In this document: positions 1-64,000 of the stretch, in pieces
Layout of the letters: every line of letters starts with the position of its first letter
How positions within the stretch are numbered: the stretch's first letter is position 1
Made by a program: the position numbers and the translations under genes
The notes under the pieces: model-generated
What the model saw: only the letters and a program-made list of their open reading frames with translations
What the model was told of the DNA's origin: nothing
The model's database searches: none
Assembly: GCA_963422365.1 (NCBI GenBank)
Contig: OY729426.1
Span: forward strand, 992,001 to 1,056,000
Origin: Nitrospirales bacterium
Lineage (GTDB): Bacteria > Nitrospirota > Nitrospiria > Nitrospirales > UBA8639
Length of the DNA stretch: 64,000 nucleotides
Reading direction: 5' to 3'

Positions 1-161
1 TCGGCTCAAGCTAGTGGGACCACAACCGACTGGAAATTGTTTTATCCCAGAACCGAGGTCCACTGCGCGCGCTGTGGCGGACACCTCGGCCATCTTTTCA
101 AAGATGGGCTACCGCCGACCGTGTATTCATTTCGCTGCCCTTCAGTTTCGGGTAGCCTATA
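1..161 (+). pseudogene. msrB: C-terminal part of methionine-R-sulfoxide reductase, frameshifted
   Basis: Frame +1 reads TDWKLFYPRTEVHCARCGGHLGHLFKDGLPPT. The expected GLRY is missing and CIHFAALQF continues in another frame. The gene start lies outside the window. Confidence 0.8.
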
Positions 162-317
162 AAGACGAGGAAGTCGGACTAGGCGCTCACAGACTGGGAC
201 GTGAGAGAGACGGTCTTTCGTGATAGCTCCGTCTGATCGAGAAGGGGTTTCTTCACCGAGAATCTTGGAGGAATTTAGCGGGCATCTGGGGGATGAAGCA
301 GATTCTGAAGGTCGCTC

Positions 318-506
318 TTACGCTTTTTGAATGAAGCCGGATCGTAGACACCGAGTACAGACCCGAATGCGTTGAGCCATGCCGTTTATTAACGCACGAA
401 CGGTTTGGAGGTTAGGTTGAAAGACCCGTTTCGTCTTATTATTGGCATGACTGACATTATGTCCGCTCATACGTTTTTTCCCACAAACTGAACAGGCAAA
501 AGCCAT
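318..506 (-). CDS. rpmB: 50S ribosomal protein L28
   Basis: [49 protein letters not shown] upstream of the ATG at 506. Confidence 0.97.
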
Positions 507-639
507 GTCGGTGACTCCTTTCATTCAAGAAAGCAAGTGAAACAGAACCTCTCTGATACCATACCGTTGATTCTTCTGACAAGCCTTCCTCAGGTGTTTC
601 CTGAACCTTGGCAAAAAATCTGAAGCACTCTGGAATTTC

Positions 640-3378
640 TTGTGCACACTTTGTACTATTCGCCCTGAGATGGAAATAGACGCGCCGGTGGACGCTCTGG
701 TCCAGGAGACGTTAGCGTCTCTTGTAGATCGATTGGATCGCACGATTCAATCGGTCTATGAGAATCAGGGAACCCCGGTGTCACCCACGACAGAGCTTGA
801 TTCGTTCGTTTCAACGCACATCGTCGAGGCTTTGCGGAATACGGTGTTTCCCGCACACGTCGAGGCGGAATTATTGGTGCTACATTTTTTGTTTCAGGGA
901 CAGGATCAGGAAGGGATAGCACGGACACCAAACCGATCTCCGATGAAGACCGTCGGAGACAGGTTAGAGACGGCCAGACGGATCCTGGCTCTTTTATCGA
1001 ACATGGCGCTTCAGCAACCTTCTGATTCCCCACCAGGCTTGGGACCCAACCCGGGTCGCAGGGTGACGGCTAATCAAAGTGATTCGCGATACGCGAAGAA
1101 GCCCCGTGATTCGTCAAACCGCATGTTACACGAGACAGACGTTCGGTTTGCCAAAGGGGTAGGCCCCAAACGTGCGTTGTTACTTGAAAAATTGGGTATT
1201 CGCACGATTGAAGATGCCTTGTGGTTTTTACCCTGGCGGTATGAGGATCGCTCCCGCATCGTGTCCATCTCTCAACTGGTTCCCGGCGAGAAAGCCACGA
1301 TTGCCGGAACCATCCATCAGGCCAGATTCCGGCGTACGCCACGACGTCATATGACCCTGTTCACGATGTTGGTTCGTGATGAAACGGGTGCCGTGGAAGT
1401 CGTGTTTTTCAATCAGCGTTATCTCGACAATGTGCTCAAAAACGGTTTGCGCGTGGTGCTCAGTGGCCCCGTGGTGGCGCACCCCCAGACAGGAGGGGTT
1501 CAAATGAGAACTCCTCAGTATGAGGGAGTGGATACGGATGAGGACCTGCTGCTCCACGTTGGACGCATTGTCCCCATTTATCATGAAACCCGTGGGCTGA
1601 GTTCCCGACATCTTCGCAGGGTCATGCGGAGCCTGCTGGAAGAGTACGGCTCTCACTTGCAAGACCCGCTTCCATCGCGTCTCCTGCAGCAACACCATTG
1701 GCCCTCCCTGGATGAGGCCATTGCGTCTCTCCATTTTCCAGGTAACCGTGAGGAACTGCCCTTGCTCAACAATTGGAAGACGTTGGCCCATCACCGGTTG
1801 GCCTTCGAAGAAGGCTTTCTTCTTCAACTGGCGTTGGCGCTCCGACAACGCATGAATCAATCAGCGGTACCCGGCATTGCCTTCCGGCTCACCGGAACGT
1901 TCACCGCACCGTTACGGAAGCAATTGCCGTTTCGACTCACGGAAGCCCAGCAACGGGTGATTGCCGAGATCGAAGCAGATATGCGTGCCCCCCGGCCTAT
2001 GAACCGGTTGCTCCAGGGAGACGTGGGGTCGGGTAAAACCATCGTGGCCCTGCATGCCATGTTGGTGGCCTGTGGGGACGGGTATCAAGCCGCCTTGATG
2101 GCCCCGACTGAAATTCTGGCGGAACAACACGTGTTGACCATCCTGCCCTACCTCGAATCTCTCGATGTTTCCGTTGCCTTTTTGACCGGAGGGATGTCGC
2201 AGAAGGAGCGGGCTGGTGTTTTAGAACGAGTCGCTGCGGGAGACGTGCAGCTGATCGTGGGCACGCATGCGCTGTTGGAACAGGACGTCCAATTCGCCAA
2301 GTTGGGAGTCGTGGTTGTTGATGAACAACACAAATTCGGCGTGCTTCAGCGCGGGAAACTTCGAGAAAAAGCCCTGCATCCCGACGTCTTGGTGATGACC
2401 GCCACCCCGATACCCCGTACCTTGGCCATGACGGTCTATGGAGACCTTGACATGTCCGTCATCGATGGGTTGCCTGCCGGGCGTAAACCCATTCAGACGC
2501 GAGTCTTTCGCTACAAGGCGCGGCCCAGGGCCTACGAGTTGGTGCGGAAGGAAGTCAACGCGGGGCGGCAGGCCTATATTGTGTATCCATTGGTGGAAGA
2601 ATCCGAAAAACTTGACCTCGAAGCGGCCCTGCAGGCGGCAGAACGCTTACAGGAACGAGAGTTCCCTGCGATGAGGGTGGAGGTCCTCCATGGACGCATG
2701 AAGTCCGCTGAGAGAGCCAAAATCATGAAGGCGTTTCGGGCTGGCGACGTTCAGGTCTTAGTCGCCACGACCGTGATCGAAGTGGGCTTGGATGTGCCCA
2801 ATGCCACGGTGATGGTGATAGAGCATGCCGACCGATTCGGGTTGGCCCAGCTCCACCAGCTTCGCGGGCGGGTCGGGCGTGGTGCGCAACGGTCGTTCTG
2901 TTTACTGATCAGTTCGGCTGGCAGAAGGACGGAGAGAAACGATCCCCCGATCCCAAACGTCGGGGACAGGCGTCAGGAGCAAAAGCCGGATGTCCCTACG
3001 ATGCAGGGGGCGTACAGTTTAGAGTTGCCATTCTCCACGGAGACGGCCGCGGAACTCACGCACAGACAGACCAAGCCGACGCAAACCGCGGAGCAACGTC
3101 TGAAAGCGATGGTGCATTGCGGCGATGGTTTTGCGATCGCCGAACAAGATCTCCAAATTCGTGGCCCTGGTGAAATGTTGGGAACACGGCAATGGGGGGT
3201 TCCTGAATTTCGAGTGATGAATCTAGTTCGAGATGCCGCGGTGTTGGAACAGGCGCGTCAAGAGGCGTTGGCCCTGATGAAGCAGGACCCTCAATTGTCC
3301 CATCCTGACCATCAACTGCTCAAGGCCAACATGTTGCGGAGATGGCAAGCCAAACTGGATCTAGGATCGATCGGATAA
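640..3378 (+). CDS. recG: ATP-dependent DNA helicase RecG (start uncertain, long N-terminal extension)
   Basis: MNRLLQGDVGSGKT, MAPTEILAEQH, DEQHKFG, MTATPIPRTL, HQLRGRVGRG, DLQIRGPGE. Confidence 0.96.
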   Translation: MCTLCTIRPEMEIDAPVDALVQETLASLVDRLDRTIQSVYENQGTPVSPTTELDSFVSTHIVEALRNTVFPAHVEAELLVLHFLFQGQDQEGIARTPNRSPMKTVGDRLETARRILALLSNMALQQPSDSPPGLGPNPGRRVTANQSDSRYAKKPRDSSNRMLHETDVRFAKGVGPKRALLLEKLGIRTIEDALWFLPWRYEDRSRIVSISQLVPGEKATIAGTIHQARFRRTPRRHMTLFTMLVRDETGAVEVVFFNQRYLDNVLKNGLRVVLSGPVVAHPQTGGVQMRTPQYEGVDTDEDLLLHVGRIVPIYHETRGLSSRHLRRVMRSLLEEYGSHLQDPLPSRLLQQHHWPSLDEAIASLHFPGNREELPLLNNWKTLAHHRLAFEEGFLLQLALALRQRMNQSAVPGIAFRLTGTFTAPLRKQLPFRLTEAQQRVIAEIEADMRAPRPMNRLLQGDVGSGKTIVALHAMLVACGDGYQAALMAPTEILAEQHVLTILPYLESLDVSVAFLTGGMSQKERAGVLERVAAGDVQLIVGTHALLEQDVQFAKLGVVVVDEQHKFGVLQRGKLREKALHPDVLVMTATPIPRTLAMTVYGDLDMSVIDGLPAGRKPIQTRVFRYKARPRAYELVRKEVNAGRQAYIVYPLVEESEKLDLEAALQAAERLQEREFPAMRVEVLHGRMKSAERAKIMKAFRAGDVQVLVATTVIEVGLDVPNATVMVIEHADRFGLAQLHQLRGRVGRGAQRSFCLLISSAGRRTERNDPPIPNVGDRRQEQKPDVPTMQGAYSLELPFSTETAAELTHRQTKPTQTAEQRLKAMVHCGDGFAIAEQDLQIRGPGEMLGTRQWGVPEFRVMNLVRDAAVLEQARQEALALMKQDPQLSHPDHQLLKANMLRRWQAKLDLGSIG

Positions 3379-3384
3379 ACGCCG

Positions 3385-3722
3385 ATGCGAGTCGCGGGTC
3401 TTGCTATCGGCACCCTCACGCGTCGGTTATTGGTAGCAGCGGTTTCCGCTGAGGCTGAGGGCCAGATTCACACCATCCACACCATCTATTCGGACCGAAA
3501 CATTTTGCAGTTGGGGAAGGAGTCAACTAAACCAAACGACTCAAACCGGAGGCCACGGTGCGCGTGATTGAGACGATTCGGAAGTGGAAAGCGATCATCG
3601 AGAGCCTTGGAGTCGAGCGGTATACGGCCGTGGCCCCCAGTGCCGTTCGACAAGCCGGGAATCGGGCAGAGTTTGTGGGGCGAGTCAAGTAAACAACGGG
3701 CGTCGAGGTCGAAATTTGGAGT
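3385..3722 (+). pseudogene. ppx: Ppx/GppA exopolyphosphatase remnant (frameshift, stops, truncated)
   Basis: MRVAGLAIGTLTRRLLVA..SDRNILQLG, then shifted frame GVN*TKRLKPEATVRVIETIRKWKAII..YTAVAPSAVRQAGNRAEFVGRVK*TTGVEVEI. Confidence 0.8.
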
Positions 3723-3849
3723 CCATCAATGGCTAAGATAGTGTTTTGTTTCGCTCAATTCGTGAACCGTATCCATCATGCGGCGGTAGTGGTTGCCGGG
3801 TATGCTGTCCATGCTCGCCTCCGCTTTCCCTGCATCTTGTCACGTATGC

Positions 3850-4284
3850 ATGCCGTTCACGAATCGCCCTTTTATTTTGGCCATAACCGGTGGGTTGCTC
3901 CTTTCAACATCGGCATTTGCGGCCAATCTTTCCGTGATTGTTGACGGAGTGACCGAATCGGATGGCACGATCAGGGTTGCTCTTCACGATGGCGCAACGG
4001 GTTTTCCAGATAAGCGGAAACCCGTGATGGGGAAGATCGTCAATGCCAAATCCTCACAGGTTATGGTGGTGTTCCCAAATCTTTCTCTGGGAAAATATGC
4101 CGTCGCGGCGTGTCACGACGCTGATGGAAACGGGAAGATAAACCGCAATCCGTTGGGTATGCCAACTGAGGTCTCTGGGTTTTCAAACAATGCCCGCGGC
4201 AGCTTCGGCCCGCCGAAATTCGAAAACGCCACATTCGCAATTGGAGATGGCGATGCCACGATAAGGTTCGCCATCGCGAAATAG
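3850..4284 (+). CDS. DUF2141 family exported protein
   Basis: Signal peptide ending AFA; GKYAVAACHDADGNGKINRNPLGMPTEVSGFSNN..FGPPKFENA. Confidence 0.85.
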   Translation: MPFTNRPFILAITGGLLLSTSAFAANLSVIVDGVTESDGTIRVALHDGATGFPDKRKPVMGKIVNAKSSQVMVVFPNLSLGKYAVAACHDADGNGKINRNPLGMPTEVSGFSNNARGSFGPPKFENATFAIGDGDATIRFAIAK

Positions 4285-4410
4285 CCATAAGCGTCAGGCG
4301 TCAGCTCGGGATGGCGTGCCGTCTGCTTCGCCGTCGTCCAAGGGAGAGCCGCACCGTGGCGGACTGTGCGCCGAGGGCCGGGGCCATCACCGGAGGCGAG
4401 CCACATCCCT

Positions 4411-5895
4411 CTACCGTTGACTATACCAGCGAAATCCTTGGGATTCTGTATAGGCGGGGCGGTGAAACCCTCCGGGTTTTTCCAGGATCAAGGCTTTAAA
4501 GTCCCATAACCCGAACCAAGCCGGATCGAGGATGTTATGGTAATGAAGGCCGGTCAGTTTGGTGAGCGTCTCCCCGAGGGTGTGCTGTAATTCCGATTCG
4601 GTATACGCCCGCACCGCGAATGTTTTTCCCTCTGCTTCCTGGAGGCGTCGTATCGCATAGGCGGCGCCGGTACAAAGAACTTGAGTATCCCGTCGAATCG
4701 AGAGGAGTTGAGGAAGCGCACAGTATTGTTCTCGAAATCCGAGCCATCGGGCCGTATGGCGGAGATAGGTGAATTGAACTTCGTATTCCGTATGGCCGGG
4801 CAGCCGCACAGGGTCAGGCCAGCCTGAATCAATCCCGAATTCAATGAGCAAGGCTCGCCCACCCGGCTTAAGCACGCGCCAGAGTTCGTGCAGGAATTGA
4901 ATGGCGCCATGGTTCAAGATCACTTCATCGGGATACGGGGTGTCCAGGTTCAATCGGAGTGTTCGAATCAGGTCCAAACTCTGCTGATGCTCGGGAGTCG
5001 TGCCCTTGCGAGTCTCCAGTTCTTCCTTGGATAAATGGATCGGGGTCATATCCGCCAGGTTTTCATTGTCAAGAACCAAGTCCACGCTGGCCGCGGCTAA
5101 GGGCAACTGTTCCGCGTTCGCATGCAGGATTCTGGCGTCCCATCCCGCTTTTCCGGCTAATGCGAATTGGGATTGAAGAAAGGCTCGGGTGAGATCCAAA
5201 AAGAGATATTCCACGCCGCGTCGTTCGAGTGGCGAAAATTCTTTTGCCATTTCCTGGGACAGATAGCCCAAGCCCGCGCCTACCTCCACGATCCGCTGAG
5301 GTTTCGGACTCCACCAGCCTAATTGCCTGAGAGTTTTGGCAAGCAATTGGCCATAGGACAATCCATGCAGCGCTTCACAGGGTTCTCGGAGGAGATGGGA
5401 AACCGTAGTTTCGACAATTTCGAAATGGCCATGATGGCTTTGAATCCCTTTATGATGAAACTCCGTGAGATGCTCCTCGCTTTCGACTGCCACGTTTTCA
5501 TGCCATTGTTCGCGCACGTTTTGGAGAAGGAGGTCCCACTTCGCATTGACGCTATGCCCACTTGGTGGGGTCGTCCCGAAATAACACAACGAATATCGGG
5601 GTAAGGACCACCGTTCGAGAAACCACCGGCCGGTTTCTTGATGAGAGCCACAGATCCATTTGCCGAATTGATCGAGGAGCGCGTTGATCGAAAGGCGGCC
5701 ATCCATGGCCCCAAGGAGAGATGCGCCCATTCGGTTCAGCCGGACTAAGGGCAAATCTTCATCAAGCGGCGTAACCCACCATTCCTGAGGCCCCTGTTGG
5801 TAGACCACGAGGTCCGGCATGCGCCAGGCTCGTTGTTGGAGAATCTCGCCCTCTAAGGCAAGGGGTTGAAGGGATGAGACACGGGAAGCGGTCAT
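4411..5895 (-). CDS. Class I SAM-dependent methyltransferase, MidA/NDUFAF7-like, with putative N-terminal PqqD/RRE-like domain
   Basis: IVEVGAGLG motif I, NENLADMTP, RVLKPGGRALLIEFG; N-terminal LVRLNRMGASLLGAMDGRLSINALLDQF. Confidence 0.75.
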   Translation of the reverse strand: MTASRVSSLQPLALEGEILQQRAWRMPDLVVYQQGPQEWWVTPLDEDLPLVRLNRMGASLLGAMDGRLSINALLDQFGKWICGSHQETGRWFLERWSLPRYSLCYFGTTPPSGHSVNAKWDLLLQNVREQWHENVAVESEEHLTEFHHKGIQSHHGHFEIVETTVSHLLREPCEALHGLSYGQLLAKTLRQLGWWSPKPQRIVEVGAGLGYLSQEMAKEFSPLERRGVEYLFLDLTRAFLQSQFALAGKAGWDARILHANAEQLPLAAASVDLVLDNENLADMTPIHLSKEELETRKGTTPEHQQSLDLIRTLRLNLDTPYPDEVILNHGAIQFLHELWRVLKPGGRALLIEFGIDSGWPDPVRLPGHTEYEVQFTYLRHTARWLGFREQYCALPQLLSIRRDTQVLCTGAAYAIRRLQEAEGKTFAVRAYTESELQHTLGETLTKLTGLHYHNILDPAWFGLWDFKALILEKPGGFHRPAYTESQGFRWYSQR

Positions 5896-6648
5896 TCAAT
5901 AACGCGAGTCGGCGGGGTTGGCATCAAAGACCATCCGATACATGCCCGCCCAGAATTCCAACCAAGCATCGGCTGCTTCTCGAGCGCCTTCGGCCACCCG
6001 ATGCAAGTCGTCCTCCGATCGGGCTGTCTTTCGAACGGCCTCAACCAACAAATTGCGATGGTGTTGTTCTTCAGCCAGATGTAAGGTAAAAAATTCTAAC
6101 TCTCCAGGATGAAATTGCTCATATTGTTCGAGGCCCGGCACAAAATATTTGAATTCGGATGCCGCGGTGGTTTCGACGGCTAATGCCGCTCCCAGCGCGG
6201 TTACATGTCCGGAATGAAAGAATAATCGCCGTAAGGTGTCGAGGTAGGTCGTCACTGCAGGGATCGGGATGGTGTGTTGGACATCCTGAGGCTGGAGCCC
6301 AATGGCATACGCAAACCGCTCGAGTTGCCGGATATGCACATGGGCCGGTGAGCCACTGCCCAACTCCGAGTACAGGGTCTTGGCCAACTCGGTTCGCATT
6401 TCCGTCTCGTGGATCGGGGTGTGATATAACAGGCCTTCGAGGACTTTGACGAAATGGAAGCAAAAGTAATGGTATTGCCGAACAAAGGCCCGAAGCTGTC
6501 GAGGCTGAAGTTGTCGAGCCCTAAACGTTCGGAAAAATTCGTTGGTCGTAACCGGATGTGCCTGGAGTTCTACGACAAGCGATTCGACATCAAAAGGGGT
6601 AGCTTGAACAGGGCTCATGCAATTCACACCAAGAATGGAAAAACTCAT
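5896..6648 (-). CDS. Heme-oxygenase-like diiron oxidase (TenA/PqqC/CADD superfamily); start may be 6618
   Basis: Helical protein with SELG-x6-H, AVE and FFTLHLAEEQHH metal-ligand pattern. Confidence 0.85.
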   Translation of the reverse strand: MSFSILGVNCMSPVQATPFDVESLVVELQAHPVTTNEFFRTFRARQLQPRQLRAFVRQYHYFCFHFVKVLEGLLYHTPIHETEMRTELAKTLYSELGSGSPAHVHIRQLERFAYAIGLQPQDVQHTIPIPAVTTYLDTLRRLFFHSGHVTALGAALAVETTAASEFKYFVPGLEQYEQFHPGELEFFTLHLAEEQHHRNLLVEAVRKTARSEDDLHRVAEGAREAADAWLEFWAGMYRMVFDANPADSRY

Positions 6649-6798
6649 ATCACCCGATATGACCTATGATAACGGTGACTGAACCCAGATTACACGATGC
6701 TCTTGGCCCGTCGCAAGGCAGCGAGGTGACGAAAGACGGTGTCGCGGCTTTCGGGTGGGCTGTCCTTCGTGCTGTCATCCTGCACAACGCGCACAGGT

Positions 6799-6887
6799 TG
6801 TCATCCTGAGCGTAGCAAAGGATCTGTTTTTACAGGCTCTCGTTCAATTTTAGACCGACAGATTCTGTGCCTGCGGCTTAGAATGAC
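6799..6887. repeat. REP-like palindromic doublet (TGTCATCCTGAG..GGATCT / AGATTC..AGAATGAC family)
   Basis: Inverted halves between the xth stop and the oxidase start; related half copies at 26664-26694 and 29814-29863. Confidence 0.7.
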
Positions 6888-6948
6888 GATGGGGGTCGCT
6901 CAGAAGGACACAGGAAGGATTCCTGCCAGGCTTTTCAACACCTAGAGG

Positions 6949-7743
6949 TCAGCCCCCTCTCTCCATCTGCAACTCACACCACACAGGCGTATGGTCAGAA
7001 GGTTTCTCTTTCCCGCGTGGGCCTTTGTCGACCCCGGAGGCCACGAGCCGGTCGGCAGCCTGCGGAGAGAGGAGCAAGTGATCAATCCGTAACCCGTGGT
7101 CCTTGTTCCAGCACCCGGCCTGGTAATCCCAAAAGGTGTACACGCCCATGTGCGGGTGACGGGCCCGAATCGCATCGGTGAGTCCCAGGTAACATAAGGT
7201 CTGAAATCGGGCGCGGGTCTCGGGGTGACAGAGCGCGTCATTGGCAAACCCCTCAGGGTCGTACACGTCATCATCCGTGGGACAGACATTATAATCGCCG
7301 CCCACCACGAACGGATCCTCATACGTAAGCGAGGTGTGAACGTGGGCAATCAGGCGATCCATCCACGCTAATTTGTAGGAAAATTTTTCCGTCTCGATCG
7401 GATTGCCGTTCGGCAGATAAATCGACGCGACGCGGACAGAGCCCTGAACGGAGCCAATCGTGGCTTCGATGTACCTGGCCTGCGCATCGGTTAAATCGCC
7501 TGGCAGCGTCCGCTGTTCGACTTCAATGGGCTGCTTCGCGAGAATCCCTACGCCATTGAAAGTTTTCTGTCCGACGAGAGCGACGTGATAGCCGATGTCT
7601 TCAATCTCGGATTGGGGAAAACTCTCTTCCAGAGATTTCAGTTCCTGAAGCAACAGGACATCAGGACTCGCCTCTCTCAGATAAGCCGTGACATGCGGCA
7701 GCCGGACTTTAATGGAGTTCACATTCCATGTGGCGATCTTCAT
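6949..7743 (-). CDS. xth: Exodeoxyribonuclease III
   Basis: MKIATWNVNSI, LQELK, YLPNGN, GDYN, RIDHLL, PSDHTPV. Confidence 0.96.
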   Translation of the reverse strand: MKIATWNVNSIKVRLPHVTAYLREASPDVLLLQELKSLEESFPQSEIEDIGYHVALVGQKTFNGVGILAKQPIEVEQRTLPGDLTDAQARYIEATIGSVQGSVRVASIYLPNGNPIETEKFSYKLAWMDRLIAHVHTSLTYEDPFVVGGDYNVCPTDDDVYDPEGFANDALCHPETRARFQTLCYLGLTDAIRARHPHMGVYTFWDYQAGCWNKDHGLRIDHLLLSPQAADRLVASGVDKGPRGKEKPSDHTPVWCELQMERGG

Positions 7744-7838
7744 ACAAGGAGATTCTAGAGAGTTCGATTGATCCGTGGCAATTGTTTCAGGAATCAAATC
7801 GGTAAGGAAGGCACGGGTTTCAATTGAACGCAGCAACG

Positions 7839-10679
7839 CTAATGCGCTTCGCCCCATGAATGGCCCTGTCCCACGTCGACCGTCAGAGGTACCGCCAGGT
7901 GAAGCGCGGGAAGGGAAGCGGATTCCATGACGGTCTTCACCACCTCGCCCGTTTGATCAACCACCTCTTCGTCGACTTCAAAGAGCAATTCATCGTGGAC
8001 CGTTAAAAGCATGGTGGCTCGGGTGTCGAGGTGCTGTTGTGCCAAAGCCGGCGGTACACGAATCATGGCGCGTTTCAAAATGTCGGCGGCCGTGCCTTGG
8101 ATCGGGGCATTGATCGCCGCGCGTTCGGCAACGTTGCGTCGTGCGGCATGTTTGTCGTGGATGCCCGGGATATGGCACCGACGACCAAAGAGCGTTTCCA
8201 CGTATCCCCGTTCGCGGCAGAATTGCTTGGTGTGGTTCATATAATCTTGGATGCCGGGGTATCGTTCAAAATAGGCCTTCATGTAAGTAGCGGCTTCTTC
8301 GTTGGAAATGCTCAGTTGGCGGCTGAGTCCGAATGCGCTGATCCCGTAAATAATGCCGAAATTAATGGCCTTGGCTCGACGCCGCATGGCCGGGTCCAGT
8401 GTTTTGGCGTCGACTCCGAACATTTGACTGGCGGTCAGGGCATGAATGTCCTGGCCTTCATGGAACGCATGTTTCAACGCATCGATGTTGGCAATGTGGG
8501 CGAGAAGACGGAGTTCAATTTGCGAGTAGTCCAGCGACAGCAGGCTCCTCCCCGACTTGGCCACGAAGGCGTAGCGAATTTTTCGACCGTCTTCGGTCCG
8601 GATGGGAATATTTTGAAGATTGGGGTTCGTCGAAGACAGGCGTCCGGTCGACGCGGCGGCCATGGCAAAGGCGGTGTGCACGCGACCCGTTCGCGGATTG
8701 ATCTGTTCGACCAACGCGTCGGTATACATGCTTTTTAATTTGTCGAGTTGTCGCCATTCTAACACCGTCGCCGGCAGGTCGTGTCCCTCAGCGGCCAGCG
8801 ATTCCAACACGTCGGCTCCTGTGGAATAGGTGCCGGACTTCCCTTTGTGTCCGCCCTCCAAGTGCATTTCGTCAAACAAGACCTCACCCAGTTGCTTAGG
8901 AGAGCCGACGTTAAATTCGTGACCAACGCGTCGGTAAATGTCTTTCTCCAATGTGCGTTGGCGTTCTGCGAATTCTCGGCTGAGCTGCTCCAGTTTCGCA
9001 CGGTCGACATTGATGCCCTCGATTTCCATGTCGACCAGGACGGACACAAGGGGCCGTTCTAAGGTCTCATAAGGCGTCACCATGCGTTCGGCCAGCAGGC
9101 GGGGTTTGAGTAATTGGTGAAACCGCAAGGTCAGGTCTGCGTCTTCGGCGGCGTAGGCCAAGGCTTGATCCAGCGGGACCAGATCAAAGGTGATTTGGGA
9201 TTTTCCCGTGCCCGCCACGTCCTTGAACGTGATCGTCCGATGGCCCAGATGCAGTCCGGCCAATTCATCCACGCCGTGGCCATGGCTGCCTCCGTCCAGG
9301 ATGTAGGACATCAGCATGGTGTCGTCGACCGGTGAGATGGTGACGTCGTAGCGTCGAAGGACCACCATGTCGTCTTTCAGGTTATGACCGATTTTAAGCA
9401 CCGAGGGATCGGCGAAGAGTGGACGCAGGATAGCGAGGGCGGCGTCGAGCGGAATTTGTCTAAGAGGTTCCTGCCCTGGGGCAGGAGGATTCTCACCCGA
9501 GGATTTGGAAAAGTCCAATTCAGATGCTGGCGCAGGGTGCCGGTGTGCGAGAGGGACGTAGCACGCATGACCGGGTTGGACACACAGAGCAAGGCCAACC
9601 AATTCCGCGAGGCTTTCATCCACGGACGTGGTTTCGGTCTCGATCGCGACTGCGCCGGCATAGCGCGCTCGGGTCACCCAGTCTTGCAAGACCACAGTGG
9701 ATTGGACCAATTCATAGTGGGTGGCGGCCGGCGGAGCCTTTTTGATCTCAGGGACGACTTCCCCGGACGCCGCCAGCCGGTTTTGGACTTTAGCCATGAT
9801 CGCCCTGAAGCCCTGTTCATGGAGGAACGCGAGTAATTGTGAGGGGTCAGGGTGTTGGCGTCGTAACTGAGTCACCGTCACGTCCGTCGGTACATCATCC
9901 CGTAAACGAACCAGTTCTCGTGACAGTCTGGCTTGATCGGCAAAATCGATGAGGCTTTGGCGTCGCTTCGGCTGTTTGATTTCGGACGCGCGCGCGAGCA
10001 AGGAATCCAGGTCCCCATATTCTTGAATGAGGAGGGCCGCGGTTTTGACCCCAATGCCCGGAACCCCCGGCACATTGTCCGTCGAATCGCCGGCCAGGGC
10101 TTGCACGTCCACCACGTTCTCCGGGCCGACCCCGAATTTTTCGTTGACTTCCGCTCGGCCGATTCTCCGGTTTTTGATGGCGTCGAACATGTTCACCCGA
10201 TCGGACACCAACTGCATCATGTCTTTATCCGAGGACACAATCATGACGTCAAACCCTTCCGCCTCGGCGTGTCGCGCATAGGTGGCAATCAGGTCATCCG
10301 CTTCGAAGCAGGGCCTTTCAAGGCATGCCACCTTGAAGGCTCGCGTGGCGTCTCGAACCAACGGAAATTGAGGAATCAGTTCGTTGGGCGGGTCGGGTCG
10401 ATTGGCTTTATAATCGCGAAAAATCTCATGCCGAAAGGACTCCCGCGCCGAATCGAAGATCACGGCCATGTGCGTGGCCTGAAGGTCCTCCAGCAGTTTG
10501 AGCAACATGTTGGTAAACCCGAGGACGGCGTTCACGGGCGTCCCGTCCGATCGGGTCAGTAACGGGAGAGCGTGGAATGCCCGAAATAAGAAACTGGACC
10601 CATCCACCAAACACAGGTGTCGTTCAGAAGAATCTTGGTGTGGCGGCTTCATTATGTTGTCCATGGGTGTCGTTTTCAA
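7839..10679 (-). CDS. polA: DNA polymerase I (start uncertain)
   Basis: LVDGSSFLFRAFHA, GDSTDNVPGVPGIG, TGRLSSTNPNLQNIP, DYSQIELR, AKAINFGIIYG, VHDELLFE. Confidence 0.98.
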   Translation of the reverse strand: MKTTPMDNIMKPPHQDSSERHLCLVDGSSFLFRAFHALPLLTRSDGTPVNAVLGFTNMLLKLLEDLQATHMAVIFDSARESFRHEIFRDYKANRPDPPNELIPQFPLVRDATRAFKVACLERPCFEADDLIATYARHAEAEGFDVMIVSSDKDMMQLVSDRVNMFDAIKNRRIGRAEVNEKFGVGPENVVDVQALAGDSTDNVPGVPGIGVKTAALLIQEYGDLDSLLARASEIKQPKRRQSLIDFADQARLSRELVRLRDDVPTDVTVTQLRRQHPDPSQLLAFLHEQGFRAIMAKVQNRLAASGEVVPEIKKAPPAATHYELVQSTVVLQDWVTRARYAGAVAIETETTSVDESLAELVGLALCVQPGHACYVPLAHRHPAPASELDFSKSSGENPPAPGQEPLRQIPLDAALAILRPLFADPSVLKIGHNLKDDMVVLRRYDVTISPVDDTMLMSYILDGGSHGHGVDELAGLHLGHRTITFKDVAGTGKSQITFDLVPLDQALAYAAEDADLTLRFHQLLKPRLLAERMVTPYETLERPLVSVLVDMEIEGINVDRAKLEQLSREFAERQRTLEKDIYRRVGHEFNVGSPKQLGEVLFDEMHLEGGHKGKSGTYSTGADVLESLAAEGHDLPATVLEWRQLDKLKSMYTDALVEQINPRTGRVHTAFAMAAASTGRLSSTNPNLQNIPIRTEDGRKIRYAFVAKSGRSLLSLDYSQIELRLLAHIANIDALKHAFHEGQDIHALTASQMFGVDAKTLDPAMRRRAKAINFGIIYGISAFGLSRQLSISNEEAATYMKAYFERYPGIQDYMNHTKQFCRERGYVETLFGRRCHIPGIHDKHAARRNVAERAAINAPIQGTAADILKRAMIRVPPALAQQHLDTRATMLLTVHDELLFEVDEEVVDQTGEVVKTVMESASLPALHLAVPLTVDVGQGHSWGEAH

Positions 10680-11204
10680 TCCACCATTCTACCAATCAAA
10701 GGATGGAGAATGCAGCAGGGGCAAGGGAAGAGCCTGTGTAGCCGAACGAAAATAATTAGGAATTCTGACTAAAATAATGAGGAATGGCTAGAAAAGTCTT
10801 ACGAGTGAATACGTAGAGAACGCGGCCGGCGCTGTGGGGTACGAAGAGGGTGGCAGGGGGTGTGCCTAGGGGATGTCGAGGGGCTGCTGGGTGGTGGCAG
10901 GGCCCTCACCCCAGCCACCGGGTGATGCCCGGGGCCTGTGGAGAGGGGAGTCTGGCGGCTCAAGTGTGGGCGTCGGGGGGAGGCCCTAGCTTGGCGGCTT
11001 CCCAGATCCGATGGAGGGCGGTTGTCGTCGGGGCGTGGTCGAGGCGGGGGCGGCGGGTCGTCGCGGAGTCCCTGGGTTTGCCGCACGCCCTCTTGCCCGC
11101 CGAACTTGCTGCTTGCCTGGCGAGGGCCATTTCGTGTAGAGAGGGGGATCTTTCAGGGGGAGTCAGACAGATTCAATCATCTTTCACAGTAATGAGGTAG
11201 GGGT

Positions 11205-12047
11205 ATGTATCATGGTATGAGGCAAACAGTCTGTTCTGGGGTGGGGCTCCTGGTGGCGGTGCTGCTGGTTCACTCGGCCTGGGCGGAGTCTGGCTGGTAC
11301 GCGGGGATTAAGGGGGGGATCGGGGCGGGCAGCGCGCCAGAGGGCACGGTCGTGGGGGCGCACTCCGATTCGAGCGGCGATCTCACGACCGAGGTCGGCC
11401 CCGTGGTGCTGGGGTCGGTCGGCCGGGGGCTGGGCCAGGGGTTCCGCTTGGAAGGCGAGTTCTCGTGGCGGCGGAACGGCGCGGAGGACTTCACCGCCAA
11501 TACCATTGTGAAACGCGGTGAAGAGCGGGGACGACCGCTCTATAAGATTGAGGACGTCGAGGAAGCCAATAGGCTCAAGACCGACCGTGGCGAAACGGTC
11601 GATAGAAACACAGGGGAGGTGCTCGTGGACGCGCAGGGGGCCAAAGTCCCCAAGCACGATGCCGAGGGGAACCCGCTGTATGAAATGAAAGACGTGATGG
11701 GTCGACGGGACCCCATGCCCGTGGATGGCGCTCTCACGAACCTTGCGGTGATGCTGAATGGGCTGTATGACTGGACAACGGGGGGTGGCTCTTCCGTGTA
11801 CGTGTTGGGCGGCATCGGGCTCTCCGTGGTGAGTGCCGACGGGAGCCAAGCTGCGCTGGGGAGTATCGACGACACGACCACCGCCTTGGCGTATCAGGCG
11901 GGGCTTGGCTTCGTGTATCCCCTCACGCAGCAGGTGGCCGTGGATCTCTCCTACCGCTTCTTTGGCACGCCGGACGTGGACTTTGACGGCCTGGAGGTCG
12001 AGAACCGGCATCATAACGTCTTGTTCGGCGTCATGTATGCGTTCTGA
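11205..12047 (+). CDS. Outer-membrane 8-stranded beta-barrel protein with a long loop insertion
   Basis: Signal peptide (SAWA-E), GWYAGIKGG, FRLEGEFSWR, MLNGLYD, AYQAGLG, DLSYRFF, C-terminal GVMYAF. Confidence 0.85.
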   Translation: MYHGMRQTVCSGVGLLVAVLLVHSAWAESGWYAGIKGGIGAGSAPEGTVVGAHSDSSGDLTTEVGPVVLGSVGRGLGQGFRLEGEFSWRRNGAEDFTANTIVKRGEERGRPLYKIEDVEEANRLKTDRGETVDRNTGEVLVDAQGAKVPKHDAEGNPLYEMKDVMGRRDPMPVDGALTNLAVMLNGLYDWTTGGGSSVYVLGGIGLSVVSADGSQAALGSIDDTTTALAYQAGLGFVYPLTQQVAVDLSYRFFGTPDVDFDGLEVENRHHNVLFGVMYAF

Positions 12048-12600
12048 CCTGCGCCCCTCCCCCTCGGGGGGAGGGGCGTCATCCTCTCCTCGGTCTCCGA
12101 GGAGTCTCCTGACGTTGGCCTCAACACGTCTCCGGGCCACAGGGCGCGTAACGCCTCAGTCGTGGTCGCATGTTCGATCTCGGGGTCAGCAGGCAGATCC
12201 CTCAGGGCTTGTTTGCGGGCGACGACCTCTTGTATCTGAGCGTGGTCTCCCGTTTCGAGCGCCCGCATGTACGCCACGTCAAGAGCGGGAAACAGTTTGG
12301 TGCGGGCCCGGCGTATCCGATTCCGCCACACGGTACGTGCGTCCGACATGTCTACCCGGAGCGGCGGGTCATCATCCGGTGCATACACCCAGACAGCCGA
12401 AAACTCCCCATCGTCAGGCAGGTCGTCAATCGGCAGCACTTGATGCGGGGCCCCCGCCGGGACGACGTCTCGTATAAGATTGACGAGGGTTTGGCGTTCG
12501 GCTGCGGGCTGTGTGTGAAGGTACTCTTCCGTTGGATAGACCAACGCAGCATACCCAGTGACAGCATCTGTGTACAGCCTGTCCCCCGGAATGCACAGTA
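12011..12600 (-). pseudogene. Phage tail-fibre assembly chaperone-like ORF (prophage relic, ends doubtful)
   Basis: DVVPAGAPHQV..DDLPDD..W, RIRRARTKLFPALDVAYMRALETG..KQALRDLP..LRALWP; no clear start/RBS, and the frame runs through the OMP hairpin. Confidence 0.65.
12052..12078. terminator. GC-rich hairpin directly after the OMP stop
   Basis: CGCCCCTCCCCC-TCG-GGGGGAGGGGCG perfect stem; no U-tract. Confidence 0.55.
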
Positions 12601-12618
12601 GTGGCCCCCTCCTCCTGC

Positions 12619-12648
12619 TTGACACGTTTGTAAAGAGAGGCCTATCAT
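12619..12648 (+). promoter_or_regulatory. Putative sigma-70 promoter
   Basis: TTGACA-18 bp-TATCAT. Confidence 0.6.
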
Positions 12649-12735
12649 TTTAAGAACAGAACAACGACCTTCAACGAAGAGGTAGGTGATGGGGTAGCTT
12701 CCTGGACATCGACCGCCTGTGCACAAGATCGAGAC

Positions 12736-12772
12736 AAAGCCCTTTGGATCGTAAAGATCTAAAGGGCTTTTT
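12736..12772 (+). terminator. Intrinsic terminator/attenuator
   Basis: AAAGCCCTTTGGATC-GTAAA-GATCTAAAGGGCTTT stem-loop ending in a T run. Confidence 0.75.
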
Positions 12773-12919
12773 AATGTTCATCCGTGATCACGAAACCGGA
12801 CCCTTTCCGGATGTGAAAGATCAAGGGATGTGACGAGGTTGGAACCCGAAAGCACGGTCCCTCAATAATTGGTGTGGAGATGAGTGAAGGAGTCATGGGA
12901 TTTTTCATCAAGGAGGGTC

Positions 12920-13717
12920 ATGATGACAGAACCTAAAACTGCTGCGATGTTCGGTTCCAACCCGGGGTATGGCCGTGTGTTGCTCGTGGAGGACGATTCC
13001 GGTATTTGCAAAGAGATGCGTGCCACCTTGGAAACGGCGGGGTTCGAAGTGTTGGAAGCCGATACGGAAGATCGTGCGATCGGTGTAGCCAACGAAGGCG
13101 AAAATCCATTGTTGCTTGATGTCGTGATTACGGATATCGACAAGAATTTGGGTGTCGATTCCATGAATTATTTTAAAGCCCAATTTCCGCATGTTTCCTT
13201 GATTGCCTTAACGGGTCTGCTCGAAGAAAAGGGATCCGGCTCTTCGGAAATTCGGATTGGCATTGTGGGGGCTGGGAAAGGCGGCCGGGCGCTGCTCGAT
13301 GTGTTGCTTCATCTCTCGGCTGCTCAGGTGGTGGGCATAACGGACAAGGATCCAGGGGCCACTGGATTACAGTTCGCGCAAGAATTCCAGGTTCCGGTGG
13401 CGTCTGATCCGATGAGTCTGATAAGCAGGGATGATTTGGATCTCATCATCGATGTGACCGGCGATCCCGCCATGGGAGCACTGATAGCCGAGAAAAAACA
13501 ACCCCGTACTGAGGTGCTCGGCGGAGCGGCGTCAAAACTTTTATGGTTGCTGGTTCAACGAGAACGGGAAATGCAATCCCAACTGCTTCGGTCTGAAAAG
13601 TTAGCGGGGATGATTCGTGATGGAGTGAAAGATTTTCTCATAAAACCGTTCGGGAAGGATCGGTTGGTGAAGGCGGTCTCATCCGCAGTGGGGCAACGCG
13701 AATTGAATCGATTGTAG
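12920..13717 (+). CDS. Response-regulator receiver protein with an inserted NAD(P)-binding Rossmann domain
   Basis: VLLVEDD, DVVITD, LIALTG, then IGIVGAGKGG..DLIIDVTG, then GVKDFLIKPF; AGGAGG RBS. Confidence 0.8.
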   Translation: MMTEPKTAAMFGSNPGYGRVLLVEDDSGICKEMRATLETAGFEVLEADTEDRAIGVANEGENPLLLDVVITDIDKNLGVDSMNYFKAQFPHVSLIALTGLLEEKGSGSSEIRIGIVGAGKGGRALLDVLLHLSAAQVVGITDKDPGATGLQFAQEFQVPVASDPMSLISRDDLDLIIDVTGDPAMGALIAEKKQPRTEVLGGAASKLLWLLVQREREMQSQLLRSEKLAGMIRDGVKDFLIKPFGKDRLVKAVSSAVGQRELNRL

Positions 13718-13955
13718 GGGGATCGGGCAAATCAGTGAGGCCACGGTCCCACGCGGAGTCCCTGCCGTCGCCGGAGGGCTCTGTTCCGGCCCGACCACCT
13801 GCCTCCAGGTAGGTCGGGCCTCACACCCGCGCCGTCGGGTAAATACCTGCCAGTGTTTTTCCTGCATATCACGGAATCCTGTTTATCCCCCACCTGGTTG
13901 AAGGGGAAAAGGATTTCACCTCCATAGGCTTAAGTGCTTGTAAGCACGCCTTTTC

Positions 13956-13984
13956 TTGCAAAGATCGATGCGTCTGCGTATGCT
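13956..13984 (+). promoter_or_regulatory. Putative sigma-70 promoter of the pheA operon
   Basis: TTGCAA-17 bp-TATGCT just upstream of pheA. Confidence 0.5.
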
Positions 13985-14016
13985 CAATCGTACGGTATGA
14001 CTCCTCAGGCCTCGGT

Positions 14017-15099
14017 ATGTCGGAACACCATCAAATAGAAAAGTCCCGCAAGGAGATTGATCGGCTGGACGATGAGATCCTGCGGCTCCTCAATGAGCGC
14101 TCTCGTCACGTCATCACGATTGGCAAGACGAAACGAGAAGCAGACCCTCACGCCCTGCTGCACACCCCCGGGCGAGAGGTCTTTATTGTGGAACGCTTGG
14201 CGCGTCACAACCCCGGTCCCTTTCCCAATGAGGCGATTCGCCCGGTGTATCGGGAAATCATGTCCGCCTCCTTGTCGTTAGAGGGCTTGCAGACCGTGGC
14301 GTACTTGGGCCCCCCTGCCACGTTTACGCATTTGGCGGCCCTGGGAAAATTTGGTGAGTCTGCCCAATATACGTCGGTCAGCGGGATTAAAGAGGTGTTT
14401 GATGCAGTCGAACGCGGGCGCGCGCTCTATGGGGTCGTGCCGATCGAAAACTCGACCGAAGGCGTGGTGAATTACACCCTCGATATGTTTATCGACTCCA
14501 GTCTGATGATCTATGGGGAAGTCATGCAGGAGGTTTCCCATCATCTCATGTCGAAGAGTGAGCGAGTCGAGGACATCGAGACGATTTATTCACATTCTCA
14601 TGCCCTGGCGCAGTGTCGGAATTGGTTGGAAACCAACATGCCCACGGTGCGGGTAGCGGAAGCTCCGAGTACCTCGCGCGCGGCCGAACGGTGTCAAGAA
14701 GAACCTCATGCGGCAGCCATTGCCTCTGAACTGGCGGCTCACATGTATGGCCTGCACATCTTGAAATCGAGAATTGAGGATAATCTTAACAACTTCACGA
14801 GATTTTTAGTGTTGTGCAAGCATTGTTCCGATCCCACAGGAAAAGATAAGACATCGGTCATGCTGTCGGTGAAGGATAAGGCCGGCGCACTCTATGATTT
14901 GCTGCGGCCCTTTGCCTCCAATGGCATCAATATGACCAAAATCGAGTCGAGGCCCTCGCGTCGTAAAGCTTGGGAATATATCTTTTTTGTCGATATCGAG
15001 GGCCATATACGTGAAGACCGGGTCCGCCGAACTCTTGAGGAACTCAAGGGGCGGTGTTTGTTCTTGAAAATTCTCGGTTCGTATCCCATCCATTCCTGA
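14017..15099 (+). CDS. pheA: Chorismate mutase/prephenate dehydratase
   Basis: RKEIDRLDDEILRLLNER, AYLGPPATF, VPIENSTEG, NFTRF, NMTKIESRP. Confidence 0.96.
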   Translation: MSEHHQIEKSRKEIDRLDDEILRLLNERSRHVITIGKTKREADPHALLHTPGREVFIVERLARHNPGPFPNEAIRPVYREIMSASLSLEGLQTVAYLGPPATFTHLAALGKFGESAQYTSVSGIKEVFDAVERGRALYGVVPIENSTEGVVNYTLDMFIDSSLMIYGEVMQEVSHHLMSKSERVEDIETIYSHSHALAQCRNWLETNMPTVRVAEAPSTSRAAERCQEEPHAAAIASELAAHMYGLHILKSRIEDNLNNFTRFLVLCKHCSDPTGKDKTSVMLSVKDKAGALYDLLRPFASNGINMTKIESRPSRRKAWEYIFFVDIEGHIREDRVRRTLEELKGRCLFLKILGSYPIHS

Positions 15100-15174
15100 C
15101 ACAAGGTGGGATGCCGCGCGTCTCGTGTAAAGAAAACGAACGATGTGCGACGAGAACGAATGCATGAGTGGCAA

Positions 15175-16281
15175 ATGTCTATCCGAGTTCACCCCAATAT
15201 AGCCAAACTCGTTCCCTACTCCCCTGGGAAACCCCTCGATGAGTTGGAGCGGGAATTGGGTATTCGTGGAGCCGTGAAGCTCGCGTCCAATGAAAATCCG
15301 CTTGGCCCCTCGCCTCAGGCCTTGGCGGCGTTGGATGAAGGAAAAAAGACCGTGCATCTCTATCCGGATGGCGGCGCGCATGATCTCACCCGCGCGTTGG
15401 CCGACCAATGGAAAGTGTCCGGCAATCAAATCGTCGTGGGCAACGGGTCCGATGAGATCATCAGCCTGTTGGTCAAGGCGTTCGTGACCCCGGGGGAAGA
15501 AGCCGTGATGGCGGATCAGACCTTCGTCATGTATCAGCTCGCCGTGACTGGGGGGCATGGGGTCTGCGTGGAAGTCCCCTTGAAAGACTGGCGTCACGAT
15601 CTCGCGTCAATGGCGCAGGCCGTCAACAGTCGAACGCGGTTGTTGTTTGTCTGCAATCCCAACAATCCCACGGGCACCATGGTGACCCACGAGGAAGTCA
15701 GGGAGTTCATGGCAGCCGTCCCGGATCACGTGATTGTGGTGTTTGACGAAGCCTACTACGAATACGTCAGGGACCCGGACTGTCCCGACACCGTCGACTA
15801 TGTTCGACAAAACCGGCCGGTGGTGGTGTTACGGACGTTTTCCAAAATTTACGGGTTAGCGGGTTTGCGCATCGGATATGGGATCACGACGCCGGAAATC
15901 GTCGAGTATCTCCATCGTGTGCGAAACCCCTTCAACGCCAATACCCTGGCACAATTCGCGGCTTGTGCAGCGTTAGGTGACGAAAAACACGTCGCCGCCA
16001 GTCGAGCGAACAATGAAGCGGAAATGGCGTCGGTGGACAACGGGCTGCGGGCATTGGGGTTGGCGCCCCTTCCCAGTCAGGCGAACTTTCTCTATTTTGA
16101 TACGCATCGTGACGGCCGCGAAGTGTTTGACCGGCTTCTTCGTGCAGGAATCATCGTTCGGCATATCTGCGGGTCGACGCTTCGCGTGACAATCGGGCGA
16201 CCGGAGGAGAACCGTCGATTCCTCAAGGCCTTGAGGAATGTGCTGGAGGCCATGCCTCCCGTCGAGGATAAGGATTCCTGA
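15175..16281 (+). CDS. hisC: Histidinol-phosphate aminotransferase
   Basis: KLASNENPLG, GNGSDE, CNPNNPTG, DEAYYE, RTFSKIYGLAGLRIGY. Confidence 0.95.
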   Translation: MSIRVHPNIAKLVPYSPGKPLDELERELGIRGAVKLASNENPLGPSPQALAALDEGKKTVHLYPDGGAHDLTRALADQWKVSGNQIVVGNGSDEIISLLVKAFVTPGEEAVMADQTFVMYQLAVTGGHGVCVEVPLKDWRHDLASMAQAVNSRTRLLFVCNPNNPTGTMVTHEEVREFMAAVPDHVIVVFDEAYYEYVRDPDCPDTVDYVRQNRPVVVLRTFSKIYGLAGLRIGYGITTPEIVEYLHRVRNPFNANTLAQFAACAALGDEKHVAASRANNEAEMASVDNGLRALGLAPLPSQANFLYFDTHRDGREVFDRLLRAGIIVRHICGSTLRVTIGRPEENRRFLKALRNVLEAMPPVEDKDS

Positions 16282-17294
16282 TGATTATCGTATTCAAGCC
16301 GCATGCTACGGAAGAAGACATCGATCATGTCACGGATCGACTCCGGGAATTAGGTCTGAAATCGCAAATGTCCCGTGGCGAGGAGCGCACCATCATCGGG
16401 GTGATCGGCGACGAACGCCTGTTGGAACACCAACCGCTCAGTGTCTTCCCCGGCGTGGAGAGCGTGACGCCCATTTTGACGCCGTGGAAGCTGGTGGGCC
16501 GTGAATTTCAAGCACAGGATTCGGTGATCGCGGTGGATCGGGTGACGGTGGGCGGCAAACGAGTCGTCGTGATGGCTGGACCCTGTGCTGTCGAGAAATT
16601 GGAAGTGACGGTCGGGATTGCACATGAAGTCAAAGCCGCCGGTGGCGAGATCCTTCGAGGTGGCGCGTACAAACCGCGAACCTCTCCCTATTCGTTTCAA
16701 GGCCTGGGTCGGGAAGGACTCGATTTTTTGGTTGAAGCGAAACAGCAGACGGGCATGCCCGTGGTCAGTGAAATTTTGGATCCCCGTGACACGGACGTGT
16801 TTCTGGAAAAAGCCGACGTGATTCAGATCGGGGCGCGGAACATGCAGAACTTCGAATTACTCAAAGAAGTCGGGGCCTATGATAAGCCGGTTCTCTTGAA
16901 ACGAGGGCTTTCGGCTACGATCAAGGAATTTTTATTGTCGGCCGAATACATCGTGTCTCGCGGCAATCGAAACGTGATGCTGTGCGAACGCGGCATTCGT
17001 ACCTTTGAAACGCAATACCGCAATACGTTGGATCTGGCGGCGGTTCCGACGTTGAAAGAACTGTCTCATTTGCCGGTGATTGTGGATCCCAGTCATGCCA
17101 CGGGTAAATGGAAACTGGTGGCGCCCATGGCCAAAGCGGCCCTTGCGGCAGGGGCTGACGGGCTTCTGATCGAGGTCCATTCGAATCCTGAATGCGCCCT
17201 CTGCGACGGGGAGGAATCGATCAAGCCTCACCGGTTCAAGGAATTGATGAACGATCTGAAAATTCTTGTGCAAGCCGTGGGAAGAGAATTGTAA
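16281..17294 (+). CDS. aroF: DAHP synthase (class I-beta)
   Basis: [46 protein letters not shown]. Confidence 0.95.
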
Positions 17295-17354
17295 CCTGCC
17301 AGTGGTGGTTCTCGATCTTCGAGTAACGCGCCGCCCTGTTTTCTCCGTCAGAGT

Positions 17355-18221
17355 ATGACCGTACATTTCAGACAAGTCGCGATTGTTGGGGTCGGATTGA
17401 TCGGGGGCTCCCTGGGGATGATCTTGAAGCGTCAAGATCTGGCCGATCTCGTGGTCGGCGTGGGCCGGAGTCTGAGCAATCTGGACTTGGCCGTGCAACG
17501 GGGGGCCATTGATGCGTATGAACGCGATCCCAAAGCCGCGATGCCGGGCACGGAGTTAGTCATCCTCGCCACGCCCGTGGAAAGTTACGCCACGCATCTC
17601 AAGGAGTGGGGCAGTCTCTTGGACCCCGGAACGATCGTGAGCGACGTGGGGAGCATCAAGGGCTCCTTAGTGGAACAGGTAGAAGCCTTGGTCCCGGCCG
17701 GTGTGCATTTTGTGGGCGCGCATCCCATCGCGGGCAAGGAAACATCGGGGGTCGGGGAGAGCTCCGTCGATTTGTTCACCGGCACCCTGTGCATGATCAC
17801 GCCGACGGCGAACACCGATCCCCAAGCCGTTCTCATGGTTCAGCAAGTCTGGGAAGCCATGGGCGCCGTGGTCCGGTCGATCGATCCTTTTGTGCACGAT
17901 TGGATATTAGGAGCGGTCAGTCACCTTCCGCATGTCGCTGCCTTCGCACTCATGAATGCCTTGATGAATCTTCAACAACGGGGCAATGAAGAGTTGCTGG
18001 AGTATTCCGGCGGCGGTTTGCGGGATACCACCCGGATTGCGGCAAGCTCCCCGGAAATGTGGCGCGATATTTTTCTTGGGAATCATGACAATCTTCTGGT
18101 CATGATTGAAGCCATGGAAGAACAATTGCAATGTTTCAAGGCATTGATCGAAGCGAAGGACGGACCGGGCTTGGAGCGCGAAATCGCCAAGGCGAGGGAA
18201 GCGCGGCAGCGCTTGAAATGA
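17355..18221 (+). CDS. tyrA: Prephenate/arogenate dehydrogenase
   Basis: GVGLIGGS, DVGSIK, HPIAG, SHLPH, LRDTTRIAAS. Confidence 0.95.
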   Translation: MTVHFRQVAIVGVGLIGGSLGMILKRQDLADLVVGVGRSLSNLDLAVQRGAIDAYERDPKAAMPGTELVILATPVESYATHLKEWGSLLDPGTIVSDVGSIKGSLVEQVEALVPAGVHFVGAHPIAGKETSGVGESSVDLFTGTLCMITPTANTDPQAVLMVQQVWEAMGAVVRSIDPFVHDWILGAVSHLPHVAAFALMNALMNLQQRGNEELLEYSGGGLRDTTRIAASSPEMWRDIFLGNHDNLLVMIEAMEEQLQCFKALIEAKDGPGLEREIAKAREARQRLK

Positions 18222-19513
18222 GTTCACTCACGATCACACCGCAAGGACCCTTGCGTGGGACGATTCAGATTCCCGGTGACAAATCCGTCACCCATCGGGC
18301 CTTGTTGGTCAGCGCCCTGGCCGAAGGCGCATCCACGATTACGGGGTATTGTCGAGGAGAAGATTGCCGCAATATCCTCCGTGCGCTGCAAGCGTTAGGC
18401 ATTGCCATCGAGGTCGAAACAGACAAGGTCCTGGTCTCGGGCAAGGGGTTATGGGGATTGACCGAGCCCGTTCAACCGTTGGATTGCGGCAATTCGGGCA
18501 CAGGCCTTCGTCTGTTGGCTGGGGTACTTGCCGGTCAACCGTTTTGTTCGATCCTGACGGGTGACGACTCGCTTCGCCGCCGCCCCATGGGGCGAATCGT
18601 CACCCCCTTGCGCATGATGGGCGCCGCGATTCAGGGCAGAAGAGGGGGTGAATTGGCGCCGTTGGCCATTCAGGGCGGTGCCTTAAAGGGGATCGAATAT
18701 CAATCGCCGGTGTCGAGTGCCCAGATCAAATCGGCGGTACTCTTTGCGGGACTCTTTGCCGAAGGGGAGACGCGGTTTTCCGAGCCCGCGCACTCTCGGG
18801 ATCATACCGAGCGGATGTTCCGGTATCTCGGGATTCCGTTTGCAACCGAGGGGGATGACATCGTCCTGCCGGGCCGTCCCACCTACGCGGCCAAGGATTT
18901 GGTCGTGCCAGGCGACTTGTCGGCCGCAGCCTTTTTTATCGTGGGAGCTACCCTGATTCCAGAGTCTGAGGTGCGGATCGTGAATATCGGACTCAATCCG
19001 GCCAGAACCGGGATATTAGACATTCTTGTCGACATGGGGGCCGATATCCTGATTGTCAATCGGCGAGAACAAGCAGGGGAGCCGATGGGCGACTTGGTGG
19101 TCCGCGCAGCCCCGCTTCGCGGCATCACCATCGGGGCAGAACAAGTTCCGAACATGATTGACGAATTTCCCATTTTTTGCGTGGCCGCGGCATTAGCCGA
19201 AGGCCCAACGGTCGTGACGGGGGCTGAAGAGCTACGCGTCAAGGAAACTGACCGGATTCATGCGGTGGCAACGGAATTGACCAAGCTCAACATGCCCATT
19301 CAGGAAACCCCTGACGGATTTATTCTGCACGGGGGCGCCGACGTCAAAGGCGGAACTTGTATGAGCTATGGTGACCATCGTGTGGCCATGGCATTGGCGA
19401 TTGCCGCCTTAACCGGCGATGTGCCGACAACCATCCTCGATACCGACTGCATCGCGACCTCCTTCCCGAATTTCCATGACAACTTGTTGGAATTATTGAC
19501 AATTTCACACTAA
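18218..19513 (+). CDS. aroA: EPSP synthase
   Basis: PGDKSVTHR, CGNSGT, SSAQIKSA, RDHTERM, LRVKETDR, DHRVAM. Confidence 0.97.
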   Translation: MSSLTITPQGPLRGTIQIPGDKSVTHRALLVSALAEGASTITGYCRGEDCRNILRALQALGIAIEVETDKVLVSGKGLWGLTEPVQPLDCGNSGTGLRLLAGVLAGQPFCSILTGDDSLRRRPMGRIVTPLRMMGAAIQGRRGGELAPLAIQGGALKGIEYQSPVSSAQIKSAVLFAGLFAEGETRFSEPAHSRDHTERMFRYLGIPFATEGDDIVLPGRPTYAAKDLVVPGDLSAAAFFIVGATLIPESEVRIVNIGLNPARTGILDILVDMGADILIVNRREQAGEPMGDLVVRAAPLRGITIGAEQVPNMIDEFPIFCVAAALAEGPTVVTGAEELRVKETDRIHAVATELTKLNMPIQETPDGFILHGGADVKGGTCMSYGDHRVAMALAIAALTGDVPTTILDTDCIATSFPNFHDNLLELLTISH

Positions 19514-19523
19514 ATTCTATAAT
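19496..19523 (+). promoter_or_regulatory. Consensus sigma-70 internal promoter for cmk-plsC-rpsA
   Basis: TTGACA-16 bp-TATAAT overlapping the aroA 3' end. Confidence 0.75.
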
Positions 19524-19549
19524 AATGTCCTTTTCACAGAACTGTAAAG

Positions 19550-20230
19550 ATGTTTGCCAACAGGCAAGGCTTACTCATCACGATTGACGGCCCTGCAGGG
19601 GCAGGGAAAAGCACGACGGCGCGGGCGTTAGCGTCGCGTTTGGGCTATGCCTATCTTGATACGGGTGCCCTCTACCGAGCGGTCGCATGGGTGGTCCAAC
19701 GAACGGGGACTGATGGTTCCGATGCGGTGGCCATGGAGGCGCTGTTAGCCTCAATGGATTTTCGCGTGTCTCTCGAAGAAGGGAGAACCCGAATTTTTAT
19801 TGACAACGAAGACATCACCGCGCAATTGCGTGCTCCTGAAATCAGTCGGTTGGCGTCAACCGTCGCGGCGCTTCCGCGCGTTCGCAAACGGCTGTTACCG
19901 ATTCAAGTGCGGTATCGCCGTGAGGGCGGGATTGTGGCAGAAGGCCGTGATATGGGAACCCACGTGTTTCCTGAAGCGGACGTGAAATTTTTTCTTGAGG
20001 CGGATCTTGAGACGCGGACGACTCGCCGGTATCAAGAGACGGTGCGGGCCGGTCATCCCGAAACCCAACGTGACATTCGGCAGGGAATTCAGGCACGAGA
20101 TACCAACGATCGATCGCGGGAAACCGCGCCGTTGAAGCCGGCGGCTGATGCGGTGGTGATTGATTCCTCGTCTTTGACGGTTGACCAGGTGGTGGGAAAC
20201 ATGATGGAGTGGATTCCAGGTCACTCGTGA
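19550..20230 (+). CDS. cmk: Cytidylate kinase
   Basis: ITIDGPAGAGKST, YLDTGALYR, EGRDMGT. Confidence 0.96.
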   Translation: MFANRQGLLITIDGPAGAGKSTTARALASRLGYAYLDTGALYRAVAWVVQRTGTDGSDAVAMEALLASMDFRVSLEEGRTRIFIDNEDITAQLRAPEISRLASTVAALPRVRKRLLPIQVRYRREGGIVAEGRDMGTHVFPEADVKFFLEADLETRTTRRYQETVRAGHPETQRDIRQGIQARDTNDRSRETAPLKPAADAVVIDSSSLTVDQVVGNMMEWIPGHS

Positions 20231-20868
20231 GTGCCTTGGTGTATGGCATCCTATGGATCCTCTGTCGCGTTGTCAGCCGCCTGTTCCTGTCCTATCGCAC
20301 ACGAGGCGTTGAACACGTTCCGGCAGCGGGTGGTGTGTTATTAGCGGCGAATCACGCGAGCTATGCGGATATTCCGTTATTGGGATGCGCGGTCAGGCTC
20401 CGCCTCTTTTATCTCGGGCGGGCCACGTTGTTTCCCTCTCCCCTGGTGGGTCGAATCCTTCGCGCGCTGGGGTGGATTCCGTTAAAGCCTGAGCGATGGG
20501 ATCGAAAAGCGTTCCAATCGGTCGTGGAGTTGCTCAAGGCGGGCAAGGCCGTGGTCATTTTTCCGGAAGGGACGCGAACGCCTGACGGTGCGCTGCAGAA
20601 GGGGAAACCGGGAATCGGGCGGATTGTGGAGGAAGCCCAATGTCCCGTGGTGCCAGTGTATCTCAGAGGGACGTATCAGGTCCTCCCGACCGGAGCGTCA
20701 TGGCTGAGGCGGCATCCGGTGGAAGTGTTGTTTGGTGAGTCCATTGATTTTCGTGACGAATGTCGACAATACCAAGGGAAAGCGTTATACCAACATATCA
20801 GTCAGACGGTAATGGCTCGGATTGCTGAATTGCGCGGCGTGGATGATTCGGCAGGACCGACAACATGA
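20227..20868 (+). CDS. plsC: 1-acyl-sn-glycerol-3-phosphate acyltransferase
   Basis: NHASYAD, IFPEGTRT. Confidence 0.9.
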   Translation: MSALVYGILWILCRVVSRLFLSYRTRGVEHVPAAGGVLLAANHASYADIPLLGCAVRLRLFYLGRATLFPSPLVGRILRALGWIPLKPERWDRKAFQSVVELLKAGKAVVIFPEGTRTPDGALQKGKPGIGRIVEEAQCPVVPVYLRGTYQVLPTGASWLRRHPVEVLFGESIDFRDECRQYQGKALYQHISQTVMARIAELRGVDDSAGPTT

Positions 20869-20955
20869 ACCTGAGAGATCGAGCCTCCACATCGCGGCGG
20901 GTTTGATCTTTCGCACAATGGTTGCTGGAAAGCGATCGGAAGTTAGGAATTGCGA

Positions 20956-22671
20956 ATGAACACTGTGGCAAACGTCATCGAAGAAATAGACCGCGAGGAT
21001 TTGGAGGCCCTGTATGAAGAAACCTTTAAAAATTTCGAAGAAGGCACGATTACGGAAGGTCGGGTCGTGGTCATTCAAAAAGACCGAGTGATCGTGGACA
21101 TTGGATATAAATCCGAAGGCATCATCTCGACGAATCAGTTTCTTCCGGACGAACTGAGCACGTTGGCGGTCGGCGACCCCATTCAGGTGTATATCGAGCA
21201 ACGTGAAGATTCAGAAGGGAACTTGCTCCTCTCCAAGGAAAAAGCTGACAAGATGAAAGTGTGGGATGAGCTTGAGGTCTCGCATCAGGAGGAAAAAGAA
21301 GTCCACGGAAAAGTGGTCTCACGCATTAAAGGCGGGATGATGGTCGATATCGGGGTCAAGGCCTTTTTGCCCGGTTCGCAAATCGATCTGACGCCCATCC
21401 GCGATTTGGACGCGCTGGTTGGAAAAACCTTCCCGTTTAAAATTATTAAAATCAATCATCGGCGCGGCAATGTCGTGATTTCCCGTCGGGCCCTATTAGA
21501 AGAAACGCGAGACAGGCGGCGGCAAAGCACGTTGTCGACCCTCGCCGAAGGGCAATTGCTCACAGGAATCGTGAAAAACATCACCGACTACGGCGCGTTT
21601 TTGGATTTAGGCGGCATTGATGGCCTGCTGCATATCACCGACATTTCCTGGGGGCGCGTCGGCCATCCGTCCGATATATTTGCCGTGGGGGATCGGGTGG
21701 AAGTGCTGGTGCTCAAATACGATCGCGAGACAGGAAGAATTTCCTTAGGGCTCAAACAGAAGACGGCTGATCCCTGGATGAATATCGCCTCCAAATACCC
21801 CGAAGGGTCGCGAGTGAATGGCAAGGTGGTCAGCCTGACCGATTACGGAGCGTTTGTGGAATTGGAGCCGGGTATTGAAGGGCTCGTGCATGTATCGGAA
21901 ATGTCCTGGACGCATGAAGTGCGCCATCCGTCCCGAGTGGTCGCGGTGAACGATGCCGTCGACGCGCAAGTGCTGCATGTGGACCAGCAAGGCCGCAAGA
22001 TTTCGCTCGGCATGAAGCAGACCGCGCCCAATCCGTGGGATGTCATTCAGGCCCGCTACCCGATGGGGACGCAAATCGAAGGCAAAGTCAAAAGTGTCAC
22101 GGACTTTGGAGCCTTCGTGGGGTTGGACGAAGGGATTGACGGGCTGATTCATATTTCGGATATGTCGTGGACCAAACACATCAAACACCCCTCGGAATTG
22201 TTCAAGAAGGGCCAACGGGTGGCCGCGACCATTTTGCGCATCGACAAAGAAAAAGAGCGGTTGTCGCTGGGCTACAAACAGCTCACGGCGGATCCGTGGG
22301 CATCGGACATCCCTTCGCGGTATCGCGTGGGCAGCGTGACGACCGGGACGGTTTCCAAGATCGCGGATTTCGGGGTATTTGTCGAACTGGACGGGGACGT
22401 GGAGGGGTTGATCCACGTCAGCGAAGTCCGTCCTGATGGGGCGAATAAGCTGCAAGAGAGTTTTGTGATAGGCCGGAACGTGACCGCGAAAATTGTCAGA
22501 GTGGATTGTGAAGAACGAAAAATTGCGTTGAGCGTGAAAGACTATGCGCAGGAATCGGAAAGCCAGCCACTCGAAGCGGTTTCTGATGCCCCTGGCGAAG
22601 TCGATCCGAGTCTTGGCCAAGTCGACCAAGAGCCGGACGTTTCGGCCTCGTCAGAAACGGACAGCGCGTAG
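20956..22671 (+). CDS. rpsA: 30S ribosomal protein S1
   Basis: Six S1 repeats (DIGYKSEG, AFLPGSQID, DGLLHITDISW, EGLVHVSEMSW, etc.). Confidence 0.97.
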   Translation: MNTVANVIEEIDREDLEALYEETFKNFEEGTITEGRVVVIQKDRVIVDIGYKSEGIISTNQFLPDELSTLAVGDPIQVYIEQREDSEGNLLLSKEKADKMKVWDELEVSHQEEKEVHGKVVSRIKGGMMVDIGVKAFLPGSQIDLTPIRDLDALVGKTFPFKIIKINHRRGNVVISRRALLEETRDRRRQSTLSTLAEGQLLTGIVKNITDYGAFLDLGGIDGLLHITDISWGRVGHPSDIFAVGDRVEVLVLKYDRETGRISLGLKQKTADPWMNIASKYPEGSRVNGKVVSLTDYGAFVELEPGIEGLVHVSEMSWTHEVRHPSRVVAVNDAVDAQVLHVDQQGRKISLGMKQTAPNPWDVIQARYPMGTQIEGKVKSVTDFGAFVGLDEGIDGLIHISDMSWTKHIKHPSELFKKGQRVAATILRIDKEKERLSLGYKQLTADPWASDIPSRYRVGSVTTGTVSKIADFGVFVELDGDVEGLIHVSEVRPDGANKLQESFVIGRNVTAKIVRVDCEERKIALSVKDYAQESESQPLEAVSDAPGEVDPSLGQVDQEPDVSASSETDSA

Positions 22672-22695
22672 ACGATTTTTGTTGTGCAGGCGTGT

Positions 22696-23589
22696 ATGGC
22701 AGACGACACATCTTCAGAAAAAAGGGCTTTCAGGTGGCGATGGATCGTCTGGATATTGCTGGGTGCCATGGTGTTGACCGTGGGAGGGAACGCGCTGTTG
22801 CCGGAATTCGCCATGGTCGGCAAAGAGCGCATCGCGCTTGTCAGGATTGAAGGTCCCATTCTGGACGCCCGATCAACCGTGGAGGAGTTGGAATCGTATG
22901 CCCAAGATCCACTCGTCAAGGCTCTTGTCCTTCGGATCGATTCTCCGGGCGGCGGGGTGGTGCCCTCTCAAGAGATTTATAATGCGGTCAAACGAGTGCG
23001 GGAAGAAAAGCAGAAAACGGTGGTGGCCTCCATGGGGACGGTGGCGGCCTCTGGCGGATATTATATTGCAGTGGCCTCCGATCGAATCCTGGCCAACCCC
23101 GGCACCCTCACGGGCAGCATCGGGGTGATTATGCAATTAGCCAATTTTGAAGAGCTCATGGACAAAATCGGCGTGAAGAATTTCGTGATAAAAAGCGGAC
23201 GGTATAAAGACATAGGGTCGCCGTTTCGCATGATGGGCGAAGAGGATCGGACCCTGTTGCAATCGGTGATGGACGATGCACATCGTCAGTTTATCGAAGC
23301 CGTGGCCGAAGGCCGCTCGCTGGATGTCGCTGATGTCGAAGTGTTGGCGGACGGGCGGGTGTTGACTGGGCAACAAGCCAAGGATGTGCTCCTCGTGGAT
23401 GATCTGGGCGATCTGCAAGATGCTGTCAGATTGGCGGCGGATATCAGTGGGTTGAAAGATACTCCGCCGGTCGTCGAGACTCCCCCTAAATTTTCATTCC
23501 GGGATTGGTTGGTCGGGTCCCTGTTCGGGGACACGTCCGTGTTGCCTCTTCAAACAGGGATGACCCTCATGTATGTCATGGCGTTTTAA
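22696..23589 (+). CDS. sppA: Signal peptide peptidase SppA (S49)
   Basis: RIDSPGG, AASGGYYIA, TGSIGV, KSGRYKD. Confidence 0.93.
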   Translation: MADDTSSEKRAFRWRWIVWILLGAMVLTVGGNALLPEFAMVGKERIALVRIEGPILDARSTVEELESYAQDPLVKALVLRIDSPGGGVVPSQEIYNAVKRVREEKQKTVVASMGTVAASGGYYIAVASDRILANPGTLTGSIGVIMQLANFEELMDKIGVKNFVIKSGRYKDIGSPFRMMGEEDRTLLQSVMDDAHRQFIEAVAEGRSLDVADVEVLADGRVLTGQQAKDVLLVDDLGDLQDAVRLAADISGLKDTPPVVETPPKFSFRDWLVGSLFGDTSVLPLQTGMTLMYVMAF

Positions 23590-23648
23590 GGAAACGGAAC
23601 AAGCGGAGTGAGTGCAAGGGGCGTTGAGCCAGATCAAGAAGAAGGCGA

Positions 23649-23948
23649 ATGACCAAAGCACACCTGATTGAGAAAGTGGCGGAGAAAGCCAAGACCCTCA
23701 GCCGCCGTGAAGCAGAAAAGGTGGTGAATGGCATTTTCGATTCCATCCGTGACGCCTTGAAGCGGGGCGAAAAAACAGAGGTTCGCGGGTTTGGAAGTTT
23801 CCGGTTGCGCATCCGACGCACTAAAGACGGACGTAATCCGAAAACAGGAGAAACCGTGTCTGTACCTAAAAAACGGATGCCGTTCTTTAAAGCAGGAAAA
23901 GAAATCAGAGAACTGCTGAATGAAAAAAGGCCGGAGCAGAACGTATGA
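23649..23948 (+). CDS. ihfB: Integration host factor subunit beta
   Basis: MTKAHLIE, EVRGFGSF, GRNPKTGE, PFFKAGKE; follows rpsA-sppA. Confidence 0.88.
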   Translation: MTKAHLIEKVAEKAKTLSRREAEKVVNGIFDSIRDALKRGEKTEVRGFGSFRLRIRRTKDGRNPKTGETVSVPKKRMPFFKAGKEIRELLNEKRPEQNV

Positions 23949-24931
23949 GTGATGCTGATCCTAAGACCACACTGCCTGCGCCGGTCTGGACCGCCGAGGC
24001 CCTCACTCGGCTTGAACGGGCGCCGGTCTTTTTACGGGGTATGGTCAAACGCTTAGCGGAAAAGAAAGCGCGCGAATTGGGAAAAGGCGAGATTACGGGG
24101 GAATTGCTGGACCAATTCAGGCATCAAATGATGGGGAGCATGGGCGGAGAAGCTGGGATGGCCGAAGCGGCGAGTCAGGTGGAGCAAGGGCAGGTGCCGT
24201 GGACGGCCGAAGCGCGCAAACGGTTGGACGGCGTGCCGGCATTTATGCACGCGATGATCAAACAAATTACGGAAGAGATGGCTCGGGAACGGGGGCATTT
24301 GGAAGTCAATGTGGAACTGTTTGAAAAAGCCGAAGCCCTGGGGGAACAGGCCAACGGATTCACGCCCCTGGAATGGACCGAAGGGGCAACGGCCATGCTT
24401 CAGGAAAAAGTCAAACATTCTCCACCCATTGCCTTGGACTTTGTCACGGAGATGCTGAAGCGGGATGCGGAAGACTTGGCGCGGGAATCCGGGGTGACCA
24501 CGATTGATGAGCAGACGCTGGTCAAGGTATGGGAAGCACCGCAGGAAAAAGTGGCCTGGACGGACGAAGCCTGGAAACGGTTGCTCACGTCCCCCGATTT
24601 TGTGCGCAGTGGGATTCGCAAGGCGGCGGAGCGGCGGGCCAGAAAACTCGGGTTACAGGAAATCGACTCCGGACACCTGACCACATTTCGGAATGAAGCC
24701 ATGATGAAAGCCGTCAAGCGGATCAGAAGTTTCGGGTATCAAGAATTGACCTTTGACGCCTTTGATGATGCGTTGGCGAAAGTCAAGCGTTTGAAAGGAA
24801 ATAGCCAAGCTGAGCAACGATTGGAAGAAATTCGGGAATTCATGACAAAAGAAAAACCGGAAGTCGGCGTGCTCGGTGAAGAACTCATGGACCGATTTCG
24901 CAAGTATCTCAAAGGCGAAGGCAAGCTTTAG
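23945..24931 (+). CDS. Protein with four tandem PCP_red (BchB/ChlB C-terminal-like) repeats
   Basis: Four W-T-x-E/G-A..L..P-x-F..AR..G...I/V repeats. Confidence 0.75.
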   Translation: MSDADPKTTLPAPVWTAEALTRLERAPVFLRGMVKRLAEKKARELGKGEITGELLDQFRHQMMGSMGGEAGMAEAASQVEQGQVPWTAEARKRLDGVPAFMHAMIKQITEEMARERGHLEVNVELFEKAEALGEQANGFTPLEWTEGATAMLQEKVKHSPPIALDFVTEMLKRDAEDLARESGVTTIDEQTLVKVWEAPQEKVAWTDEAWKRLLTSPDFVRSGIRKAAERRARKLGLQEIDSGHLTTFRNEAMMKAVKRIRSFGYQELTFDAFDDALAKVKRLKGNSQAEQRLEEIREFMTKEKPEVGVLGEELMDRFRKYLKGEGKL

Positions 24932-25059
24932 AATGCGCGAGGTGCTCCGGGTCCACCGCACGACTGCAAATTCCACGGAAGCGCCGCAACGGAACTGGCT
25001 GGCAACCCCTGCCGTCATCTCGCTGATTCCCCAATAGGCTGGACATCGCCAGACCTTAT

Positions 25060-26530
25060 CCCACATCAGCCGCTCAGTGGTCGCTCGTCATCCATTGCGT
25101 CAGTCAGCGGTCCGTGGAGGTATAGGTCGGTACGCTGTTTTCCACCTTGAACATGCCCGAACGCGCGCGAGTCCGACTCTTCCGGGAAACCCGCGAGAGT
25201 CAGAACGCGAGGCATCAGCAAGCAGGACTGGCAGCAGCCTTTTACGGGGATGACGCAGCGCTTCTTCACTGTCGTAACGTTTCGAGCCCTCAAAGCCGGG
25301 AGTGACTATCGCCTTGAGTTCGAGCGCCGCATCGAGGCGAATCCCTAGGCCGGAATCACGCGTCATTGGCAACGGCTTCGCTCCGGCATGGTTCACACGC
25401 TTCCGTCGCGCGTGCCCGAGAAAGACCGGGACACCTTCACAATCGGGCTCGGGAGTTGCTTCTACAATCATCGGGACGGTGGCCATGCCGCGGCGTCCTA
25501 CAAGGTGCTTGACGAGCGCAGAAGCCAATCCGTTCGCCCGGACATCACCGTGCTGGCAGGGGATCAGGTCTACCTGGATAGGATATCGGCTTCGATTCGC
25601 TGTCGCTGATCGAAAAAGAAATCCGCCAGCGCATTGCTGACGACTATGCCCTCCACTGGCAGGCACTCGGCAGCATGCTGAGCAGAGGCGGCACGTGGAT
25701 GTTGCCAGACGATCACGAATTGGAATGACTACCCCTTTCTCGACTCCCTCATCCCGACCCTGCTTGCTCTCAAATTCCCGCACGTTCGCCAAACCTGGAC
25801 AAAAGCGGCGTACGATAGTGTCAAGCACATCCACCGCTCACCTGTGGTGGAAGCCTTTACCCTCGGGTACGACCTGTGTGTGCCTAGCCGACTTGCGTTC
25901 CCACCGTTCCGAGCACGAATTCCTCCCAAAGGAAGCGTTCAAAAAACTACTCGATTGGTCAGGTCATCGTGCCTGCCCGGGCGTACTTGTCATCTCGCAG
26001 CCGTTGATCGTGATCGAGAACAATGTCGAGCGGAACCTCCGCAGTTACCAACCCAGTATGCCCAGTTGCTGAAAGCGCTGGGCTCGGTTTCCCACGATGT
26101 CGTCGTGCTCAACGGCGACGTGCACTTCGGACGCATTGCCAGCGTCCAGATCGGAATCAAGGGCGTACGGCTCGTCGACATTATCTCATCGCCGATGTCC
26201 AATGTAACCGGCCTCAATGGACTGGACGCCAGCGTGGCCACGGACAGGCCCAAACAGTTCCCGCACCACCGGCCGCCAACGCTCTGGGGTGGCAACCGCA
26301 AACGGTGAACTATGACAAGAACGGAGGAGCCAGAGGTCGCTTCTTTGTGCCATCCCGGAAGGGCCGTTGGCTGTCGGCGTACCCCAAGACCCGGACACAA
26401 GAACACATGATGACGGTAGGTTTCCCATGCAGGGGGCATCGAAGTGACAGCCAATGCCTGGCTGGTGCGTCAGAGAACAAAGATCGGAAACATGCCTGTC
26501 AGGATCTTCGCCAAACCATTCCTGACCATC
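25060..26530 (+). pseudogene. PhoD-like metallophosphatase, multiple frameshifts and stops (boundaries approximate)
   Basis: Fragments across frames: IGLGSCFY, LAGDQVYLD, MLPDDHE/WNDYP, LADLRSHR, VLNGDVHFGR, IISSPMS. Confidence 0.75.
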
Positions 26531-26663
26531 TTGACGTAGGCTCACCACACCAAACCCACGCCGGTTTCTTGTAGGGTGTGACCATTATGCACAGTCCTTC
26601 TGTCATTTTTGTCTTTTCCTTCTCTTTGTAAGGGGAGGCAAGGTCTTCATGTTGTTAAAAACC

Positions 26664-26694
26664 GAGATTCTTTCGCCTTCGGCTCAGAATGACA
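26664..26694. repeat. REP-like half element
   Basis: GAGATTCTTTCGCCTTCGGCTCAGAATGACA, similar to 6859-6887. Confidence 0.6.
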
Positions 26695-26716
26695 GCCTTG
26701 GCGCCGCTCTTTTCTT

Positions 26717-27349
26717 TCATTCCGCTTTTCCTTGTGCGGAACGGGCGGCCTCTCTGGCCAGTTGATCCACCAGCTCATTATACTTTTCGCCAGAGTGGGC
26801 TCGCACTTTGTGCCACGTAAGGGTCATGCCCAAGGCCTGGACCTGCTCCACGTACGCTCGGGTAAAGGGCGTCGTGGTCTTCCACGCGCCTTCCACCCAA
26901 CTGGCTAACCCCTGGTAGTCGAAATAGACCGTGACCGCTGCAATGCCATGTGCCTGACACCACGCCAGCGCCCGCAAGACCGCCTGAATTTCTCCTGCCA
27001 CGTTTCGATGCCGGCACGCTTCGGCGGGCACGTCATGCCCGCTCGCCCGATGGAGTTCCCGTTCGCCGTCGAGGATGACGTAGGCCCAGCCGAAGTGCAG
27101 GCGTCCATTACTGCTTCGCAGACATGACCCATCGACCCAAATGTGTATGAGACCGGTTGTTGGAAGGGCGTCGTCCGAGGGAAGGAAGGTCAAAGTGTGA
27201 AGGGGTTCTCCCACAAACGCTTGGGCCTGTTCTTTCGTTGAAAAGGCTTTGTAGATGGCTCCGGGAAAGCCTTTGACCTGGGCTTCACAAGCAGGCCAGG
27301 TTGTATAGACCCCATGTTGGCGCCCCGTGCGGACGGCATAAAATTTCAT
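26717..27349 (-). CDS. rnhA: Ribonuclease HI with N-terminal viroplasmin/hybrid-binding domain
   Basis: KFYAVRTGRQHGVYTTWPACEAQVKGFPGAIYKAF; WVDGS, RNVAGE, YFDYQG, KVRAHSG..NELVDQLA. Confidence 0.9.
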   Translation of the reverse strand: MKFYAVRTGRQHGVYTTWPACEAQVKGFPGAIYKAFSTKEQAQAFVGEPLHTLTFLPSDDALPTTGLIHIWVDGSCLRSSNGRLHFGWAYVILDGERELHRASGHDVPAEACRHRNVAGEIQAVLRALAWCQAHGIAAVTVYFDYQGLASWVEGAWKTTTPFTRAYVEQVQALGMTLTWHKVRAHSGEKYNELVDQLAREAARSAQGKAE

Positions 27350-27354
27350 GGAGT

Positions 27355-28566
27355 TTATTGATTCTTTAACCGTCTCACGCGTTCTTTAACGAACCCGATT
27401 CGTTTGGCTTCTTTGGTGATCCCCTCGACGAGGGCAATATAGGTCTCGTATTCTTCAATTGCCCGTCGGGTGTCGATCCGTTCCAAACTTTTTCCCAAAT
27501 TGAAACGGGCTTCGGCAAAGTTTGGGCGTAGGGCGATCGCCTGCTCAAAGAGTTCAAGTGCGCGGCGTGGCTGTTGTTGTTCGGCCAAGACCCTGCCGAG
27601 ATTGTTGATGATCGCTGGAACAGTCGGGCGGAGCGATAGGGCCTGCTCCAACTCACGTTGCGCTTCGGCCAATTGGCCTTGATCTCGGAGCGCCAAGCCC
27701 AGTCGATGGTGGGCTTCGGCTAAATATGCCTCGTTCTTGAGACCAAGTTGAATGGATCGCCGATACGCTTCGACGGCGATCGCAGGCTGTGCGATTCCGC
27801 AAGACTCGAATAACGCGGCCTCCCCTCGTGCGAATTGTTGCAGTCCCAAGAAATCATTGCTTGGGTTTACGTCGAGTGAGGGCGCGGACGCTGCCGGTGT
27901 CGTGGGGCGGCTTCGGTTGAGTCCCGGCAGAAACGTTTCATGATAACTCGACAACAACTGCTCGTAGGGATCAATAGCAAGCGAGGCCACGAGTAACGTC
28001 GGCTCATCCTGACTCTCCAGCACCAGATATTGAGTCGTACTGGTGTGATCCCCTGTTCGATACAGCACGCCGGATTGCGCACCAGCCCGAGACAGGAGTT
28101 GCGTGGGATCTATATAAAACGTGGAGGACGGCACGAGCGCAGCTAAGGTGCGCCGGAGGATGGGATACCGCTCTAAGGAGCGCCCCTGATTGTATCGAAA
28201 CACGGCTCCCACTAATATCTGCTCATCATTGAAAAAGTAAAAACGATCGTGGTCGGGTTGGCCGCTCTGCGCCAATCGTTGCAGTTGTTCCCCCGAGCCC
28301 CAGGGAACCAATTGATAGTGTATGCCTTGCCAGCGTTTGACAATTTTATCCTTCGTATCGCAGAGGCGTGTCGCTCCTAAAAGCTCAAGGTCGCTTTCCG
28401 AAGGGGGAAGTGTGGGACCGGGAGGCGGTGGCGCGGTCCCACAAGCCGTGAGTGTGCCCGTCAGCCACAGGACAAAGATCCACTGACCCACATATTGGGC
28501 CACTGCACGGGGATGATCTGAAGGCTTTCGTGACGTCCGTGCTGGAAGGAGAGGGGGAGACTTCAA
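27355..28566 (-). CDS. TPR-containing lipoprotein
   Basis: Lipobox LTAC; C-terminal TPRs (AEAHHRLGLAL, NNLGRVL, AEARFNLG). Confidence 0.8.
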   Translation of the reverse strand: MKSPPLLPARTSRKPSDHPRAVAQYVGQWIFVLWLTGTLTACGTAPPPPGPTLPPSESDLELLGATRLCDTKDKIVKRWQGIHYQLVPWGSGEQLQRLAQSGQPDHDRFYFFNDEQILVGAVFRYNQGRSLERYPILRRTLAALVPSSTFYIDPTQLLSRAGAQSGVLYRTGDHTSTTQYLVLESQDEPTLLVASLAIDPYEQLLSSYHETFLPGLNRSRPTTPAASAPSLDVNPSNDFLGLQQFARGEAALFESCGIAQPAIAVEAYRRSIQLGLKNEAYLAEAHHRLGLALRDQGQLAEAQRELEQALSLRPTVPAIINNLGRVLAEQQQPRRALELFEQAIALRPNFAEARFNLGKSLERIDTRRAIEEYETYIALVEGITKEAKRIGFVKERVRRLKNQ

Positions 28567-28602
28567 GCTGACCCCACGTCGTTAGGTAAAAAAATGGAGA
28601 AG

Positions 28603-28677
28603 TGGTGGGCGATACTGGTATCGAACCAGTGGCCTCTTCCGTGTGAGGGAAGCGCTCTCCCACTGAGCTAATCGCCC
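28603..28677 (-). tRNA. tRNA-Val (CAC)
   Basis: Reverse complement GGGCGATTAGCTCAGTGGGAGAGCG-CTTCC-CT-CAC-AC-GGAAG-AGGCCACTGGTTCGATACCAGTATCGCCCACCA. Confidence 0.97.
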
Positions 28678-28773
28678 ACGAATCCTAGTCTAGCATAGCC
28701 CACTGATTCCTGACAACGAAACGAAGCCATGACCACCAAGGTGATCACGTCCATGCTGGCCTTGTAAAAACGA

Positions 28774-29811
28774 GTGGCCTTGCACTCGAAGATTTGCCAC
28801 AATGTCCAGGTGATGGATGATTTCGGCGTCAGGCGACAACGTATCGGCAATCCGCGTTCAGCGAACAAGGTTCCGACGAGCGGCATTCCGTCTTGGCTGA
28901 CGCTGATGCAAGACGGGTTTCTCGTGTGGGTTGTGCTCGGAGCCGCATGGGGCTGGTTCATGCCGGGTCCCGCCGCCTCCGGGAAAATCTGGATTCCCGA
29001 AGCGTTGGCCGCGGTGATGCTCTGTATGGGCTTGACGCTGACGCATCAGGACGTCCTTGACCTTCGTTATGGAGGCCGGCCGCTGCTGCTGGGCGTGGCC
29101 TTGCAGTACGTGGTGATGCCGCTTGGTGCATGGGGCATCGCGACGTTCTTGGGCCTGCCGAAATTGTTGGCGCTTGGTGTCATTTTAGTCGGGGCGTGCC
29201 CCGGGGGCACGGCGTCGAATGTAGTGGCCTACCTGGCGCGAGGCGATGTGGCGTTATCCGTGGGCATGACCACGGTCTCGACGTTGCTCAGTCCGCTCTT
29301 GACGCCCCTGTGGATTTGGATTCTCGCCTCCACGTGGTTGGCGGTTGATCCGCTCCCGCTCTTATGGACGGTCACGAAGATTGTGCTGCTACCGGTGGTG
29401 TTGGGCATGGGCATTCGCCGCGTTTGGCAACCGAGCCCTTGGTTTTTTGAAGGCATGTCGCCGCTCGTGTCGATGTTCGTCATCGCGTGGATCGTCGGGG
29501 TGATTGTTGGATTGAATCATGGTCAACTCACGATGGTTGGGATGGTTGTGCTGGCGGTGATTGTGCATAACGCGTTGGGCTTGACGCTTGGGTATTGGGG
29601 GCCTCGACTGCGGAAGGTCCCGCTTCGCCATTGCCGCACCGTGGCTATCGAAGTCGGCATGCAGAATTCCGGGTTGGCCGTGGCTTTGGCCGTGGCCCAT
29701 TTTGGCCCAATGGCTGCCGTGCCCGGCGCGATCTTTAGTATGTGGCACAATGTGACCGGGCCCCTGTTGGCGAGCATCTGGCGTCGAGCGCAACCGAACA
29801 AGTCTTCTTAA
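28774..29811 (+). CDS. Bile acid:sodium symporter (BASS) family transporter; true start probably downstream
   Basis: MLCMGLTL, QYVVMP, CPGGTASNV, EVGMQNSGLA, WHNVTG. Confidence 0.9.
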   Translation: MALHSKICHNVQVMDDFGVRRQRIGNPRSANKVPTSGIPSWLTLMQDGFLVWVVLGAAWGWFMPGPAASGKIWIPEALAAVMLCMGLTLTHQDVLDLRYGGRPLLLGVALQYVVMPLGAWGIATFLGLPKLLALGVILVGACPGGTASNVVAYLARGDVALSVGMTTVSTLLSPLLTPLWIWILASTWLAVDPLPLLWTVTKIVLLPVVLGMGIRRVWQPSPWFFEGMSPLVSMFVIAWIVGVIVGLNHGQLTMVGMVVLAVIVHNALGLTLGYWGPRLRKVPLRHCRTVAIEVGMQNSGLAVALAVAHFGPMAAVPGAIFSMWHNVTGPLLASIWRRAQPNKSS

Positions 29812-29813
29812 CG

Positions 29814-29985
29814 CAGATCCTTCCTGGGCTCTTCGCTCAGCTCAGGGCAAGTTCAGGATGACAACCACAAAACTATTACCCGAAAGTAACATGGAGGACC
29901 GCATCCCTGCTCTTGGAAAGGGACAAGCCTTATGCGTCCAGAAAAGGCGCCATGAGATGGCGCCCTACACGACCTAGGATGACAG
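29814..29985. repeat. REP-like cluster between convergent genes
   Basis: CAGATCCTT..CAGGATGACA, GGCGCCATGAGATGGCGCCCTACA and CTAGGATGACA. Confidence 0.6.
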
Positions 29986-30025
29986 CATAATGCGATCAGC
30001 CATGCCCAACGCCGCAGATAACGGA

Positions 30026-30554
30026 TCAAGGGGCGTTGGCGAGGTCTTGGGTCAGGGCGAGTACGAAGTGGTCGGCAGTCTTGAGCCGATCGGGTTGGAT
30101 GGTGTCGGGAGTGTCAGAGGCCTGATGAAAGTGAGGATGGGTTCCAGCCGTAACCACCGCCACCGTCGGAACGCCGGTTTTGGCAAACGGCACATGATCT
30201 CCCCCGGGAAAGAAACCATAGAGGTTGACGGCTTCGGAGAGCCTAGCCTGTTCGGCTGCATGCTTGGCCACATCTTTCGACATGTGGGAAACCTCAACGG
30301 TGAGCTCGCCGTTGCCGAGCCCCACGTGATCCACGTTGATCATGGCGACGGTTTTCGTCGAGGGGTGCGTGGGACGCTGAACGTCTTGGGTCGATCCCAG
30401 CAGGTTTTGTCCCTCCCGCTGAATGACGAAAACAGCATTGTTCGCGGGGAAGACAGGGAAAAGTGAAGGGATTGGCCGCGTGAACCGGAAGCGTGAGCAA
30501 AGCAAGCCTGCTCACGAGCACCATTGAACAGATCGCACACCCAAACGGTTTCAT
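30026..30554 (-). pseudogene. M28 family peptidase remnant (signal peptide joined to C-terminal part, internal deletion and frameshifts)
   Basis: MKPFG..LPVHAA; FSG../QNLLGS; AMINVDHVG, GDHVPF..GVP, HFHQASDT. Confidence 0.75.
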
Positions 30555-30692
30555 CGGCCCACTCTCCCATATTGTGCGGTTTATGTGTATGCCCAGAGCA
30601 ATGAGCAAACAGGGTGGGCGGGAAGAGAGAGTCACGCTAAAGGTAGCACACTCGGAGTTGCGGCGGGTGCCAGCCTGGAAGATAATAGCCTG

Positions 30693-32162
30693 ATGCGCAC
30701 ACTCGAAACGTTGAACTTTGACAATACCTATACCCGCCTGCCCGAGGTCTTCTTTGAACGGGTGATGCCCACGGGGTTTAAAACTTCGCATGTAGTCAGT
30801 TTCAATCCTTCGGCGGCGGCATTGATTGATCTGGAACCGGATGAAGCCAAGCGTCAGGAGTTCCATGAGGCCATGGGCGGCAAACTGCTCCTGCCGGGCA
30901 GTGAGCCCATTGCCATGCTGTATGCGGGCCACCAGTTTGGGCATTATGTGTCGCAGCTTGGGGATGGGCGAGCGATTCTGTTGGGCGAAGTGCGCAATCA
31001 TCGGGGTGAGAAATGGGACCTGCATCTAAAGGGCGCGGGGTTGACGCGCTTTTCACGGGACGGTGATGGCCGGTCGGTTCTTCGTTCGACGATCCGGGAG
31101 TACTTGTGCGGTGAGGCCATGCATGGCTTGGGCATCCCGACGACCCGATCCTTGTGTCTTATCGGCAGCGATGAGGCCGTCCTTCGGGAAAGCGTGGAGA
31201 CCGGCGCGATGCTCGTGCGCATGGCCCCGAGTCATGTCAGGTTCGGGACCTTTGAAGTGTTTTTTTATCGCCGTCAGCACGATCACCTGAAAACCTTGGC
31301 TGATTATGTGATTGCCCGGCATTTTCCGGATCTCGGTGATGGTCCAGACATATACGCGCGATTCTTGCGTCAGGTGGCCGAACGAACGGGCAGGCTCATT
31401 GCCCAATGGCAAGCCGTGGGCTGGGCGCATGGGGTCATGAATACCGACAACATGTCGATCCTCGGGCTGACCCTCGACTATGGGCCGTATGGGTTCATGG
31501 ATGATTTTAACCCGGGGTTTATTCCCAATCATTCCGATCGTCATGGCCGGTATTCGTTTGAGAACCAGCCCGATATCGGTTTTTGGAACGTTCGTGCGAT
31601 TGCGCAGGCCCTCTCCCCCTTGGTCGAGGAAGCCGACGTGCTTGGGGCTCCTGAAATCTATGAAGCGACCCTGCACAAGACCTATGCAGACGTGATGCAA
31701 GCCAAGTTGGGACTGAAAGAAGCCCACGAAGGCGATGACAAGCTCCGGCGCGGTTTGCTCGGGCTCCTGCACAGCAACCACGTGGACTATACGAATTGCT
31801 TTCGAGCGCTCGGATCCTTCAATCAGGATGAACCATCGGCGAACGAGCCGTTGCGAGATCAATTCCTTGATCGGGAAGGATTCGACTGGTGGGCGGATCG
31901 TTATCGCGCGCGGCTCAAAGCCGAACACAGTGTGGATGCCGAACGCAACGCGCGCATGGATTCCTGCAATCCCAAATACGTTTTGAGAAATTATCTTGTG
32001 CAGGTCGCGATTCAACGGGCGACATGGCACCGGGATTATTCCGAGATCGACCGCTTGCGGGAACTGCTGTGCCACCCGTTCGATGACCAACCCGAGATGA
32101 ACGAGTATGCTGCTCCGCCGCCGGATTGGGGAAAGCAGCTTGTGTTGAGCTGTTCGTCGTAG
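30693..32162 (+). CDS. selO: Protein adenylyltransferase SelO/YdiU
   Basis: YAGHQFG, LGDGRA, LKGAGLT, DGRSVLRS, HGVMNTDN, DYGPYGF, C-terminal SCSS. Confidence 0.95.
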   Translation: MRTLETLNFDNTYTRLPEVFFERVMPTGFKTSHVVSFNPSAAALIDLEPDEAKRQEFHEAMGGKLLLPGSEPIAMLYAGHQFGHYVSQLGDGRAILLGEVRNHRGEKWDLHLKGAGLTRFSRDGDGRSVLRSTIREYLCGEAMHGLGIPTTRSLCLIGSDEAVLRESVETGAMLVRMAPSHVRFGTFEVFFYRRQHDHLKTLADYVIARHFPDLGDGPDIYARFLRQVAERTGRLIAQWQAVGWAHGVMNTDNMSILGLTLDYGPYGFMDDFNPGFIPNHSDRHGRYSFENQPDIGFWNVRAIAQALSPLVEEADVLGAPEIYEATLHKTYADVMQAKLGLKEAHEGDDKLRRGLLGLLHSNHVDYTNCFRALGSFNQDEPSANEPLRDQFLDREGFDWWADRYRARLKAEHSVDAERNARMDSCNPKYVLRNYLVQVAIQRATWHRDYSEIDRLRELLCHPFDDQPEMNEYAAPPPDWGKQLVLSCSS

Positions 32163-32223
32163 CCGTGGGGCTCGCTCTGACGGACACGATCCTTCCTGTC
32201 GCTTCCCTCATAATCAGCATGAG

Positions 32224-32910
32224 ATGATACGAGGCGTTCTTCTTTTACTCATGATCATGGCCGTGTTGCTTGGACCGCAGTTGTGGACCAAATGGGTCTT
32301 CAAGAAATATCGCGGTCATCGTGAGGATTATTCAGGGACAGGTGGTGAACTGGCCAGGCATTTGCTCGATCGCTTCGAGATGTCTCACGTGCAGGTGGAG
32401 ACGACGGAACTCGGCGATCACTATGACCCATTAGCCAAAGCGGTGCGGTTGCTCCCGGATCACTATCACGGCAAATCTTTGACCGCGGTGACGGTCGCGG
32501 CGCATGAAGTGGGACACGCCATTCAAGATCGAACAGGGTACGGTCCGCTGCAAGAACGCACCAAACTCATTCGGTTGGCGCAAAGGGCGGAAAAGGTCGG
32601 GTCCTTCGTCATGATCGGGATTCCTCTCGTCGCCGGGCTGACCCGTTCACCGGCCGGCGGATTGTTGGTGCTGCTCGCGGGGCTTGCCGTGATGTCCATC
32701 GGGGCGTTGGTGCATCTCGTGACCTTGCCCGTGGAATGGGATGCCAGCTTTCGCCGGGCGCTTCCGATCCTCAAGCAAGGTCACTATGTTCCGCCGAAGG
32801 ATATGGAAGGGGCTCGAAAAATCTTAACGGCTGCTGCGCTGACGTACGTGGCGGCGTCGCTGGGCGGGTTGTTGAATATCTGGCGGTGGATCATGATCAT
32901 GCGACGGTAA
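32224..32910 (+). CDS. Membrane zinc metallopeptidase (YugP-like)
   Basis: DHYDP, AAHEVGHAIQ, LVTLPVEWDAS, AAALTYVA. Confidence 0.9.
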   Translation: MIRGVLLLLMIMAVLLGPQLWTKWVFKKYRGHREDYSGTGGELARHLLDRFEMSHVQVETTELGDHYDPLAKAVRLLPDHYHGKSLTAVTVAAHEVGHAIQDRTGYGPLQERTKLIRLAQRAEKVGSFVMIGIPLVAGLTRSPAGGLLVLLAGLAVMSIGALVHLVTLPVEWDASFRRALPILKQGHYVPPKDMEGARKILTAAALTYVAASLGGLLNIWRWIMIMRR

Positions 32911-33042
32911 GAGGGATGTTCAATGCCAAGAAGGAAATGATTGTATACAGGGTTTTGCCCCCACACGACAAGGCCTTTTTGTTTCGGCAAAAGGGACCCC
33001 CAAACCAGTTTCGCCCGGGCGTGGCCACCCGCAGTGTGTACC

Positions 33043-33360
33043 TGTAGGGCCGCCTCTCATGCGGCCAAGAAAAGGCACGATAAGATCCCACCCTACAAAT
33101 GCTCAAACAGTCCTCGCCGAATCGTCGGATTCGGCGCCGGGTACGCCGCGCCCAGGCGGGGGGATAGACGTCATTCCTCTGTGTCATTCCCGACGTTTAC
33201 AATCGGGAATCCACACGCCTGAAGGGCGAGGGTGAAAAGATGGATCCCCGCTTACCCCTGCGGGGATGACAGCTATGTAGGTTGGATTAGCGCAGCCCCA
33301 CATCCACGAGGGCTGGCATATTCCGTTCTGTCTGGTTATGCTTTCGCTAACCCGACCTGC
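33043..33360. repeat. Composite REP array of three doublets
   Basis: TGTAGGG..CCCTACA (33043-33097); TGTCATTCCCG..GGGAATCCA / TGGATCCCCGC..GCGGGGATGACA (33182-33271); GTAGGTTGGATTAGCG..CGCTAACCCGACCT (33277-33358). Confidence 0.75.
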
Positions 33361-33444
33361 GATGCTGAACGTGATGCCTCTTCCAGGCCGCATGAGATGC
33401 GGCCGCTACCAATCAGGAGAGGCACGCAAGGCGCTTCACGTCTT

Positions 33445-33753
33445 TCAAACTTCTGAAAGCTTGCGAAGCGCCGTTTCCGCTGGCGTTTCCAGCTTCTTCT
33501 CTCGATTGCACTCGGGACATGCCGGTACGATGTTTCCCTTGGTCGATTTCCCGCCGCGGGCCAGCGGCACCACGTGGTCCATTGACAGTCGGTCCGGCTG
33601 AAACGGGTTGCCGCAGTAGTGGCAGACGCCTTTGTGCAGTTGCTGTTTCCACCAGGGCGTCCGTTTGAGTGCTCTGGCCTTGTCCCGCTCTTTGCAAATC
33701 CGTTTGGCGGTGTCCGGGTCAGAATCGATTTCAAAGTAGGGTTCGAGGGACAT
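33445..33753 (-). CDS. Small HNH endonuclease
   Basis: CHYCG..MDHVVPLARGGKSTKGNIVPACPECNREK. Confidence 0.9.
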   Translation of the reverse strand: MSLEPYFEIDSDPDTAKRICKERDKARALKRTPWWKQQLHKGVCHYCGNPFQPDRLSMDHVVPLARGGKSTKGNIVPACPECNREKKLETPAETALRKLSEV

Positions 33754-33973
33754 GAGGGCTATCTGTGCTACTCCTTCCTTACAAAGGAGGGAGTTAGGAT
33801 GCAGTCTGCGCATGCGCAGCTTAAAGGAGTTCCCCGAATTTTTCACGTGTCTTCTGCGTGCTTGAACGGCCACGCCGCGTTGGAGGCGAGCAGGCCCATG
33901 CCTCTCTCATCGATAGGTTCAGAGAAGGGACATTCCTCTAGCGACGGATCAGGGCAGATGGTATACTGCTGGA

Positions 33974-34615
33974 ATGTACCGCCTAGGACAACGGAAACGA
34001 CCCCTCGGGTTCACGAGTAGCTTGGTGGTGACGCTTTTACTGGGCGGGGTGAGTTGGGCCGGGGCCGAGATCGGCAACGGCGTGTTCCAAGGATTCCTCC
34101 ACCACATCGCCCGGCAGATTACCAAGGACAAAGTTGATTTTGCGGTTGCGGAGTCTTGTACTTCGTGGTTTTATCAACAATTACGAAAGCCCCCCACGGT
34201 TCGCCCTGATGTTCAGCGTCTTTCTTTTTCCGTTGCTGACGAAGGGCCCGATTCCCACGCCTGTGCCAGTCGATACCTTGGAATCAATGAAGCGCGTGAA
34301 GCCTTTGCACAAAGCCAATCCATCCTCTCGTTAAGCCTGACGTTTTATCAATTGGCGTTGGTGGCTGATTGGGATGATGATGGGCGCTATGATGCGAGAG
34401 AGCTCAGCGATATATTGGCATCCCTGAATGTGGCGCTGTTGCACGGCGATCCTCCCCTTCAGCTTCTTGCAAAGCTGAAGGGAAAATTCGACGACGTTCG
34501 TGAGACGGTCGAGTTCACGATACTGACCGATAGCATGCAGGCGCTTTACAGCAAAGGGTACCGGTTCACCAGTAGGGATCAGGCTGCGATGGGCCGCGTG
34601 ACCGGAGCGCCCTGA
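33974..34615 (+). CDS. Hypothetical exported protein
   Basis: Signal-like N-terminus; two Cys; EF-hand-like DWDDDGRYDARE. Confidence 0.7.
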   Translation: MYRLGQRKRPLGFTSSLVVTLLLGGVSWAGAEIGNGVFQGFLHHIARQITKDKVDFAVAESCTSWFYQQLRKPPTVRPDVQRLSFSVADEGPDSHACASRYLGINEAREAFAQSQSILSLSLTFYQLALVADWDDDGRYDARELSDILASLNVALLHGDPPLQLLAKLKGKFDDVRETVEFTILTDSMQALYSKGYRFTSRDQAAMGRVTGAP

Positions 34616-34633
34616 CTCCCCGTTGCGTCCCCG

Positions 34634-35287
34634 TTAACCCATTCGTTCGACCGCTTCTCTTGAGCGGCTCCGCACGGTCTGGTCCCAGTCTTCCTTCATC
34701 GTATATTCCAACTTGGTTTTGGCTTCCGTGGCGCGCATGCGGCCCAGAGCCAGCGCCGCAGATCCCCGAACGTACGCGTGATCGTCTTCTAACGCGTTCA
34801 TTAACAGCGGGATGCTTTTTCGATGTTGCACGACTCCTAGGTAACTGACGGCCATGCCCCGCATACGGTGTTGTTTGTCACCAAGGGATCGTTTGAATGT
34901 AGACAGGAAGACCTCTGCCATGTCTTGGGCGACACTGTCCAACCCCTCCAGTTGATACTCGTTGAGTTCGATGAGTTCGCTGGCCAAATCAAACCGCTTT
35001 CGCGGGGCCTTTTCACGGGAAAATTTTTGAAGGAGCATGGCTCGCCGTTTCGTTTTGTTTTTCGCACGCTTGACCTTGCGAATGTTCACCCACGTGATGA
35101 GCATGAGCGCGAACGCCAGCAACAGGACGGGGACGACTTCATCGATAATAACGTCTTGCGTGTCGAAGTCCAAATGGTTCCAAATCCAGACCCCGCCGAC
35201 GAGAAGAATGAGCAGGACCAAAGCCATGGTGAGGTTGGCTTGTCCCTGTTGGTTGTCGAGATGAGATGATGGTGCGTCGGTGGCCAT
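34634..35287 (-). CDS. Membrane protein with HEAT/PBS-lyase repeats
   Basis: Two TM helices; LMNALEDDHAYVRGSAALALG. Confidence 0.8.
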   Translation of the reverse strand: MATDAPSSHLDNQQGQANLTMALVLLILLVGGVWIWNHLDFDTQDVIIDEVVPVLLLAFALMLITWVNIRKVKRAKNKTKRRAMLLQKFSREKAPRKRFDLASELIELNEYQLEGLDSVAQDMAEVFLSTFKRSLGDKQHRMRGMAVSYLGVVQHRKSIPLLMNALEDDHAYVRGSAALALGRMRATEAKTKLEYTMKEDWDQTVRSRSREAVERMG

Positions 35288-35315
35288 GACGCCAACGGAG
35301 TTGTTCAGGAAGCTG

Positions 35316-36197
35316 CTAGTGCAAGTTTGAGAGATTCTCTCTGTTTTCAAGAGTGGTGAGAAGCCGACGAAATCGCTGGCTGTGCGTGGCCTCTTGACGG
35401 GTTTCGTAAATGGCGATGAGGTTGCGAAGCATGCGAGCGAGGATTTGGGCATGAGAGCAGGGTTCGAGATAGCGATGCTCAAACGCGACGCCATGTTCCT
35501 CTACCAATCGCGCACAATCCTTTTCCGTGAGCAGTGCCCCGTGGTGAAAACAATCGATGAACACGGGTTCCGTCTGCAGCCTGACGAGAAAATGTCCCGG
35601 CAGGCCGACCCCGGACACCGGCACGTGGAGCCGTTGCCCCAGGAGTACATACAGAACCGATAAACTGATCGGGATTCCGACACGCTCGTCGATGACGCGA
35701 TGTAGAAAACTATTGTTGGGGTCGTAGTACTGTTGGGTGTTCCCTCGAAACCGCAGGGTGTGAAACAGATACTCGTTCATGCTGCGCACGACTTGAAGAG
35801 GGGGGTGTGATGAGCGCGGGGTGAGCTCGGCGGCCATGTCGTCTAGGCGCTGCCGATAGGGGGCCGTCTCCAATTGGGGGTCCCTTGCCTGGGCAATGAG
35901 AAAGGCCCCGGCTTCCAGGTCAAGCTCCTGCTCCGAAGGCGTCACCAGCGTGTCCCAGTGCCGTTCAATGTCTGCTTGGGTAATATCTGCGATGATGGCG
36001 TGGATGCGTTGGGCCAGGGAAGGATCGTCGGAATCCAGGAAGGCTTGTCGGAGAAAGGGCAGGGCCTCGCGGCCCACGTCGATGAGGTATTGGTGAATTT
36101 GCCGGGCGACGTGCTGGTCTTGATCGGAGAGCAGGTGGAGTAATGCTTCGATTTTCGTCGCGGATTGTTCAGGGGCGGAAGACGGCGTTTTCTTCAT
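35316..36197 (-). CDS. SirB1/transglutaminase-like protein
   Basis: FRGNTQQYYDPNNSFL, GIPISLS, GLPGHFL, ILARMLRNL. Confidence 0.88.
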   Translation of the reverse strand: MKKTPSSAPEQSATKIEALLHLLSDQDQHVARQIHQYLIDVGREALPFLRQAFLDSDDPSLAQRIHAIIADITQADIERHWDTLVTPSEQELDLEAGAFLIAQARDPQLETAPYRQRLDDMAAELTPRSSHPPLQVVRSMNEYLFHTLRFRGNTQQYYDPNNSFLHRVIDERVGIPISLSVLYVLLGQRLHVPVSGVGLPGHFLVRLQTEPVFIDCFHHGALLTEKDCARLVEEHGVAFEHRYLEPCSHAQILARMLRNLIAIYETRQEATHSQRFRRLLTTLENRENLSNLH

Positions 36198-36230
36198 CAC
36201 GGTCCATGAGGTGCCGGGTTTCACGCAAGA

Positions 36231-37016
36231 CTAGCCAATTGCTCGACGGAAGGCTTTGGCCCCTCCGTATAAGCACACGGCATCAAAAATTACCAGTATG
36301 ACAAAGGCCAGGACGACTTGAGGGATGGCTGCGTCCCATCCCGTGATAATGAGCGGACGGACGGCATCGATGACCCAGGTCATCGGATTCACCAGTGCCA
36401 GTGCTTGCATCCATCCTGGCATGGCTGACAGGGGCACGAGCGCTGAGCTGAGAAAAATCATGGGAAGGGAAAGAAAGCCCAGCAAGGAAAAGAAATCTCC
36501 ATGGCTTTTGACGGAAAACGCGATGCCCATTGAAATGGCGGTGAGACCCACGCCGAATAACATCCCGATCGCCAGAATCAGGGCGATGCCCAGCAGACCC
36601 GTTTCGAGGCGCACGCCAAAGACGAACGCGATACTCAGAATGACTAAAATTTGCATCCCGGTAATGGCCATCACAAAGAGGTAGCGACTGAGGATCACGG
36701 AAGATCGGTGAATGGGCGTGGACATCATGCGTTCTAAAAACCCGTTTTCTTTATCAAACAAGAGATCGACGCCGCCGGCTAATCCATTATTGAGGACCGT
36801 CATGACGACCACCCCGCCTGCCAGGAAACTCATATAGTTCGGGGCCTGGAGAATTTGGATATTAGCGGCGTGTTGAAAAAGGCTGCCGAAGAAGATCAGC
36901 CAAAACAGCATGGGTTGGACCAGGGTAAACAGCATGCTGAATTTTTCTCGGCTGAGTCGGCGAACCCATCTCATCGTCAAGGCAAGTACTTCTTGTTTGT
37001 AGTGTTGGATCGTCAT
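36231..37016 (-). CDS. ABC-2 type exporter permease
   Basis: Six TM segments; DKENGFLE, LPMIFLS, NPMTW. Confidence 0.9.
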   Translation of the reverse strand: MTIQHYKQEVLALTMRWVRRLSREKFSMLFTLVQPMLFWLIFFGSLFQHAANIQILQAPNYMSFLAGGVVVMTVLNNGLAGGVDLLFDKENGFLERMMSTPIHRSSVILSRYLFVMAITGMQILVILSIAFVFGVRLETGLLGIALILAIGMLFGVGLTAISMGIAFSVKSHGDFFSLLGFLSLPMIFLSSALVPLSAMPGWMQALALVNPMTWVIDAVRPLIITGWDAAIPQVVLAFVILVIFDAVCLYGGAKAFRRAIG

Positions 37017-37036
37017 GGTGTTTCGGTAAGTCTTGG

Positions 37037-38017
37037 CTATTCCTCTGCGACGTCCGGAGCGCCCCCTTGTAACCCATGCCCGGTATAGGCGATGAACACG
37101 TCATCCAGTCGGGGACGATGATACTCAATCCCATCAGGGTGACAATCAAGGCGGTGCGCGATCTCAAGAACGGCCGGGAGGGATTTTTCCGGAGATTCCA
37201 CGCGAATATTCAGGCTATTTGCTTTGATGCGCACGTCACGCACAAAGGGCAAGGCTGTGACCTCTTCGCTCAGACGAGGGAGTTTTTCCGCTCCGGTTTC
37301 CTTGATCGTCAACGACAAACTATCGCCACCTAATCCGGTCTTCAATTCTATCGGTGACCCGATGACCCGAATGGCCCCGCCATCGATGATCGCGAGTCGA
37401 TCGCACAGTTGGTCGGCTTCTTCCAGATAATTGGTCGTCATGACGATGGTGATCCCTCTCTCACGGAGTTGCCGAATGTAGTCCCATATCCGAAGACGAC
37501 TTTGGACGTCCAACCCTAAGGTCGGTTCGTCCAAAAACACAATTTTGGGATTGGGGAGCAACCCGCACGCAATATCCAGTTTACGCTTCATGCCCCCGGA
37601 ATAGGTTTTGGCTACACGGTCCGCGTGGTCTTCGAGATCGACGAGTTTCAATAGTTCGGCAATCCGTGGTTTTGTGTCCTTTGGGGAAAGATGGTAGAGC
37701 CCGCCTAACAGCTCGAGATGTTCGCGACCGGTCAGAAATCGATCGACGGCCCGTTCCTGCGGCACATAGCCGATCAGGCTTCTGACGGTATCGGCCTCGG
37801 TCACGACGTTATGCCCCAGCACCGTTGCCGTTCCGGCAGAGGGGGGCAACACGGTGATCAAAATACGCAGGGTCGTGCTTTTCCCTGCGCCGTTGGGGCC
37901 TAGGATTCCAAAGATTTCACCGGCACGAACCGTGAACGTCAGATTCTCGATGGCTGTGACCGAGCCAAAGGTTTTCCCTAACTGTGCAGCTTCGATCACG
38001 ATGGCGGAATTTATCAT
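37037..38017 (-). CDS. ABC exporter ATP-binding protein (DrrA-like)
   Basis: GPNGAGKS, YSGGMKRKL, FLDEPTLGLD. Confidence 0.93.
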   Translation of the reverse strand: MINSAIVIEAAQLGKTFGSVTAIENLTFTVRAGEIFGILGPNGAGKSTTLRILITVLPPSAGTATVLGHNVVTEADTVRSLIGYVPQERAVDRFLTGREHLELLGGLYHLSPKDTKPRIAELLKLVDLEDHADRVAKTYSGGMKRKLDIACGLLPNPKIVFLDEPTLGLDVQSRLRIWDYIRQLRERGITIVMTTNYLEEADQLCDRLAIIDGGAIRVIGSPIELKTGLGGDSLSLTIKETGAEKLPRLSEEVTALPFVRDVRIKANSLNIRVESPEKSLPAVLEIAHRLDCHPDGIEYHRPRLDDVFIAYTGHGLQGGAPDVAEE

Positions 38018-38019
38018 CC

Positions 38020-38682
38020 TTACCTTGATAAGTGCGTTTTGCTATCGAGTTTAAACGTCAAGAGGTCGATTAAGCGGCGGGTTTGTTGATGCAGGCTTTC
38101 GGCTTCGAGCAGGAACTGTTTTTCTAGCGGTGTCAAGTCTAAGCACGAGGAAAGACTATTCACAAGCACGGGATCCGTCATGGAGGCCTTGGTCATCAGC
38201 TGACAGAGTTCGTTGGCCTTTCGTGACTGGAGGTAGCGTATCGCTAACGCCATCAGGGTTGCGCGAACGGAATCTTCGGTAATCGCTTGAAACGGTTCAC
38301 TCGGCCCCAACGTGATTTTGGCTTTGCGATACCGCGCATCAAAAAATTCTTTTTCAATCGTATACCGATGCAAGCCTTGCAGGATCAGGTTTGAACGACC
38401 ATCCTGGAGCGGCTGTAGATGTGTAATGCGCCCTACACACCCTAGAGGAAAGACAGGTGGATTGCCATCATACTTCTTTTCCCACCCTTGCTTGAATAAC
38501 ACCATGCCGATACAGACGCCCTCCTGACTGGCCTCTGCGACCATGTCCCGATAGCGAGGCTCGAAAATATGAAGCGGCAAGTAGGTATCGGGAAACAGCA
38601 CCACATTGGAAAGCGGGAAGATCGGAATGATCTCCGGAATGGGAAATGTCTTTGAAGGGGGAGTGTCATTTAATGCAGGCAT
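38020..38682 (-). CDS. LON peptidase substrate-binding domain protein
   Basis: IPIFPL..VLFP..LPLHIFEPRYRDM, DGRSNL, EKQFLLE. Confidence 0.88.
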   Translation of the reverse strand: MPALNDTPPSKTFPIPEIIPIFPLSNVVLFPDTYLPLHIFEPRYRDMVAEASQEGVCIGMVLFKQGWEKKYDGNPPVFPLGCVGRITHLQPLQDGRSNLILQGLHRYTIEKEFFDARYRKAKITLGPSEPFQAITEDSVRATLMALAIRYLQSRKANELCQLMTKASMTDPVLVNSLSSCLDLTPLEKQFLLEAESLHQQTRRLIDLLTFKLDSKTHLSR

Positions 38683-38879
38683 GCGGTACGATAGACGACG
38701 CTCAAAAGCCTTGTCAACGTTGTGATGCTCTGATGGATTGGTTGCTGAATGACAAATTTTCTCTCCAGGAAACCCGATTGTGCAGTCTCTGTTCGGATGT
38801 TCTCGGCCTCGACCAGGAAACCCCGCAGCACGAACGTTCGTGTCGTGACGGGTAGAATTTAGGGGGAGGGTGAAGCGGA

Positions 38880-40046
38880 ATGCCGGGACGGCGTGACGGG
38901 GTGATCAGTCTTTTCTGTGCGCTATCAACGATTTTCAGCGTGCCGATAGGGGCCGCACCTGCCCATGTCTCGTCGGTGAGCGTGGTCCCGGCACAGCCTG
39001 GGTATACCTATACCTTTCCCCGTGATCATGGCTCGCATGAGCACTATGGTCTGGAGTGGTGGTACGTCACCGGCCACGTCTATGACCGGTCAGCGCGACG
39101 ATTCGGCTATGAAGTCACGTTTTTCCGCAAGACCGTCGATGATCCGCGTGTCCACAAGCACCCATCCCGCTGGGCGTTACGGCAACTGTATTTCGCACAC
39201 TTCGCCTTAACCGACGTCGAGGGGGCCACCTTTCGATTTTCCGAAAAATTGAGTCGAGCGGCTTTTGGGAAAGCCGGAGCCGACCCCGATCGGATGAAGG
39301 TCTGGATCGACCGCTGGACCCTGGAATCCGTGACCGAGGATCATCACCAGTTGCATCTCACGGCGAAGGATTCCGGATTCGGCGTCGATTTCACGCTCAC
39401 CCCGAATAAACCGCCCGTTATCCATGGACAAGAAGGGATCAGTCGAAAGGGCGTCGATCCTGGCCAAGCGTCACACTATTATTCACTCACCCGCTTAGCG
39501 ACTCAGGGCATCATCTGGGTTCGCGGCGAACCATTCGAGGTCACAGGGAACAGTTGGATGGACCATGAATTCGGATCCGGTGCACTAGGCGAGGATCAAG
39601 TCGGATGGGATTGGTTTAGCGTGCAATTGGACTCGAATGTCGAATTCATGCTCTATCTCTTGCGTAGACAAAACGGGTCTCATGATCCGATGTCGAGCGG
39701 GACGTTGATCTTTCCGGATGGAACGAGCCGGCATCTGCAACGAACGGACTTCGTGGTTCGAACGTGGCATCAGTGGACCAGCCCGTCAAGCCATGCGCAA
39801 TACCCTGCGAAATGGACACTGGAAATTCCGTCGGTTCCGCTTCACGTGACGGTGACTCCAGTCCTGTCCGATCAGGAGCTGCGAACCGAACACAGTACAC
39901 GGGTGACGTATTGGGAAGGTGCGGTCGACGTGCGCGGCCACTACCGGAATGCGCCTATTGCAGGGAACGGGTACGTCGAACTTACCGGATATGCGAACCC
40001 GCGTGAATTCGACCGTCGTTCACGCAACCACCCTCTGAGCCCATGA
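38880..40046 (+). CDS. AttH/CrtC-like lipocalin-fold protein
   Basis: FPRDHGSH, EWWY.TG, SHYYS, WMDHEF, GWDWF, YWEG, GYVELTGY. Confidence 0.85.
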   Translation: MPGRRDGVISLFCALSTIFSVPIGAAPAHVSSVSVVPAQPGYTYTFPRDHGSHEHYGLEWWYVTGHVYDRSARRFGYEVTFFRKTVDDPRVHKHPSRWALRQLYFAHFALTDVEGATFRFSEKLSRAAFGKAGADPDRMKVWIDRWTLESVTEDHHQLHLTAKDSGFGVDFTLTPNKPPVIHGQEGISRKGVDPGQASHYYSLTRLATQGIIWVRGEPFEVTGNSWMDHEFGSGALGEDQVGWDWFSVQLDSNVEFMLYLLRRQNGSHDPMSSGTLIFPDGTSRHLQRTDFVVRTWHQWTSPSSHAQYPAKWTLEIPSVPLHVTVTPVLSDQELRTEHSTRVTYWEGAVDVRGHYRNAPIAGNGYVELTGYANPREFDRRSRNHPLSP

Positions 40047-41071
40047 CGACCGTCGTTCGACATGCCGTCATCTTTTCGATGCTGGTGAGCATGCTGGTGG
40101 GATGTAGTCAGCGAAGCGATCGAGTGGTCTCAGTCGTGGTGCATCCCAACAAGCCGAAGCTTGTCTATGTGGCGACGCAAGAAGCCGTGTATAAAACCAG
40201 AGACGGGGGGCATGTGTGGCAGCGTTTTTCAGAGGGGTTGAACCGCGTTCGGGTGATGAATGTGGCGATTGATCCGCAGCTTCCGGCTAATGTGTTTGTC
40301 GGAACGCTTGCCGATGGGGTGTACAAAAGTCCCGATGGGGGTCGACGTTGGCTTCCGCGAAATGCCGGCATCCAGAAAGGGACGATCTCTGCCAATGTCA
40401 ATCAACTGGTCTTCGATCCGACTGACTCACAAATCCTGTACGCGGCGACTACCGTTGGGGTGTTCCAAACGAAGGACGGCGGGCAGTCCTGGACGGAGCG
40501 CATGCAAGGCATGAACGAGATCAGTTTTATCGTGGCGTTGGCCGTCGATCCGGTTCGCCCCCATATTCTCTACGCGGGGACAAGCGGTGGGGTCTATCGC
40601 AGTGTTGATGGAGCAGACCATTGGACAAAGGCCAATAACGGGCTTGTCCCCGACGATGCCAAAATGGCTTCTATGGCCTTGGGCGTGAATGAATTGCTGA
40701 TCAACCCTGCTAATCCGGATGAGGTTTATGCGGGGACCACTCAAGGCGTGTTCAAAACTCTCAATAAAGGTGAGGTGTGGACGAGACTGGCGACCGACCT
40801 CGGAGAACTCTATGTGAGCAGTCTCGGGTTGGTCCTGGGAAAGGGGCATCACATCTATATGGGAACCAGCAGGGGAGTCTTTCAAAGCCGGGATGGCGGT
40901 CAAACATGGCGTGCCACCAATGCCGGGTTGGGCAACCTCAATATTCGAGCGATCGCCATGGACCCCCACAATGCACGCGTGCTCTACGTGGGAACAAATG
41001 GCCGTGGCCTCTTTCGCAGTCAAGATGGTGGTGAGTTCTGGGACCATATCCCCTTGGTGCCGAAACCGTAG
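40043..41071 (+). CDS. Beta-propeller lipoprotein with BNR/Asp-box repeats
   Basis: Lipobox LVGC; repeated (S/T)xDGGxxW. Confidence 0.85.
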   Translation: MTTVVRHAVIFSMLVSMLVGCSQRSDRVVSVVVHPNKPKLVYVATQEAVYKTRDGGHVWQRFSEGLNRVRVMNVAIDPQLPANVFVGTLADGVYKSPDGGRRWLPRNAGIQKGTISANVNQLVFDPTDSQILYAATTVGVFQTKDGGQSWTERMQGMNEISFIVALAVDPVRPHILYAGTSGGVYRSVDGADHWTKANNGLVPDDAKMASMALGVNELLINPANPDEVYAGTTQGVFKTLNKGEVWTRLATDLGELYVSSLGLVLGKGHHIYMGTSRGVFQSRDGGQTWRATNAGLGNLNIRAIAMDPHNARVLYVGTNGRGLFRSQDGGEFWDHIPLVPKP

Positions 41072-41554
41072 AGTGCGTGGCGGCCAGGAATTTGTTACCA
41101 ACGGGTAACGAAATTGCAGGGGATGGCCAATGTGTCGTCACGCTTCGATGTGCAGCTCAACTTCTAGGGTTTCGTTTCTTTTTGGCTCACCAAAGCCAAA
41201 AACATTTATCTAATATCCTCTGAGTACCGCTCAAATATTTTTCATGTCATATCGTGACGGCGTTATGGAGAGCTTAGAATAGTCATTGTGTCTTGCATGT
41301 TACCAAATCTAAACGTTCTAGGAGTAAGCAATTCAACCCGATGTCTCGTAGATGAAGTCAATCTATTGTTTTTATTGAAATAAAATTGAAAATTGAAAAA
41401 TATTCAAGAAGTTGCTTGTGGAGTCGTCTCTTTTGATCGTACAAGTCATTATGTGCTACCAATTGGAAACATCACGGAATATTCCTTGATTGCTTAGAAA
41501 ATACATTTATTTTTATTTTCAATATGTTATGAATATTAAAAAAATCGTTCATGA

Positions 41555-41570
41555 TGGCGTGGAAATTGCT
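41555..41570 (+). promoter_or_regulatory. sigma-54 (-24/-12) promoter of nxrAB
   Basis: TGGCGTGGAAATTGCT (GG-N10-GC) in an AT-rich region with IHF-like sites at 41402-41414 and 41517-41529. Confidence 0.7.
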
Positions 41571-41742
41571 TAAAAATAGATGAAGATGAAGTGCCATGAA
41601 TCAATAATTAATGAACCGATGATGAAGCAACAGTCAGGAAAGGGGGTGGTTGGGCAGAGTTTTTCCCCATTAGGGGTTTTTCAATTAATCCATTCCACGT
41701 TAGGCCGACATGGATCGGCCTTTACACGAGGAGGTATTCACA

Positions 41743-44700
41743 ATGTTTCTTTCTAGACGTCAATTTTTAAAAGTGACCACCGGGACGGTCGCGGCAGTGG
41801 CATTGGCGGACAAAGCCTTGGCATTGACTGCACTGCAACCGGTTGTCGAAGTTGGTAATCCGCTGGGCGAGTATCCAGATCGTGCCTGGGAGCGGGTGTA
41901 CCACGATCAGTATCGTTATGATTCATCGTTCACGTGGGTCTGCTCCCCGAACGACACTCACGCCTGTCGCGTGCGTTCCTTTGTGCGTAACGGGGTGGTG
42001 ATGCGGGTGGAGCAAAACTATGACCACCAAACCTACGAAGACCTCTACGGTAATCGCGGGACGTTTGCGCATAATCCGCGGATGTGTTTGAAGGGGTACA
42101 CGATGCATCGACGGGTGTATGGGCCCTATCGGTTGAAAGGCCCCTTGATGCGCCGTGGCTGGAAAGCCTGGATGGATGCGGGAAGCCCGGAATTCACTCC
42201 AGATGTCATGAACAAATACAAATTCACTTCGCGGTACCTGGACGACATGTTGCGGGTAAGCTGGGATACGGCATTTACGTACTTGGCCAAAGCCATGGTG
42301 ATTATTGCGGAACGGTACAGCGGCGAATCCGGCGCCCGTCGGCTGCGTGAGCAAGGCTATCCACCGGAAATGATCGAGATGACCAAGGGCTCGGGCGTGC
42401 GGACTATGAAGTTCCGTGCAGGTATGCCCATCTTGGGCGTGATTGGGAAAATGGCAATTACCCGGCTCAACGGTGGCTGTGGCGCGTTGCTCGACCACTA
42501 CATTCGGAAAGTGAAGCCCAACCAAGCCCAAGGCGGGCGGTATTGGTCGAACTACACTTGGCACGGTGACCAAAACCCAGCGCATCCGTTTTGGTCCGGG
42601 GTGCAAACCTCTGACATCGATATGAGCGACATGCGGTTCTCGAAGTTGAACACGAGCTGGGGTAAGAACTTTGTCGAGAATAAGATGCCGGAAGCGCACT
42701 GGAAGCTCGAGAGCATTGAACGTGGAGCGCGGGTGGTCGTGATCACGCCAGAGTACAATCCAACGGCGTATCGAGCCGACTACTGGATTCCGGTTCGACC
42801 AGAGACGGATGCGGCATTGTTTTTAGGTGCCTGCAAGATCATGTTCGACGAGAACATGCATGACCATGATTTCTGCGCAGCCTATACGGACATGCCGATT
42901 CTGGTTCGTACGGATACGCTGCAATATCTGGATCCGCGCGACGTGATTAAGGGCTATTCATTGCCGGACTTCTCGAAGACCTATTCGGGGAAAGTGCAAA
43001 CGCTCAATCCGGCGAAAATCGCGCGTCTTGGCGGTTTCATGGTGTGGGATATCAATAAGAACCAAGCCGTGCCGATTCACCGGGAGTTAGTGGGTTGGCA
43101 TTACAGGAACAGCGGCATTGAGTCAGCATTGACCGGTACCTACAGGGTGAAGTTGCTGAATGGCAGGGAAGTCGACGTGGCACCGATCTTCCAGTTGTAT
43201 CAAGTCCACTTGCAGGATTACGACTTGGATACGGTGCATCAGATCAACCGGTCCCCGAAGGACCTGATCGTCCGCTGGGCCAGAGATTCCGGTGCTATTA
43301 AACCGGCAACCATTCACAACGGGGAAGGAACGAACCACTACTTTCACCAAACCATCATTGCGCGCGGCGCAGCGATGGTGTTGATTATTTCTGGGAACGT
43401 CGGGAAGTTCGGGACCGGACAACATACCTGGGCAGGGAACTATAAAGCGGGGATCTGGAACGCCACCCCGTGGTCTGGCGGTGGTCTGGGAACGCACACG
43501 GCGGAAAATCCGTTTAAGATTACGACAGATCCGAATGCGCACGGTAAAGAAGTGCACGTGCGTGGGTACTACTATGGTGAAGAAGTGGCTTACTGGAACC
43601 ATGGGGATACGGCGTTGATCGTGAACACGCCGAAGTATGGGCGTCGGGTGTTTACCGGAAAGACGCACATGCCGACCCCAAGTAAGTTCCGGTGGGTGGC
43701 GAATGTGAACGTGGTCAATAACGCCAAACACCACTATGACATGGTCAAGAACGTGGACCCCCACATTGAATGTATTGTCACCCAAGATATTGAGATGACC
43801 TCGGACGTGAACCATGCGGACGTGGCCTTGGGTGTGAATACGTGGATGGAGTTCACGTATCCTGAGCATACGGCGACGGTGTCGAATCCGTGGTTCCAAG
43901 TGTGGAAAGGGGGCATTCGGCCCTTGTATGACACCAGGAACGACCTGGATACCACAGCCGGCGTGGCCGCCAAATTGACCGATATGACGGGCGATGGGCG
44001 GTTCCGTGATTACTTCAAGTTCGTCTACGACAACCGGGTGGACGTATATGTTCAACGGTTGTTGGATGCGAGCTGTACGGCGTATGGGTACAGCGCAGAT
44101 ACCATGCTCAAGTCCGAGAAGGGCTGGATGGTGCTGTGCCGCACCTATCCACGGCAGCCGTTCTGGGAAGAGACGAATGAGAGTAAGCCTCAGTGGACCC
44201 GGACTGGTCGGTATGAGAACTACCGGACGGAACCGGAAGCGATTGAATATGGGGAAAACTTCATCTCGCACAGAGAAGGAACGGAAGCAACGCCGTACTT
44301 GCCGAATGCGATTATGACGACGAACCCCTATGTGCGGCCGGATGACTATGGTATTCCCATCACGGCTCAGCACCATGATGACAAGACGGTACGTAACATT
44401 GCGTTGCCGTGGCAGGAAATCAAGCGGTACTCCAACCCACTGTGGGAGAAGGGGTATCAATTCTACTGCGTGACGCCGAAGACGCGGCATCGTGTACACA
44501 GTCAATGGTCAGTGAACGACTGGGTGCAGATGTATGAGTCGAACTTCGGAGACGCGTATCGGATGGATAAACGAACACCGGGTGTGGGTGAGCATCAATT
44601 GCATATGAACCCGCAAGCGGCAAAAGACCGGGGGATCAACGATGGTGACTATGTATACGTTGACGGTAACCCGGTTGATCGGCCATACCGAGGATGGAAG

Positions 44701-45180
44701 CCGAGCGATCCGTACTACAAAGTGGCTCGGTTGATGATTCGGTCGAAGTACAACCCGGCGTTTCCGTACCATGTAACCATGGCGAAGCATGCGCCGTATG
44801 TGGCAACTGCGAAATCCGTGAAGGGGCATGAAACCCGACCGGATGGACGGGCAATTGCGATGGATACGGGTTATCAATCAAACTTCCGGTATGGAGCGCA
44901 GCAGTCCTTTACCCGTGACTGGTTGATGCCGATGCACCAAACCGACTCACTGCCAGGGAAACATGCTGTGGGCTGGAAGTTTAAATTCGGGTATCAAGTG
45001 GACAACCACGCGGTCAACACAACTCCAAAAGAGTGTCTGATGCGGATTACCAAAGCAGAGGACGGTGGTATTGGCGGAAGGGGTCCATGGGAGCCGGTCC
45101 GGACCGGGTTTACGCCTGGGCAGGAAAATGAGTTTATGATCAAGTGGCTCAAAGGCGACCACATTAAGATCAAGGTGTAA
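41743..45180 (+). CDS. nxrA: Nitrite oxidoreductase alpha subunit (periplasmic, Nitrospira-type)
   Basis: Tat signal MFLSRRQFLK, CSPNDTHAC..CLKG Fe-S motif, NYTWHGDQ, C-terminal GDHIKIKV; GAGGAGG RBS. Confidence 0.97.
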   Translation: MFLSRRQFLKVTTGTVAAVALADKALALTALQPVVEVGNPLGEYPDRAWERVYHDQYRYDSSFTWVCSPNDTHACRVRSFVRNGVVMRVEQNYDHQTYEDLYGNRGTFAHNPRMCLKGYTMHRRVYGPYRLKGPLMRRGWKAWMDAGSPEFTPDVMNKYKFTSRYLDDMLRVSWDTAFTYLAKAMVIIAERYSGESGARRLREQGYPPEMIEMTKGSGVRTMKFRAGMPILGVIGKMAITRLNGGCGALLDHYIRKVKPNQAQGGRYWSNYTWHGDQNPAHPFWSGVQTSDIDMSDMRFSKLNTSWGKNFVENKMPEAHWKLESIERGARVVVITPEYNPTAYRADYWIPVRPETDAALFLGACKIMFDENMHDHDFCAAYTDMPILVRTDTLQYLDPRDVIKGYSLPDFSKTYSGKVQTLNPAKIARLGGFMVWDINKNQAVPIHRELVGWHYRNSGIESALTGTYRVKLLNGREVDVAPIFQLYQVHLQDYDLDTVHQINRSPKDLIVRWARDSGAIKPATIHNGEGTNHYFHQTIIARGAAMVLIISGNVGKFGTGQHTWAGNYKAGIWNATPWSGGGLGTHTAENPFKITTDPNAHGKEVHVRGYYYGEEVAYWNHGDTALIVNTPKYGRRVFTGKTHMPTPSKFRWVANVNVVNNAKHHYDMVKNVDPHIECIVTQDIEMTSDVNHADVALGVNTWMEFTYPEHTATVSNPWFQVWKGGIRPLYDTRNDLDTTAGVAAKLTDMTGDGRFRDYFKFVYDNRVDVYVQRLLDASCTAYGYSADTMLKSEKGWMVLCRTYPRQPFWEETNESKPQWTRTGRYENYRTEPEAIEYGENFISHREGTEATPYLPNAIMTTNPYVRPDDYGIPITAQHHDDKTVRNIALPWQEIKRYSNPLWEKGYQFYCVTPKTRHRVHSQWSVNDWVQMYESNFGDAYRMDKRTPGVGEHQLHMNPQAAKDRGINDGDYVYVDGNPVDRPYRGWKPSDPYYKVARLMIRSKYNPAFPYHVTMAKHAPYVATAKSVKGHETRPDGRAIAMDTGYQSNFRYGAQQSFTRDWLMPMHQTDSLPGKHAVGWKFKFGYQVDNHAVNTTPKECLMRITKAEDGGIGGRGPWEPVRTGFTPGQENEFMIKWLKGDHIKIKV

Positions 45181-45286
45181 CCAGAGATGAAGGGGTGTCG
45201 TTGTTGGGCCCCCACAAGCAACCAAGATCAAATGTGGAATTTTAGAGAGATTGGACTAACTTTGGTTCAAAGAAACGGAGGAACTT

Positions 45287-46576
45287 ATGCCAGAAGTATA
45301 TAATTGGCAATTAGGACGGAAGATGCTGTATCCGTATGAAGAACGGCATCCGAAGTGGCAATTCGCCTTTGTGTTTAACATCAATCGCTGCTTGGCCTGC
45401 CAGACCTGTTCCATGGCTGATAAATCCACATGGCTGTTCTCGAAAGGCCAAGAGTACATGTGGTGGAACAATGTGGAAACGAAACCGTATGGTGGCTATC
45501 CACAGTTCTACGATGTGAAAATCACGCAGTTGATTGAACAAGTCAACCCAGGCGGACAGGTGTGGAACGTGCGGGTCGGTCGCAAACACCATGCGCCGTA
45601 TGGGGTGTTCGAAGGTATGACGATTTTCGATGCCGGGGCGAAAGTGGGCCAGGCAGCGATCGGGTACATACCGACTGACCAAGAATGGCGTTTTGTCAAT
45701 ATTTATGAAGACACGGCCACGTCAATGCGAGCTATTGTGGAAGGCATTGATAAGACCGGTTTTACCAAAGAAGAACCATGGCGCATGACCGGCAGCAGCT
45801 TGCCGGAACATGAAACCTACTTCTTCTACCTGCAACGCATTTGTAACCATTGCACGTATCCAGGTTGTTTGGCCGCCTGTCCGCGGAAAGCCATCTATAA
45901 GAGGCCTGAGGATGGGATTGTGCTGATCGACCAAAATCGGTGTCGTGGGTACAAGAAGTGTGTAGAGCAATGTCCATACAAGAAGCCGATGTATCGGGGC
46001 ACGACTCGGGTAACCGAGAAATGCATTGCATGCTATCCGCGGGTGGAGGGGAAAGATCCTCTCACTGGTGGAGAGCCAATGGAAACCCGGTGTATGGCGG
46101 CCTGCGTGGGTAAGATTCGTTTACAGAACCTCGTCAAGGTTGGTGAGGATGGACTGTGGGCGGAAGATCGCTGGAACCCCCTGTATTACACCATTCGGGT
46201 GGAACAGGTGGCTTTACCGTTGTACCCTCAATGGGGCACGGAGCCGAATGGGTTTTACATTCCCCCACGGCAAGCTCCTCGTGGCTACATCCGGCAGATG
46301 TTTGGGCCTGGCGTGGACAATGCGATCGAGAAGTACTTGGTGCCGAGCCGGGAATTGTTAGCCGTACTCCAGCTGTGGAGAGCGAGCCAGCAAATTATCT
46401 TCCGGTATGATGTGATTCCTGGGCCGAAAGTGTTTGAGACCCAAATACACGGGCGGAAGTTCGAGATGTACAACGACACCGTGTTAGGGTTCAACAAGTC
46501 TGGGAAGGAAGCGGTGCGGCAGCAAGTGGAAGAGCCGATTTACATTCGGCCAGCCGAACGCGCTACTTGGCTGTAA
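45287..46576 (+). CDS. nxrB: Nitrite oxidoreductase beta subunit
   Basis: CLACQTCSMAD, CNHCTYPGCLAAC, CRGYKKCVEQC, CIAC..CMAAC. Confidence 0.97.
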   Translation: MPEVYNWQLGRKMLYPYEERHPKWQFAFVFNINRCLACQTCSMADKSTWLFSKGQEYMWWNNVETKPYGGYPQFYDVKITQLIEQVNPGGQVWNVRVGRKHHAPYGVFEGMTIFDAGAKVGQAAIGYIPTDQEWRFVNIYEDTATSMRAIVEGIDKTGFTKEEPWRMTGSSLPEHETYFFYLQRICNHCTYPGCLAACPRKAIYKRPEDGIVLIDQNRCRGYKKCVEQCPYKKPMYRGTTRVTEKCIACYPRVEGKDPLTGGEPMETRCMAACVGKIRLQNLVKVGEDGLWAEDRWNPLYYTIRVEQVALPLYPQWGTEPNGFYIPPRQAPRGYIRQMFGPGVDNAIEKYLVPSRELLAVLQLWRASQQIIFRYDVIPGPKVFETQIHGRKFEMYNDTVLGFNKSGKEAVRQQVEEPIYIRPAERATWL

Positions 46577-46593
46577 GAGCCGGTAGGGTTTTT

Positions 46594-46629
46594 AAAAAGC
46601 CGGAGGTCTTCGGACCTCCGGCTTTTTTT
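46594..46629 (+). terminator. Intrinsic terminator of nxrAB
   Basis: AAAAAGCCGGAGGTC-TTCG-GACCTCCGGC-TTTTTTT. Confidence 0.92.
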
Positions 46630-46916
46630 GTTTGAAAACGGCACAGTTCCTGAGAACATGGCGGCTTCTCGATAGAAGAATTCCTAAATTTTTTCTGATC
46701 ATCTCGCCATCACGGAGACCAAATAATTTTTGGCTGTCCTCGATAATGAGCCCGTTTGTATTGTGCCTCGGGTAGAGAGGAAAACTCCCAAAAAATGATT
46801 AGATTCCTTCTCTCGATGGTGTATCCTAGACCGATGGTTTTTCTTTTCCCTCAACAGTTCAACAAAGACTCTCTCCTGAGATATGCGAAAAATCGAATAG
46901 ATCGCACAACAACACA

Positions 46917-47399
46917 ATGAGTCTCTCTCCTCCTGATCCTGTCGCTTTTTCAGCTCAGGCTATTCCCTTTTGGGAACTCTTAGAAACCGGCAAGGTTTCC
47001 GATGAGGATCTCAGGACGGAGTCTGTGGCTCAACAATTTGTTGAACGGTTGGGGCATGATGTGTTAAGCCTCCCTTCTCAATTAGTTTCTATCCCCCAGC
47101 TTTCCACGATTCTTGAGCAAATTGATACCAGCCAGAAAATTTTCTTTTTGAAACGCTTACAGGCACCAAGTCCCAGCAGCTTAAAGGAGTTTGCTCCACT
47201 GTATTACGAAGTCATGGCAGCATTTCATCCGTTATTGTTTGCCGGACCCTTTTCTCAAGACATGGTGAATAGGCATCGAGAAGACGGTTCCTGGAGACGC
47301 CCGATGGAGAGAGGGTCAATGAGAACGAAAGGGAACCGACAATGTGCAACGATTCCTAGGGAGCAGAGGACCACGGAAGAAAAATGCCGAGATAAGTAG
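46917..47399 (+). CDS. Hypothetical protein
   Basis: Protein-like N-terminal ~110 aa; the C-terminus looks like read-through. Confidence 0.55.
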   Translation: MSLSPPDPVAFSAQAIPFWELLETGKVSDEDLRTESVAQQFVERLGHDVLSLPSQLVSIPQLSTILEQIDTSQKIFFLKRLQAPSPSSLKEFAPLYYEVMAAFHPLLFAGPFSQDMVNRHREDGSWRRPMERGSMRTKGNRQCATIPREQRTTEEKCRDK

Positions 47400-47453
47400 T
47401 CGATGAGCCAACGAAGTCTGTATAATAGCCTCAGCCTTTTTTTAGGAGGAACA

Positions 47454-47822
47454 ATGAATTCAACTTTACATCGAGCGGTTTCAAGTTTTTACAATCTGAT
47501 TTATGAAGCACAGGCGTTTTCCACAACCATGGCTCGAATCGATTCGGCTGAACATGATCGGTATTTGGGGCGAGTAGAAGGGCTTAATTGGGTGCTTGAT
47601 CGATGCCAAGAGTTTGAAGATGTGGATCAGAATCTCACCACACCCTCGCTTCACAAATTGTTAGGCGATGTCAAATCGGATCTTGATCATGAATTGTCCG
47701 TCCAACGACGAGAAAAGGGCAGAAGGGCCGATGGAAGAGAAGAAGCGCTTATCTTCGTGACCGATTACCTCACGAGTTTGATGACGGCAACAGAAATCGA
47801 GTCGGCTAAAAGCCCTGTGTAG
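47454..47822 (+). CDS. Hypothetical helical protein
   Basis: AGGAGG RBS; internal duplication GRVEGLNWV / GREEALIFV. Confidence 0.75.
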   Translation: MNSTLHRAVSSFYNLIYEAQAFSTTMARIDSAEHDRYLGRVEGLNWVLDRCQEFEDVDQNLTTPSLHKLLGDVKSDLDHELSVQRREKGRRADGREEALIFVTDYLTSLMTATEIESAKSPV

Positions 47823-47897
47823 CATGTCCCATTGGGCTGTCGCTTCTGGGAACGCAATGTCCCGCAATGACTGAGACTGAGAGGTGCGACTTTTTCG

Positions 47898-48152
47898 ATG
47901 TTGATCGCTGATGCATTCAAGTCTCGCTGTATGAGAGAGTGGATTATTTTTGGCATCTGCCTTGGCCTGGGCGGGCATATCGCGTTGGGCCTCTTGCTGC
48001 ATGCTCCGGAACAATGGCCAGCCAATACCCTTTGGCTGTATGGCTTATTATTCACGCTCGCCGTCTATGTGTGCGTGCAGCTGCTTCGCTTGGTATGGTG
48101 GTTTTACCGGGGTGAGCGGCAGGAAGAGTCTGATTCGCAGGAAGAGGCCTAA
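47898..48152 (+). CDS. Small two-TM membrane protein
   Basis: Two hydrophobic helices and an acidic tail. Confidence 0.6.
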   Translation: MLIADAFKSRCMREWIIFGICLGLGGHIALGLLLHAPEQWPANTLWLYGLLFTLAVYVCVQLLRLVWWFYRGERQEESDSQEEA

Positions 48153-48207
48153 CGCGAGAGAGCCTTGTTGCTTGGGGAATGGCGGAGAGTCGGTCGTTGC
48201 CTCTAGC

Positions 48208-48498
48208 TTACAAGATCCCGTCGATGAGGATCCCTTCCTCAATAAGCATGATAGGAATCGTCTCCCTGATCGGATAGGTCACCTTTTTGTCGCTTCGGAG
48301 TAGCCCCCCATCAAGCGGCTCTTTCACCATGTTTCCCCCCTTATTGTGCAATTCCCCATCCGCAATTTTTCGATTCAGGATTTCGAGAGAAGCGGCATCC
48401 AAGAGCGTCATCGCTTGTTTGGTTTCCGGACAACATAAAATTTCTAAAAGCGTGGGATCGATAGGGCTTGCTGGGGATGAACTGCCGTTAGGACTCAT
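48208..48498 (-). CDS. Trm112/YcaR family protein
   Basis: LLEILCCPETK..YPIRETIPIMLIEE. Confidence 0.88.
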   Translation of the reverse strand: MSPNGSSSPASPIDPTLLEILCCPETKQAMTLLDAASLEILNRKIADGELHNKGGNMVKEPLDGGLLRSDKKVTYPIRETIPIMLIEEGILIDGIL

Positions 48499-48657
48499 GA
48501 TTTCTAGACCTGTCTCCCACGTTTTTTATCGAAGATTCCTTTACCGCGTGTAGTTGTGTTCCTCTTCCGTCTTTCATACACTAATACACTAGTCAATCTT
48601 TCGATTGATTGCAAGGCTGCTCAAGGGGCGGGCGTGTTCTCTGGTGAGACATGACGA

Positions 48658-49299
48658 ATGGGTAAGCACAGTCGAGTTCATCAACTCAGACGATATTTCC
48701 TTACGGGATTATTTGTCGTCATCCCGGCGTGGGGAACCTTCCAGGTTTTGTTGACCTTGTTTGTGACGTTGGATGGGCTGTGGGGAAATCTGCTGGGCCC
48801 TATGATGACACTTGAAATTCCAGGAGCAGGCATTGCGCTCTTACTTCTGGTCATTGTAGGGGCTGGGATGCTGGGGACTCACCTTGTCGGGCAACGATTC
48901 GTGAGAAGGGTAGAGGAACCGTTTGAGCGGATACCATTGGTCAAAAGTATTTATCACACACTCAAGGGGATGACCGATCTGTTTCAATTCCGGGAACGAT
49001 TTGGCAAAAGTACGGTGGTCGTGTTTCCGTTTCCTCGCACCGGCCTCTGGGCGATTGGATTTCTGATGGGAGACGCACAGGGGATGCTCCAAATTTCCAA
49101 AGACGATTCACTCACCATGGTGTTTGTTCCTACGGCCATTCATCCCTTTACCGGGTATTTGGCTTTCGTGGGAAAATCGAAGGTCCACCGCGTCAATCTG
49201 CGCCCTGAAGAGGCCATGAAATTAGAATTTTCCGCGGGGCTGTATCGACCGACCCAGGGGTGGTTGGCATCTGCACCTCTCATACGACCGGATTTCTAG
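48658..49299 (+). CDS. DUF502 membrane protein
   Basis: FLTGLFVVIP, RIPLVKSIY, VFVPTAIHPFTGYL. Confidence 0.88.
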   Translation: MGKHSRVHQLRRYFLTGLFVVIPAWGTFQVLLTLFVTLDGLWGNLLGPMMTLEIPGAGIALLLLVIVGAGMLGTHLVGQRFVRRVEEPFERIPLVKSIYHTLKGMTDLFQFRERFGKSTVVVFPFPRTGLWAIGFLMGDAQGMLQISKDDSLTMVFVPTAIHPFTGYLAFVGKSKVHRVNLRPEEAMKLEFSAGLYRPTQGWLASAPLIRPDF

Positions 49300-49356
49300 G
49301 CTTGTCCCCCTCAGGCCTTTAACGGGGATCTATCGGAAAATTTCTGTTATCCGACT

Positions 49357-49857
49357 ATGACACAGGAACCACATTCAGATTTCCATATTCGTTTGGCTAC
49401 GCTCGACGATCTTGAGTCGTTAGTCACCTGTAATCTGTCTCTCGCATGGGAAACGGAGGGGAGACAATTAGAGCGGGCACGCCTTCAGGCCGGCGTGAAT
49501 TCGATACTGGCCGACGCCACCAAGGGGTTTTACCTAGTGATGGAGCATCGGCCCGCTGGGCAGAGTATCGGACAGTTGTTGCTCACCTTTGAATGGAGCG
49601 ATTGGCGTAATGCGGTCTTTTGGTGGCTACAAAGCGTGTATGTCCAAAAGGAATGGAGACAACACGGCGTTTTTAAAAAGTTGTACGATTATGTATTACA
49701 GGAAGCGGAACGTCAAGGGAACGTGGCTGGCATTCGTTTATACGTGGAAGAAGAAAATGCTGTTGCCCAAGGGGTGTATGCGCATGTAGGGTTGTCTGTG
49801 GCACCGTATAAATTGTTTGAGAACGATTTTATTCTACCAACCAGACCAAGTGAATAA
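49357..49857 (+). CDS. GNAT family N-acetyltransferase
   Basis: TFEWSDWRN, QSVYV..RQHGVF, RLYVEEEN..AQGVY. Confidence 0.88.
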   Translation: MTQEPHSDFHIRLATLDDLESLVTCNLSLAWETEGRQLERARLQAGVNSILADATKGFYLVMEHRPAGQSIGQLLLTFEWSDWRNAVFWWLQSVYVQKEWRQHGVFKKLYDYVLQEAERQGNVAGIRLYVEEENAVAQGVYAHVGLSVAPYKLFENDFILPTRPSE

Positions 49858-49957
49858 CGCCGAACAACCGTAGGCATCCGCCGGAGATCATCCGGGCGTT
49901 TCTGGTAGACAAGCATGCGGACCCGTTGTTCGACTTTCGATCCGGTGAACGTGCCTC

Positions 49958-51140
49958 ATGCTATTCCATGTTGCCATAGCTCGTGATTCGAACGCAGCCC
50001 AAGTGGCTCAGGCTTTAATCACATCTATACGGGAGGTGTTTGGCCAGACGCCCCTTGATTTTTTGGCCTGTCTGTTTTTTCCACCACATTATGCGGACGC
50101 CTTACACGAATTGGTCGATGCCCTCTACCGGCAATTAGCCCCACGAGTGATGGTCGGCTGTATGGGCGAAGGGACCCTCTGAAGAATACGAAAACAAGTC
50201 GGTGGTGACCTTGTGGGTGGCCATTTGCCTGCGGTACAAATGGATCCTTTCCATTTGATGTTCCATGAAGAGAAAGAGCAATCCTTTATCCTGGAGGGGT
50301 GGCCGAAGGCATTGGACTCGCTGTCGGATCGGCCGACGTTTCTGGTGTTGGCGGAACCCTTTTCTACGCCCATCGAGGATGTGTTTCAGAAAATCGAAGA
50401 ATGTTGCCCCGGCGCCCCGCGATTGGGGGCCTTGCGAGTGGAGGGGCCGATCTTGGCGAAAATCGGTTAGGGCTCAACAACAAGATCGTGGAGGACGGCT
50501 TCATTGGCGTGGCTCTGTGGGGACCGTTGGTGATTCGAACCGTGGTGTCTCAAGGATGTCAGCCCATTGGGGATCGTTACGTGGTCACCAAAGCCGAAAG
50601 AAACATTATGCATGAGTTAGGCGGCATGCCGACCTTGGAACATCTCCAACAGACACTCCAACGCCTAGGAGCGGAACGGAGAAAAGAGGGGTCCTAGGGG
50701 TGCAAGTCGGGGTGGCATTTGATGAGCAATCTCGAACGGTTTGACCGAGGAGATTTTCTCATTCGGGGGCTGCTGGGGGCAGACCAACGATCCTGGGGCA
50801 TGGCGATTTCCGATATCGTCAAAGAAGGGCAGACGATTCAATTTCATGTGAGAGATCCGAAGGCCGCGAGTGCAGATCTCAATTTATTGCTGGCCTAGGA
50901 TCGCCTGGCCTACCCGCATTCTCCTCTCAAGGGTGCCTGTTGTTTAGTTGTAACGGTCGAGGTCGACGATTTTCGCCGAACCGAATCATGATATTACGGC
51001 CCTCCAACGACGGGCCAAAGGGATTCCGGTTGCGGGGGGGGGGGGCGCTGGAGAAATTTGGCCGGTGGGCGGGAAAAATTTTATCCATGGGTATACCGTG
51101 AGTGTGGCGTTATTTACCGAGCCGCCTTCAACAGAGTAAG
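49958..51140 (+). pseudogene. FIST N/C signal-transduction protein with stops and frameshifts
   Basis: [60 protein letters not shown], split over several frames. Confidence 0.85.
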
Positions 51141-51171
51141 TCCATCGGCGAAACGAAAGGAACGAAAGGCA

Positions 51172-51609
51172 ATGCTGTTCAAGACAATCAGAACATGGGG
51201 ATGGGTCGTTGTGGTGAGTGGGTTGTTCGCTCTCCAAGGGTTGGGAACGGTTCTCGGAGCAGAACCTGAACCCATCAAGACTTTTTCCGGGCTCCACTAC
51301 GTCGACTTGGTGACAGGCCACGGTCGGGCGGCTCACGTGGGGGAAACCGCGATCGTCCATTATACGGGGTGGCTGGAAGATGGAACGAAGTTCGATAGTT
51401 CGGTGGATCGTGGGGACCCGTTTTCGTTTCGATTGGATGCCGGTCGAGTTATTAAAGGCTGGGATGAAGGAGTCGTGGGGATGAAAATCGGAACGAAACG
51501 CAAGTTGATCATTCCGCCTCATCTTGGATACGGCAGTCGTGGTGAGGGCCGAATCATTCCTCCAAACGCGACGCTGATTTTTGAAGTGGAACTTTTGGAT
51601 CTCCGGTAA
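51172..51609 (+). CDS. FKBP-type peptidyl-prolyl isomerase
   Basis: [40 protein letters not shown]. Confidence 0.95.
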
Positions 51610-51678
51610 GGGGTCGTGCTTGTTGCCCGTTCACAGGATCGCGCACTCATCTGCCCAACTACCGTTTTTCTCTTTCCC

Positions 51679-52782
51679 ATGAAACAGACCTCCCTGTATG
51701 AGGCCCATGTGACCCAGAAGGCCAAAATCGTTGATTTTGCCGGCTGGGCCATGCCCATCCGGTATTCAGGCATCCTTGATGAATATCACACGGTCCGAAC
51801 CACGGCAGGGTTATGTGATGTGAGTCACATGGGGCGCCTTTATCTAGAAGGCCCAGGGGCCGTGCCGTTCCTTCAGCGCGTGACCACCAATGATGTGCAA
51901 CAAGTCGAGCCGATGAGTTCTCAATACTCGATGGTCTGCAACCCCGCTGGCGGCGTCAAAGACGATATTTTTCTGTATCGGTTGGGTGAAGAGCAGTTTC
52001 TTCTGTGTCTAAATGCGTCCAATCTCGACAAGATCAGAAGTTGGCTTTTCCAGCAACACGATGAAGAACAGGGAAATCTTCGCATCATTGATCGATCGGA
52101 AGATTTAGCCCAACTGGCCCTACAAGGGCCTGCCTCAAAGGCGCTCTTGCAGGAACACACGGGATCATCACTTGATGGGCTGAAGCCACGACACTGTCTT
52201 CGAGAGCCGTTCGGTGACGTCGATTGTCTGATTACGCGAACCGGCTATACCGGAGAGCTCGGGTATGAATTATATGTGTCGGCGACTCAGGTTCGCTACG
52301 TGTGGGATCGACTGATGCAGTCAGGGGAGAAGTTCGGCTTGAAGCCCACTGGGTTGGGCGCACGGGATTTGCTTCGGCTCGACATGGGGTACTTGTTATA
52401 CGGTAATGATCTGACCGAATCGATCACCCCGATCGAGGCGAATGCTGCCTGGACAGTGAGTTTCGAGAAGGGCTCCTTCATCGGCGAGACAGTCCTCAAA
52501 CAACAAGCCGACCAGGGCCCACCCCAACGCTTGGTGGCGTTCGAATTATTGGAAAAAGCCGTTCCCCGTCATGAGATGAAATTGTTTTCGCAAGACAAAC
52601 CGATAGGGACAGTCACCAGCGGGAACCTTTCTCCCATTCTGCAAAAAGGCATTGGCTTAGGGTATGTGGAGCCCGCCTATAGCAAAGCCGGTACGGCTTT
52701 CGATGTCGAGATTCGAGGCAAGCGAGTGCCCGCACAGGTGGTGGCCCTTCCCTTTTATAAAAAACTCAAGCGACCAACATGA
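51679..52782 (+). CDS. gcvT: Glycine cleavage aminomethyltransferase
   Basis: FAGWAMP, DVSHMG, LALQGP, RTGYTGELGYE, GLGARDLLRLD. Confidence 0.95.
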   Translation: MKQTSLYEAHVTQKAKIVDFAGWAMPIRYSGILDEYHTVRTTAGLCDVSHMGRLYLEGPGAVPFLQRVTTNDVQQVEPMSSQYSMVCNPAGGVKDDIFLYRLGEEQFLLCLNASNLDKIRSWLFQQHDEEQGNLRIIDRSEDLAQLALQGPASKALLQEHTGSSLDGLKPRHCLREPFGDVDCLITRTGYTGELGYELYVSATQVRYVWDRLMQSGEKFGLKPTGLGARDLLRLDMGYLLYGNDLTESITPIEANAAWTVSFEKGSFIGETVLKQQADQGPPQRLVAFELLEKAVPRHEMKLFSQDKPIGTVTSGNLSPILQKGIGLGYVEPAYSKAGTAFDVEIRGKRVPAQVVALPFYKKLKRPT

Positions 52783-52834
52783 GAAATGCGTGCTCACATA
52801 ACCCCGTTCGTTCCATGAATGTCTGTCATGGTGC

Positions 52835-53368
52835 ATGATGAAAAAAACGATCTATAAGGGAAAAATCATCGAGCTGTCCGTGGAGACGGTGACCCTGCCG
52901 AATGGGGCCATGGCTGACCTTGAGGTCATTGCCCATCCCGGGGCCGCGGCCGTCGTGCCGATGAAAGATGACCGGACGGTGGTCATGGTCCGGCAATATC
53001 GTCATGCCGTGGGAAGCTTTATCTATGAAATTCCTGCGGGCAAGCTGCATCCCGGCGAAGACCCCCGGGATTGCGCGGTTCGGGAAGTCGAAGAAGAAAC
53101 CGGCTACAAGGTGAGGCGGTTAGAGCCGCTCCTGAGCTTTTTGACCACGCCGGGCTTTACCAACGAAATCATTCACATTTTTGTGGGAAGAGATCTCGCG
53201 TCAGGCACGCAAAACCTGGATGCGGATGAAGCTCTGGATGTCATTGAAATGCCGCTTGCCCAAGCCATGAGTCTCATCAAGGACGGCGTCGTCAAAGATG
53301 CAAAGACCATCATTGGCCTGCAGGCCACCTCTCTCAAGGTAGCAGACAAGCACGAAATCTTACCCTGA
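52835..53368 (+). CDS. NUDIX hydrolase (ADP-ribose pyrophosphatase-like)
   Basis: QYRH, EIPAGKL, AVREVEEETG, DAKT. Confidence 0.9.
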   Translation: MMKKTIYKGKIIELSVETVTLPNGAMADLEVIAHPGAAAVVPMKDDRTVVMVRQYRHAVGSFIYEIPAGKLHPGEDPRDCAVREVEEETGYKVRRLEPLLSFLTTPGFTNEIIHIFVGRDLASGTQNLDADEALDVIEMPLAQAMSLIKDGVVKDAKTIIGLQATSLKVADKHEILP

Positions 53369-54373
53369 AAGTTCTGAGCCTCCCAACAGAAACCCGTCTT
53401 TTAATGGGTCGTCCGGATCGATCACAAATTCGTGACGCCCCGTGAGGTAGGCTTGGCTTTCGACTTCCGGAATAATCGCCAGAAGAGGGCCCAGTTGCGT
53501 CTCCTCCACAATTTTCCCTCCGAACCGCGTTCCCACAATGCTTTCAAACCGGAGTGATTGTCCTACTTGAAAGGTCCCTTTGGCGTGGAGGAGAGCCAAG
53601 TGTGCGCTGGCTCCGGTTCCCGTTGGCGATCGATCCAATGCGCCATTGGCAAAGATGGCCGTCTGCCGGACGTCCCCTCCAGGCGTGTGAGGCGGGCCGA
53701 CGAAGATCGTTCCATAGAGGTAGCCGAGCTCGGGTTCCGTGTGGTGGGAAATGGTACGTTCGGCCATGATGGCCTGTTTGATGGCGAGGCCCAGGTCTTA
53801 GAGGTGTCGCGCATGTCTGGGGTCAAGGGTGATGCCCAGTGCCTCAGACCGGCAAAAGGCATAGAATGCTCCGCCAAGGCTACATCATAGTCGACCGAGC
53901 CGAGACCTGGAACCTGACCGTCTGCTCCACGTCAAGAATAAAGGACGGCAGATTGAGAAAAGAGACGCGTCGAACCTTGCCTTCATCAATGGAAGCCCGT
54001 GCCGTCACCAGGCCACTGGGGGTGTCGAATCGGATCGTGGTGGTAGGGCCGGAAACAGGAAACAACCCCTGTTCCAGCATGACCGTCGTGAGCCGATGAT
54101 GCCATGCCCGCACATCGTACTGTAGCCTTCATTATGAAAAAACAGCACCCCGGTATCGGCTTGTGGGTGTGCAGGGGTGACTAACAGGCACCCATACATC
54201 TTGTGGTGGCCTCGATGTTCCCACATGAGCGCCGTGCGAAGATGGTCCAGATGTGTCCGGCAATACAGGCGTTTTTCCAGAATGGTCGAACCGGAGGGTT
54301 CTGGGAATCCTACTGTCACGACACGAAGCCCTTCTCTGGCAACATGACAGTCAAGGGTGGTGAGGGCGTGCAT
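53360..54373 (-). pseudogene. Proline racemase family enzyme (Cys/Thr type, trans-3-hydroxy-L-proline dehydratase-like), frameshifted
   Basis: [25 protein letters not shown] and DRSPTGTG spread over several frames. Confidence 0.85.
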
Positions 54374-54440
54374 GGGTGAGGCTGAAATACGTGAGTCCCG
54401 AGCCCGCCATGCCAATGAGCAGGACTCAAGGGAATCCTCG

Positions 54441-55097
54441 TCAGGCGTACGGTTCAGTCATGAACCAACCGGCGATCGAAAGCCGTTTGTGGTCATCCGC
54501 TAACGCATCGACCCGACACACGCGATGGAAACGGGGCACGGCAAAGAGGGCGAGCAATCCTGGTTGCGGGGCGATGCAGTGTGTCACTTCCAAAACACGG
54601 TTCCTCTGTGGGTCCTTCTTGGCATGATAGAGGATGAGTTCCCCGCCCCAATCGGTGTTCCATTCGGAATGGAGATACGTAGCCAGGGCCAGCCGCCGGA
54701 GGGGCGGTGGGCAGTGACGGTGGGCGGCATAGGCTTCATTCGTATCATCATGCGTCGGAAGACAGTCTCCAGCACCATAGGAATAGTAATTAAAATTCAC
54801 GTGCCGTTGCCTGACGTTGGGAAAGGAGTCCATGTAATCCGCAATGCAAGGCAGTGACAATTTGTCAAGAAAGAGTTGCCGCTCGCAAGGGCCGATTTCG
54901 GCCTTCAGCCAATTGCCTGAATGGGGGAAGGCTCGGGACACCGTCGGCATGTCCAGCAGGCCCATCCAGGTCGAATGAGTCATCGCTGCTCTAAAAGTGT
55001 TCATTTCCTTTTCAGTCCAAAAATTTTCCAGCACCAGCACCGGGTCTTTCTGAAAAGAGAATTTCTTGGGATTAAATTGATGAAACTGAACTTTCAT
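54441..55097 (-). CDS. 2OG-Fe(II) oxygenase, prolyl-hydroxylase-like
   Basis: HDD, YL..W...[17 protein letters not shown]. Confidence 0.88.
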
Positions 55098-55174
55098 GAA
55101 CGGACCTCAAGCTTGCATGACGCAAGCAGGACAAGTAGTGTTCGTCAAAGAGTAAGGGAACGGGAGGGGTAGGG

Positions 55175-56829
55175 TCAAGAAAGCGCAGGCTTTGGCTGAG
55201 ACAGGCGTTTGGCTAATCGACGTGCCACCCGGGTTATGGCGGTGGAGTGATCCTTGGGGTCGAGGATCACGTTGAGGATATGCAGGTGGTGGGCGTCTGC
55301 CATGGCCGAATCCAGGGCCTGCACAAAGGCTCCGAACGTCTCGACCCGATGCCCGATGCCGCTGCCAATTAATGCGCAGATTTTGTCATAGTGCCATTGA
55401 TGAATGTCATGAAACGGACCTTCTAAAATTTTTCGTTCGGTCGCATAGCCGCGGTTATTGAGAATGATGATAATGGGTGTGTGATGGTTTCGAAGACAGG
55501 TCGAGATCTCGGTCCCGGTCATCTAAAACGCGCCATCGCCGACCAAGACCAGCGGCCTCAGGGACAGATCGGCAAATCCTGCGCCAAGCGCAGCGGGGAG
55601 GCTAAACCCCATGGATGTATAGTAGGCCGGAGAAAGAAACTCAGTGCTTCTCCGCACGTATAGACCTGCGGCAGCAAAGAGTGATTTACCCACATCGGCA
55701 ATCACCACGGTGCTCATCCAGGTATCCAAACATATTGTGAAGGGTGACGGGAGCGTCCGTCGAAGGCGCTTCAAATTTGCCGCGATCCTGAACGGGCAGG
55801 GGGTGAGGCGGAAACGAGGGCAGCGGGGTGGCCGAAAGCGCTCGGATGAAGTCCTCGAATCGAACGCCCTCATAGCGATGGTGCTTAATGGCCATCGAAT
55901 CGGCTGTTGCATGAAGCGTTCGTCCCGTGGCTAATACACTGGAATGGACTTTGACGTCTTCAATGTCCGTCAGGAGCGTGCCCAGGTCAGCAAGCAATCG
56001 GCTTGATCCACAAATTCCAAAATTTCGTCATGACCTACGAGACCGCCATATGCGCCGAGGTACAAGGGGGTGATCTTCTCGAATGACCGATTTGCCGAGC
56101 AACGTCGTTGCCACGGGCATGCCCATGCGTTCGACCAAAGCCGTGAGCTCGTGCTGGAGTCCGAACCGGTAAATTTCCGCGCCGGCCAAAATCACCGGTC
56201 GTTCCGATTCTGAAAGAATGCCCCCGGACTTCGGCAATCGCTTCCTTTAACTCGGCGGGTTTGCTTTCACATTCCGTCACCGTGGGAGGCGTGGAGTAAG
56301 AAATCTGAACGGGGGTGAGTACCACGTCACGAGGAATTTCCCAATAGATCGGCCGCTTGTCTTTCAGTAGGCGGTCAGGGCGCGATCGATCTCCCGTTCG
56401 GCGGTGAGGGGATCGTCCAGATCACCGATGCGACGGTGACTTTTTCAAACCCGTTTCGTTGGGTGGAAAAGTTTCGAAACCTGTGACGAAGAAAAGGGGG
56501 TACCAATCGTTCCGCAAGCCCCGGCGAACCCGACAGCATCACGACCGGCGACTGCTCCGCATAATAGGCGCAGGCAATGGCATTGACGATAGTAAGCCCG
56601 CCGACGCAATACCTGACACAGGCCCCGCCTATTCCATGGAGCCGCGCATAGGCATCAGCCGCAAACCCGGTGCCATGTTCACGGGTCGTCCCAAGTGCTC
56701 AATGGGTGATACTTCGATCAGCTTGTAGAGCGTGAGGACATATTCCCCAGGAACGCCGAAGATATGCTTCAGCCCAAGCTGGTCTAGACGATCCAGCAAA
56801 AGCGAGTCGATGGTGTGAACCGTACTCAT
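55175..56829 (-). pseudogene. TPP-dependent alpha-keto acid (indolepyruvate/pyruvate-type) decarboxylase, heavily decayed
   Basis: HIFGVPGEY, RPVILAG, TTLLGKS, YYTSMGFSLP, GDGAF*MTG, LNNRGY. Confidence 0.88.
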
Positions 56830-56890
56830 GTCCCGTCCTCTTCGCTCATCATCAGGATCTCCGAAGATGTGGTGCGCGGGAGAGACGGTG

Positions 56891-58153
56891 TTACGTCTGA
56901 TGTTCCAACCGATCAAGCACTGCGGCTCCCACCGCATCTCCCCAGACGTTGACCGTCGTGCGGCAGCGGTCAAGCAACCAATCGATCACGAGAATGAGTG
57001 CAATGCCTTCAATGGGAAGGTTCACGGCTTTGAGGACGATCACCATGGTGACAAGGCCGGCTTCAGGGATGCCGGCGGCTCCGATAGCGGCTAATGTCGC
57101 CGTCAGTACGATAATAACCGTGTGGGCGAAGCTGAGTTCGATGCCATAGGACTGCGCAATAAACACGGCAGCCACTGCCTCGTAGAGGGCCGTGCCGTTC
57201 ATGTTGATCGTGGCGCCTAAGGGGAGCACGAAGCGCGCGGTTCGTGATGAAATCCCGTGTTCATCGATAACGGCTTCCATGGTGAGAGGGAGCGTGGCGG
57301 AGCTTGAACTGGTAGAGAATGCGGTCGTGAGCGCGGTCCCGAGATTTCTTGCGTATTTGAGGACGCTTTGCTTCCCAATGACGTGAAGGATAAGAGGAAG
57401 CACCAGGAGAGCATGAATCAATAACGCCAGAAAGACGGTGCCGGCATAGGCCCCTAATTGAACCAATTGCGGCCAAAAGCCGCTGAACCCTCCTGCCTCG
57501 CCTAAACGGCCGGCAATCAAGGCGCCGATGCCAATGGGTGCGGCCCACATCAACAGATGCACCATGGCCATGATGGCCCCGTTCACCCCTGCAAAAAATC
57601 GGATGACGAATGCGCCTTGTTCCCCAAGTGTCGTGAGGACTCCGCCGAATATCAGAGAAAAAACAATCAATGGCAGCACGTCCGCGTTGGCCATGGCCGA
57701 GAACAGATTTTTGGGGATGAGCCCAATCAAGATCGTCCGAAGCAACTCGGTGACGTTGGCGGGTTTATCCTCTAATCGTTCAGAGACCGTGGTCATGTCG
57801 CCGAGGGCGGATCCAGCCGTTTCTTGAGCCCCCGGCTGAATCAGTAAGACCAGCACCAGCCCGATGATGACCGCGCTGCCCGTGGTCATCATGAAATAGA
57901 GGATCGTACGGCCGCCGAGCGGGCCGAGTCGTCGCACGTCGCCCAAGCTGCTGACTCCGACGATCATGGAACTGATGACGAGAGGAACCACCATCACGAA
58001 TAGGGCTTTGAGAAATAATTCTCCAAGGAACGAAACGGAGTGTCCTATGACTGGGAAGGCTCCGCCGAGGATGGTTCCACCCCCGATTCCGAACAGGATG
58101 GCCCACAGCAGCGGGTTTGGCGATTTTGTTTTCAAGGTGTGTTCAATCATCAA
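56891..58153 (-). CDS. Dicarboxylate/amino acid:cation symporter (DAACS)
   Basis: FSTSSSSATLP, LGATINMNGT, GAAGIP, DRCRTTVNVWGD. Confidence 0.93.
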   Translation of the reverse strand: MMIEHTLKTKSPNPLLWAILFGIGGGTILGGAFPVIGHSVSFLGELFLKALFVMVVPLVISSMIVGVSSLGDVRRLGPLGGRTILYFMMTTGSAVIIGLVLVLLIQPGAQETAGSALGDMTTVSERLEDKPANVTELLRTILIGLIPKNLFSAMANADVLPLIVFSLIFGGVLTTLGEQGAFVIRFFAGVNGAIMAMVHLLMWAAPIGIGALIAGRLGEAGGFSGFWPQLVQLGAYAGTVFLALLIHALLVLPLILHVIGKQSVLKYARNLGTALTTAFSTSSSSATLPLTMEAVIDEHGISSRTARFVLPLGATINMNGTALYEAVAAVFIAQSYGIELSFAHTVIIVLTATLAAIGAAGIPEAGLVTMVIVLKAVNLPIEGIALILVIDWLLDRCRTTVNVWGDAVGAAVLDRLEHQT

Positions 58154-58186
58154 GCGCTGGTGAAATCTTCAGGCTGCATCCTGAGT

Positions 58187-61078
58187 TTAGGATTCTTGAT
58201 AATGATCGAGTGGAGGGCACGTGCAGATGACGTGGCGATCTCCATACGCACTATCGATGCGTGAGACGGACGGCCAGAATTTAGCGTCGCGGAGCCACGG
58301 CAGGGGGAAGGCCGCCTGTGCACGGCTATACGGACGATTCCAGTTCGGGTTCGTGACGGCTTCAATCGTATGCGGGGCATTTTTCAAGGGATTGTCGTCT
58401 TGCGGGAGTCGCCCTTCTTCAATGGCTGCAATTTCTTTTCGAATCGTCAGTAGCGCGTCGCAATACCGATCGAGTTCCGCCTTGGATTCGCTTTCCGTGG
58501 GTTCAATCATCATGGTGCCGGCTACGGGCCATGAAATGGTCGGGGCGTGGAATCCAAAATCCATGAGGCGTTTGCCAAGATCTTCCACTTCAATAGCCGC
58601 CGACTTTTTAAACGGTCGCAAATCGACAATAAATTCATGGGCACACAAGTTGCCTTTTCCACGGTACAGGATGGAAAAATTTTTTTCCAGTCGCTTGGCC
58701 ATGTAATTGGCAGTGAGAATCGCGATGTTGGTAGCTTGGGTCAATCCTTTTCCGCCCATGAGGGCCATAAAGGCCCAGGAAATCGGCAGAATACTCGGGC
58801 TCCCATATGGTGCCGCGGATATCGACCCAATGCCGTGTGCTCCCCCTGTGTTGTGCATCGGATGTCCCGGCAAAAACGGAACCAGATGCCCGGCAACGGC
58901 AAGCGGCCCCATCCCCGGACCGCCGCCCCCGTGAGGAATGCAAAAGGTCTTGTGCAAGTTGAGATGACAGACATCGGCGCCGATATCGGCAGGTCGGCAT
59001 AGGCCAACCATCGCGTTCATGTTCGCGCCATCCAGATAGACTTGCCCGCCGTATTCATGCACAATTTGACAGACTGCTTGAATCGTTTCTTCAAACACTC
59101 CGTGCGTCGAAGGGTACGTCACCATGAGGGCGGCCAACGTGTTGTGATGGCAGTCGGCCTTGTCGCGCAAATCGACAAGATCGATATTCCCGTGTTCGTC
59201 ACAAGCCACGGGAACAACTTGCAGGCCGGCAATCACCGCACTCGCGGGGTTCGTCCCGTGAGCAGACGACGGGATCAGACAAATATTCCTGTGCCCTTGC
59301 CCTTGGTTCTCGTGATACGCCCGAATGACCAGCAGTCCGGCATATTCCCCCTGGGAGCCGGCATTGGGTTGGAGTGAGACTGCCGAATACCCCGTGATTT
59401 CCGAGAGCCACGTCCCCAATTCCTTGAATAGACGGGTGTACCCTTCAGTTTGTTCAGCAGGGGCAAAGGGATGAATACGACTGAATTCCGGCCATGTCAC
59501 GGGGAGCATTTCCGCTGTTGCGTTGAGCTTCATGGTGCAGGAGCCCAGGGGAATCATGGAATGCACCAGCGAGAGGTCTCGCGACTGAAGCCGATACATG
59601 TAGCGTAACAGCTCATGTTCGGAATGATACTGATGAAAGACTGCGTGCGTCAGAAAGGGGGTTGTGCGAGCAAAGGGGGCTGGCAACGAGACGGAGCGTG
59701 TTTCCGCCAGTTCTTTTGCCGTAAACCATAACCGACCATCTTTTGAAAACGTTTTCCATAGGGTCTCCACGTCATCCATGGTCGTGGTTTCATCCAATGC
59801 GATGCCGAAGGAGCCATCTGCAAAGTCTCGAAGGTTGAGACGATGCTGCTCTGCTCGGCTGCGAATCAGGTCTGCCTGGAGCGCGTCGGTGGATACCCGC
59901 AACGTATCAAAAAAGAGTTCGTCGGGAACCTGACATCGGAGACGGGTCAAGCCCTCGGCGAGGACGACGGTCAAGCCGTGGACGCGTTCGGCAATGCGTT
60001 TCAGCCCGCTGGGTCCGTGATACACGGCATACATGCTGGCAATATTGGCCAACAACACCTGAGCGGTACAGATATTACTCGTGGCTCGGTCGCGACGAAT
60101 ATGTTGCTCGCGGGTCTGTAACGCGAGCCGGTAAGCCGTTCGTCCATGACTATCTTTGGATACACCGACGATTCTTCCAGGTATTTGTCGCTTGTAGGCT
60201 TCTCGCGTGGCCAGGAATGCGGCATGCGGGCCTCCGAATCCTAACGGGACCCCAAAGCGTTGGCTGGATCCCACGGCGATATCCGCGCCGAATTCTCCTG
60301 GGGGTTTGAAGAGAGTGAGCGCGAGCAAATCGGTGGCGACCACGACCTGTGTGCCCGCTTCATGGGCTCGCTGAACCAGATCGTGGTAATCGCGAAGCGT
60401 GCCATCCGTGGTGGGATATTGGAGAAGGAGCCCACAATATGCCCCCTGTTCCCAGTCGATTCCATCGACCGTGCCGATATCCAAATGGAGCCCGAGCGAT
60501 TCAGCGCGCGTCCGAACCACGGCAAGTGTTTGCGGGTGACACCCATGAGAAGCGAAAAACGCCCGTCGATTCGGCCCGCTAATGGCTTTGCACATGGCCA
60601 TGGCTTCCGCTGCGGCGGTCCCTTCGTCCAGCAGTGAAGCATTGGCCAAGGGGAGGCTGGTAAGATCAGCCACCATCGTTTGAAAATTGAGGAGGGCTTC
60701 CAAACGTCCTTGGGCAATTTCTGCTTGATAGGGGGTGTACTGGGTGTACCACGCCGGATTTTCCAACATATTTCGGAGAATGACCGGGGGCGTGTGACAA
60801 TCGTAATACCCCATCCCAATAAACGAACGGAACACCTGATTCTGTTGGGCCATGTGCTGAAGGTCGGATAAGACCTCCTGCTCGCTCCGTGGGGCCGGCA
60901 AGTTGAGCGATGCCTGAAGGCGAATGTCATCTGGGATAGCGGCATGGACCAGCGCCTCCAGTGACGGTAAGCCGAGGGCCACCAACATCTCCTGAATTTC
61001 AGCTTCTGTCGGCCCCACGTGCCGATTCAGGAAAATCTCTGAGGGCGCGAACCAACTCTGTGCGGTGCGGTCAGTCAT
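58187..61078 (-). CDS. gcvP: Glycine dehydrogenase (decarboxylating)
   Basis: [53 protein letters not shown]. Confidence 0.98.
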
Positions 61079-61529
61079 GAATCGCGGAAAGGGCGATGCC
61101 CTGTCTGGCCTGAAAATAGTTTCATGGGGTTCTTTTCAGGTTCTTTTCAGTGAGAAGGATAGGAAACAGGTGTCGTGAGACAGCAAATGCGATTAAAAAA
61201 TGTTCAACGAATATGAAGAGGTTGATGCGGCGGTTACTTGTGTTGTTGTTCCGTGGCCGAGCGCACATGCTCTCAATATGAATTTCAAGATTATCATGGT
61301 TTCGCGGACCCTGCCAAGTGGCAGTTGTGCCTTGGCACATTCGTCCACTTCGAAGGCAGAGAGTCGTATCGAGTGAGGAAGGGCCACGCCTAAAACGCTA
61401 TCGATGTTTTTTTATATGGCGGCAAAACGTCACGCAAATCAACGAGTTATACTTTTTATCGCTTGAAAAATTTTCGAGGTTCCGGTACAGAGAGATAGAA
61501 CACTTCCGACTTGTACGCAGGGGTGCACG

Positions 61530-62840
61530 ATGATCGTTCTCTCCAACATCAAAAAATTATATGACGGGACCTCAAGCACCGTTGCGGCGGTTCATGAAAG
61601 GGTCGATGTGTGGGTTGAAGGGGGCACCATAGAAGCGGTGCACCCGCATGAGGCGCAGCCTTCTCACGGCCAAGGTGTTCGCCGCATTGATTGTTCCGTA
61701 CTCACCGCGACGCCGGGGCTTATCGATTGCCATAGTCATGTCACCGTGTTGGGCATCCGCGATGAAGACTTGGCTGCCGTGAATGGGCCGGCCGGCCTGC
61801 TCTATACGGAGCGGATTCTCTATGCCACGTTGGTCCAGGGCGGGGTCACGACCGTTCGTGACGTGGGAGGCGCCACGCATGTGGTGAAACGATTGGTGGA
61901 TGAAGGGCTCCTCATCGGGCCTCGTTTGAAAATTGCCATTTGCATGTTGTCGACGACCGGCGGCCATGCGGATTTTCGAGGCACGGACCGGTGCCATGAG
62001 ACGGTCTCCCGGTTATGGCCCGCCGGACCCGGTCGTCCCTCGAGTCTCGTAGATGGGCCCTGGGAATGTCGAAAGCGAGTTCGTGAAATCGCCGCGTGTG
62101 GCGGAGACTTGGTAAAAATTTGTACGAGCCCCGGGGTCGTGTCTCCCTCGGATAAATTAGAGCATCGGGATTTCACGCAAGCGGAAATTGAAGCGATTTG
62201 TGACGAAGCCGCAGGTCGCGGCATGATGGTCGCGGCTCATGCCCATAGTCAGCGTGGCATCGAATTGGCCATTGATTGCGGGGTGCATGATATTCAGCAC
62301 ATCTCGTTTCTGAATGACGCCTTAGCGGAAAAAGCCTATGCCAAGGGATGTACGGTGACTCCAACATCATGGATCAATTATGAGCTTCCCCAGGTCGAGG
62401 GCTTCTCTCCTTTTGTCGCTGAGAAAGTGCAACAGGTGGCTCAGGTGCATGCCGAAGCCGTTAGAATTGCGCAGGCGAGTGGTCTGAATATGATCACGGG
62501 GACGGACCCAATCCTTCCCCGTATGCATGGCCGAAATTATATGGAGATGGTCTCGCTGATCAAGGACGGCTTACCTCCCTTGTCGGCGTGGTATAGCGGG
62601 ACTGGGCTCGCTGCCGAGCGCATTGGACAACACGATGCCGGCAAATTACTGCCGGGGTATCGGGCCGACATCCTGCTCAGCCAGGGTGACGTCATTGCAG
62701 AGCCACACTTATTTGATCAGGGGGCGTTAGTGGAAGTGGTAAAAGACGGAATAGGCTATCGCGGCTCCCTAAGCGGAGTTCCGCAGAAAACCTTTCGCTC
62801 AGGGGTACACGATCTGCTCGCAGTTTCCCTTTCCGAATAG
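61530..62840 (+). CDS. Amidohydrolase superfamily protein (Xaa-Pro dipeptidase-like subgroup)
   Basis: PGLIDCHSH, GVTTVRD, TGGHAD, VKI, AAHAH, GTD, GYRAD. Confidence 0.85.
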   Translation: MIVLSNIKKLYDGTSSTVAAVHERVDVWVEGGTIEAVHPHEAQPSHGQGVRRIDCSVLTATPGLIDCHSHVTVLGIRDEDLAAVNGPAGLLYTERILYATLVQGGVTTVRDVGGATHVVKRLVDEGLLIGPRLKIAICMLSTTGGHADFRGTDRCHETVSRLWPAGPGRPSSLVDGPWECRKRVREIAACGGDLVKICTSPGVVSPSDKLEHRDFTQAEIEAICDEAAGRGMMVAAHAHSQRGIELAIDCGVHDIQHISFLNDALAEKAYAKGCTVTPTSWINYELPQVEGFSPFVAEKVQQVAQVHAEAVRIAQASGLNMITGTDPILPRMHGRNYMEMVSLIKDGLPPLSAWYSGTGLAAERIGQHDAGKLLPGYRADILLSQGDVIAEPHLFDQGALVEVVKDGIGYRGSLSGVPQKTFRSGVHDLLAVSLSE

Positions 62841-62857
62841 CCGAATAGAAGAGAGCG

Positions 62858-63436
62858 TCAGGACGGTTGGATTTCCGGTTTGGAGAAGTCTTGCTGAGGG
62901 TCATCTTGCATGTCCACGACGAGGTCTCCCTTCGGCGAGAAAAAGCCTTGCCCATCAATCTGGACAATCCCATTACAGTTCTCTTGAAAGAATTCTAAGA
63001 TCCACCCATTGAAATCATAGCCCTCATCGGTGATATCGTTTTTCAGGATTCGAGTTGCAAAAATAAAGTTGGCTCGCACGACGAATTCTTTCGCCAGCTC
63101 GGCCTCCACATCACCAAAGGCGGACAGGTGCGAGGAAAACCCTATTTGTTCTTGTTCAAAGACGTCTTGATAGGTGCCTGTATTGCGAATGCAAAACAGT
63201 TGAAGCGGTTTTCTTTCACGGTGATACCCGAGAGCCACTTGGACCCATGAATACTCATCGAGCACCTCAGGAGCCATTTGGGGTATGAGGGGTACTTGGC
63301 TTTTTGATTTTAAAAAATCTAACAAAAGGCGGAGAGGGGGAGGGTCCTTTCGTTGGCAAAATACACGGGAATAGAAAAACTCGTTCCCCGCGTCATCAGA
63401 TTTTGTCAGTGAAATGACGGATAATTTTTTTCCCAT
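62858..63436 (-). CDS. Hypothetical protein
   Basis: 192-aa ORF with GAAGGGG RBS and protein-like composition. Confidence 0.75.
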   Translation of the reverse strand: MGKKLSVISLTKSDDAGNEFFYSRVFCQRKDPPPLRLLLDFLKSKSQVPLIPQMAPEVLDEYSWVQVALGYHRERKPLQLFCIRNTGTYQDVFEQEQIGFSSHLSAFGDVEAELAKEFVVRANFIFATRILKNDITDEGYDFNGWILEFFQENCNGIVQIDGQGFFSPKGDLVVDMQDDPQQDFSKPEIQPS

Positions 63437-63730
63437 GGCATACCCCCTTCAATTGGATGACTCAGATTGCATTCACTGTACCGTGGTCGGACCATACGCT
63501 TCAAGGAAACGAATCGATTGTTTAGGTAAAATTCGGTGATGGATCGCATCATGAAAGGGTTTTGTCGTTGACAGGGTCTCATGCTTTCGATAGACTCCGC
63601 TCCACGTTATCGGAGCGGCGTTTGCTGCAGTCAAGACCATTAAGCATTGTAAGATATCTTCCATCTACGCTGATTTGACCGATGTTTTATCCTTCAAACA
63701 TTTTTTTGTTTTGTTGAAGAGGAGCTTCCA

Positions 63731-64000
63731 ATGGCTAAAGCTATGACCAAGTCACAGATCGTCGATCATTTAGCTACGAAGTCTGGAGTGACCAAGAAGA
63801 TCACGAGCGAAATACTCGATAACTTGGCTGCCTTGGCTTATAAAGAATCGAAACACTCTTTTACCGTGCCTGGCCTCGGAAAGTTAGTCCTGTCTCATCG
63901 GAAAGCTCGAACCGGAAGAAATCCCCAAACCGGTGAACCGATCAGGATTCCAGCCAAGAAAGTGGTGAAGTTCAGGGTTGCCAAAGTCGCGAAAGATTCC
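63731..64000 (+). CDS. HU family DNA-binding protein (runs off the window end; absent from the ORF track)
   Basis: MAKAMTKSQIVDHLA..FTVPGLGKL..ARTGRNPQTGEPIRIPAKKVVKFRVAK; GAGGAG RBS. Confidence 0.93.
   Translation, partial: MAKAMTKSQIVDHLATKSGVTKKITSEILDNLAALAYKESKHSFTVPGLGKLVLSHRKARTGRNPQTGEPIRIPAKKVVKFRVAKVAKDS

Follow-up and report, generated by a model that had tools for sequence, protein, structure and literature searches.

The locus and its predicted diiron oxidase

Two adjacent genes on the minus strand were analyzed in the window, that is, the whole stretch of 64,000 nucleotides of Nitrospirales DNA. The genes and the predicted domains of the second product are as follows:

5896-6648, minus strand: gene of a heme-oxygenase-like diiron oxidase (HDO; PF14518), predicted to be of the 3-His/3-carboxylate (3H/3C) type, 250 aa from the first ATG
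4411-5895, minus strand: gene of a MidA-type class I SAM methyltransferase with a predicted RRE fused to it, ORF of 494 aa
5611-5832, minus strand: predicted PqqD/RRE-like domain of the methyltransferase (residues ~22-95), strands followed by three helices
4468-5496, minus strand: predicted MidA/COG1565-type catalytic domain of the methyltransferase (residues ~134-476), from a fold match and 13 invariant residues

The first-pass annotation of this DNA described two intact, abutting minus-strand genes, and this description holds: both are intact open reading frames, and in the window's genome the TGA of the oxidase is immediately followed by the ATG of the methyltransferase, with no gap at the junction. 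The start of the oxidase is probably Met11 (position 6618), since its homologues are 240 aa long and begin there. The surroundings had been described as decayed, which applies to a single neighbour, a frameshifted ppx/gppA remnant at 3385-3722 (plus strand), whereas the frames at 3793-4284 (DUF2141) and 6949-7857 (exonuclease) are open, as are two long ones at 640-3378 and 7839-10679, which we take to be recG-like and polA-like, respectively. An nxrA-like molybdopterin oxidoreductase gene (1156 aa) is also found in the window at 41710-45180 (plus strand). A promoter and terminator scan of the locus gave matches at chance level. Relatives that bear names are Nitrospirales, and none were found in the plasmid and viral collections searched.

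The oxidase matched Pfam PF14518 (E 2.9e-25), and it displays the HDO signature, i.e., a seven-helix fold and E-H, E, H-x3-D/E-x2-H ligands, in a predicted model with a pLDDT of 93. The ligand set already recognized in the first reading (E95, H105, E159, H190, E194, and H197) occupies the same positions as in CADD and is invariant in all 48 aligned homologues, which were taken from at least 120 matches. BesC, HrmI, and CADD tie as the structures nearest to the model (Z 24.6-25.2, rmsd 2.2-2.7). The product of gene 1 is an HDO, predicted from this model to be of the 3H/3C type, and belongs to an uncharacterised HDO clade. According to the available text of PMC13108848, a ligand is contributed by the substrate in the solved 3H/3C HDOs, whose substrates are mostly free amino acids or fatty acids, and HrmI is one of these enzymes that is able to N-oxygenate an amino acid.

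Several more specific identities were rejected. The Phe noticed earlier in place of the CADD tyrosine is Phe39, invariant in 48/48 homologues, which aligns with Tyr27; Phe169 aligns with Lys152, and these are the two sacrificial residues of CADD in the accessible portion of PMC11965152. Since this pair is absent and the score against the CADD-type model TIGR04305 (51.8 bits) misses the cut-off of 200, the oxidase is not a CADD/NePabS pABA synthase. PqqC and TenA are metal-free HO-like enzymes of pqq or thiamine operons. They were likewise set aside, because the oxidase has a full set of metal ligands, the genome has no PqqD gene, and the Z scores of PqqC and TenA are lower than those of BesC, HrmI, and CADD; the earlier placement of the oxidase outside all three groups is thus upheld. 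In SznF and RohS, as described in the parts of two papers open to us (PMC7848743, PMC13133933), a seventh Glu lies 26 residues ahead of the first ligand, on a turn that breaks auxiliary helix 2. This helix (residues 49-76) is predicted to be unbroken in the model of our oxidase, and Val67 falls at the seventh-Glu position as placed via the CADD and BesC alignments, not by superposition on SznF, so the 3H/4C class was excluded. An invariant Glu71 is found one turn past Val67. Finally, the idea of a degenerate oxidase (Ala155, Leu200) was dropped because Ala155 is common to the whole clade and dN/dS is low; Leu200 is private to the window's oxidase. Long oxidase fusions, in what is a weak test, were not found among 8000 candidates. 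The genome encodes a second PF14518 protein (L235:1168-1917), in which the C-terminal H-x3-E-x2-H motif is not evident.

A MidA-type methyltransferase with a predicted RRE-like N-terminus

The top structure matches of the methyltransferase model in Foldseek and VIA were all MidA/COG1565 proteins, the best being 5ztz (Z 20.1, rmsd 3.4, 264 residues aligned), and the best match outside MidA reached Z 17.9. The resemblance to MidA proposed from four motif pairs was borne out, as all four align between the methyltransferase profile and the canonical MidA of the genome, within an overall alignment that is weak (E 0.059). Likewise, the protein retains all 13 residues that are invariant in 110 distant members (full-length sequences from at least 150 matches). 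Its score against PF02636 is 15.9 bits, below the cut-off of 23.3, and nothing significant was returned when either the methyltransferase alone or a profile of its N-terminus was compared with the sequences of solved structures. Judged from its model, the catalytic part of gene 2 is predicted to have a MidA-type methyltransferase fold. Three PF02636 proteins are encoded elsewhere in the genome (L101, L102, and L103, at G000:C1:221190-222371, 1152075-1153124, and 1294803-1296245), among which only L101, the canonical MidA, adjoins nuoA/nuoB. The part of PMC9006661 available describes MidA as methylating a protein arginine, with a role at complex I. Since the canonical MidA sits beside nuoAB, the complex I role is probably taken and complex I is probably not the target of the methyltransferase studied here.

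The assignment of the N-terminus as a PqqD/RRE-like domain, a prediction also made in the first-pass annotation, is moderately supported. In the secondary structure of the model, residues 22-95 follow the strand-then-helix order of an RRE. Their score of 28 against a profile built from 30 PqqD domains (probability 58%, E 1e-4) also exceeds all controls, which scored at most 22 in 59 control families and at most 21 in 186 column shuffles (0/186 reached 28). The signal in Pfam PqqD is weak, with 15/36 members matching at a best E of 0.028 and the window's protein below the cut-off; the relative P0255 clears this cut-off with 26.7 bits, and the distant-family profile A5 matches PqqD with a probability of 80%. 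In the accessible text of the RRE-Finder study (10.1101/2020.03.14.992123), 1,050 methyltransferase matches were put aside as presumed false positives, so RRE-methyltransferase fusions may have been overlooked. The same text states that vestigial RREs exist, which is a real caution for the RRE-like domain of our methyltransferase.

Distribution of the pair and gene context of its relatives

We surveyed an even draw of 250 Nitrospirota genomes, comprising 81 Nitrospirales and 169 others. The methyltransferase is single-copy in 80/81 Nitrospirales, across three families, and absent from all 169 other Nitrospirota; the copy in G224 is fragmented. A broader profile detected it in 79/81 and 0/169 genomes, respectively. 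Neither the methyltransferase nor nxrA was found in any of five genomes of a fourth Nitrospirales family (G027, G030, G033, G036, and G039; completeness 73-98%). The co-occurrence of the two genes was not counted as functional evidence because it is a single-clade pattern.

Orthologues of the oxidase (E below 1e-100, the following matches beginning at 1e-53) were detected in 21/81 Nitrospirales and are absent from 59 of the 80 genomes bearing the methyltransferase. Of these 21, 20 adjoin the methyltransferase, in all three families, while the other neighbours vary between loci (TehB-like methyltransferase, cupredoxin, transporters), so the co-location anticipated for homologues of the pair is observed. 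The exception is G216, where the oxidase lies on a separate contig amid unrelated genes. In a phylogeny of 81 methyltransferases, approximately six separate branches lack the oxidase, and 3' remnants of it persist upstream of the methyltransferase in G015 (E 9e-9), G013 (E 0.001), and perhaps G011 (E 0.3). Purifying selection acts on both genes, with dN/dS values of 0.08-0.19 for the oxidase (one outlier at 0.32) and 0.06-0.11 for the methyltransferase in the 27 of 38 pairs with measurable dS. The two genes also give concordant tree distances (Spearman 0.97 over 38 loci), a result that vertical descent alone would also give. Taken together, the patterns of presence, adjacency, loss, and remnants indicate that the pair is ancestral, that the oxidase nearly always needs this neighbourhood, and that the methyltransferase is independent of the oxidase. 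The coupling is one-way, and the oxidase is an old partner that was repeatedly lost. Downstream of the methyltransferase, the slot is often filled by AAA-ATPase or mobile-looking genes, and in six genomes (G094:C195, G139:C20, G174:C1, G208:C13, G109:C4, and G136:C24) the methyltransferase 3' end recurs 1-7 kb farther on, resembling an integration site.

A profile search retrieved a wider family of 633 representatives (E up to 0.001), and other methyltransferases will be present among its least significant matches. Distant homologues are full-length (400-640 aa), many pass the PF02636 cut-off, and some relatives are fused to an HD domain, to GNAT, or to a ScmF-like radical SAM/SPASM enzyme (Omnitrophota); the ScmF-like fusion P0256 scored 338.8 bits against a cut-off of 400. 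From the 284 loci yielded by a metagenome scan, we analyzed the 80 nearest to P0250, many of them on short contigs. Among these best 80 of 284, PqqD, radical SAM, or ScmC-like genes were present at 14 loci; counting S26-like peptidase or NTP_transf_5 genes as well raises the number to 22 (14 groups at 70% identity). Since a further 36 of the 80 carry a GNAT/DUF6916/tail-collar cassette and 22 show neither context, the RiPP context is not family-wide. The GNAT/DUF6916 cassette is conserved as GNAT, methyltransferase, DUF6916, GNAT, and three tail-collar-domain proteins (L166, L175, L187, L203, L206, and ~30 similar loci), and the tail-collar proteins could be methyltransferase targets there. 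No HDO was detected in the same best 80 of 284 loci (757 kb searched with the A2 profile), where very divergent HDOs could be missed, as this profile missed the second HDO of the genome. In view of this result and of the 59/80 genomes that lack the oxidase, the two-enzyme module first envisaged is not supported as an obligate one.

Short peptides, which had been suggested as a check on homologous loci, are present near relatives: precursor-like ORFs, none matched by an NCBIfam model, occur in L134, L135, L144, L146, and L147, and lasso B2 and cyclase-like genes lie near the methyltransferase relative of L156. At L134:9992-16094, L135:6880-15856, and L146:8341-17733 we observed Scm-like cassettes in which several radical SAM/SPASM genes are accompanied by PqqD and precursor-like ORFs, one of them in L135 encoding a Cys/Gly/Ser-rich peptide of 112 aa. 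The RRE-methyltransferase is present in these cassettes, once fused to the ScmF-like enzyme, and all Scm scores are below curated cut-offs. In an abbreviated maximum-likelihood analysis of 39 sequences and 335 columns, rooted at the midpoint, the Nitrospirales methyltransferases group with those of the RiPP-context loci L134, L135, and L137 (UFBoot 83), and the closest non-Nitrospirales relatives with known context sit in RiPP-like cassettes. These sequence comparisons are suggestive of an origin of the methyltransferase gene in a RiPP cassette, but are not proof of it.

The Nitrospirales loci themselves are different. In agreement with the first reading, no precursor gene adjoins the pair, and neither precursor nor maturation genes were found in the window or in the Nitrospirales loci examined; no PqqD, peptidase, or radical SAM gene lies beside the methyltransferase, and the pair is not accompanied by tailoring, ligase, or export genes. 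The window's genome has no PqqD gene, and searches of it for a precursor (small-ORF and motif scans, sister-clade precursors) gave only chance-level matches, with the possibility that a divergent one could escape.

Proposed function, alternatives, and relation to known systems

The reading that we favour, tentatively and as having slightly less than an even chance of being right, is that the methyltransferase is a MidA-type enzyme of likely RiPP origin that modifies proteins under the guidance of its RRE and became part of the core gene set of nitrite oxidisers, the diiron oxidase being an optional companion that possibly shares its target. This reading draws on the folds, conserved residues, purifying selection, single-copy spread, one-way linkage, and RiPP-like context of relatives. 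The methyltransferase would methylate a side chain, likely that of an arginine, in a protein or peptide encoded elsewhere, with the RRE domain presumably still binding a leader-like strand. The oxidase would be a co-inherited, dispensable partner that adds an O2-dependent second modification to what may be the same target. The gene of a RiPP tailoring cassette may in this way have been retasked onto a conserved Nitrospirales polypeptide. As to its parts, the substrate of the methyltransferase is probably a polypeptide, while the chances that the two enzymes share a pathway seem evenly balanced. The favoured reading is weakened by the failure to find a precursor or PqqD in the genome, by the many genomes that keep the methyltransferase without the oxidase, the unlinked oxidase of G216, the failure to find long oxidase fusions (a weak test), and the lack of HDOs in the best 80 of 284 distant loci, by a RiPP context that does not extend to the whole family, by the RRE match below the Pfam cut-off here, and by the preference of characterised 3H/3C HDOs for free amino or fatty acids.

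A more specific version, which we consider rather doubtful, is that nitrite-oxidising Nitrospirales descend from an ancestor that domesticated a RiPP tailoring enzyme: the RRE would read a strand of a core protein (e.g., a nitrite-oxidation component or maturation factor), which would be methylated and, in some lineages, oxidised by the HDO at the same residue. If true, this would be an unrecorded methyl-plus-oxidation protein modification, and the oxidase would be one of very few HDOs acting on polypeptides.

The main rival, somewhat unlikely in our estimation, is that the genes have long shared an operon but serve separate functions: the methyltransferase would act on a core protein, and the oxidase would be triggered by a free amino or fatty acid substrate and, in the manner of BesC, UndA, or HrmI, catalyse its C-C cleavage, desaturation, or N-oxygenation. 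On the one hand, the repeated losses of the oxidase, its 3' remnants, its unlinked copy in G216, and its nearest structures (BesC, HrmI, and CADD) fit this arrangement, as does the location of an HDO paralogue of ~28% identity among genes of aromatic amino-acid breakdown. On the other hand, the persistence of adjacency in 20/21 orthologues across three families while other neighbours change, together with the zero-gap junction in the window's genome, argues against it. The paralogue represents a second Nitrospira HDO clade (L240:6354-7127, L241:6673-7440, and L242:6955-7719), located beside homogentisate dioxygenase-like and beta-eliminating lyase genes, and is possibly a new step in that breakdown.

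It is improbable that the methyltransferase acts in trans as a RiPP tailoring enzyme on short precursors such as those we identified in Nitrospiraceae. There, cassettes (L107-L118 and L261-L263, e.g., L261:5047-8701 and L112:1363-2100; precursors in alignment A6) combine a B2 peptidase, PqqD, one to three precursors of 36-58 aa, and HPr-kinase-like and NTP_transf_5 genes. The precursors have a leader pattern Y-x-x-P ... E-x-L-R-D-[IV]-T-A and Gly/Arg/Lys-rich cores, and constitute an undescribed-looking family present in 27/55 Nitrospiraceae genomes and 0/195 others. The cassette genes resemble those around the sister methyltransferases, and in 14 of the 27 genomes the precursors share a contig with the methyltransferase at a distance of no more than 30 kb (coordinates compared by hand). 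However, approximately ten unrelated genes (ppx-, recG-like, and others) intervene, and the cassette has its own PqqD. Moreover, the precursor family is absent from the window's genome and from all 25 genomes of its family, in which the methyltransferase is nevertheless under purifying selection, and so cannot explain retention of the gene here; NTP_transf_5 genes are patchy in that family (13/60).

Housekeeping duplicates, i.e., an additional methylase acting on the NuoD of one among several complex I copies, or a CADD-like pABA synthase, are highly improbable: the MidA fold and the place of CADD among the nearest structures are outweighed by the presence of two other PF02636 proteins in addition to the canonical MidA next to nuoAB, and by the absence of both sacrificial residues and the low TIGR04305 score of the oxidase. 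Least probable of all is a route on free arginine with N-methylation followed by N-oxygenation, the SznE/SznF analogy originally drawn, which gains from HrmI, a tied best structural match that N-oxygenates an amino acid in the accessible part of PMC13108848, but fails on the missing seventh-Glu turn (Val67 in a helix predicted to be unbroken), on the RRE and protein-methylase (MidA) fold, which point to a polypeptide, and on the lack of accompanying tailoring, ligase, or export genes.

Both parts of the pair belong to known superfamilies. A literature search of articles outside subscription journals, without supplements such as the RRE-Finder tables, revealed no description of the architecture, the clade, or the pairing, and listed no paper on this pair or on RRE-MidA fusions. 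Nitrite-oxidising Nitrospirales are a main group of nitrifiers, and the retention by almost all of them of a single-copy enzyme that was not found in the remaining Nitrospirota of the survey points to a protein modification that has so far gone unrecorded. In the wider family, an RRE and a MidA-type domain are combined in one protein that is encountered repeatedly in RiPP-like clusters, and the chemistry of the family is directly testable because L134, L135, and L146 hold the enzyme and a candidate precursor side by side. The Nitrospiraceae precursors of alignment A6 are likewise testable substrates.

Among known systems, SznE/SznF of streptozotocin biosynthesis also couples a methyltransferase gene with an HDO gene. 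SznF differs in its 3H/4C ligands, cupin domain, and free methyl-arginine substrate (from the available part of PMC7848743), and does not occur among the matches listed for the oxidase. BesC (7twa), HrmI (9n1e), and CADD/NePabS (1rcw, 8va9, and 9pj4) share the seven-helix fold and 3-His/3-carboxylate ligands with the oxidase, but each at only 16-21% identity. MidA/NDUFAF7 (COG1565, PF02636; 5ztz, 4g67, and 1zkd) provides the best structure match of the methyltransferase (Z 18.9-20.1, 253-264 residues aligned) and shares its motifs, but at 14-19% identity, and the window's protein has an N-terminal RRE-like domain and no nuo neighbours. Finally, while the Nitrospirales gene has no adjacent precursor, PqqD, peptidase, or radical SAM gene, its sister methyltransferases are located in RiPP cassettes of the SynChlorMet (ScmC/D/E/F) or lasso type, or form fusions with an ScmF-like enzyme.
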